From positions 1 to 13,779 of the IMG/VR virus record IMGVR_UViG_2534682222_000007: a DNA stretch of 13,779 bases. One strand, 5' to 3'. Every line of letters begins with the position of its first letter. Positions within the stretch are counted from its first letter, which is position 1. Below, piece by piece: positions 1-13,779 of the stretch. Origin of the DNA: a virus (lineage: Duplodnaviria > Heunggongvirae > Uroviricota > Caudoviricetes). The notes beneath the pieces were generated by a model. That model was not told where the DNA came from, did not search any database, and saw only the letters and a list, made by a program, of their open reading frames with translations. A program made the position numbers and the translations under genes.

Positions 1-1169
1 ACGCGACCCAGGATCAGGCCGTAACTGATGCCGTTGCGCAGCGTCTTCAGCGCGCGGCGTTGCAGACGGTCGATGCCGTTCTGCTCGTAGTACAGCGGGT
101 TAACAGTGGTGTTTGACCCGTTGATGATTTCGTTGGCCAGATCCAGCTCAAGGTTGATTGCAGTCCATGCTACTGAGTACCAGTAGTTGAACGGATTGCC
201 GTCCAGCATGTGGCCTGCCACCAGCATTTTGTTGCTCAGCCCACCTTCCGCGGCGGTACCGACGTAGTTGATGCTGTTATCCTGGAGCTGCTTTAGGAGC
301 GTGCCATTACCTTCGACCGGATACTCTGTAACCCCGTAACCAAATCGGTACGCCATCGGTGGCACCATGTTTGACGATCCAGGGTCGTTTGCCAGCGAGG
401 ACTGGAACGGGAACGCCATGGAAAACTCGCCTGCTGGGATGTTTGTTGACTCCACTCCCGCAAACACAGATTTGTTTTTGGTGGCGACCCACGCCGGGTA
501 GGTGGCGATCGTGGTGGTGACAAAGAAATACACCAGTGACGCCGGGCTGGTATACAGGCCAGTCAGGGTTTTAAACGTCGTCTCACCGTCCCACTCGCGC
601 GGCACCAGATACGAGAAGAATTTCTGGTAGGTGTTACCCAGAGAAATGTCTTCATCGATGAAGTCAGCCAGTGCAGCCACAGCAGCAGCGACAGACACGT
701 CGCCCAGCTCCAGCACGTAGACCGCGCGGGTAGTTCCCTGAGCCCAGAACGTGGTGTTCATCTCGATGATTTCGTTTGCCGCTACGGTTTTCACCGTACC
801 CATAACTGTTGCCGTTCCTGGGTCTGTAGCCAACGGATAAGTGAAGGCGGTAGAAGTGGTCACAGTGGCGGTTACGGCGCGGTTATAAGCTGCTGGAGTA
901 ACGCCAGAGACAACCAGCGGGATAGTGTTGCCAACGTTCCAGCCATGCGCTGCCGAGAGGGTCACCGTGACCACGCCGGTTGCCCAGGTGATAGTTGAAA
1001 TAGTTTTAGCCGGTGAGGTGATATCCTTCAGATCGTCTTTCGTCGTCAGGAGCTGGTACTCACCTGCAGCCAGGGTTGTTCCGCCCATGGAGATCATCGC
1101 GCCGGATTTGAGCAGCTGAGAGGGCTTCGGTGGATTGGTCACCGAGACGTTAATGTTAACAATTGCCAT
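1..1169 (-). CDS. Phage virion structural protein, partial (ATG at 1167-1169, C-terminus runs past window position 1); Ig-like Ala/Thr/Gly-rich domain near the N-terminus
   Basis: Manual translation of the minus strand from the ATG at 1167-1169 (MAIVNINVSVTNPPKPSQLL...) stays open to position 1 (about 389 codons). GGAG sits about 10 nt upstream. The gene is not in the supplied ORF track because it has no stop inside the window. Residues about 56-128 resemble the C-terminal domain of the 4554..5414 protein. Function (tail or neck) is not resolved. Confidence 0.5.
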   Translation of the reverse strand, partial: MAIVNINVSVTNPPKPSQLLKSGAMISMGGTTLAAGEYQLLTTKDDLKDITSPAKTISTITWATGVVTVTLSAAHGWNVGNTIPLVVSGVTPAAYNRAVTATVTTSTAFTYPLATDPGTATVMGTVKTVAANEIIEMNTTFWAQGTTRAVYVLELGDVSVAAAVAALADFIDEDISLGNTYQKFFSYLVPREWDGETTFKTLTGLYTSPASLVYFFVTTTIATYPAWVATKNKSVFAGVESTNIPAGEFSMAFPFQSSLANDPGSSNMVPPMAYRFGYGVTEYPVEGNGTLLKQLQDNSINYVGTAAEGGLSNKMLVAGHMLDGNPFNYWYSVAWTAINLELDLANEIINGSNTTVNPLYYEQNGIDRLQRRALKTLRNGISYGLILGR

Positions 1170-1173
1170 TTAT

Positions 1174-2115
1174 TTATTTCTCCGGGTAAATGGACGGAAT
1201 CGCTGACGTGATCAGCCTGCGCGCGACATTCCGCATGCGCTGCTGGTAATAGTTGACTTTGAACTTGATGGTTTTTCTCATGGCGATGATGTTCAGCTCG
1301 TTCTGCGTGACGCGCTCGTCCTGAACGACCGGGATATTCATCACGCCCATTTCCGCGTCATCGCCGAGCGTGTACTGCTGTACGTACCTCAGGAAATCTT
1401 CAACTCCGGCATTGCGCAGGCCAGTAATGGAGATCGTCACATCCTCGGAAACCAGCTGATACTGGTTCTGCTGCTCATCAAGGTAAAAGCTCCCGGCAAT
1501 CGGCGCGGTGTTGCTGCACTTCACCGTTGCATACGGCGGAGACAGGTTCTGCGTCGACAGCATGGCCGGGAACATAGGCATGTACTGACTCAGCGTCAGC
1601 CATACCGGCAATGAACTCGAAACCACCACATCAGCCAGATCGATGTCATCTGCAGAGTTGATGATCTGCGATCGCATGTAGGGGAATATTGCCTCACCTG
1701 TGTAGTGGTAGAGGTTGGCCGGTTCGTTCAACCCGGTGCGCCGGGAGAAGGAAAACTGAAGGCCAAAGAACTCGCCGATATACAGGACATCAGATCCGAT
1801 ATCGTTGAACGGGTCGATATCCGCCTGCGCGGTAAAAGTTACGACGTTCCGGTCGTAGAGTTGTTCATCGCCCTGTATGGTCTCGGTCGTCAGGTGCAGA
1901 TAACCTTTGACATCGACCGTATCTGGCTCGCTGCTCGGGTCGTCCGACAGAACAGACGCTTTCACCCAGAAGACGAAACCATCAAGCGGGAGAACCTTGC
2001 GGATATACTTCGTGAACGTGACCACCTGAAAGCGGCTCAGGTCATCAAGACCCTGCGTCAGCGTGGCGTTAAGCTCGGTTTTTGCAGTTTGCTGCAACTC
2101 ATCCAGGGAAGGCAT
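1174..2115 (-). CDS. Hypothetical phage virion-associated protein (313 aa)
   Basis: Long minus-strand ORF with an ATG start at 2113-2115, overlapping the upstream gene by 16 nt and tightly packed in the structural operon. No motif recognised by eye. Confidence 0.5.
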   Translation of the reverse strand: MPSLDELQQTAKTELNATLTQGLDDLSRFQVVTFTKYIRKVLPLDGFVFWVKASVLSDDPSSEPDTVDVKGYLHLTTETIQGDEQLYDRNVVTFTAQADIDPFNDIGSDVLYIGEFFGLQFSFSRRTGLNEPANLYHYTGEAIFPYMRSQIINSADDIDLADVVVSSSLPVWLTLSQYMPMFPAMLSTQNLSPPYATVKCSNTAPIAGSFYLDEQQNQYQLVSEDVTISITGLRNAGVEDFLRYVQQYTLGDDAEMGVMNIPVVQDERVTQNELNIIAMRKTIKFKVNYYQQRMRNVARRLITSAIPSIYPEK

Positions 2116-2533
2116 TTAGCACCCCGCTCACCCAGGCGCGCATAGCGGCCTGATAAGTTCCGGTATCGATGAATGACGGGCGCGGTGGCCCCTTTTTGTT
2201 CTTGAATCGCCGGGAGATGCCGTCCAGCGCGCGGCGCGTAGGCACACCAGGTAATCCGTTCATTTCGGTGTTGTCGAGGAAGGCGACAAACAGGTCATGG
2301 ATCCGTGACATTGACTCTGCCAGAGGGTCCCTTAACGGCGGCGCGCCAGCCAGCATATTTTCAAGATTTGCGGCGAGGTCTTTACTCATCAGGTCGGCGA
2401 TGTCGTTTCCGTACCTGTCAAAAAAGGTCTGCATAATCTGGTATTTTTCTTCCAGATATTCAGCAACATCCCCTGTCGTGGTGTTCTCATCTTCGTAGGG
2501 AAGGTCGATAACACCAAGATGAAAGGTGATCAT
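2099..2533 (-). CDS. Hypothetical phage protein (144 aa), possibly head-tail joining or virion morphogenesis
   Basis: ORF 2099..2545 re-set to the ATG at 2531-2533 (MITFHLGV...), which forms an ATGA overlap with the stop of the upstream gene. Its position after the capsid gene is the only basis for the functional guess. Confidence 0.45.
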   Translation of the reverse strand: MITFHLGVIDLPYEDENTTTGDVAEYLEEKYQIMQTFFDRYGNDIADLMSKDLAANLENMLAGAPPLRDPLAESMSRIHDLFVAFLDNTEMNGLPGVPTRRALDGISRRFKNKKGPPRPSFIDTGTYQAAMRAWVSGVLNAFPG

Positions 2534-2958
2534 GACAGCCCCCACAAACTACCGAACTGCTGGGCAATCATCAGATAGCGGCGTCCCCAGGGGTCCTGCA
2601 ACATTTGCAGATCGGCCAGAGACAAATCTTTGAAGAAGTCAGGCACCAGACGCTGCGCGCTGGTTGAGTTATCCCCGGCCCCCGTTATCACGCCAGCCTT
2701 GAAATTGTTAAGGCCATACTCTTTCCTGAACTCGGCGAATACCGATTCCGTGCCATAGTTGACCAGGAATGACGCGCCCAGGTTGTACACGGCAACGGTG
2801 TACAGATTCGGCGTGACGCACGCGATATCAGGGTTTACCCACTCAACCGCGCCGCCATACGCCAGGGTGAAAGACGGCGAGTCGTCGGGAACCTGCGCGG
2901 CGGTAACGCCCATGTCAGTTCGAACGAATTCGATGAATCCCGACAGGCTCGTTGTCAT
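2530..2958 (-). CDS. Hypothetical phage protein (142 aa), possible head-tail connector or head completion protein
   Basis: Minus-strand ORF with an ATG at 2956-2958 in ATGA overlap with the upstream stop. Translational coupling within the morphogenesis operon. Confidence 0.45.
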   Translation of the reverse strand: MTTSLSGFIEFVRTDMGVTAAQVPDDSPSFTLAYGGAVEWVNPDIACVTPNLYTVAVYNLGASFLVNYGTESVFAEFRKEYGLNNFKAGVITGAGDNSTSAQRLVPDFFKDLSLADLQMLQDPWGRRYLMIAQQFGSLWGLS

Positions 2959-3437
2959 TTTTTCTTGCTCCCGGATTTTTCAGTCACGATTGTTTCGTTA
3001 ACCGTTGGGGTGTCTTCGCTGTCTTCGCGGCCTTTCGCCTGCTCCGCGCTGACTTCCATTTCGCCGGAATAGCCGGTACCGCTTTCGCGCAGAGAACTAT
3101 CCAGAGCCGCTACGGATGCCTGGCGACGGCCGTGGGCGCCACGGGTCAGGTGAATATCGTTATCGCGGATTGCTTTTTCGATTACCGGCGCTGATACAGG
3201 CTTGTTTAGGCTGTAGCACAGGCCGACAAACGCCTGGCTCTGGTCGATTTTTGTCGAGTCAACCAGACCATAAACCTGATGGTGCTGCACCACCGCTTCA
3301 ATCTCTTCAGTTGTGCCATCCAGTACCATCATCTGGTCGCCGTGGTTAATCGGGATCTGAATAAGGCGGCCGGTCTCCAGCTTGCGATAGGCGAAAATCT
3401 GGCGCTGCTTGGTGGTGTTAGCGATATAGAGTTTCAT
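2955..3437 (-). CDS. Hypothetical phage protein (160 aa) with an acidic/Lys-rich, probably disordered C-terminal tail
   Basis: ATG at 3435-3437 with GAGGG about 7 nt upstream, immediately after the terminator that follows the capsid gene. The C-terminus (...EDSEDTPTVNETIVTEKSGSKKK) is low-complexity. Confidence 0.5.
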   Translation of the reverse strand: MKLYIANTTKQRQIFAYRKLETGRLIQIPINHGDQMMVLDGTTEEIEAVVQHHQVYGLVDSTKIDQSQAFVGLCYSLNKPVSAPVIEKAIRDNDIHLTRGAHGRRQASVAALDSSLRESGTGYSGEMEVSAEQAKGREDSEDTPTVNETIVTEKSGSKKK

Positions 3438-3450
3438 TGGTTACCCTCGT

Positions 3451-3484
3451 AAAAAAGCCCCTGCTGAGTTTCCCCGGCAGAGGC
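3451..3484 (-). terminator. Candidate intrinsic terminator after the major capsid gene (likely partial)
   Basis: On the minus-strand RNA, an 8-bp GC-rich stem (plus coordinates 3457-3464 pairing with 3477-3484, one G-U pair), a 12-nt loop, then UUUUUU (plus A-run 3451-3456). It lies between the capsid stop (3506) and the next start (3437). Confidence 0.5.
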
Positions 3485-3505
3485 TTAACCACTTCAAAGA
3501 ATGAA

Positions 3506-4537
3506 TCAGGCGCTGTACGCCATGGACAGGATGGTGATTGCTTCCGGACGAACTGCCCAGCCTGCGGTAGAACGCATTTCGGACAGAACATCGATGGCAC
3601 CACCAGCGATCGGCGTCGGAATCTCACGCGGCGCGGCCATGTCGGTAAACATCAGCGCGTTCGCGGCAAGAGACGGGGTCAGCTTGGCGAATTCGTTGGT
3701 GTTCACAGTCGAGTTGACCATTGGCACTTCGACCTCAGGGATGGTGATTACCACCGCATCGGTACCGCCAGCGCCAGCGCCGATCAATGTATCGTCATAC
3801 ACCCAGTCAACCTGGACGTTTGCGCCTTTCAGCACTTCTTTCACCGTGCCGCCGACGGTGTCAGTACCACCACCAGGACGCTGGTAAGAAGTCAGCTGAA
3901 CGATCTGCTGAATCTCCATGGCACCGAGGACGCGCTGCGGCCCCAGGATAACAACACGCTGCTGGCGACCCAGCTGCATGGTGCGGGTCAGTGCTGCCTG
4001 CACGTGGCCCAGAAGATATACCGCCATCTGCCCGTGGTCATAGGTTAGCACGGTGGTGTTGCTGTTGCTGTCAGGAGGCAGGGACTCGGTAGTCGCGCCA
4101 GCGGTGTTCAGCAGGCCTTCACCACCAGCAGGGTTCATGCCATACAGCAGAGCAGAGCGCAGTTGCTGGAAGATGCCCTGACGCATACCCAGACGCTGGG
4201 CTTCCGGCAGTGCAAAGTTCCAGTTACCGGCAGCGGCCATGTCATGGTGATCGTAGATACCACGGCAGCGGAACAGGTAGGTTGGGGTTGAAATCATCTT
4301 CGCATCCAGCGCCACGCTCGGCAGTTGGTTACCGTTACCGGACTGACTGGAAGTGGTCTGGGTGCGAATATCCAGGCGGCGCATGTAGACGTACTGATCT
4401 CCTACGCCGAGACGGACTTGCGGGTTACCGCTGGCGATGGTTTCAAACGCACCTGACGCCTGCTGGTAACCAATGATCATCTCCGGCGCGATGTACGACG
4501 GATTGACGATGGTGTAGCTGGGGGTAATTGCAGCCAT
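3506..4537 (-). CDS. Putative major capsid protein (343 aa)
   Basis: ATG at 4535-4537 with GGAG upstream. Size and position (after scaffold and decoration-like genes, followed by a terminator) fit a major capsid protein. Family assignment is from memory of similar phage clusters, not a search. Confidence 0.6.
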   Translation of the reverse strand: MAAITPSYTIVNPSYIAPEMIIGYQQASGAFETIASGNPQVRLGVGDQYVYMRRLDIRTQTTSSQSGNGNQLPSVALDAKMISTPTYLFRCRGIYDHHDMAAAGNWNFALPEAQRLGMRQGIFQQLRSALLYGMNPAGGEGLLNTAGATTESLPPDSNSNTTVLTYDHGQMAVYLLGHVQAALTRTMQLGRQQRVVILGPQRVLGAMEIQQIVQLTSYQRPGGGTDTVGGTVKEVLKGANVQVDWVYDDTLIGAGAGGTDAVVITIPEVEVPMVNSTVNTNEFAKLTPSLAANALMFTDMAAPREIPTPIAGGAIDVLSEMRSTAGWAVRPEAITILSMAYSA

Positions 4538-4553
4538 TTAATTCAGCTCCCGA

Positions 4554-5414
4554 TTAAAGTAAGACCAGCGCGCAGCTGTCGGTGTTATTCCAGGTCAGGA
4601 AACCAGTCGCGCTGTCATAGCTGACAGTCTTGGAGTTGCCTGATTCGATGGCGAGCACTTTTACCGGCAGCGTGATGTCGGAAAGCGTAACTGCGCCGAT
4701 GGTGCCCTGCGTGGTTGCAGCGCCGCCTGGTGCAGTTGCCGGTGCATAGGTGAAGGTCGTTGTGTTCACGACTGAAAGCACGACTACTGTGCCGTTGTAC
4801 GCCGCAGGAGCGACGCCGCTGATTTTCACGTACTGACCAGCAGTCAGGCCATGAGCTGAAGCGGTTACCGCTGTCGCCACACCATTGGCATAGGTCACTG
4901 CTGTTGTCGCAATATCAGAACCGGCGAAACCGGCCGCCGCCGCAGTGGTGATCTGGTTGTTCACGAAGTCCCAGGCCAGAGGCGTTTTCACTGACGCGCC
5001 GGAGGTGCCAAGCGCAACAACCTGCGCAGAAGCTTTCAACGGAACGCGCATGTTGGAGCCCAGGCGGTAGTACGAAACGCTCATGCCTGATGCGTACAGC
5101 GGAACCGGTGACTGCGGAGTGGTCAGGCCGTTGTGAGCCTGATTGAAGACAGTGAAGCCTTCCAGCTCGGCAACAGACACAGCGCGACGGATGTAAGAAC
5201 CGCGAGGGCTTGAACTGGTGCCAGGCAGAAGCTCAGCAACTGGCAGACCGCCCCAGAGAGGTTTGTTTTCCGTTGCCGCCACAGTACCCGCCGCCAGGTT
5301 AAAGCGGTTAGCCGGGTCATCAAGCGCCACGCCCTGAATATAACCGTCGGACTGCACACCGAAGGAGCCAAGCGCATTCGTGGTTGCCATCGGGTTAAGA
5401 GATAAGTTAGCCAT
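4554..5414 (-). CDS. Putative head decoration / accessory structural protein (286 aa) with a C-terminal Ig-like domain
   Basis: ATG at 5412-5414, sited between the scaffold and capsid genes (the position lambda D occupies). The C-terminal region (...VTASAHGLTAGQYVKISGVAPAAYNGTVVV...TFTYAPATAPGG...) is Ala/Thr/Gly-rich and paralogous to the N-terminal domain of the 1..1169 protein. Confidence 0.45.
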   Translation of the reverse strand: MANLSLNPMATTNALGSFGVQSDGYIQGVALDDPANRFNLAAGTVAATENKPLWGGLPVAELLPGTSSSPRGSYIRRAVSVAELEGFTVFNQAHNGLTTPQSPVPLYASGMSVSYYRLGSNMRVPLKASAQVVALGTSGASVKTPLAWDFVNNQITTAAAAGFAGSDIATTAVTYANGVATAVTASAHGLTAGQYVKISGVAPAAYNGTVVVLSVVNTTTFTYAPATAPGGAATTQGTIGAVTLSDITLPVKVLAIESGNSKTVSYDSATGFLTWNNTDSCALVLL

Positions 5415-5429
5415 GCTTGAGAGCTCCCG

Positions 5430-7052
<1,623 letters not shown>

Positions 7053-7061
7053 TTAATGCTC

Positions 7062-7892
7062 CTATGCTGATTTCATAGACGCCATGAACTTCTGCCCCTT
7101 CTGGGTCAGCATGTGTTCAGGAATACTCCGGAGGTTGTACAGATAGGTTACGTAACACCGGCAAAAAACCTCTTCTCCGGGCTGCGTAATTTCATCGAGA
7201 TAACCGGAAGGCCCCACCTTCACGTAACCGTTTTTTTGTGCCCAGTTACCGCGGATGAGATAGACCACCTTATCGCGCTCTTTGTGATCTTCCCGGTAGT
7301 CATAACCTGCCTGCCGCCAGTGACTATGCCACTCTGCAGCTATGGCGTTATTACTGGCAGCTATGATGTTGTCGATGTTTGCAATGAGTTTATGGTTCTG
7401 ATCAATCATCACCCGACGCGCTTCAAAATCAATTTGCAAGGCGCTTTTCTGAATGTGATCACAGTTGTAATTAACCCCGCTTTTGGATGATGGAGATAGT
7501 CCACCTCCAACGTAATCCTGCACAGGGATGCTGGTAGCCCACCCGCTAAATCTCTGGACTGTTTTGTTTATCGCGCCTGTACGATTTAACTTAATTAAGT
7601 CGGCGCTAGCCAAGATGCGTCTATCAAGCTCGCTTCTTAACTTAGGCTCCATGTAATTCAGAGTAAATCGAGACAAGCCTGGATGCCGATCCAGCGCCTT
7701 AGCCCTGTTTATCTGCATTTCATAGGTTGATCGAAGCTTATCTGACACCCTTGATATGTAGTCATCATGGGTTTCGCTTTCCGCCGCCTGGCGAATAATT
7801 CCCTGCCATCGCTCCAGCTCCTCTCTCGAGGTATAGCCATTGCGCAAGAAGAATTTAACCGCCTCCCTTACTGTTCTGGAAAATTTGCTCAT
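7062..7892 (-). CDS. Putative head morphogenesis / minor head protein (Mu F / SPP1 gp7-like, 276 aa)
   Basis: ATG at 7890-7892 in ATGA overlap with the portal stop. Position directly after the portal gene and a C-terminal CRC motif (EEVFCRCYVTY) that I recall as conserved in Mu F-like proteins. Confidence 0.55.
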   Translation of the reverse strand: MSKFSRTVREAVKFFLRNGYTSREELERWQGIIRQAAESETHDDYISRVSDKLRSTYEMQINRAKALDRHPGLSRFTLNYMEPKLRSELDRRILASADLIKLNRTGAINKTVQRFSGWATSIPVQDYVGGGLSPSSKSGVNYNCDHIQKSALQIDFEARRVMIDQNHKLIANIDNIIAASNNAIAAEWHSHWRQAGYDYREDHKERDKVVYLIRGNWAQKNGYVKVGPSGYLDEITQPGEEVFCRCYVTYLYNLRSIPEHMLTQKGQKFMASMKSA

Positions 7893-9307
7893 AGCATCAT
7901 CCCGCCGCCAGGCTCTTCAGCTTTCGGCGGCTCAGGCGGTGGGTTTTCCTTCAGAGAGTCGTAATCGAGGTTAAGCCGCTGAGGGAATAGGTTCTCGTTG
8001 GCGTTGGCGTTTTCACACGCCCACTCGATCAGCGTCGCGCGGTTTTCCGGGTCAGCAGTGAGTTGCGGCAGCACCACTTCCAGCATACTGACGATCGCCT
8101 TAAAGCGCGTTTCGTCGACCTTCACCTTCTCGCTTTCCGGCTCTTTCAGGGGGGATGGCCAGCGATATTCGAAGTTGTTTATCCAGCTCGCGAAATACAC
8201 GCTGTAGGTGTTTTTCAGCTCCGGGAAGTCAGCACGCAGCGACTGGAAGAATTCAATGCTCCAGGCGCGGTACTGGCACACGCGGATGAAGAACGCATAA
8301 AGCGGGTCCAGCCACTCGCGGATGTTGTCGATGTACACCGCTACAGCGCGTGCATCTTCAGTGCCTTCACCGAAGCCCTGGGCGAACGTCTCGGAGTTGA
8401 GGATGATTGCCGGCATGTCAGCGGCGGCGGCCACGTTCTCGAGAATGTGCTTACGCGCAGAGTCGAGAGGTTTTTCCAGGTTGCTCAGGTCGATTGACTC
8501 GATACCATCCTGCGGTCCAATCTGCAGGACCTCACCAGTTTTACCTCGCTTCAGCAGCATGCGCTTGAATCCACCTAGCGCCTGCATAACTTTGTTAACA
8601 ACCGCGCCAGCGCCTGCAATTTTGGTAATTAGCAGTCCGCCTTTAACCGCAACCATGTCATCAGTGCGCATGGTCTGAATGAAGGATTTCAGCGGGAAAA
8701 GCGCACGCTGATACACACTGCGTCCGGTGAACCCGAACGCCGCAGGGTTGTACGCGAGATAAATAGGATCTTCGTTCTGCGCGACTATGCATCGCGATTT
8801 GTGGTATGGCTTGCCAGCCACACGAATGCCTTCGACTTTCTGGAAGTCATGGGCGTTTGGGTCCTGGTTCAGCACGATACTGCCCGCGGTATTCAACGGA
8901 TCGAGAATGTTAAAGCTGACGTTGTGCTTGTACAGCGTGCGGTAGTCCAGCGATTCATTCGGCTCCTGGTTATCCACCAGCATTGCTATCGCTGATACGC
9001 CGTAAATACGGGCTATGCGCGCGGCGTTGGCGATGTGCTGGTTCGCACCCATCTCTTTCCATTCGCGCTCGAACGCGTCGCGCAGGCGCTGCTCAAGGCC
9101 GTACGACTGGGCAACATGCACGGTGCGCGGCTCATTCATCGCCATTTTAATCGGGCGATCCACCATCTTTCCGCCCAGGGGGTGGAAGAGATAAATCGTC
9201 TTGCAGGCCTGATACCCAGCCGAGGAACCAGGCTGAATATCGTCGCTGTCCAGCAATGCCATCAACTCTGGAGAGCAGCTGCCGATTTCGAAATCGTCTT
9301 CGTTCAT
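7889..9307 (-). CDS. Putative portal protein (472 aa)
   Basis: ATG at 9305-9307, immediately downstream of the large terminase gene, with size typical of a portal and an acidic C-terminus. Assignment is by synteny; no diagnostic motif was verified. Confidence 0.6.
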   Translation of the reverse strand: MNEDDFEIGSCSPELMALLDSDDIQPGSSAGYQACKTIYLFHPLGGKMVDRPIKMAMNEPRTVHVAQSYGLEQRLRDAFEREWKEMGANQHIANAARIARIYGVSAIAMLVDNQEPNESLDYRTLYKHNVSFNILDPLNTAGSIVLNQDPNAHDFQKVEGIRVAGKPYHKSRCIVAQNEDPIYLAYNPAAFGFTGRSVYQRALFPLKSFIQTMRTDDMVAVKGGLLITKIAGAGAVVNKVMQALGGFKRMLLKRGKTGEVLQIGPQDGIESIDLSNLEKPLDSARKHILENVAAAADMPAIILNSETFAQGFGEGTEDARAVAVYIDNIREWLDPLYAFFIRVCQYRAWSIEFFQSLRADFPELKNTYSVYFASWINNFEYRWPSPLKEPESEKVKVDETRFKAIVSMLEVVLPQLTADPENRATLIEWACENANANENLFPQRLNLDYDSLKENPPPEPPKAEEPGGGMML

Positions 9308-9318
9308 TGGTTCTCTCG

Positions 9319-10650
9319 TCAGATTGCGTCGCCGCTGCCGAAGGCGATGATCAGCCCGTAGGTGTAATCATCGAGCAAATCGTCGGCGCGCTTGTGCGCG
9401 TTCTTATCGGCAAGGTGGAATCGTGAAACCTGCTTATGCAGATGGTTTGCTGTTTCGCCCTTGAAGACGGCCGTCTTCTCGTAGGCGTATCGGGATATTT
9501 TCGCCAGCCCGCGGTAGTGATAACCGGAGGCCATAATGGCGCGTTCGTCCTTCCCTTTGCTGGTCAGGGCGGATTCAATTTTGTTGACCGGCCATCCCAG
9601 GCTTTCACCTTTCTGCAGGAGGATGCTGCCCATGCTGGCGTCTTCGATGAAAACGCCGAGGCTGCCATTTACAGCGACGCACTGGCCGGATAGCTCATTC
9701 AGCCGGGTGAAAACAGACGGAATCCACTCTTCCAGCAGCGCGCCGTCGATCTGCACTACATCCCAGTCGAGTATGGTCAGGCGCTGAATGCCGGGCCGGG
9801 TGTCGACGGCGTAGTAAACTACCGCCGTGCCGTCGTGCTCAGTACCGCCCTTAACGGCGGTATCCATGACAGCGAAAACGGCCTGGCACATCTCAGGGTA
9901 ATCGACTGGCTGATCCTGGTTTTCACCCTCGAACCATTTGCGGACGTCGAACAGTGACGCAGCGGACCAGTCGACGAACTCGGCCAGGAACTCCTGCCGG
10001 AAAACGCGAGGGTCGTTGTTCTGTCGCTCTTTCTCCAGTTCCTCAGGAGGAACGAAGGGGTTGGATGACGTCGGAGCATGATGCTCATGGAAGCCGAGGT
10101 CTTTGTTATGGCAGATGGCATAGAAGAAGTTTTCTTCGTCCACACCGTCAGGCGTTGAGAATACGTAGGCCCGGCCTTTTGTCGTCAGTAGCGTCGGCTT
10201 AATCGACTTCGGCCAGATTTCCTTCAGCATTTCAGGCGACTTGGTAAACGCCGCCTCATCGATCAGGATAATTTCGTACTCACGACCACGACCGGCCAGT
10301 TTGTTGTCGTTGGTGACCCAGAAGTCAATCTTCCCGCCGTTCTTCAGCAGCAGGCGCTTTTCCTGCCGGCTGAAGCTCTTTTTCAGCGGCAGCAGGATTT
10401 CTTCCAACTTGTCGTAGATCTCCTGGTACTGGCGATACTCGGCAGTGAAGATACCGACCCGACCGCCCAGCTCGATATCCATGCCCGGGCGCCGGAACTG
10501 CGACGTTGCGTAGGTCACCGCAGCGCTCGACAGCATGAAGGTTTTCCCCCAGCGTCGACCACAGCGAACCGCATTCAACTGGTGATCCCAGGAGTCAGAC
10601 CAGACCGTTAACTGCCCGTTGTGTAGCGTGGGTAGGTAAATGTCGGCCAT
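9319..10650 (-). CDS. terL: Terminase large subunit (443 aa)
   Basis: Walker A-like motif VRCGRRWGKT near the N-terminus, Walker B-like YEIILIDEAAF, and C-terminal acidic motifs (AVMDTAV, VFIEDAS, DDLLDDYTYG) consistent with an RNase H-like nuclease domain. Start ATG at 10648-10650, 3 nt after the small-subunit stop. Confidence 0.85.
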   Translation of the reverse strand: MADIYLPTLHNGQLTVWSDSWDHQLNAVRCGRRWGKTFMLSSAAVTYATSQFRRPGMDIELGGRVGIFTAEYRQYQEIYDKLEEILLPLKKSFSRQEKRLLLKNGGKIDFWVTNDNKLAGRGREYEIILIDEAAFTKSPEMLKEIWPKSIKPTLLTTKGRAYVFSTPDGVDEENFFYAICHNKDLGFHEHHAPTSSNPFVPPEELEKERQNNDPRVFRQEFLAEFVDWSAASLFDVRKWFEGENQDQPVDYPEMCQAVFAVMDTAVKGGTEHDGTAVVYYAVDTRPGIQRLTILDWDVVQIDGALLEEWIPSVFTRLNELSGQCVAVNGSLGVFIEDASMGSILLQKGESLGWPVNKIESALTSKGKDERAIMASGYHYRGLAKISRYAYEKTAVFKGETANHLHKQVSRFHLADKNAHKRADDLLDDYTYGLIIAFGSGDAI

Positions 10651-10653
10651 GAT

Positions 10654-11370
10654 TTATCTTCCCGGGATTGGCAGCGAGTTATGCACGACGATCGCGTTAT
10701 CCTTGTCACCGTCTTTCAGCGCATCGATTTCGAGCTCAACCTTTTCGGTCGCGGCTTCGCGGTAAGCGGCATCAACGCGCTGTTTGATAATCGCCGCCTT
10801 GGTGTACTCCAGCGACTCAATGCGGGCCGTGTTACGGTGCATGGCTTTTTGCGCAGATGAAATTAGCTCGTGAAGATTATTGGCGGTATCGCCATCAGCT
10901 ATTTCAAGCTCAGTCTGCCAGCGGCCAATATTTTCAGCAGCGGTAAGGTTCGCCGCACGCAACCAGAAAAGCTCATCATCAAGAGTGAGCGCCTGAGCAT
11001 CCTCGGTAATGGCATCAGATAGAAGCATTCGGCGTCCATAGCCACCATGCTTCAATGCGTTCTGATTTCCGGGTCTGGAATTATAATGAGCGCGTTTCGT
11101 TTCTGGTGAGTTTGATGGTTTTGCGACTTCGCAGTTATCCACTAAGCCCGCTGGTGGCTTACTCTTTGCCACTTTCTCCTTTTGCGAATTCGCATTCTTT
11201 TTCGCAGCTTCTTTCTGCGATTTCGCACCATACGACGTTACTTTGATGTAGCGTTTCGCAGATGCGTAATTCAGTCCCTGAGCCTGGCACCAGTCTTTGG
11301 GGGAAATACCTGTTTTGGCATGCTCGGCGAGGAACTGGTCTTGCAGTGCTCCCCAGTCCGGTTTTGCCAT
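10654..11370 (-). CDS. terS: Putative terminase small subunit (238 aa)
   Basis: Immediately upstream of and translationally coupled to the large terminase gene. The N-terminal segment looks HTH-like (ISPKDWCQAQGLNYASAKRYIKV). GAGGT ribosome-binding site 8 nt upstream of the ATG at 11368-11370. Confidence 0.55.
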   Translation of the reverse strand: MAKPDWGALQDQFLAEHAKTGISPKDWCQAQGLNYASAKRYIKVTSYGAKSQKEAAKKNANSQKEKVAKSKPPAGLVDNCEVAKPSNSPETKRAHYNSRPGNQNALKHGGYGRRMLLSDAITEDAQALTLDDELFWLRAANLTAAENIGRWQTELEIADGDTANNLHELISSAQKAMHRNTARIESLEYTKAAIIKQRVDAAYREAATEKVELEIDALKDGDKDNAIVVHNSLPIPGR

Positions 11371-11432
11371 AATACTTACCTCACGTTGACATTATCGAAG
11401 CCCCTCAGTGAAGGGCTCCTGTAATGCCGCGA

Positions 11433-11957
11433 TCAGCCAATAAGTAATTCCGGCTGCGTTACCTGCATGATGTGCTCATGCTCGAGCTCCAGGACGCGCT
11501 TCTCTTTCTTCCGCTCGTTCATCAAACGGCTTCCGATCGTGCCTTTCAGCTTTGAGCGCGTTTCTTTGATGGCGTAGCGGTGCTGCATTTCTTCGCCCAT
11601 CGCCATGCGTCGGTTTAGCTGCTCGGCCATCCAGTTAAAGGCGGCGATGTATTGCTCTTTAATCGCGGTCGCCGTTTTTCCGGTGAAACCCATTACAAGC
11701 ATCATCCAGCCATCTTTCGTGATGTTGTACATCAGGCGCATTTCGCCTTTCTTATCGAGGTATTCAACGGGCTCAAAATTGAGCCGGTTAAAATCAGGGG
11801 AGCAATCTGACTCCAGCCGCTTGATAGTGCGAAGAACGTTTTTATGCGCCTTGCCGAAATAGCGGGCGATCTTCATGGACGTCGTGATGACCTTTCCGTT
11901 GGATGGCAAAACCATTTCGCGGAAGTCGAAGGCCGGAATAACTGACGGATTATTCAT
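11433..11957 (-). CDS. rha: Rha-family phage regulatory protein (about 174 aa)
   Basis: The N-terminal sequence (MNNPSVIPAFDFREMVLPSNGKVITTSMKIARYFGKAHKNVLRTIKRL...FNRLNFEPVEYLDKKGEMRLMYNITKDGWMMLVMGFTGKTA) matches my recollection of the Rha domain. The track ORF 11433..11993 starts on a non-ATG codon; the first ATG at 11955-11957 is preferred. Confidence 0.7.
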   Translation of the reverse strand: MNNPSVIPAFDFREMVLPSNGKVITTSMKIARYFGKAHKNVLRTIKRLESDCSPDFNRLNFEPVEYLDKKGEMRLMYNITKDGWMMLVMGFTGKTATAIKEQYIAAFNWMAEQLNRRMAMGEEMQHRYAIKETRSKLKGTIGSRLMNERKKEKRVLELEHEHIMQVTQPELLIG

Positions 11958-12091
11958 AGCGTCTTTACCTTTTAGAAAGTGAGCCTGTCTCACAGAAAAG
12001 CCGCCCGAGAGAGGTCGCCACCTATAACGGCATTTCTCAGGCTCGCTTACTGAAAGGCTCTCGTTGATGTACGCGTGAGATGCGCAGACAT

Positions 12092-12116
12092 AAAAAAGCC
12101 CGACCGAAGTCAGGCT
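12092..12116 (-). terminator. Intrinsic terminator downstream of Rz/Rz1
   Basis: Minus-strand RNA: 8-bp stem (one G-U pair) closed by a UUCG tetraloop, followed by UUUUUU (plus A-run 12092-12097); 20 nt after the Rz stop at 12136. Confidence 0.6.
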
Positions 12117-12135
12117 CTGTTATTTGGGTGACGAA

Positions 12136-12609
12136 TCACTTAAGACACTGCTCTTTGATGTAGTCCTGCATGCCGCGAATCATTTTGTCAGCGGTTGCGA
12201 TTCCGTCCCGGTGATCGAAATAATTCCGTCGAGCGTCTGGAGTAAGTTCGGGGGCTCCTGCATCATCCACGCCGGTGGAGGAGGTGGCTTTTGGCACTCC
12301 AGGGCAGGTTGCAGCGATGCGCAGCCGTTTAGCGCCAGAATCGACATCACGACGCAAATCGTTAATGGTCTTTTTAGCATCGGACAATTCCTTCGTGTAT
12401 TTGGCATCCAGTGCAGCGACATCGCGCTGACGGGTCTGCATGTCTTTAATGGTGGCGGTCGCCAGGAGGAGTTTCTCAGTGGCCTTATCGCGCTGGTCTC
12501 TGTAAGTGATGGCGTTGTCGCGGTAGTGGTTCACGAAGAAAGCCAGTGCGCCGATTAACGCCAGCACCAGCAACTGCAGCCAGTAACGCTTAACCAGTGC
12601 GCTAATCAT
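12136..12609 (-). CDS. Rz: Rz-type i-spanin (157 aa)
   Basis: N-terminal transmembrane segment followed by [12 protein letters not shown]...[15 protein letters not shown], closely resembling lambda Rz as I recall it. ATGA overlap with the endolysin stop. Confidence 0.85.
12180..12380 (-). CDS. Rz1: Rz1-type o-spanin lipoprotein (66 aa), embedded in Rz in the +1 frame
   Basis: ORF entirely inside Rz. Start re-set to the ATG at 12378-12380 (AAGGA about 9 nt upstream): [24 protein letters not shown]... with a signal peptide, lipobox-like LNGC, and the PPPPPAW motif characteristic of lambda Rz1. Confidence 0.8.
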
Positions 12610-13055
12610 GACAGGAACAGAGCTCGCTCTGCCTTGCGGCGATTCGTGAGCCCCGGCATCACCTTTCCGCCTGATTTATTCCAGCGCAGAAATTCATCTG
12701 CCGCGCCTTTTATATCGCCAGCATTCAGCTTTTTCAGCAGTGTAGATGTGGAAAGAGCACGCGACCCAACGTTGTAAGCGAACGACACCAGTGCGTCGAA
12801 CTGGCCTTGTGTCAGCTTCACCCTGACAACTTTCAGCACGTCATTCTCATAACCAACAAGCCCTGTTTTCAGAAGCCTGTCAGCGGTTTGCTGGTCGATA
12901 GTCATACCGCGCTTTACTGGCTTTCCGTCAACCGGATGGGTCCAGCCATAGCCGATGGTCCACGGCGCATCTCCCGTTCCGGGGTCGGGGTAAGCAGTCA
13001 GCCGACAACCTTCAAATTTTTTTATCAGAGCAATTCCGTCAGGACTGGTTTGCAT
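12606..13055 (-). CDS. R: Endolysin, T4/P22-type lysozyme (GH24), soluble (149 aa)
   Basis: Catalytic E-D-T arrangement in [26 protein letters not shown] and a C-terminus ([11 protein letters not shown]) like P22 gp19. The track ORF begins at a TTG (13082); the ATG at 13053-13055 with GGGAG 6-7 nt upstream is preferred, giving a 17-nt overlap with S. Confidence 0.85.
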
Positions 13056-13362
13056 CGTCAACTCCCGCCTTTTTTGCTGCAAGTTTTTTAATCAGATTGC
13101 CGATCGAATCGGTGCCGATGTATCCAATAAAGACGCTGGCTATGTAGGCGAGGTTGCTGCTCAGGCCGATAAAGTCCAGAAGGTCACGAACGAACCAGGC
13201 AATCATCGCGCACATCAGCGCATCAATTAGCGTTTTTGTTACCGCGCCGCCGTTATAGCGACCACGCAGATACGCCATGATAAAAGCCAGCATTGCACCA
13301 ATACCCTGCTCCTTGGCGGCAAGTAGCGCAGCGATGAAATCTTGTTTGTATGGCATTTTCAT
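13039..13362 (-). CDS. S: Class I holin, lambda S-like (107 aa) with a dual-start Met1-Lys2-Met3 motif
   Basis: [39 protein letters not shown]... is near-identical in pattern to lambda S as I recall it. GGAGG ribosome-binding site upstream. The track ORF (147 aa) is an N-terminal over-extension. Confidence 0.9.
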
Positions 13363-13372
13363 AGGCCTCACC

Positions 13373-13386
13373 TCCGATTTTTCGGA
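13373..13386 (-). promoter_or_regulatory. sdi-like stem-loop overlapping the S ribosome-binding site
   Basis: Minus-strand RNA 5'-UCCGA-AAAA-UCGGA-3' (plus 13373-13377 pairing with 13382-13386); the 3' arm overlaps the GGAGG Shine-Dalgarno just before the tandem start codons. Confidence 0.35.
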
Positions 13387-13470
13387 TGGCGCTGTGTGTG
13401 TTTGTAGGGGAAAGGCCGTCAGACTCTGATTGCTACATGGCATCTGAAAATGATATCTGCGGCCTGCAAT

Positions 13471-13494
13471 AAAAAAGCCCACGGCGCGGTGGGC
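13471..13494 (-). terminator. Intrinsic terminator within the late leader, about 110 nt upstream of S
   Basis: Minus-strand RNA: perfect 6-bp GC-rich stem GCCCAC/GUGGGC (plus 13477-13482 with 13489-13494), 6-nt loop, then UUUUUU (plus A-run 13471-13476). Confidence 0.5.
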
Positions 13495-13749
13495 AATAGA
13501 GGGTAGTGCGTTGAGCTTTTGCTCTTATGGTCCTGGTAGGTATTTGGTGTGTGGTGACCGGTGCTGTGTTTTCCGGCATGTAAATGAACTACCCGTCGTC
13601 GCCATGGTGAGCCTTTACCTCACCATCTAGCTGATAAGTTAGCGCATCAGCCTGCGCATTCACCACAACGATAATTGCACTGCGCCTGTTTCGGTTAGCG
13701 TAACGGGATTAACCGGTCACCCCAATGCAATTATCTGTTGTGCAGATAC

Positions 13750-13778
13750 AAAAAAGCCCCGAGCTATTAACTCAGGGC
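13750..13778 (-). terminator. Intrinsic terminator, candidate tR' analogue (end of a 6S-like late leader RNA)
   Basis: Minus-strand RNA: 8-bp stem (plus 13756-13763 with 13771-13778, one G-U), 7-nt loop, then UUUUUU (plus 13750-13755). It sits about 390 nt upstream of S, matching the tR'-to-S spacing in lambda; the flanking sequence resembles lambda tR' from memory. Confidence 0.5.
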
Positions 13779-13779
13779 C

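Follow-up and report, generated by a model that had tools for sequence, protein, structure and literature searches.

It is well known that phage virion proteins can carry accessory beta domains, and Ig-like decoration domains in particular are familiar from phage virions, with T4 Hoc and the C-terminal domain of lambda gpV as examples. Such Ig-like accessory domains were reportedly described by Fraser and co-workers in 2006. They are small, dispensable and mobile beta domains that occur on capsid, tail and fibre, and they are thought to mediate weak carbohydrate adhesion. A second kind of small beta domain is the barrel of the endosialidases (PF12195, End_beta_barrel; 4hiz of phi92, 1v0e of K1F), whose host fold is the sialidase beta-propeller of a tailspike. 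In K1F this barrel holds one of three polysialic-acid binding sites, to which residues S460 and S468 belong, is a hotspot for host discrimination and tolerated most mutations (PMC12632334). A related domain, FCCH, is found in ubiquitin E1 enzymes (PF16190, E1_FCCH; 2v31, 4p22) and in siphophage tail tube proteins (gp39/gp13, FCWL1 9jlf_E, Mystique 9n71_B); solved structures of such tubes show the FCCH-type domain on the outside, where it lends the rings a petal-like outline (PMC13576161). The fold discussed here thus has precedents in endosialidases and, more recently (2025-2026), in siphophage tail tubes. We report it in two further virion proteins belonging to the same particle, a myophage tail sheath and a beta-tulip capsid cement protein.

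The window analysed is a stretch of 13,779 nucleotides (virus record IMGVR_UViG_2534682222_000007) in which, according to the list of open reading frames, all long frames lie on the minus strand. Lysis genes come first; then follow the genes for the two terminase subunits (small, large), the portal, a Mu-F-like head protein, a NUDIX-protease/scaffold fusion (5430-7049), a protein of 286 aa (4554-5414) and the major capsid protein (3506-4537), and after these come four small head-tail genes and a gene that starts at 1169 and continues beyond the window edge. The product of 3506-4537 (minus strand) matches phrog_6671 (E 3e-182), phrog_264 "major head protein" (E 1.7e-7) and, weakly, the Pfam family Major_capside, and its homologue in Pantoea phage PdC23 is annotated as major capsid protein. 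The window shares 81% identity over 6 kb with three temperate Klebsiella phages, RothC, RothD and Chronis, while its remoter kin include the Yersinia vB_YenM phages and PdC23, of the genus Certevirus. It represents the structural module of a temperate Enterobacteriaceae myophage or prophage resembling Certevirus. Since an identical 286-aa protein is encoded on contigs of many bacterial assemblies, some exceeding 1 Mb, the window is most likely a prophage, of a type very common in Salmonella, E. coli and Klebsiella genomes. Our search of the literature on Certevirus, Chronis, PdC23 and Rac-SA53 yielded no work on their sheath or cement proteins.

The earlier note on this DNA had described the product of 1..1169 (minus strand) as a truncated structural protein; it is indeed structural, and its sequence identifies it more precisely as a contractile tail sheath. 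The 389 N-terminal residues present match phrog_205 "tail sheath" over residues 3-387 (E 8.1e-36) and are 81% identical to a 464-aa protein of RothC, the gene of which precedes small tail genes and the tape measure gene. Full-length sheaths of relatives measure 464 aa, so the window stops short of the C-terminus. No solved sheath was matched when PDB sequences were searched with this protein, either as a single sequence or as a 5-sequence profile. Residues 52-132 (774..1016, minus strand) form the insert of interest. In the sheath of Shewanella phage QDWS the stretch corresponding to residues ~52-128 is absent, and that of Rac-SA53 has a copy in this position that has diverged (E 1.4e-8). Matched stretches number 2-4 in each of four further phrog_205 sheaths (545-714 aa), and in three of the four the best-scoring stretch lies near the N-terminus, at residues ~50-160. 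The QDWS sheath (11414-12733) bears an insertion of its own, of ~85 aa, unrelated and located elsewhere, with two GSGYT(S/A)APTV(T/S)FS repeats. Sheaths may thus be able to take up different decoration cassettes, and to do so at more than one site.

The 286-aa protein (4554..5414, minus strand), encoded immediately upstream of the major capsid protein gene, had been called decoration-like, a label that our results bear out. Its modelled core superposes on solved cement proteins, and we assign it on this structural basis as a predicted trimer-type beta-tulip capsid cement protein that would bind the major capsid shell. The closest described counterpart is Pam3 gp6, a beta-tulip protein numbered directly before the capsid protein gp7, whose trimers sit on three-fold and quasi-three-fold axes and hold capsomers together by an N-terminal loop (PMC9942802). 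The window protein shares this gene order as well as an N-terminal arm predicted to be disordered, and the fold match together with these Pam3-like features supports the label. Unlike Pam3 gp6, the FCWL1 decoration protein, TW1, HFTV1 and the lambda gpD class, however, it possesses an extra 85-aa barrel (residues 165-249; 4668..4922, minus strand) placed late in the chain, with only two core strands still to follow (residues 252-285). The solved decoration proteins that it matched measure only 136-211 aa, and they are absent from the best 60 structural hits of the inserted domain itself.

Alignment with the cement homologues in Rac-SA53 (205 aa) and QDWS (198 aa) covers the sequence flanking residues ~165-249 but leaves this stretch itself without a counterpart. 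Searching with the window protein retrieved only sequences at least 87% identical, and relatives were therefore collected with the distant QDWS homologue; 110 of the 120 listed were 190-209 aa long. Eight relatives of 286-293 aa, of Burkholderia type, carry an insert at exactly the same point. These eight inserts represent two divergent subtypes of the same barrel superfamily, to which our family HMM is silent but which hhalign connects to the family with a probability of 96.3% (E 1.8e-9). By core identity, insert-bearing and insert-free relatives are interleaved, which indicates an insertion hotspot with repeated gain or loss. In each host protein, then, the domain is a cassette inserted into a loop of the host fold.

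Two database records encountered in these comparisons deserve a remark. "Shewanella phage vB_Sb_QDWS" (OK094664.1) and "Hujiaoplasma phage zrk29-1" (OP650936.1) are both 47902 bp long and gave identical hit statistics, and the QDWS cement protein is 100% identical to a MULTISPECIES Pseudomonadota protein and 94-96% identical to Burkholderia proteins. For both records, the assigned host is open to doubt.

The two inserts were brought together by the earlier note, which aligned residues 56-128 of the sheath (786-1004) with residues 171-245 of the cement protein (4680-4904). Both sets of coordinates are correct on the minus strand, and each range falls within the insert delimited above. Composition-adjusted BLASTP aligns sheath residues 60-111 with cement residues 173-223 (23/53 identical, 43%; E 1e-7), and the Smith-Waterman score of the two segments is 142. 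As both segments are rich in Ala, Thr, Gly and Val, their similarity might be a matter of chance or composition. The BLAST low-complexity filter does mask part of the segment: tblastn of the domain against a phage collection matched query residues 2-43 only and, because half of the query is masked, found only the 10 close relatives. We nevertheless give virtually no credence to a compositional artefact, which the shuffle controls rule out: composition-preserving shuffles scored 44.1±7.4 with a maximum of 87, none of 5000 reached 142 (z 13), and the reversed-sequence control scored 39. A compact fold is also predicted with confidence by AlphaFold2 (AF2). Furthermore, a family HMM built from 46 instances of the domain in unrelated proteins, with both window copies left out, recognizes each copy over the whole domain length: sheath residues 52-132 with E 1.7e-25 (85 bits, HMM positions 5-84) and cement residues 168-244 with E 4.8e-24 (HMM positions 8-83). 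Both copies also match phrog_9998. The shuffled and reversed controls and the HMM E-values of about 1e-25 settle the low-complexity concern, and the two sequences are genuinely homologous. The shared motifs that had been pointed out, SAHG, SG..PAAYN and TFTY, correspond to near-invariant family positions (H, G, G, Y, N and F). The same HMM found no third match in the six-frame translation of the window and only two copies in the complete RothC genome.

The fold, in contrast, is not the one first proposed. The domain had been regarded as an Ig-like accessory domain (BIG2, I-set or FN3) duplicated between two structural proteins, a reading that its all-beta nature and Thr/Ala/Gly/Val-rich composition would fit and that the familiarity of Ig-like decorations makes natural. 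The AF2 model of the cement copy shows six strands (pLDDT 88.4, pTM 0.78), and the full-length cement model places the same strands at the same positions. When compared to all PDB sequences, a 48-sequence profile matched only endosialidases and ubiquitin E1 enzymes (4hiz, E 4.5e-4; K1F 1v0e, E 0.12; E1 9qgg, E 8e-3, this last aligned across the whole domain). The modelled cement barrel superposes on the endosialidase barrel, and lower-ranked structural matches are to barrels of the FAD-binding, riboflavin-synthase and EF-Tu domain-2 types. In Pfam, the cement copy reaches 19.8-20 bits with PF12195 (E 6.5e-4 to 7.7e-4), below its threshold of 35, and the sheath copy gives no hit to this model; PF16190 scores 17 bits against a gathering threshold of 29.5, in a host that is no E1 enzyme. 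Among the 48 instances, such sub-threshold matches concern End_beta_barrel in 11 and E1_FCCH in 10. No Ig-type family, on the other hand, is matched at E<=10, no Ig-like protein is named among the best 60 structural hits, and no two-sheet beta-sandwich is seen for Big_2, I-set or FN3 to share. Based on the PDB profile matches, the predicted strands, the structural hits and the absence of Ig-type Pfam matches, the domain of ~80 aa is modelled as a six-stranded closed Greek-key barrel of the endosialidase-beta-barrel/ubiquitin-E1-FCCH type rather than an Ig sandwich. The Ig-like fold is refuted for the cement copy, and the Ig-like reading as a whole is now highly improbable. The sheath copy presumably adopts the same barrel, as judged from its 85-bit match to the family profile. 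While the inserts resemble Ig-like accessory domains in being small, dispensable and mobile, they differ from those of T4 Hoc and gpV in being a closed six-stranded barrel instead of a two-sheet sandwich, and no sequence relationship to the latter was detected.

The window copies also diverge from the endosialidases at specific positions, exhibiting the family-typical P..YNG where endosialidases have ..GVSG, and their hosts are a sheath and a cement protein instead of a tailspike propeller. No sialidase or propeller was found in the window with Pfam and phrog profiles. The cement homologues of PdC23 (pdc_05, 7015-7887) and of Yersinia phage vB_YenM_06.16-1 have nonetheless been deposited as "endosialidase". 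Since their sole link to endosialidases is the 80-aa barrel insert and the sialidase propeller is absent, this label is a domain-level misannotation, which the present analysis corrects. PdC23 further contains an extra small gene, pdc_07 (5656-5898), annotated as "Dec protein, OB-fold decoration", between the major capsid protein gene and the next head gene, a position occupied in the window by a gap of 68 nt only. PdC23 may thus carry two kinds of capsid decoration.

The barrel family proved very large and mobile, and it scores under the thresholds of the two Pfam models related to it. Comparing a two-sequence profile built from the window copies to 1.84 billion cluster representatives (clusters counted at 50% identity) gave matches to at least 2560 of them at E<=1e-3 and to 407 at E<=1e-10. 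The carriers are up to 6181 aa long and contain up to 19 matched stretches; the best 150 hold 593 instances with a median spacing of 87 aa, hence such carriers are tandem arrays. Foldseek searches of predicted viral structures retrieved cyanophage fibres, baseplate J-like and wedge proteins, S74-peptidase proteins and endosialidases. Overall, the carriers comprise fibres, baseplate proteins, tail tubes and other sheaths. The family overlaps the N-terminal part of phrog_9998 and repeats in phrog_701, phrog_5838, phrog_19630 and phrog_529; both window copies belong to it by their significant full-length matches to the profile built without them.

The two copies had been termed paralogous, as products of an old domain duplication or shuffling. 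Shuffling is supported by the relatives of both proteins that lack the domain; local duplication is not. Within a set of 613 family instances, BLAST with the sheath copy places the cement copy only at rank 177 of 569, and BLAST with the cement copy places the sheath copy at rank 423 of 603; hundreds of other instances are thus closer to either copy than its partner is. Those nearest to the sheath copy include same-position copies in other sheaths, whereas those nearest to the cement copy are found in tandem-array proteins. Rac-SA53 has the insert in its sheath and none in its cement protein, and the sheath copy is therefore the older of the two. Codon-aligned nucleotide identity between the segments is only 51%, in line with the divergence remarked on in the earlier note. 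Together, the ranks, the nucleotide identity and the Rac-SA53 pattern point to two separate acquisitions from a large mobile pool, or else to a very ancient divergence, and not to one copy having been copied into the other. A true intragenomic pair, copied within the phage lineage and then diverging fast, would account for the copies residing in the same genome and for RothC having just these two, but the ranks, the grouping of the older sheath copy with same-site copies of other sheaths and the low nucleotide identity make it very improbable. A recent intragenomic duplication was rejected on the ranks and the nucleotide identity.

As relatives of both proteins work without them, the inserts are accessory. 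Compared to RothC, the sheath copy shows a dN/dS of 0.14 (67% amino acid identity) against 0.10 for the rest of the sheath (85%), and the cement copy 0.06 (85%) against 0.06 for the rest of its protein (93%); these values are rough because dS is saturated (>1). Both inserts are clearly under purifying selection while changing about twice as fast as their host proteins.

What these barrels do can be approached from their described relatives. The earlier note proposed surface exposure of both proteins, which is plausible by analogy with the same fold facing outward on solved siphophage tail tubes. Both would accordingly point outward from the virion surface, with several hundred copies on each particle. 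K1F residues were mapped by the PDB profile alignment, using a 1v0e numbering offset of 244 that puts serines at both positions. S460 thus corresponds to the S of the family SG motif and S468 to the N of YNG, the most conserved loop positions, equivalent to S199 and N207 in the cement protein and to S88 and N96 in the sheath. This fits a glycan-contact loop, although these residues could instead serve a purely structural purpose in turns. By analogy, the two copies may serve as weak multivalent binding modules for surface polysaccharide, such as host capsule, LPS or environmental glycans, which would promote encounter and retention ahead of receptor engagement by the tail spike, much as has been suggested for the Ig-like decorations of other phages. 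Weak multivalent glycan binding is favoured because of the exterior FCCH domains on tubes and the K1F polysialic-acid site on the SG/YNG loop. Taken as a whole, we consider it reasonably probable that the sheath and cement protein bear separately acquired, outward-facing accessory barrels acting as weak multivalent glycan binders; the functional step by itself, polysaccharide binding by hundreds of copies per virion, is put forward more tentatively, at somewhat less than even odds. The tolerance of the K1F barrel to most mutations and the occurrence of the same fold in E1 enzymes, where it is unrelated to glycans, are counterpoints to adhesion.

The main rival is a purely stabilising role, in which the domain would be a ligand-free clamp or "petal" that stiffens the extended sheath and the capsid lattice through extra inter-subunit contacts. 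One host being a cement protein, the job of which is stabilisation, speaks for such a role, and for the FCCH domain of siphophage tubes the published description goes no further than an exterior "petal", without a ligand (PMC13576161). Purifying selection is compatible with either role. Most relatives of both proteins, however, assemble without the insert, the family is commonest as tandem arrays in fibres, baseplate and tailspike-type proteins, which are host-contact parts and not lattice, and the sole member with a described function binds polysaccharide (PMC12632334). We thus regard a purely structural role as rather unlikely, if still a serious competitor to the glycan-binding one.

Extending the adhesive reading, the barrel family might constitute a general phage lectin module, a non-Ig counterpart of Hoc/BAM-type adhesion domains that here coats both head and tail. 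We advance this as a speculative and doubtful generalisation. If it were true, the whole particle would be a multivalent glycan-binding surface by way of cement trimers and every sheath subunit, specificity could be read from the conserved SG...P..YNG loop, and the family would be a large unnamed class of virion adhesins, comprising no fewer than 2560 clusters (50% identity) and lacking a Pfam model of its own. Should the domain bind glycans, it would offer a handle on understanding and engineering whole-particle adhesion in Klebsiella and Salmonella phages.

As an instance of accessory beta domains, the present case is fairly ordinary domain shuffling, and the finding is incremental and no surprise. 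What is new is that one particle bears this fold both in its myophage sheath and in its beta-tulip cement protein, that the family is very large although it scores beneath the cut-offs of the two Pfam models related to it, and that the "endosialidase" annotation on the PdC23 and Yersinia phage homologues is corrected. The analysis also assigns functions to two "hypothetical" prophage proteins and shows that this large mobile barrel family extends to myophage sheaths and capsid cement proteins.

Two other loci of the window drew our attention. The product of 5430-7049 (minus strand) consists of a NUDIX hydrolase domain (Pfam E 8.7e-17) fused N-terminally to a head-maturation-protease/scaffold-like protein. 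Its middle is a highly charged segment of KADAEE type, with a 75-nt tandem repeat of 1.9 copies at 5931-6069, and annotations of its homologues vary, including "TolA protein" and possibly "glycosyl transferase". Downstream of an endolysin-like frame (12606-13082) lies a 157-aa frame (12136-12609, minus strand), in which the list of open reading frames places an 80-aa frame (12180-12422, minus strand) nested out of frame. The latter features an LNGC lipobox-like motif and a proline run, an arrangement which is that of a classic Rz/Rz1 spanin.

Follow-up and report, generated by a model that had tools for sequence, protein, structure and literature searches.

A predicted beta-tulip-type capsid cement protein with an inserted beta-barrel in the head module of a Felixviridae-type temperate myophage

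The window, i.e., the whole stretch of 13,779 nucleotides that was analyzed (positions 1 to 13,779 of IMG/VR record IMGVR_UViG_2534682222_000007, Caudoviricetes), is the late region of a temperate myophage of the Felixviridae type, and its late operon lies entirely on the minus strand. The order of transcription starts with genes for a holin, an endolysin, Rz, a Rha-family regulator, a 238-aa protein in the position of the small terminase, the large terminase, and the portal; it continues with a head-morphogenesis protein, a NUDIX/scaffold-like protein, the 286-aa protein that is the subject of this study, the capsid protein, and small head-completion and neck proteins. The features of the window that are relevant here are as follows.

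11433-13482, minus strand: lysis cassette and Rha-family regulator (holin, PF05106; endolysin/lysozyme, PF00959; Rz, PF03245; Rha, PF09669)
9319-10650, minus strand: large terminase
7889-9307, minus strand: portal, DUF1073-type
7062-7892, minus strand: head-morphogenesis protein
5430-7049, minus strand: NUDIX and scaffold/prohead-protease-like gene, 539 aa, upstream neighbor in the head module
5424-5428, minus strand: Shine-Dalgarno motif GGGAG of the decoration gene, as read from the sequence, 9 nt before the ATG
4554-5414, minus strand: predicted decoration (cement) protein gene, 286 aa, stop codon (4554-4556) included
3506-4537, minus strand: major capsid protein gene, 343 aa, HK97 fold, PF09950/DUF2184-type; proposed binding partner
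3449-3486, minus strand: terminator-like hairpin with U-run directly 3' of the capsid gene (dG of -26.7 kcal/mol, z of -2.7)

Relatives of the window are the Klebsiella phages Chronis and RothC/D, the Yersinia vB_YenM phages, and the Pantoea phage PdC23, with about 78% identity to a group of temperate Yersinia myophages and, for the initial 30% of the query, to PdC23. Phages of this type have recently been classified as Felixviridae (PMC12629751), and our literature search returned no proteomic or structural study of virions for Chronis, RothC/D, PdC23, the Yersinia phages, or Felixviridae in general. The lysis cassette and the Rha-family regulator are located directly upstream of the terminase genes. 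The holin reading frame as called (13039-13482) overlaps that of the endolysin by 44 nt, and its true start is probably further downstream than in the list of open reading frames.

The initial annotation had described a 286-aa reading frame at positions 4554 to 5414 of the minus strand, between the scaffold and capsid genes, and both statements are exact, with the gene at 5430-7049 on one side and the gene at 3506-4537 on the other. The reading frame opens with an ATG codon 15 nt past the TAA stop of the NUDIX/scaffold-like gene and a gap of 16 nt separates its end from the capsid gene. A GGGAGCT motif also precedes the capsid gene (4547-4551), the ribosome-binding site thus being common to both genes. 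The partial terminator previously noted after the capsid gene is real: the hairpin with its U-run (3449-3486) sits in the 68-nt spacer between the capsid stop (3506) and the start of the next gene (3437). A scan for consensus promoters and terminators yielded nothing relevant and missed this hairpin, probably because its stem is interrupted by unpaired bases. Decoration and capsid genes are both placed upstream of it, and the combination of this position with a shared, strong ribosome-binding site fits an abundant virion protein.

The upstream neighbor of 539 aa has an N-terminal NUDIX hydrolase domain (PF00293; E value of 8.7e-17) and matches phrog_6216; its residues ~159 to 415 match phrog_530 and phrog_2229, the "head maturation protease." It also contains a repetitive coiled-coil segment rich in Ala, Glu, and Lys, with tandem repeats of periods 75 and 24 in the DNA at positions 5915 to 6069. 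Such a junction of a NUDIX enzyme with a head scaffold is unusual. The counterpart in the Escherichia coli prophage Rac-SA53 has 430 aa and is noted as "nudix," and that of a 30-kb metagenomic contig (L006; 428 aa) shows only a weak match to PF09979 (Pa193_gp24). In RothD (L004), the NUDIX/scaffold gene (4821-6410) is the target of the published Felixviridae "gp7" PCR marker primers (KlebPhaCol paper). These primers map to the sixth CDS of the RothD GenBank record, and the gene numbers of the paper are therefore offset from those of the deposit.

Judged from its sequence relatives, the predicted decoration gene is a real, conserved gene. It has 451 close matches, the nearest of which (97% identity) represents a cluster that is named from Salmonella enterica and comprises 1,833 sequences from Salmonella, E. 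coli, Klebsiella, and other enterobacteria, and hundreds of relatives at ~90% are found in genomes of E. coli, Klebsiella, Raoultella, and Citrobacter. An exhaustive search of a 50%-clustered library with 1.84 billion representatives returned 1334 relatives at an E value of ≤1e-3, and the relatives fall into two length classes of 196 to 226 aa and 278 to 313 aa. Profile searches, which the initial annotation had named as a check, gave a divided result. The whole protein (residues 1 to 286) matches phrog_6268 with an E value of 1.3e-95, the 211-position profile spanning the insert described below, and this family carries the label "unknown function"; the insert resembles the endosialidase barrel and the FCCH domain, but the core is without a match in Pfam, NCBIfam, or the PDB. 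No Pfam or NCBIfam family was assigned to the 286-aa protein, and a single-sequence search of the PDB gave nothing for the core. Existing records label the protein as "hypothetical protein," as "endosialidase" (PdC23 pdc_05, Yersinia phage 06.16-1), or, in UniRef, as "Phage tail protein." The latter two names are wrong.

Alignment of 112 relatives reduced the difference between short and long forms to one clean insertion at query residues ~160 to 245, and the gene is accordingly divided into four parts.

5310-5414, minus strand: N-terminal arm, codons 1-35, without predicted secondary structure, highly conserved
4938-5309, minus strand: first part of the core, codons 36-159
4680-4937, minus strand: inserted small beta-barrel, predicted to be of the endosialidase beta-barrel/E1 FCCH type, codons 160-245
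4557-4679, minus strand: C-terminal hairpin of two strands, completing the core, codons 246-286 (strands 252-267 and 272-285)

The core of the family hence comprises ~200 aa (residues 1 to 159 plus 246 to 286), and the C-terminal hairpin is found in short and long forms alike. Prophage Rac-SA53, for instance, has the short form without the insert (rac44, 205 aa); in the same prophage (L002, 1-71), a gene for the B chain of heat-labile enterotoxin IIa is located just upstream of the terminase/head module. The barrel is missing in 41 of the 111 aligned homologues, and members of the family have zero, one, or two copies of it at the same site, the doubled inserts of P0144 and P0253 being arranged in tandem. 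Long and short forms are interspersed on the core tree, a quick and rough neighbor-joining tree, which requires at least 17 parsimony changes for gain and loss of the insert, and even sister pairs with 60 to 65% core identity differ by its presence. The insert is furthermore the least conserved region, both family-wide and among relatives that are at least 87% identical. Variable copy number, frequent gain and loss, and the highest variability are together hard to square with a buried or lattice-forming domain, and we infer that the insert is an accessory, dispensable module that faces outward. The same domain occurs in 4 to 19 tandem copies in giant metagenomic proteins of 627 to 4855 aa (P0190, P0209, P0214, P0236, P0239, P0248, P0252, and P0261). 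These arrays are picked up by E1_FCCH (PF16190) only, marginally over threshold, and seem to be a family of repeats in phage surface proteins that has not been described before.

The opposite pattern was found at the N terminus. Residues 1 to 35 are the most conserved region (entropy of 0.08 among relatives with at least 87% identity) and harbor all three columns that are invariant in the 112 divergent homologues, i.e., F18, G24, and G28, yet residues 1 to 25 have no secondary structure and a pLDDT of 70 to 75 in the AlphaFold2 model. A segment that is unstructured in the monomer and at the same time most conserved is the pattern expected of an intermolecular arm, as in gp24 of Pseudomonas phage E217, and it is proposed by analogy that the arm contacts the capsid protein or neighboring trimers.

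For the insert, the initial annotation had suggested an Ig-like domain, which is contradicted by the absence of any Ig-type Pfam match at an E value of ≤0.1 and of any Ig protein among the top fold hits, where beta-barrels were found instead. A decoration protein of the Ig-like Hoc or pb10 type was rejected, as neither Pfam nor the fold provides an immunoglobulin-like beta-sandwich. The predicted fold of the insert matches endosialidase beta-barrels and the E1 FCCH domain. It matches PF12195 (End_beta_barrel) weakly, with an E value of 0.011, and its scores for this family and for PF16190 lie below the Pfam gathering thresholds; in a search of the family profile against PDB sequences, the insert alone was matched, namely, by an endosialidase beta-barrel (profile E value of 5e-4), and PHROG tail-fiber and virion-protein families are weakly matched over residues ~154 to 248. 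Such hits agree with those records that name the protein an endosialidase, and a depolymerase, tail, or tail-fiber protein could be read from them as well. We regard this as scarcely credible, since the match is confined to a noncatalytic barrel of ~60 to 85 aa (the endosialidase-matching stretch covers aa ~168 to 231, and the rest of the protein has no such match), which more than a third of the aligned homologues lack altogether. The protein of 286 aa also compares with catalytic fragments of ~660 aa, and its gene resides in the head module, with the sheath and tube genes following three to four genes downstream. A phage endosialidase, i.e., a GH58 tailspike, was rejected because the six-bladed beta-propeller of the sialidase domain, the triple-beta-helix stalk, and the C-terminal chaperone domain are all missing, and a tail protein was rejected because of the location in the head module. 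The insert is probably related to the barrel of the endosialidases of K1F (endoNF) and phi92 (PF12195) and to E1 FCCH (PF16190) but comes without the catalytic propeller, and it would have no catalytic function.

A candidate identity of the core emerged from its predicted structure. The AlphaFold2 model based on the family alignment is almost all-beta (pLDDT of 94.1, pTM of 0.86), and its core superimposes on solved decoration and cement proteins of the beta-tulip type. The best match was chain a of the FCWL1 decoration protein (score of 13.7; 136 of 142 residues at 2.4 Å), followed by a second chain of the FCWL1 decoration protein gp29 and the cyanophage Pam3 cement (11.9 each), the capsid stabilization protein of Haloferax HFTV1 (10.0), the capsid-stabilizing protein of TW1 (9.9), the Borrelia BB1 decorator P04 (9.8), Pseudomonas E217 gp24 (9.6), and the XM1 minor capsid protein gp53 (9.5). 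Weaker matches comprised the fiber base gp8.5 of phi29 (6.6) and MoeA (5.4 to 5.7), both of which are listed as beta-tulip relatives, together with TW1 gp56 and lambda gpD, in a review of decoration proteins (PMC7602432). Tail-tube proteins of FCWL1 and T1 were also among the weaker matches, and they may reflect a barrel-like domain in these proteins that matches the insert. Foldseek against the PDB pointed weakly in the same direction (best E value of 0.01, none at ≤0.001): capsid chains of FCWL1 and T1 were found at E values of ~0.02 to 0.03 with a target-normalized TM-score of 0.57, and endosialidase barrels and E1 FCCH were likewise matched.

The major capsid protein of the window was modeled as well, and its best matches were Pa193, XM1, FCWL1, Sf11, and Pam3, with TW1 in eighth place; its nearest structural neighbors hence come mostly from those phages that also provided the decoration matches. 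At the sequence level, the core had no match at an E value of ≤10 when the family profile was compared with all PDB sequences, hhalign gave a probability of 0.1% for the family profile against E217 gp24 and no sequence homology for the capsid profile against E217 gp25, and the capsid profile retrieved nothing from the PDB sequences. The missing homology weakens the claim of common descent but leaves the fold assignment untouched, because the solved decoration proteins, with 7 to 18% identity to the model, are equally dissimilar. Membership in this lineage is accordingly based on the predicted fold, synteny, and the matched lineage of the capsid protein.

With its scaffold/protease-like neighbor, the 286-aa protein might also be thought of as a nonvirion head-assembly factor, e.g., a chaperone or an additional scaffold that is lost from the prohead prior to its maturation. 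This explanation is very improbable in view of an all-beta fold that has neither the coiled coil nor the helix-turn-helix typical of scaffolds, the specific match to external decoration proteins, and the paired conservation with a capsid protein from a lineage in which decoration proteins of this kind accompany every solved member.

Gene order was compared as well. On contig L006, a short-form homologue (P0242; 38% identical to the target) is preceded by a portal gene (PF06381), a gene for ~262 aa, and the gene for ~428 aa with the weak PF09979 match, and it is followed by a 340-aa capsid gene. Another homologue (P0219; 34% identity), on the 5.7-kb contig L005, is encoded directly upstream of a 340-aa protein with 51% identity to the capsid protein of the window. 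The order of portal, ~270-aa head-morphogenesis protein, scaffold, target, and capsid is thus kept in L006, and it agrees with those of E217 and Pa193, both of which have the order scaffold, decoration, capsid. PF09979 is named after Pa193 gp24, a putative scaffold, and Pa193 gp25 is a decorating protein of 211 aa that forms trimers at every local three-fold axis, each of them contacting six subunits of the capsid protein gp26 and three neighboring trimers (PMC11456595). In E217, gp24 is a beta-tulip trimer whose N-terminal arm (residues 1 to 25) forms an inter-capsomer cage (PMC10329688). The XM1 decoration gene gp53 is located directly upstream of capsid gene gp54 (PMC10457771).

E217 gp24 and Pa193 gp25 (211 aa; PDB 8FRS and 9B40) resemble the target in the ~200-aa core, the N-terminal arm, and a gene located between those for a DUF2213-type scaffold and an HK97-fold capsid protein, whereas they have ~10% identity to it and no inserted barrel. 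The Pbunavirus capsid, moreover, has T=9 symmetry and a genome of 66 kb, and T=7 would be more likely for the ~45-kb genome here. The decoration proteins of FCWL1 and T1 and the Pam3 cement (PDB 9KMG, 9KZJ, and 8HDT) are shorter (142 to 166 aa), stem from siphophages, lack the insert, and are 11 to 14% identical to the target. XM1 gp53 and TW1 gp56 (PDB 7KMX and 5WK1) are trimeric and reinforce the junctions between capsomers on three-fold or quasi-three-fold axes, and XM1, a small myophage whose T=7 head contains 415 copies of the capsid protein, represents the size class expected here. Both differ from the target in their length of 148 to 160 aa, the lack of an insert, their marine hosts, and the absence of detectable sequence similarity. 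Lambda D has 110 aa. The initial annotation had assigned the protein to the slot of lambda D and had considered it much larger; the slot holds, but its size is not anomalous, because the core of ~200 aa is like E217 gp24 and Pa193 gp25. Lambda gpD (PF02924) occupies the same slot (protease/scaffold, D, E) and is a trimeric cement of the three-fold axes, and the review mentioned above groups it with the TW1-type proteins as a beta-tulip protein. Membership in the gpD sequence family was rejected, gpD being neither a family match nor the closest fold match.

Overall, the 286-aa protein is best explained as a capsid cement protein of the beta-tulip type from the TW1/XM1/E217/Pa193/FCWL1/T1/Pam3 lineage, with an inserted accessory barrel, a reading that builds on the structural model and to which we assign a probability of roughly 78%. 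The earlier proposal of a decoration or cement protein on a surface-decorated head is supported computationally by the matches of the capsid model, the order of scaffold, decoration, and capsid genes, and the size of the core. By analogy with the solved relatives, trimers would bind to the outer surface of the HK97-fold shell, at its icosahedral three-fold and quasi-three-fold axes, once the prohead has expanded. The N-terminal arm (aa 1 to 35) and the ~200-aa core may touch capsid subunits of adjacent capsomers as well as neighboring trimers and thereby form a stabilizing cage. A genome of ~45 kb makes T=7 likely, which would correspond to about 420 copies per head. The barrel (residues ~160 to ~245) probably projects outward and may provide a multivalent, weakly glycan-binding surface toward host capsule, O-antigen, or mucus.

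The same fold could also serve elsewhere on the capsid, in a penton- or vertex-specific decorator or a head-fiber base, present in fewer copies and acting mainly in the display of the barrel on the surface rather than in stabilization. Same-fold proteins do occupy other positions in some capsids (Borrelia BB1 P03 and P04 and phi29 gp8.5 are among the fold matches), and the review (PMC7602432) notes some decoration proteins that serve mainly in adhesion. The Pantoea phage PdC23 has an additional 80-aa gene, annotated as "Dec protein, OB-fold," after the capsid gene (L001 7292-7534); that relative may hence carry two different decoration proteins, between which stabilization could be shared. Nevertheless, the nearest structural matches (FCWL1, Pam3, TW1, E217, and XM1) are described in the respective papers as trimers of the three-fold or quasi-three-fold axes, the gene and the capsid gene have the same strong ribosome-binding site, which suggests a similar abundance, and the wide distribution of barrel-less short forms indicates that the core is functional by itself. 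We therefore consider a position away from the three-fold axes unlikely and favor the three-fold cement protein.

Regarding the role of the barrel in such a cement protein, the K1F endosialidase offers a precedent, its barrel holding one of three polysialic-acid-binding sites and being a hotspot of host discrimination (PMC12632334). Residues S460 and S468 of this barrel site align with the family-conserved residues S199 and N207 in the profile alignment, a correspondence that assumes an offset of 244 between chain and protein numbering. It is no more than suggestive, because the residues could be structural turn residues. Extrapolation from a domain with about 20% identity makes the insert probably a sugar-binding surface domain. 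T5 pb10, T4 Hoc, and phi29 gp8.5 resemble the arrangement proposed for the target in joining a capsid-binding module to an outward adhesin-type module in many copies, and modules of this kind have been implicated in carbohydrate or mucus binding (PMC7602432). In those proteins, Ig-like domains or a helical fiber are appended at one end, whereas the barrel of the target is inserted within the cement fold, and its core is of the cementing type. A further-reaching and tentative idea, which we hold to be possible rather than probable, is that temperate enterobacterial phages associated with the gut use the insert as a swappable lectin module under glycan selection and present several hundred copies of it on the head. 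In that case, the variable copy number (zero, one, or two) and the high variability would result from selection for the binding of particular glycans of capsule, O-antigen, or mucin. If true, this would be a capsid-borne, non-Ig counterpart of Hoc-type adherence to mucus or host within a structural cement protein; a literature search for "decoration protein" combined with "FCCH" found no paper.

The current study proposes a function for a widespread family that had none by name, phrog_6268 being without a Pfam or NCBIfam model, and it corrects the labels "endosialidase" and "tail protein," which could mislead the mining of depolymerases. It also ties the Felixviridae head, at the level of the predicted fold, to the capsid lineage of Pbunavirus, XM1, and TW1. 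Provided that the barrel binds glycans, the cement protein would contain a natural permissive insertion site that tolerates 85 to 170 extra residues, which would be relevant for capsid display and for the adherence of temperate gut phages to their hosts or to mucus.

Follow-up and report, generated by a model that had tools for sequence, protein, structure and literature searches.

The rha gene of this phage stands behind a conserved 5' leader of ~130 nt that represents a widespread and apparently uncatalogued folded RNA lying before many accessory genes of enterobacterial phages. The window, meaning the whole 13,779-nucleotide stretch of caudoviral DNA analyzed here, carries all genes of its lysis-rha-packaging part on the minus strand, to which every feature located below also belongs. 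The identity of the gene, the terminator ahead of it, the absence of promoter-like sites in between, and the RNA family with its covarying helices, including the one that holds the Shine-Dalgarno (SD) sequence, are all established by the evidence laid out below. The best explanation of these observations, and the one towards which we lean, is that rha has no promoter of its own and is reached by Q-dependent read-through, and that the leader acts in cis as a translational lock.

Profile searches and the list of open reading frames place a holin gene (13039-13482), an endolysin gene (12606-13082), and the Rz spanin gene (12136-12609; PF03245, E = 7e-40; phrog_13, E = 2e-66) with its embedded Rz1 (12180-12422) upstream of rha (11433-11957, 174 residues), and terS, the small terminase subunit gene (10654-11370; phrog_370, E = 5e-76), and terL (9319-10650) downstream. 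A sequence-only reading of the locus had described a Rha-family regulator inserted between lysis and packaging genes. The family assignment is sound: the product matches Phage_pRha (PF09669, E = 3.3e-29; 101.7 bits against a cut-off of 29.9, residues 25-111) and phrog_518 (E = 8e-73), and is 78% identical to phi80 Rha over its full length. With protein family and synteny both kept, sequence comparison makes the window gene a probable orthologue of phi80 rha. No relative of the window protein has a solved structure. The slot is likewise as described, with Rz, the last lysis gene, as the upstream neighbour and terS as the downstream one. It is, however, no novel insertion, being the prototype position of rha in phi80 and P22. 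Genetic work of 1985-1995 on phi80 and P22 already placed rha in this post-lysis slot, so the gene itself adds nothing new.

The order Rz, terminator, leader, rha is common to the window, phi80, P22, Stx2a phages, Chronis, and HK639, while the content of the slot between lysis and packaging genes varies among related phages (Rha, KilA-N, GIY-YIG-like, HNH, or hypothetical genes). The rha genes of phi80 and P22 (rha/orf201 in the latter) share with that of the window the protein family, the leader family, and a position after Rz and its terminator and before the packaging region. The differences are these: terS follows rha directly in the window, whereas further small genes intervene in phi80 and P22; the window leader is ~10 nt shorter between the U tract and the first hairpin; and the P22 leader is a diverged subtype. 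The record of phi80 rha (PHI80_62) carries the note 'DNA synthesis inhibition in IHF- hosts', and the Rha product of phi80 and P22 blocks phage growth in IHF-deficient hosts (PMC4936722; phi80 record note). The exact IHF consensus (WATCAANNNNTTR) has no match in the whole window.

The longest rha reading frame begins at a GTG at 11993, and the start conserved across the family is the ATG at 11957, preceded by AAAGG at 11968-11972. The sequence 5' of this ATG is a conserved non-coding leader common to unrelated genes. The deposited rha reading frames of phi80 and P22, which start inside the structured leader, are probably over-extended upstream, and other cargo reading frames have probably also been annotated too far upstream, inside the leader.

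The strong UUCG-loop terminator that had been noticed directly after Rz was confirmed by a terminator scan at 12092-12118 (stem AGCCUGAC / GUCGGGCU, followed by a U run). A T run precedes the leader in 116 of 130 related copies, and ~10% of leader copies have no terminator at all between the preceding gene and the leader. The description of rha as a terminator-flanked unit holds on this 5' side and fails on the other: the hairpin after the rha stop codon (~11397-11421) is conserved, with compensatory stem changes relative to phi80, but it lacks a U tract and was not called by the scan. A search with a sigma-70-like consensus, whose reach is limited to that promoter type, found no site in the stretch from terminator to ATG, either in the window (12092-11958) or in phi80. 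Among 197 related leaders, the same consensus matched in only 1 of 100 and 3 of 97, which leaves no conserved sigma-70-like promoter. The further proposal of an independently expressed accessory module is therefore not supported, promoter prediction having found no site here or in phi80, nor a conserved one across ~100 relatives. Moreover, since the covarying RNA structure starts directly after the terminator U tract, transcripts must enter from upstream.

These results bear directly on the idea that rha is a moron, transcribed in the lysogen from its own promoter between two terminators, with a small dyad near its ribosome-binding site as operator. Morons in the Hendrix/Juhala definition (bor, lom, HK97-type) have their own promoter and are expressed in the lysogen. 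Like the genes behind the leader, lambdoid morons are interchangeable extra genes between late-operon genes and are associated with terminators. The slot is indeed a known moron position, a strong terminator precedes rha, and the cargo of the slot differs between phages. The rha unit nevertheless departs from the definition, in that it has a variable slot but no detectable promoter and no downstream intrinsic terminator, and carries in front a terminator and a leader predicted to block translation. Promoter-like sites are absent from the leader in the window and its relatives, RNA-level covariation beginning right after the terminator requires an upstream transcript start, the dyad is unconserved and at chance frequency, and P22 rha is described as a late-operon gene (PMC4936722). 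We regard an independently transcribed moron as quite improbable.

Structurally, the window leader is built from two hairpins joined by long-range contacts. The first hairpin, P1 (GCGC-AUCUCAC-GCGU, 12071-12085), is 99% paired across the alignment, and 4 of its 4 pairs show double changes. The long hairpin P2 (11967-12058), identified as an inverted repeat (I1) and supported by the minimum free energy fold and by covariation counts, varies between 60 and 80 nt among copies. Its base helix GCCUUU/AAAGGU (12053-12058 with 11967-11972) sequesters the SD sequence AAAGG, as indicated by the fold and by covariation in diverged copies. Above it lie the helix GAGCCUG/CAGGCUC (12038-12044 with 11981-11987), seen both as an inverted repeat and by covariation, and the further helices AGAAA/UUUCU and GCCGUU/GGCGGC, together with an apical GGU/ACC side hairpin. 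In addition, the P1 loop UCUCAC (12075-12080) pairs with GUGAGA, a 6-nt 3' bulge of P2 (11988-11993), to form the long-range pairing PK1, and the spacer CGAGAG (12058-12063) is complementary to CUCUCG in the apical internal loop of P2 (12006-12011), forming PK2. The fold has a minimum free energy of -43 to -47 kcal/mol, with a modest z-score of -1.7. A nested alternative in which PK1 and PK2 replace P2 was rejected as the ground state, being ~18 kcal/mol less stable (-25.2 kcal/mol when both long-range pairings are forced to nest, against -42.9 for P1 plus P2).

This architecture also accounts for the small dyad GTGAG-N5-CTCAC at 11979-11993, which had been proposed as an operator or an RNA element. 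The dyad exists, but its local pairing is at chance level and unconserved: the window holds 114 dyads of 5 bp (~8 per kb) against 81 ± 10 in shuffled sequences, and relatives do not keep it (GUGCGA...CUCAC). Its halves pair elsewhere, GUGAGA with the P1 loop and CAGGCUC with GAGCCUG in P2, and the dyad is thus a fragment of the leader. An RNA element just upstream of the rha ribosome-binding site is borne out, in the form of the ~130-nt covarying leader rather than the dyad alone.

A pattern scan located the leader at no fewer than 120 IMG/VR loci and in 168 GenBank phages. In genomes, 77 copies survived the filter, spread over more than 30 genera that are mostly Enterobacterales. The carriers are phages and prophages, among them phi80, P22, HK620, HK639, mEp phages, and Stx2a-converting phages. 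A covariance model (R1) built from 100 leaders recovers true copies and none of the chance pattern matches among the loci searched. It scores the window at 133.7 bits (11955-12104, E = 1e-33), a partly circular value as the window is in the seed, and the P22 leader, which lies outside the seed, at 57.5 bits (E = 5e-15). The leader is 96-98% identical in front of different genes, and from the ATG onward the cargo is unrelated, falling into 14 protein clusters that comprise Rha, KilA-N, ANT, endonucleases (HNH, T5orf172/GIY-YIG-like), glycosyltransferase-like proteins, and others.

No Rfam 15 family, including C4, IsrK, isrJ, riboswitches, and ribozymes, matched either the window leader or those at 17 related loci (among them P22, HK620, HK106, an Stx2a phage, and phi80), in scans of the window at the gathering threshold and of the leader at E <= 10. 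The matches returned were noise (mir-627, mir-4524, and DUF2815 RNA at 15.8 bits). Separately, a sub-threshold isrJ-like match (27.2 bits, threshold 37) falls outside the leader, covering the 3' end of Rz and the terminator. Apart from the P22F small RNA discussed below, a keyword search of the literature found no published description of the leader as a family. Several known kinds of element were considered and set aside. A leader peptide starting from the recurring ATG at the junction of U tract and P1 was rejected because the frame shifts between copies as P2 varies in length, the long type runs into CAGTAA stops, and the differences between copies compensate one another in the RNA. A ribozyme or riboswitch was rejected given that there are no conserved unpaired core nucleotides and no Rfam match, and that the cargo is functionally heterogeneous. 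The Pas small RNAs are located elsewhere, beside the holin/lysozyme operon, and have their own terminators, and the prophage small RNAs AgvB and AsxR have models in Rfam 15 that do not match the leader.

The fold is supported by covariation. All leader helices covary across more than 200 copies. In alignment A2, 87.7% of cells are paired, against 38-48% with a slid partner; the corresponding values for A3, which was fitted to the nested structure, are 89.9% and 31-49%. Both-side changes occur in 41 of the 45 pairs of A3, against a shuffle mean of 19 ± 2, and none of 500 shuffles reaches 41, a statistic inflated by the relatedness of the leader sequences to one another. PK1 and PK2 formed no part of the covariance model; even so, double changes show covariation in all 6 pairs of PK1 and in 5 of the 6 pairs of PK2. 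PK1 shows 33 loop/bulge sequence combinations in A3, of which ~15 are fully complementary types, and PK2 shows at least 8 complementary types, such as GAAAGU/ACUUUC, CCCGAG/CUCGGG, CGAUAA/UUAUCG, CCAGAG/CUCUGG, CACAGAG/CUCUGUG, and CCACCGA/UCGGUGG. The harvest pattern fixed 21 nucleotides, so most rows show CUUUCAG, GAGCCUG, and CAGGCUC unchanged by construction, and only the 10 to 15 diverged copies test these segments. Those diverged copies keep every helix with a different sequence, the SD helix included (CACAUAG/CUAUGUG, CCUUAC/UUAAGG, CCUAC/AUAGG). In the nested helices, G-U pairs outnumber A-C mismatches (177 versus 49), which indicates a sense-strand RNA.

The same data weigh heavily against a purely DNA-level element, namely a recombination 'linker' for cargo swaps or a protein-binding inverted repeat with no RNA function. 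Such an element would fit the 96-98% leader identity between otherwise different phages, the sharp conservation boundaries at the ATG and the terminator, and the presence of homing-type nucleases (HNH, T5orf172/GIY-YIG-like) among the cargo. It would leave aside the numerous compensatory double changes found throughout five helices and both long-range pairings, the excess of G-U over A-C, the location of the SD sequence inside a covarying helix, and the stable RNA observed in P22. This reading is very improbable; recombination at the leader may well occur, though as a consequence of its conservation.

Under the preferred model of a translational lock, RNA polymerase transcribing the late operon would read through the Rz terminator and reach rha, with Q-antitermination of this polymerase assumed from lambdoid biology. 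In its ground state, the transcript would form P1 and P2, the P2 base helix pairing the SD sequence with an upstream CCUUU, while the P1 loop would contact the 6-nt bulge of P2 and the spacer 5' of P2 would contact the P2 apical internal loop. Judged from structure, this fold is predicted to block translation in cis. Together with the upstream terminator, the lock would hold down potentially harmful accessory products (Rha, KilA-N, ANT, nucleases, and others), so that they are silent in the lysogen and scarce in the lytic cycle. By analogy with E. coli adhE and the lambda N leader, the favoured guess is that RNase III opens the lock by cutting P2.

An RNA from this region has already been detected in P22. 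P22F was reported among six new small RNAs of this phage and was assigned 'no known function' (Noncoding RNA 2026;12:21, PMC13397905). It is 89 nt long, reaches 2054 RPM in infected cells, and was validated by RT-PCR; it is abundant in P22-infected cells and in vesicles, and its authors suggest an IsrK-like role (PMC13397905). Its coordinates (AF217253, 21301-21389) coincide with the P2 hairpin and SD sequence of the P22 leader, its 3' end lying 6 nt from the rha start. A stable RNA from the P22 leader thus exists during P22 infection, and it may just as well be left over from decay as be a functional product of processing. Compared with the family defined here, the P22F report does not include a conserved family, P1, the pseudoknot pairings, SD sequestration, or variable cargo, and the window copy differs from P22F in sequence subtype.

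P22F also lends itself to a second interpretation, in which the leader is a processing signal, with RNase III cleaving P2 or RNase E cleaving the U-rich stretch that separates terminator and P1. The cut would sever the cargo mRNA from the lysis mRNA, the latter protected by the terminator hairpin that it retains, and P22F would be the excised product. Cleavage would either activate the cargo by freeing the SD sequence, as happens in adhE and the lambda N leader, or inactivate it by taking the SD sequence away. P2 forms a quasi-continuous helix of ~20-30 bp with an asymmetric 3' bulge and so resembles phage RNase III sites such as the T7 R sites and the lambda N leader, and in most copies terminator, U tract, and P1 are directly adjacent. 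The accumulation in P22 infection of an 89-nt RNA that covers P2 and ends 6 nt before the rha AUG points the same way (PMC13397905). However, recognition by RNase III leaves the two covarying long-range pairings unexplained, and the ends of P22F are staggered by ~17 nt instead of the 2-nt overhang expected of this enzyme. As a separate account, processing seems rather unlikely; it is nonetheless compatible with the translational lock.

The abundance of P22F in infected cells and vesicles, with the IsrK-like role suggested for it (PMC13397905), would also fit a leader, or P2, released as a small RNA that acts in trans on host RNAs, on other leader copies, or on its own mRNA, the model for the last being the short IsrK that activates the long isrK-orf45-anrP transcript of Gifsy-1. 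Also in its favour, twelve loci carry two same-strand copies of the leader. However, the sequences of both PK1 and PK2 differ between the copies in all 12, which argues for cis-specific pairing. Furthermore, the exposed nucleotides are unconserved, the conserved feature being intramolecular pairing; the leader matches neither IsrK, C4, nor another Rfam family; and it has no terminator at its end. We consider release of a trans-acting RNA unlikely.

Several known systems resemble the leader in part. Beuzon et al. are said to have described, in 1999, a 5' region of IS200 tnpA consisting of a terminator and a stem-loop that occludes the ribosome-binding site. As proposed for the phage leader, the terminator shields the gene from incoming transcription and the stem-loop hides the ribosome-binding site of a potentially harmful gene. 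Unlike the leader, IS200 has no pseudoknot pairings and serves one fixed gene instead of interchangeable cargo, and Rfam scans detected neither sequence nor structural homology between the two. The c4-icd-ant system of P1/P7, sar-ant of P22, and IsrK-orf45-anrP of Gifsy-1 likewise place RNA control at the ribosome-binding site of Ant-, KilA-, or Rha-type proteins, but c4, sar, and IsrK are trans-acting or antisense RNAs with their own promoters or processing, whereas the leader holds all partners in one molecule. In the RNase III-dependent leaders (lambda N, E. coli adhE, T7 R sites), cleavage changes translation. Their long imperfect hairpins, which include the ribosome-binding site, resemble the phage leader, whose extra tertiary pairings have no counterpart in them.

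The two covarying tertiary pairings would be needless in a simple SD-masking hairpin, which suggests a more specific function, whether in regulated switching, in processing, or as a platform for binding. If PK2 and a fully formed lower stem exclude each other, as on geometric grounds they may, the leader would be a two-state switch and not a static lock. We raise as a tentative possibility that the leader is a new class of portable, doubly pseudoknotted regulatory RNA, a regulated device that marks accessory cassettes across the late operons of temperate enterobacterial phages. Such a device might alternate between two states, or might serve for processing or sensing and be opened by a specific factor of host or phage, for instance RNase III or a late protein. 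It might also release P22F as a functional small RNA.

The leader family gives the orphan small RNA P22F a structural identity and a testable role. It further points to a common post-transcriptional control of many accessory genes in phages, genes whose annotation is often that of a regulator or antirepressor. The leader also provides a ready-made, portable module for translational control. If the regulated device proposed above is real, the leader would determine when and how much Rha-, KilA-, and Ant-type protein is made, and this could be why, by an old observation, rha harms the phage only in IHF-deficient hosts.

Every gene in this part of the window lies on the minus strand: holin (13039-13482), endolysin (12606-13082), Rz (12136-12609, with Rz1 embedded at 12180-12422), the flagged ORF, small terminase (10654-11370) and large terminase (9319-10650). 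For the small terminase, PHROG family phrog_370 is the sole identification, as Pfam gives nothing at E≤0.01. The flagged ORF encodes a Rha-domain protein (PF09669, E=3.3e-29, 101.7 bits against a cut-off of 29.9; phrog_518, E=8e-73) with 78% identity to Rha of phage phi80 across its full length. The sequence-only reading had called a Rha-family gene between lysis and packaging genes, and both points are borne out, with Rz upstream and the small terminase downstream. Neither the gene nor its location is new or unusual. In phi80 the order is Rz, terminator, rha, then the stretch to cos, and in the phi80 record rha carries the annotation "DNA synthesis inhibition in IHF- hosts"; in P22 it is gene 15 (Rz), terminator, rha. 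According to PMC4936722, which refers to Mozola & Friedman 1985 and Henthorn & Friedman 1995, P22 rha (orf201) is a late-operon gene whose product harms lytic growth without IHF. The Rz-terminator-rha order is also found in Stx2a-converting phages, Klebsiella phage Chronis, HK639 and hundreds of E. coli prophages, and other phages have a KilA-N, GIY-YIG-like, HNH or unknown gene in the slot after Rz.

Between the terminator and the rha ATG lies a leader, a 133-bp stretch (11953-12085) that is 96-98% identical among phages with an unrelated downstream gene, for example HK620 (hkbK, KilA-N), HK106, Salmonella phages S107, S135 and S137, and CobraSix; in the alignment, conservation ends exactly at the ATG. 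A pattern derived from this stretch matches at least 120 viral contigs and at least 120 loci in species-representative genomes. Among the latter matches listed, the filter accepted 77 as true copies and rejected 43, mostly chance matches. The true copies represent more than 30 genera, most of them Enterobacterales (Yersinia, Pantoea, Rahnella, Buttiauxella, Kosakonia, Citrobacter, Enterobacter and others), with Cobetia in addition. BLAST with the leader finds 168 GenBank phages. A covariance model seeded with 100 distinct leaders recovers the true copies and none of the chance pattern matches among the loci searched, and it also picks up diverged copies outside the pattern. Leaders are further present in records of Actinobacillus phage vB_Apl-pPE4 (PP818812, locus L006) and Aeromonas phage AsXd-1 (MH178096), and in MAGs assigned to Bacillota, Collinsella and Cellvibrionaceae (L149, L194, L205). 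These copies, from records with non-enterobacterial assignments, are 94-100% identical to coliphage copies and point to wrong host assignment or to contamination by enterobacterial phage DNA.

Structurally, the leader (window coordinates, minus strand) consists of a small hairpin, P1 (12071-12085, GCGC-AUCUCAC-GCGU), a spacer ending at 12058 with the six bases CGAGAG (12058-12063), and a long hairpin, P2 (11967-12058). The base helix of P2 (12053-12058 with 11967-11972, GCCUUU/AAAGGU) holds the Shine-Dalgarno (SD) sequence AAAGG, and the start codon (11955-11957) follows 10 nt after it. Above it stand a middle helix (12038-12044 with 11981-11987, GAGCCUG/CAGGCUC), a 3' bulge (11988-11993, GUGAGA) and two upper helices (12033-12037 with 11994-11998, AGAAA/UUUCU; 12026-12031 with 12000-12005, GCCGUU/GGCGGC). 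Two long-range pairings complete the leader: PK1 joins the P1 loop UCUCAC to the bulge GUGAGA (12075-12080 with 11988-11993), and PK2 joins the spacer CGAGAG to CUCUCG in the apical internal loop (12058-12063 with 12006-12011). The P1 plus P2 fold has -42.9 kcal/mol, against -25.2 for a fold forced to nest both long-range pairings. The small dyad (11979-11993) first proposed as an operator or RNA element is made up of the P2 bulge and the 3' half of the middle helix. It is therefore a fragment of the leader RNA; as a local dyad it is not conserved among relatives and is of a kind found at chance frequency (114 local 5-bp dyads in the window, 81±10 in shuffles). Leaders fall into two size classes, with a P2 of 60-63 nt or 74-80 nt in the two alignments described below (apical part of P2); in the long class a further side hairpin, GGUGGCGACC, separates the upper helix from the PK2 strand, and stacked helix lengths stay about constant. 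The longest ORF in the window starts at GTG 11993, inside the structured leader (11958-11993), and the deposited rha ORFs of phi80 (184 aa; L001 2377-2412) and P22 (201 aa; L248 1826-1895) also begin within it. The start common to unrelated cargo genes is the ATG just after the sequestered SD, and the deposited rha ORFs probably begin too far upstream, by 12 codons for phi80 and about 23 for P22.

Covariation analysis supports this architecture. In a MAFFT alignment of 100 leaders, 87.7% of cells are paired, against 38-48% with partners slid by 1-3 columns. In a model-based alignment of 97 copies, diverged ones included, which was fitted to the nested structure, the values are 89.9% and 31-49%. 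Both-side changes occur there in 41 of 45 pairs (shuffle mean 19±2; 0 of 500 shuffles reach the observed value), a statistic inflated by kinship among the leader sequences. Because both long-range pairings lay outside the covariance model, the alignment was not fitted to them; PK1 is nonetheless 89.9% paired with double changes in 6/6 pairs, and PK2 83.1% paired with double changes in 5/6. Complementary PK1 types comprise UCGCACG/CGUGCGA, UCUCAC/GUGAGA, UCGUACG/CGUACGA, UCGCAUG/CAUGCGA, UUCACC/GGUGAA, UCCACC/GGUGGA, UCACCC/GGGUGA, CCCAC/GUGGG, CUGACA/UGUCAG, UCACAC/GUGUGA, UUCUCC/GGAGAA, CGCUC/GAGCG, CGCCC/GGGCG and CCGCA/UGCGG. Those of PK2 are GAAAGU/ACUUUC, CGAGAG/CUCUCG, CCCGAG/CUCGGG, AAGAG/CUCUU, CGAUAA/UUAUCG, CCAGAG/CUCUGG, CGAGACA/UGUCUCG, CACAGAG/CUCUGUG, CGUCGA/UCGACG and CCACCGA/UCGGUGG (P22). 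The harvest pattern fixed 21 nt, columns tested by the diverged copies only; in such copies the middle helix is altered (GAGCCUUUG/CAAAGGUUC; GUGAGCCA/UGGCUCAC), as is the SD-bearing base helix (CACAUAG/CUAUGUG; CCUUAC/UUAAGG; CCUAC/AUAGG), and unconstrained folding again gives P1 and P2 with a 6-nt 3' bulge. Within the nested helices, G-U outnumbers A-C (177 against 49), which indicates that the sense strand is the folding strand.

Downstream of the leader, 119 complete ORFs form 14 unrelated clusters: Rha (53 copies), phi80 gp66-like with a tail-tip-like segment (31), KilA-N (13), glycosyltransferase-like (7), T5orf172/GIY-YIG-like (2), HNH (1), ANT (1) and, for the remaining copies, several unknown clusters. 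Upstream, 55 copies have Rz and the others a wide variety of genes, some of them from capsid and tail regions; a T run, the sign of a terminator, precedes 116 of 130 copies. Twelve loci carry two same-strand copies (L001, L007, L040, L173, L170, L189, L083, L085, L093, L063, L155, L006), among them phi80 (L001, one copy at 797-929, minus strand), with leaders at rha and gp66; some are tandem cassettes with copies only ~500 nt apart. The diverse cargo, diverse upstream genes and two-copy loci therefore mark the leader as portable, serving accessory genes at several late-operon positions. PK1 and PK2 sequences are unlike between the two copies in 12/12 of these loci, which may reflect selection against cross-pairing in one transcript or may simply stem from general diversity. 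On prophage contig L063, the known sRNA STnc100 lies between the two copies (7060-7262, minus strand; 55.7 bits, above threshold).

The initial proposal of an independently expressed, promoter-bearing moron is not supported. Promoter prediction, run as a sigma-70 consensus scan from terminator to ATG, finds no site in the window and none in phi80, and the same rule gives any match in just 1/100 and 3/97 related leaders. The terminator is absent in ~10% of related copies, where the leader directly follows the preceding gene. Leader covariation sets in immediately behind the U tract, which places the transcript start further upstream. Together these three observations suggest that rha is expressed as a late gene via terminator read-through, by a polymerase that, by analogy with lambdoid phages, would be Q-modified.

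The description "terminator-flanked" is half right. On the 5' side, an intrinsic terminator (12092-12118, minus strand; stem AGCCUGAC/GUCGGGCU, UUCG loop, U run) lies directly 3' of Rz; after the rha stop codon stands only a hairpin (~11397-11421, minus strand) with GAUAAUG in place of a U tract, at which a terminator scan of the window makes no call. The terS ribosome-binding site comes next. The loop of this hairpin, UUCACUGA, is conserved, and since its stem differences from phi80 are compensatory, the hairpin probably belongs to the rha module as a conserved 3' stem-loop. It may serve to stabilize the mRNA 3' end or be a decayed terminator. The last ~45 nt of Rz plus the terminator (12094-12164, minus strand) resemble isrJ, a small RNA of Salmonella Gifsy-1, over its full length but below threshold (27.2 bits, E=0.01; gathering score 37), the two sharing the motif AUUCGUCACCCAAAUAA just past the stop codon. 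RNAs of the isrJ type may thus derive from the 3' ends of lysis-cassette mRNAs that stop at a terminator of this kind.

Rfam 15 scans of the window and of 17 related loci place no family on the leader, and keyword searches of the literature covered gave no description of it as a family. One member is known from experiment: a 2026 study of P22-infected Salmonella lists, with "no known function", the RT-PCR-validated small RNA "P22F" of 89 nt (AF217253 21301-21389; 2054 RPM in infected cells, 926 RPM in vesicles), which ends 6 nt short of the rha start (PMC13397905). P22F corresponds to the P2 hairpin plus SD of the P22 leader, which scores 57.5 bits (E=5e-15) against the covariance model and has its own complementary PK1 (CCGCA/UGCGG) and PK2 (CCACCGA/UCGGUGG).

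The SD is part of the covarying helix that closes a stable fold at its base, a terminator usually precedes the leader, and the leader is best modeled as a cis-acting translational lock. The logic is that of IS200, which combines a terminator with a hairpin occluding the ribosome-binding site. For a simple lock, however, two covarying tertiary pairings would be superfluous. Helix counting gives 16-18 layers for the upper arm plus PK2 and 19-21 for the lower arm; because the two are about equally long, the arms might fold back and lie side by side, with PK1 closing the structure at a three-way junction. In the alternative reading, PK2 and the lower stem would be mutually exclusive and the RNA a switch. 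Candidate ways of opening or using the leader are an RNase E cut in the U-rich linker, release of a functional small RNA, and RNase III cleavage of P2, as in the lambda N leader or adhE. The P22F ends are unlike those expected of a simple RNase III product. As a translational lock, the leader fold together with the upstream terminator would silence the cargo in the lysogen and hold it low during late transcription. The leader is a widespread, strongly covarying and apparently uncatalogued 5' RNA, and it, not the rha gene, is the part worth following up.

Follow-up and report, generated by a model that had tools for sequence, protein, structure and literature searches.

The holin gene of this prophage probably has a lambda-like translation start region, in which two closely spaced start codons are both used, an sdi-like hairpin over the first Shine-Dalgarno (SD) motif sets the ratio of the two products, and that ratio sets the time of lysis. 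The gene lies in the window, by which we mean the whole stretch of viral DNA that was analysed (13,779 nucleotides, IMG/VR record IMGVR_UViG_2534682222_000007), all of whose genes are on the minus strand. Positions with a sign are given relative to the first AUG of the holin gene, and all others are those of the window. The same interpretation had been reached in the original prediction, and homology and comparative evidence now support it.

On the model that we favour, initiation at the first start codon, AUG1, would yield a 107-aa antiholin with an N-terminal Met-Lys, and initiation at the second, AUG3, would yield a 105-aa holin in the same reading frame. The first SD motif, SD1 (GGAGGUGA), is spaced for AUG1 and would be locked in a 9-bp hairpin, so that ribosomes would reach AUG1 only with the hairpin open. 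A weaker GAGG motif at the 3' edge of the hairpin would direct ribosomes to AUG3. The stability of the hairpin would in this way set the antiholin:holin ratio and hence the moment at which the cell lyses.

The holin gene and its lysis cassette

The holin gene (13362..13039, minus strand) has 107 codons (MKMPYKQDF...) and belongs to the lambda S family of class I holins. It matches Pfam PF05106 (Phage_holin_3_1) with an E-value of 8.5e-30 and 103.5 bits against a cutoff of 23.8, and 87 of its 107 residues (81%) are identical to those of lambda S, with one 1-residue gap near the C-terminus. An identical protein is named 'phage holin, lambda family' in RefSeq, and a hydropathy scan reveals hydrophobic stretches at about residues 20-34, 40-67 and 61-85. 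The endolysin gene (13055..12606, minus strand; Pfam Phage_lysozyme, E-value 6.4e-48) overlaps the 3' end of the holin gene by 17 nt at its start and is followed by an Rz-type i-spanin gene (12609..12136, minus strand; Pfam Phage_lysis, E-value 6.6e-40), which has an Rz1 o-spanin ORF embedded in another frame (within 12180..12422, minus strand; Pfam Rz1, E-value 8.5e-16). Judged by its gene content, this is a lambdoid late-operon lysis cassette in the order S-R-Rz/Rz1. A Rha-family gene comes after Rz/Rz1, and then the terminase and portal genes. Escherichia coli prophages that are 99.7% identical over the holin leader carry NinB, NinE, RusA and an antitermination (Q-type) gene, and in E. coli KCJ3K291 the antitermination gene ends ~105 nt upstream of the point that matches the window end.

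Elsewhere in the late region, strong hairpins at 12096..12118 (-14.3 kcal/mol) and 11397..11419 (-14.6 kcal/mol), both on the minus strand and just after the Rz and Rha-family genes, respectively, may be terminators or transcript-end structures. In the RefSeq annotation of the E. coli prophage regions that match window positions 1..11400 with 93-94% identity, the genes include one for an anti-CBASS Acb1-family protein and one for a NUDIX hydrolase.

Predicted fold of the holin start region

The minus-strand RNA of the start region reads ...ACACACAG CGCC A UCCGA AAAA UCGGA GGUG AGGCCU AUG AAA AUG CCA. A 5-bp stem-loop (UCCGA-AAAA-UCGGA) overlapping the GGAGG motif had been claimed for this region. 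The stem (13386..13382 paired with 13377..13373), the AAAA loop (13381..13378) and the overlap of GGAGG (13375..13371) with the 3' arm are all present, and the stem proves to be larger, a bulged structure of 9 bp. The additional four pairs form an outer stem, in which CGCC (13391..13388, -29..-26) pairs with GGUG (13372..13369, -10..-7), stacked on the inner stem across a bulged A; the C at 13391 is one base beyond the interval of the original prediction, 13350..13390. The complete putative hairpin, CGCC-A-UCCGA-AAAA-UCGGA-GGUG (13391..13369, minus strand; -29..-7 relative to AUG1), appears in both the MFE and the centroid structure, is supported by covariation, and has a predicted stability of -10.7 kcal/mol on its own (5-bp core, -4.7 kcal/mol).

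The 5-bp stem as first described is within chance, because the minus strand of the window holds 22 perfect 5-bp stems with a 4-nt loop against 13.4 expected. The extended 9-bp hairpin, as modelled by folding, is beyond chance level. For the 61-nt start region the predicted folding energy is -14.5 kcal/mol, whereas dinucleotide shuffles give -7.6 +/- 2.2 kcal/mol (z -3.2; 1/200), and ~0.5% of 23-nt windows on the minus strand match the stability of the hairpin. Pair probabilities in the hairpin are 0.6-1.0 when it is folded in contexts of 100-350 nt, and the segment from -15 to -5 is the least accessible of the 15 gene starts in the window, with a mean probability of being unpaired of 0.11 versus 0.35-0.77. 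No Rfam family was found for the start region, whether the whole window was searched at gathering thresholds or the leader at E <= 10, and a tRNA/tmRNA search found none. The reading of the hairpin as a terminator or promoter was rejected, as a consensus scan gave no match there and no U-tract follows the hairpin.

Directly 5' of the hairpin is a conserved CA-rich tract, ACAAACACACACAG (13392..13405, minus strand), which is unpaired in every fold and may be a ribosome standby site. Most relatives, SEN34 and phiEt88 among them, keep the motif CACACAG beside the stem, even where the sequence farther upstream is unrelated.

Three other pairings came up in the folds. A longer-range helix between GGCCU (13417..13413) and AGGCC (13368..13364), present in the centroid fold of 151 nt, was rejected as a conserved feature because relatives retain the upstream GCCU where its 3' partner is replaced by GAGAGAU. 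A small helix between GGC (-5..-3) and GCC (+9..+11), seen in short folds, has 3 bp and is context-dependent and unconserved. RNAalifold also pairs AUGCC (AUG3 plus CC, +7..+11; 13352..13356) with GG(U/C)AU (+58..+62; 13301..13305) in 18 of 18 aligned holin genes; this pairing is uninformative, as both sides are coding-fixed and the sole change is a G-U/G-C wobble.

Two start codons and two Shine-Dalgarno motifs

The Met-Lys-Met start had been described as two starts three codons apart; AUG-AAA-AUG is present as described, and the spacing is in fact two codons (6 nt). AUG1 (13362..13360, minus strand) is the RefSeq-annotated start in E. coli relatives and would begin the 107-aa form, the predicted antiholin like S107. 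AUG3 (13356..13354, minus strand) is conserved in all dual-start relatives and would begin the 105-aa form, the predicted holin like S105. The intervening Lys2 codon, AAA (13359..13357, minus strand), encodes the positive charge by which the long form differs from the short one. In lambda, Lys2 and the charge of the N-terminus are described as acting in the antiholin S107, where Lys2 prevents the first transmembrane domain from entering the membrane (PMC6116005).

SD1 (13375..13368, -13..-6, minus strand) is an 8-nt perfect complement to the 16S 3' end, and the 3' arm of the hairpin contains all of it except the last base. GGAGG is separated from AUG1 by 8 nt and from AUG3 by 14 nt, and the duplex of SD1 with GAUCACCUCCUUA at the 16S 3' end has a calculated energy of -15.4 kcal/mol (-9.8 kcal/mol for lambda). 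The candidate second motif, SD2, is a consensus-like GAGG on the 3' border of the hairpin (13369..13366, -7..-4, minus strand). Its distance to AUG1, only 3 nt, is too short for it to serve that start, and its spacing of 9 nt to AUG3 suggests that it serves Met3. An in-frame GUG at -9..-7 is unlikely as a start because GGAG abuts it without a spacer.

Conservation among relatives

To place these features in a comparative frame, we took 80 IMG/VR loci whose holins are 83-100% identical to the window holin. Their start regions represent ~25 sequence variants, each of which folds to a hairpin with the SD as its 3' arm. The inner stems vary (UCCGA/UCGGA, UCCGU/ACGGA, CCGG/CCGG and CGC/GCG), the loops vary freely, and the outer stem has either CGCC or CACC, a change from a G-U to an A-U pair. 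A covariance model was used to align 33 distinct sequences. Of the cells in this alignment 88.1% are paired, whereas sliding the 3' partners by 1-3 columns leaves 39-49%; at four of the nine pairs (14 cells) both sides have changed, and all of 500 shuffles score below the observed value. These covariation statistics lean towards structure, because related sequences were aligned by a fit to that structure.

The N-terminus across the 80 loci is MKM in 50, MRM in 27 and MIM in one, with Lys or Arg at codon 2 in 77. Replacement of Lys by Arg requires at least two base changes, which suggests selection on the charge and agrees with the part that Lys2 plays in S107. The single Met-Ile-Met locus (L028:1001-1009), where AAA has become AUA and the charge at position 2 is lost, would be a natural 'no antiholin' variant if the dual-start model is right.

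The SD-bearing hairpin is also found in other lineages with an M-K-M or M-K-K-M start, namely lambda, P22, HK97, phiEt88, Aeromonas pAEv1818, Pseudomonas TC7 and SEN34, and in diverged holins it lies at exactly the same place with respect to the start codons. In the single-start relatives APSE-2 and phiSG1, both of which were examined, the hairpin is absent. Relatives of the Sodalis phiSG1 holin (L123-L142) have a Met-Lys-Leu-Met start behind a CCCCAU/AUGGGG hairpin that carries the SD GGGGGUGG; with phiSG1 having a single start without the hairpin and L123-L142 having both, this is a further co-occurrence of dual start and hairpin. Among 25 M-[KR]-M start-region lineages, 11 have z < -1.64 against shuffles (median -1.41). 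A crude family-wide survey of SD accessibility placed 55 of 90 start regions below 0.3, compared with 42% of shuffled-upstream controls, which is no clear separation. The statement for the whole family is weaker than that for the group of the window, because pattern-based retrieval favoured MKM starts.

The start module as a mosaic unit

The hairpin, the tandem SDs and AUG-AAA-AUG of Salmonella phage SEN34 are nearly identical to those of the window, and the holin that follows is 31.5% identical. A near-identical module in front of a divergent holin body places a mosaic junction immediately after Met3. At the same point, exactly after Met3, locus L030 (457-1010; also L031) has an inserted ORF for an HNH_3/AP2 endonuclease (166 aa, Pfam E-value 8.6e-15), which begins with the AUG-AAA-AUG of the module behind the same hairpin. 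After the endonuclease TAG, the holin body restarts from a UUG at the Met3 position with a new SD, GGGAG. With the endonuclease using the start of the module and the holin restarting at UUG, a homing-type insertion has taken over the dual-start region, and the holin that remains has a single start.

Set against lambda, the design in the window has a perfect 8-nt SD within a bulged hairpin of -10.7 kcal/mol, a consensus-like SD2, a CA-rich flank that is conserved, and hardly any stem-loop downstream. We see a small but appreciable chance that the hairpin, the tandem SDs and Met-Lys-Met are a self-contained module that moves between holins and whose design could implement a different partition logic. 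Such a logic could be, for example, standby-site loading or a condition-dependent antiholin:holin ratio.

Other readings of the hairpin

The hairpin might instead be a general throttle on S synthesis that delays lysis, with one start used and Met-Lys-Met inherited without antiholin function, a reading that we consider unlikely. It would fit a start region that is the most occluded of the 15 in the window and a downstream stem-loop, an aid to partition in lambda, that is weak here; against this, both AUGs and the basic residue 2 are kept in 77 of 80 relatives, the Lys-to-Arg replacements included, and there are two SD motifs, each spaced for its own AUG. From lambda itself come arguments on both sides, as the total rate of holin translation itself sets lysis time there (10.1101/2025.05.14.654169), whereas the window protein is 81% identical to lambda S, for which two products have been demonstrated.

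It is very improbable that the hairpin is a conditional switch, such as an RNA thermometer or growth-rate sensor, that varies the antiholin:holin ratio, a role that would be compatible with the dual-start reading. The SD does lie in the 3' arm of a modest hairpin with a bulge and a G-U pair, as in SD-sequestering thermometers, and the stability is near the range where melting could follow temperature, but the stems of the relatives run from about -6 to -12 kcal/mol without obvious pattern, Rfam gives no match, and the architecture is shared with thermometers only in general. The lambda sdi is not known to act as a conditional switch. Finally, a chance palindrome or some other signal (a terminator, a processing site or a plus-strand feature) has next to no probability: 5-bp stems are common, as the 22 on the minus strand of the window attest, but the 9-bp extension, the z of -3.2, the compensatory changes, the lack of a U-tract and of any terminator or promoter match at the hairpin in a consensus scan, and the fixed register across diverged holins all speak against it.

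A candidate structured RNA upstream of the holin

The late leader upstream of the holin gene contains a candidate structured non-coding RNA of ~200 nt (13743..13548, minus strand), which lies between two terminator-like hairpins (13779..13755 and 13494..13477, minus strand) and is more unusual than the holin start region. The 310-nt leader folds with a z of -3.8. Domain 1 of the element is a long stem whose arms read AACAGAUAAUUGCA/UGCAAUUAUCGUU in the window and AACAGGUAAGAGCA/UGCUCUUUCCGUU in the majority of relatives, so that a whole block has changed in a compensatory manner; its cap is a variable insert, within which L221, L233 and L230 have the tRNA T-arm-like GGTTCGAATCC. In domain 2, a closing stem of GUUGUGGUG/CACCACA encloses a hairpin that resembles helix 11 of 16S rRNA. 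No covariation was seen in domain 2 in a sample selected by exact pattern.

The helix-11 mimic (13638..13592, minus strand) has 33 of 40 bases identical to E. coli rrsH 243-282, with a local score of 45 against 19.9 +/- 2.1 for shuffles, and its match to the Rfam SSU models extends over the whole of helix 11 (33 bits, E-value 5e-8). Where it departs from 16S the changes compensate each other, with AUGGUGAG..CUCACCAU in the window for UAGGUGGG..CUCACCUA in 16S. By eye, the flanks bear a loose resemblance to 16S nucleotides ~108-120 and, with CCACAC, to helix 12. Ribosomal protein S17 would be one candidate for binding the mimic. For the ~200-nt element every Rfam family stays below its gathering score and no match to a named RNA was obtained, and we found no literature on the helix-11 mimic.

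An exact-pattern scan found the element in at least 25 IMG/VR viral contigs (L216-L240), and two internal segments of the RNA-like block are deleted together in L216, L221, L233, L231 and L237. In Escherichia phage ZCEC13, a Jedunavirus (L093:1501-1618), the block is 91% identical over ~118 nt. The copies in the virulent Jedunavirus phages have an unrelated genomic position, with baseplate genes on one side and tail-fibre genes on the other, and small 'hypothetical proteins' are annotated over them. For small RNAs of prophages, the Q-S interval is an established hotspot (10.64898/2026.05.13.724894).

Significance

The start region of the window is the lambda design in a close homologue, and the dual-start reading of it is correct but ordinary. 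Such genes already receive the label 'holin/anti-holin' from annotation pipelines (phage Louie; lambda imm21), and the understanding of holin regulation is unchanged. The analysis does identify how this prophage probably times lysis, and it makes two modest additions, the compensatory conservation of the stem and a distinct set of parameters. The hairpin over the Met1 SD appears to have been kept by compensatory evolution, with unrelated stem sequences, in a widespread group of enterobacterial prophages. For annotation, both products of the holin gene merit an entry, and the stem and SD variants offer a natural series for studies of lysis timing.

Comparison with lambda and other phages

In the lambda S start region, a GGGGG SD serves Met1 (antiholin S107), an atypical UAAG SD at -6..-3 serves Met3 (holin S105), an upstream stem-loop at -21..-7 controls access to GGGGG, and an intragenic stem-loop at +31..+47 is the fourth element; together the four give an antiholin:holin ratio of ~1:2 (10.1101/2025.05.14.654169, a preprint summarising classical work). 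We confirmed the lambda sequence and its fold, AUCCCC-UUAUU-GGGGGU-AAGAC-AUG-AAG-AUG. The likeness to the lambda S translation initiation region that had been proposed holds in layout and register, with a hairpin over the Met1 SD that ends at -7, then a second SD, then Met-Lys-Met. The two phages share the holin family, the Met-Lys-Met start, an SD-bearing 3' arm ending at -7 (-21..-7 in lambda, -29..-7 here) and a second SD at about -7..-3 spaced for Met3 (UAAG in lambda, GAGG here). They also share the overlap of the endolysin start with the holin 3' end (R over S) and the cassette S-R-Rz/Rz1 behind Q.

The two regions differ in their parameters. The stem sequences are unrelated, with 9 bp, a bulge and -10.7 kcal/mol here against 6 bp and -8.7 kcal/mol in lambda; SD1 here is a perfect 8-mer (-15.4 against -9.8 kcal/mol), and SD2 is the consensus-like GAGG rather than UAAG. 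The stronger SD1 offsets the more stable hairpin, and the antiholin:holin ratio is unpredictable from these energies. A search for the intragenic stem-loop at ~+31..+47 found only a weak counterpart, GC.GCG/UGC.GC with a U-C mismatch (13332..13316, +31..+47, minus strand), a mismatched 2+3-bp stem of -2.2 kcal/mol compared with -7.6 in lambda and -9.7 in P22, and its residual pairs fall on Ala codons. This weakness suggests that partition control may differ in detail from that of lambda. The N-terminal tail is MKMPYKQD here and MKMPEKHD in lambda, and the absence of Glu5 raises the net charge of both predicted forms by one positive unit. Extra positive N-terminal charge would be expected to slow triggering in lambda-type holins.

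Gene 13 of Salmonella phage P22 (13 and 13') is of the same holin family and has a dual start with basic residues (Met1-Lys-Lys-Met4), with both products in GenBank, and a CCUCAC/GUGAGG hairpin that holds the SD and is followed by UAAGAC. It differs from the window in starts that are three codons apart, another stem sequence and a strong intragenic stem-loop (-9.7 kcal/mol). The S21 pinholin gene of phage 21, part of a lambdoid lysis cassette, is likewise a holin/antiholin gene with two starts (S21-71 and S21-68), and its product, a class II holin with two transmembrane domains, is of a protein family different from lambda S. Closest to the window in its start region is SEN34 (L089:265-310), with CACC-A-UCCGA-ACUA-UCGGA-GGUG-AGGCUU-AUG-AAA-AUG and a covariance-model score of 46.3 bits, in front of a holin body that is only 31.5% identical.

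Follow-up and report, generated by a model that had tools for sequence, protein, structure and literature searches.

Few regulatory regions have been studied as closely as the Q-to-S leader of lambdoid phages. The 400 nt that follow tR' in these phages are commonly regarded as mere spacing or as a site where morons insert. That a pR'-tR' RNA can be functional has a precedent in StxS of the Stx2 phage Sp5 (PMC7547250). PasD1 and PasD2 of EPEC (EcOnc13) represent a trans-acting, base-pairing small RNA that is associated with Hfq (PMC8550237), and PasD and STnc100 (RF02076) have previously been linked to each other (bioRxiv 10.64898/2026.05.13.724894). The window analysed here, which is the whole stretch of 13,779 nt from a virus of the Caudoviricetes (IMG/VR record IMGVR_UViG_2534682222_000007), contains a 417-nt leader upstream of the holin gene S, the features of which are listed in Table 1. 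With moderate confidence, we explain this region, including the mechanism proposed below, as a Q-antiterminated late leader that encloses a modular non-coding RNA cassette. Much of the post-tR' spacer turns out to be a conserved structured RNA.

Table 1. Features of the late leader, from S to the window edge
Feature	Positions	Strand	Description
Holin gene S	13039-13362	-	PF05106, E 8.5e-30; 107 aa; MKM dual start; anchors the leader
S 5' untranslated region	13363-13470	-	Shine-Dalgarno GGAGG at 13375-13371 and small upstream hairpin UCCG-AAAAA-CGGA; read from the sequence
T2, intrinsic terminator assigned to the RNA cassette	13471-13494	-	6-bp G+C stem (13494-13477 with the 6-nt loop), U6 at 13476-13471; -11.2 kcal/mol, z -2.8
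Tail	13495-13549	-	CCA (13547-13545), small hairpin GAGC-AAAA-GCUC (13524-13513), C-rich single strand
P1 domain, cloverleaf-like four-way junction	13550-13669	-	Closing stem, AAU, hairpin A, cargo arm, hairpin B
Hairpin B	13557-13577	-	G-CCGG-AAAACACAGCA-CCGG-U; stem and position kept
Cargo arm core, 16S rRNA helix 11 look-alike	13592-13638	-	Rfam SSU rRNA model, local
Hairpin A	13642-13657	-	GCGCA-GGCUGA-UGCGC; loop nearly invariant family-wide
P0 hairpin	13670-13742	-	Arms GAUAAUUGCAUUG (13735-13723) and CAGUGCAAUUAUC (13682-13670); 40-nt variable insert; -32.8 kcal/mol, z -5.7
T1, tR'-type intrinsic terminator	13750-13779	-	11-bp stem and 3-nt loop (13779-13755), U6, U-run on to 13750; -16.9 kcal/mol, z -4.4

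The leader resembles that of lambda in that a Q gene lies directly upstream, a promoter (here a promoter-like site) precedes an A-A-N-G-A-T-G-G pause-like motif, about 390-400 nt separate an intrinsic terminator from S, and the homology continues past this terminator (TGCACAACAG-GTAAGAGCATTG...CAGTGCTCTTTCC-GTTGTG). It differs in that the Q protein of the prophage belongs to PF03589 and has no match to the lambda-type Q families in the scan, lambda Q presumably being of a different family from PF03589, and in that the terminated RNA is predicted to be ~57 nt here as compared to 194 nt in lambda. The P1 domain is only degenerate in lambda, where it lacks hairpin A. The RNA predicted to end at T1 is also like StxS (PMC7547250), which is a short RNA made constitutively in the lysogen and ended just after the late promoter; this likeness is one of layout.

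STnc100 occupies the same late-leader slot as the cassette, the copy of 933W lying 75 nt after stx2B and before S (PMC12370729). Its topology is that of the cassette: the closing stem ends in UGGUG, AAU and a first hairpin follow, then come hairpins that vary and a CCGG..CCGG hairpin directly next to the 3' strand, and the RNA finishes with a tail and a terminator. In contrast, its loops lack the GGCUGA/AUCAGC pair, and the curated STnc100 family carries a single fixed insert and is confined to a narrow range of enterobacteria. The Rfam STnc100 model does not match the window copy at E values up to 10 and gives 20.1 bits (E 0.026; gathering score 47) on a canonical member of the family, as compared to 207.7 bits on the true STnc100 of 933W. 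PasD is flanked by a PF03589 Q gene and the holin gene, opens with GCAUGGUG-AAU-hairpin, such that the 5' end of PasD1 is the first base of its P1, and carries its seed in a single-stranded tail ahead of an intrinsic terminator. It differs from the cassette in its own promoter-like site, the lack of a recognisable hairpin B and an unrelated tail sequence. The window copy has the architecture of STnc100 and PasD (closing stem UGGUG, AAU, hairpin, variable middle, tail and terminator), whereas our covariance model R1 matches neither of them, nor lambda. The nearest described relatives of the cassette are STnc100 and PasD, and this link is weak.

Layout of the late leader

The minus strand encodes every gene in this part of the window, and the lysis genes S, R and Rz downstream of the leader are assigned by Pfam. 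The initial annotation had proposed a Q-antiterminated late leader, with Q and pR' to be sought upstream of the window. This proposal is borne out by the reference prophage L001 (E. coli KCJ3K291, NZ_CP054407.1), which is 99.5% identical to the window sequence and in which a gap of 104 nt separates the window edge from the end of an upstream Q antiterminator gene (254 aa, PF03589, E 8e-44). The Q-T1 spacer outside the window contains a promoter-like site, TTTACA-17 nt-TAATCT, followed by AATGATGG. Both align with the TAAATT...AACGATGG pause region of lambda and are kept in L077 and L236. A scan of this spacer for consensus promoters calls none, and the -10 hexamer has only 3/6 matches.

T1 begins ~27 nt past the likely transcription start. 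It lies 387 nt from S, as compared to ~400 nt in lambda, in agreement with the distance of about 390 nt noticed before. Its sequence, AAGCCCTGAGTTAATAGCTCGGGGCTTTTTT, recurs behind at least five different late-promoter types, including a lambda-type pR' (L310), and behind several types of Q. T1 is thus the tR' equivalent. The base of the T1 stem coincides exactly with the window edge.

The features reported in the initial annotation are all present at their coordinates on the minus strand. The two intrinsic terminators at 13750-13778 and 13471-13494 are both recovered by the scan, the perfect 8-bp hairpin at 13604-13626 is exact, and the dyad, with the halves of its 10-bp core 46 nt apart, is found with longer arms (13 nt) than reported. 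The description of the terminators as a tandem pair is better replaced by tR' plus a terminator that belongs to the RNA cassette. The dyads and the second terminator had been regarded as unmappable onto lambda, but the dyad aligns there, and lambda has a hairpin with a U-run ~120 nt before S. The statement that no moron is present is correct for tRNA and toxin genes, but not for the leader as a whole, because it holds a non-coding RNA cassette. The scan for terminators finds three sites, as compared to 1.5 ± 1.1 in shuffled sequences. Because this count alone is not above chance, the case for T1 and T2 is made by their conservation in relatives.

The leader contains no open reading frame longer than 48 aa wholly inside it and no tRNA or tmRNA. 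A hidden tRNA or tmRNA is not supported, as neither ARAGORN nor the Rfam tRNA model gives a match. The fold of the 276-nt stretch 13745-13470 is better than that of each of 200 shuffles (z -3.3), and the fold of the S 5' untranslated region is no better than that of shuffles (z -1.0). A sequence scan finds no sigma-70 promoter-like site inside the leader of the window, so that the leader RNA can arise only from pR'.

The dyad corresponds to P0. Its 13-nt arms at 13670-13682 and 13723-13735 are 92% complementary with a perfect 10-bp core, and they match lambda 44794-44806 and 44845-44857, directly after tR'; the alignment extends to lambda, CUS-3 and HK629. In 154 distinct cases the P1 domain is immediately preceded by a hairpin, each position of which shows several pair types, with 189 G-U pairs versus 23 A-C pairs overall. 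CACAAC (13742-13737), located upstream of the arms, is able to lengthen the P0 helix if it pairs with the GUUGUG of P1, and in the window copy the minimum-energy fold favours this extension over P1.

The cloverleaf-like P1 domain and its family

The P1 domain was absent from the initial annotation. Its closing stem of 7-8 bp is formed by the 5' strand GUUGUGGUG (13669-13661) and the 3' strand CACCACA (13556-13550), and includes a perfect 8-bp long-range pair between 13550-13557 and 13660-13667. The stem is followed by 3 nt (AAU), hairpin A, a swappable cargo arm, 2-3 nt (AAG) and hairpin B, with the 3' strand of P1 directly adjoining. The 28-nt 5' module of the window copy is identical in 127 other copies and equals the family consensus. 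In the papers searched, the 28-mer is not found, and nothing relevant is found on boundary sequences or tRNA-like prophage RNAs. The loop of hairpin B in the window is a degenerate form of the family loop AGAUCAGCA. Its CAGC alone still complements loop A, leaving four of the five loop-loop pairs. Because this loop is degenerate, the window copy may be decaying. The covariance model R1, from which the cargo is removed, gives 39.5 bits (E 2e-9) on the window copy, but its alignment closes P1 wrongly within the cargo, the insert not being bridged.

The strong covariation of P1 shows that the cloverleaf-like domain represents a genuine family of structured RNAs. In 85 distinct scaffold sequences, which were found without the use of P1, 89.9% of the P1 cells are paired, as compared to 75.9% in shuffles (a level reached by none of 500) and 29-44% after the partner is shifted along. 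Pairing at the seven inner positions of P1 amounts to 90-98%, with 3-5 pair types each. The stem of hairpin A is 99.1% paired across the family, with GC, AU, CG and UA variants, and that of hairpin B is 100% paired; both hairpins served as search anchors, so that their conservation is partly by construction. The loop-loop pairing GCUGA/UCAGC is kept in 99.5%, and one double compensatory variant, GUCGA/UCGAC, is found. Because P1 has about as many G-U as A-C combinations (11 to 8), the assignment of the RNA to one strand is based on P0, on the co-orientation with tRNA genes and on the terminators. A tRNA gene within 500 nt is on the same strand in all 36 elements that have one. A U-run is present within 130 nt downstream in only ~38% of the elements.

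The family comprises 349 elements in total in many unrelated phages and prophages, mostly of Proteobacteria. The domain is detected by blastn in 149 phage records, by three viral scans in at least 120 stretches each, and by a genome scan in 120 stretches from Proteobacteria and beyond. The exact 20-mer of hairpin A is found in Gamma-, Beta-, Alpha- and Deltaproteobacteria and a few other phyla. Of 5426 complete E. coli genomes, 627 (approximately one in nine) carry the domain, and it is unannotated among the matches listed.

The domain is similar to tRNA in its cloverleaf topology, in a closing stem of at least 7 bp and in the stacking of the last hairpin directly on the 3' strand. The loops of the first and last hairpins are complementary and may touch; the domain is always co-oriented with nearby tRNA genes; and it is replaced by tRNA-Asn at a CCA junction. 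It differs from tRNA in that the loop-loop contact would consist of five Watson-Crick pairs, in that the counterpart of the anticodon arm is a variable insert of 27-163 nt, and in that distant members lack CCA. Integron attC sites, MITEs and ERIC-like repeats are an unlikely explanation for the family, because the core sites are not of their type and pairing is restricted to one strand. A classical riboswitch is also unlikely, because T1 and T2 do not overlap with P1. A conserved partner protein, such as a reverse transcriptase, nuclease or ligase, does not recur in distant genomes, the neighbours being repressor, Q, holin and lysozyme genes.

Proposed function of the RNA cassette

In the lysogen, RNA polymerase starting from the constitutive late promoter would halt at T1 and release an RNA of ~57 nt, which would be the counterpart of the 6S RNA of lambda and of StxS. 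Rare polymerases that leak past T1 would continue through P0 and the cloverleaf domain into the tail and would halt at T2, so that T2 would put S, R and Rz under a second lock. Upon induction, Q-modified polymerase would pass both T1 and T2, and the structured RNA would then be excised from the long late transcript. The cloverleaf domain, which occupies the place of the tRNA-Asn of a sister prophage, would serve, in the manner of a tRNA, as a module for processing and stability. The tail, whose C-rich, anti-Shine-Dalgarno-like stretch lies beside T2, would act in trans as a base-pairing small RNA, as PasD does. We infer that the cassette yields a processed or terminated trans-acting small RNA.

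The C-rich stretch UACCCUCUAUUGCC (13505-13492) is predicted to be single-stranded and runs into T2. The tail is kept in ~15 variants, in which its small hairpin covaries (CGGC/GCCG versus GAGC/GCUC). The stem sequence of T2 varies among the relatives of the tail, and a stem and a U-run are always retained. In sister prophages and phage Omnitron, the tail sequence is common from CCA onward and stands there behind tRNA-Asn. In the sister prophage this tRNA-Asn replaces P0 and P1, with the mosaic junction at CCA. A search for an antisense target inside the same prophage finds no complementarity of at least 12 nt and none above chance. An AgvB-like sponge against GcvB does not explain the cassette. 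The stretch CCACAACA fits the GcvB target consensus, but it is the covarying 3' strand of P1, and the AgvB and AsxR models (RF02702 and RF02703) give no match in the leader at E values up to 10. AsxR is readily recovered in 933W by the same Rfam search.

It is unlikely, but still worth weighing, that the leader acts purely in cis, such that P0, P1 and the tail serve the late mRNA alone and no trans-acting RNA is made. The structures could then, for example, let RNase III or RNase E enter, stabilise the mRNA or time the translation of S, and T2 would simply be a second Q-dependent checkpoint. The order tR'-P0-P1-hairpin-S, which is kept in lambda, CUS-3, HK629 and the prophage of the window, the lack of an internal promoter and the extended P0 helix of ~20 bp, which is the most stable local structure, are consistent with such a role. 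However, the same modules occur without a late operon, directly after cI-type repressor genes (59 cases, as compared to 26 and 16 elements downstream of two unrelated Q families). They also occur as stand-alone units in other phages or beside same-strand tRNA genes, including tRNA clusters. In virulent Jedunavirus and Klebsiella phages they lie on the strand opposite the structural genes with a consensus promoter upstream. Phage ZCEC13 has both this promoter and a terminator downstream of the domain, and phage KlebP_265 has the upstream promoter only. These locations argue against a purely cis-acting leader.

The explanation as a late leader with an RNA cassette suggests a route by which phage small RNAs come out of long antiterminated transcripts, namely through a tRNA-like processing module. 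It would also join the orphan prophage small RNAs STnc100 and PasD, by a weak link, to a far larger group with a common structural plan.

The cargo arm, 16S rRNA helix 11 and mosaic exchange

The 8-bp hairpin ATGGTGAG/CTCACCAT (13604-13611 and 13619-13626) sits within the core of the cargo arm. This core gives a 47-nt local match to the Rfam SSU rRNA model with 33.2 bits (E 1.2e-7), which is below the gathering score of 50 for membership of the small-subunit rRNA family. It is identical to E. coli 16S rRNA positions 243-282 at 33 of 40 positions. Paired changes, such as UAGG/CCUA to AUGG/CCAU, preserve the helix, and the closing stem is re-made. The cargo is similar to 16S rRNA helix 11 in sequence and structure, and differs from it in being a 47-nt fragment with a re-made closing stem, set in a phage RNA. 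The cargo is therefore a look-alike of one helix and not an rRNA gene. The same cargo is found in nine other loci with differing flanks, and its loop variants among the ten loci resemble those of real 16S sequences.

The cargo arms of 237 elements fall into 110 clusters. Only one of the 110 is similar to the E. coli rrn operon beyond chance, so that the cargo arms as a whole are not mimics of rRNA or tRNA. Two further short matches between cargo and rRNA are within chance after multiple testing.

It is possible, but at present tentative, that the domain represents an undescribed family of phage scaffold RNAs, mainly of Proteobacteria, in which an invariant closing stem and two hairpins with complementary loops carry more than 100 exchangeable cargo types, one of them mimicking 16S helix 11. 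If so, the scaffold would be a tRNA-like, nuclease-resistant platform for phage decoys or regulators, expressed from the two classic locations of morons, behind cI and behind pR', and the late leader of lambda itself would contain a decayed copy. The exchangeable cargo arm, including the rRNA helix mimic, would provide a handle on the interplay between phage and host RNA.

That the cargo is the key part, and that the cloverleaf merely displays it, is improbable. The helix 11 look-alike would then compete, as a decoy, for a ribosomal protein, an assembly or modification factor or another host factor that recognises this part of 16S rRNA, or would mislead an rRNA-targeting nuclease. Such a decoy would fit the match to the SSU rRNA model, the 16S identity with its helix-preserving paired changes and re-made closing stem, and the retention of the cargo in ten loci with different neighbouring modules and 16S-like loop variants. 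However, rRNA-like cargo makes up a single cluster, and it may be a captured rRNA fragment that is carried neutrally.

It is very improbable that the conserved blocks function at the DNA level, as linkers for recombination ("boundary sequences") that allow lambdoid phages to swap the segments between them, with the hairpins incidental: the CUS-3 record labels the flanks of the region as boundary sequences bsq3 and bsq4, identical cargo is found with different flanks, and the mosaic junction falls exactly at CCA, but the pairing of P1 kept despite complete sequence change, the bias of P0 to G-U over A-C, the loop sequences that are invariant across phyla and the co-orientation with tRNA genes (36 of 36 cases) are what marks an RNA made from one strand. 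Recombination at the conserved blocks may occur as a by-product.

Late leader, Q region and terminators

The 417-nt region upstream of S (13363-13779, minus strand) is, to judge from its sequence and flank, a late leader in which T1, the promoter-proximal terminator, is tR' and pR' lies immediately outside the window. The minus strand carries all genes at the S end of the window, where the lysis genes S, R (lysozyme) and Rz are identified via Pfam. An Rz1-like 80-aa ORF with a lipobox (LALNGC) and a proline-rich stretch lies out of frame within Rz (12180-12422, minus strand). ORFs in the leader do not exceed 48 aa, and it has neither a tRNA nor an Rfam match at gathering score. The leader is present in five complete E. 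coli genomes with 99.3-99.5% identity, and its upstream flank was taken from the prophage locus L001 of E. coli KCJ3K291 (NZ_CP054407.1; window position = 22780 - L001 position). In the head-morphogenesis block of this locus (L001 13683-17563, window ~5217-9097), two large genes carry RefSeq labels that are odd for this position: 'anti-CBASS protein Acb1 family' for a 473-aa product and 'NUDIX domain-containing protein' for one of 539 aa.

Features of the leader and S on the minus strand
Feature	Position	Strand	Remark
T1	stem 13779-13755, U-run to 13750	minus	tR'-type terminator; terminator scan
CACAAC	13742-13737	minus	able to lengthen P0
P0 arms	13735-13723, 13682-13670	minus	dyad of the initial annotation
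P1 5' strand	13669-13661	minus	
Hairpin A	13657-13642	minus	
Cargo	13641-13578	minus	
Hairpin B	13577-13557	minus	
P1 3' strand	13556-13550	minus	
Tail	13549-13495	minus	
CCA	13547-13545	minus	mosaic junction
T2	stem 13494-13477, U6 13476-13471	minus	terminator scan
S untranslated region	13470-13363	minus	GGAGG at 13375-13371
S	13039-13362	minus	PF05106; MKM dual start

A gene for a 254-aa antitermination protein (PF03589 Q, E = 8e-44) ends 104 nt short of the window edge in L001, and the spacer between this gene and T1 contains TTTACA - 17 nt - TAATCT - GAAATCAATGATGG. This spacer is kept in two IMG/VR relatives and aligns with the lambda segment TAAATT TGACTCAACGATGG, which contains the -10-like pause element. 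A simple promoter scan leaves this promoter-like site uncalled because its -10 hexamer has only 3/6 consensus matches. T1 starts ~27 nt past the likely transcription start, so that a T1-terminated RNA would be ~57 nt long. StxS, the pR'-tR' short RNA of the Stx2 phage Sp5, is a functional precedent for such an RNA (PMC7547250). The T1 sequence recurs behind at least five promoter/Q types, including the lambda-type pR' in L310. The Q gene, the alignment of the spacer with lambda and the recurrence of T1 indicate that the initial annotation, which read the region as a Q-controlled late leader with T1 as tR' and guessed that pR' is just beyond the window edge, is right in its core.

Both minus-strand terminators proposed there are recovered in a terminator scan, T1 with a fold of -16.9 kcal/mol (z = -4.4) and T2, the terminator nearer to S, with one of -11.2 kcal/mol (z = -2.8). 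The number of sites is within chance (3 against 1.5 +/- 1.1 expected), and it is their conservation that argues for their reality. In the 933W record itself, three possible terminators are marked in the interval from pR' to stx2A (L455 227-249, 430-458 and 886-909), suggesting that several terminators per late leader are not unusual. As first described, the feature amounts for the most part to an ordinary late leader; its interest lies in what was left unexplained.

The RNA domain between the terminators

An RNA of the leader belongs to a large family of structured phage RNAs that seems to be uncurated; among described RNAs, STnc100 and PasD come closest to it. The inverted repeat noted in the initial annotation is present with arms of 13 nt, longer than reported, and the perfect 8-bp hairpin is present as reported; a long-range perfect 8-bp pair (13550-13557 with 13660-13667) was overlooked. 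The inverted repeat, which together with the second terminator was said not to map onto lambda, forms the hairpin P0 and aligns with the lambda leader just after tR', where TATCTGCACAACAGGTAAGAGCATTG ... CCAGTGCTCTTTCCGTTGTGCTGAAT of lambda have the window counterpart GTATCTGCACAACAGATAATTGCATTG ... CAGTGCAATTATCGTTGTGGTGAAT. These blocks are invariant columns in an alignment of the window, lambda, CUS-3, HK629 and one IMG/VR contig. Two base pairs of P0 are changed on both sides between the window and lambda (UU/AA vs GA/UC), and a hairpin with a U-run ~120 nt before S is also present in lambda, CUS-3 and HK629. In 154 distinct cases P0 adjoins the 5' side of the cloverleaf-like domain closed by the stem P1, with several pair types per position and with 189 G-U against 23 A-C, a ratio slightly biased to G-U by the partner search.

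A blastn search with the middle of the leader gives 149 very diverse phage records, matched in short blocks of 80-100% identity in unannotated DNA. Four of these matches yield the common plan 5'-GUUGUGGUG-AAU-GCGCA GGCUGA UGCGC-(variable)-AAG-CCGG AGAUCAGCA CCGG-C-CACCACAAC-3'. Exact core-word scans, three of IMG/VR and one of a species-representative genome set, give counts that are lower bounds, and at least 349 elements are located in the fetched loci. Among the matches listed, exact copies of the hairpin A 20-mer come from Enterobacterales, Pseudomonas, Xanthomonadales, Burkholderiales, Rhizobiales and Deltaproteobacteria, and from single metagenome-assembled genomes of other phyla. A 28-30-mer is present in 627 of 5426 complete E. 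coli genomes, with no annotation among the matches listed.

P1 was excluded from every search pattern, and its pairing is kept despite complete sequence change (GGGAUUGGAU/AUCCAAUC, CACAGAAGCGG/CCGCUUCUGUG and GGGGAGCGGUCU/AGACCGCUCCCC). In an alignment of 85 distinct scaffold sequences, from which the variable part was cut out and five coding-like false matches were removed by eye, paired cells amount to 89.9%, compared with 75.9% in shuffles (0/500 as high) and 29-44% with a slid partner. Pairing at the seven inner positions of P1 ranges from 90 to 98%, and each position shows three to five pair types. Hairpins A and B covary too, which is weaker evidence because both served as search anchors. 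Their loops are complementary (GCUGA/UCAGC), and a double compensatory change to GUCGA/UCGAC in an IMG/VR member (TCCGTTGTGGTGAATGCGTAGGTCGATGCGC...CCGGAGTTCGACACCGG) is the best single evidence for the predicted loop-loop contact. The order of the elements (closing stem, 3 nt, hairpin, variable arm, 2-3 nt, hairpin directly against the 3' strand) is that of a predicted cloverleaf, in which loops A and B are placed to kiss. The lambda late leader (L130 995-1115 = lambda 44794-44914) retains P0 and the first part of the P1 domain (GTTGTGCTGAAT, then CCGGAAGCAGAACCGG) and lacks hairpin A. It has the look of a decayed family member.

The variable arm, or cargo, is 27-163 nt long. Cargo from 237 elements forms 110 unrelated clusters, and identical cargo is found with different flanks. 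One IMG/VR cargo arm (L088) includes GGCGGTTCGATTCCTGC, which resembles a tRNA T-arm. The window copy agrees with the family consensus at every position of the 5' module, and its hairpin B has a degenerate loop (AAAACACAGCA). The minimum-energy fold favours the CACAAC/GUUGUG extension of P0 over P1, suggesting that this copy may be partly decayed or that the two pairings may alternate. In the same fold, AUCAGC of the cargo (13634-13629, minus strand; noted together with 13550-13560, minus strand), complementary to GCUGAU of loop A, pairs with loop A in place of hairpin B. The 8-bp hairpin falls inside the cargo, which matches a small-subunit rRNA model (E = 1.2e-7) in a relaxed-threshold Rfam scan and is identical to positions 243-282 (helix 11) of E. 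coli 16S at 33/40 positions. The helix is preserved by the paired change from UAGG/CCUA to AUGG/CCAU, and its closing stem is re-made. Helix 11-like cargo is present in nine further loci; when the 110 clusters are compared, no other cargo cluster matches the E. coli rrn operon beyond chance.

Tail, T2 and described small RNAs

From CCA to S, the window is common to sister prophages and phage Omnitron with 98-99% identity. Upstream of CCA these carry a tRNA-Asn, whose own 3' end is the common CCA, where the window has P0 and P1. The tail, which runs from P1 to T2, occurs in ~15 variants, in each of which a small covarying hairpin is kept along with an unpaired stretch resembling UUACCCUCAU and, after it, a terminator that is constant in form and variable in stem sequence. 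Base-pairing small RNAs usually consist of a seed, a terminator hairpin and a U-tail, and the layout of the tail and T2 is, by analogy, that of such an RNA. Because the tail variants always have this layout and end in a terminator, T2 is assigned to the RNA cassette, not to an unexplained second tR'.

The Rfam model of STnc100 (RF02076) gives a full-length but weak match to a canonical family member with short cargo (20.1 bits, E = 0.026) and no match to the window copy in a relaxed-threshold Rfam scan; true STnc100 in 933W scores 207.7 bits. STnc100 shares the family plan (GCAUGGUG-AAU-hairpin, variable hairpins, CCGGG-AGGCA-CCCGG against CACCAUGC, tail, terminator), and in 933W it occupies the late-leader slot, 75 nt past stx2B and convergent with AsxR (PMC12370729). 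PasD1 of EPEC, a 173-nt RNA discovered by Hfq RIL-seq (PMC8550237, Table S6), is located between a Q gene and the holin like the window cassette; the RNA begins exactly where its closing stem does, and the tail holds the proposed seed. PasD and STnc100 have already been linked in a 2026 preprint (bioRxiv 10.64898/2026.05.13.724894). A covariance model built without cargo matches none of STnc100, PasD and lambda, so that common ancestry with STnc100 and PasD is only plausible, and Rfam membership of the family fails.

Genomic slots and possible function

Of the elements, 36 have a tRNA gene within 500 nt, and in 36/36 it is on the same strand. The commonest upstream neighbours are same-strand LexA-type cI repressors (59) and Q proteins from two unrelated Pfam families (26 and 16), and the downstream neighbours are lambda-type holins and lysozymes. 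ZCEC13 and KlebP_265, both virulent phages, have the RNA on the strand opposite the structural genes, with a consensus TTGACA-17 nt promoter upstream in both and a strong terminator just downstream in ZCEC13. KlebP_265 has a tandem pair of P0 + P1 units that differ in cargo (L005 2389-2830), on the strand opposite the tail genes and directly upstream of tRNA-Ser, tRNA-Arg and tRNA-Met, with its promoter at 2184-2212. No protein family co-travels with the RNA in the distant genomes examined.

The data establish which parts are present and conserved, that P1 covaries, which genomic slots the RNA occupies and that it is exchanged with a tRNA. For their function we lean, with some reserve, towards a composite reading. 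In the lysogen, polymerase from pR' would halt at T1, and leak-through transcripts would stop at T2, so that the structured RNA is made and S expression is guarded against. Upon induction, Q-modified polymerase would pass both terminators, and the RNA would be excised from the late transcript, the cloverleaf serving as a tRNA-like module for processing and stability and the tail acting in trans. For the same terminators, stems and small RNA-like tail, a purely cis-acting role of the leader is unlikely; a decoy function centred on the exchangeable cargo, which is not exclusive of the other readings, is more doubtful still. A role of the conserved blocks as DNA recombination linkers is highly improbable. 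The commonest cargo type (51/237 elements) follows the cI repressor gene closely and in the same orientation (L004 2395-2660, L127 1500-1660; Stx2a phages, mEp460), and should therefore be transcribed in lysogens.
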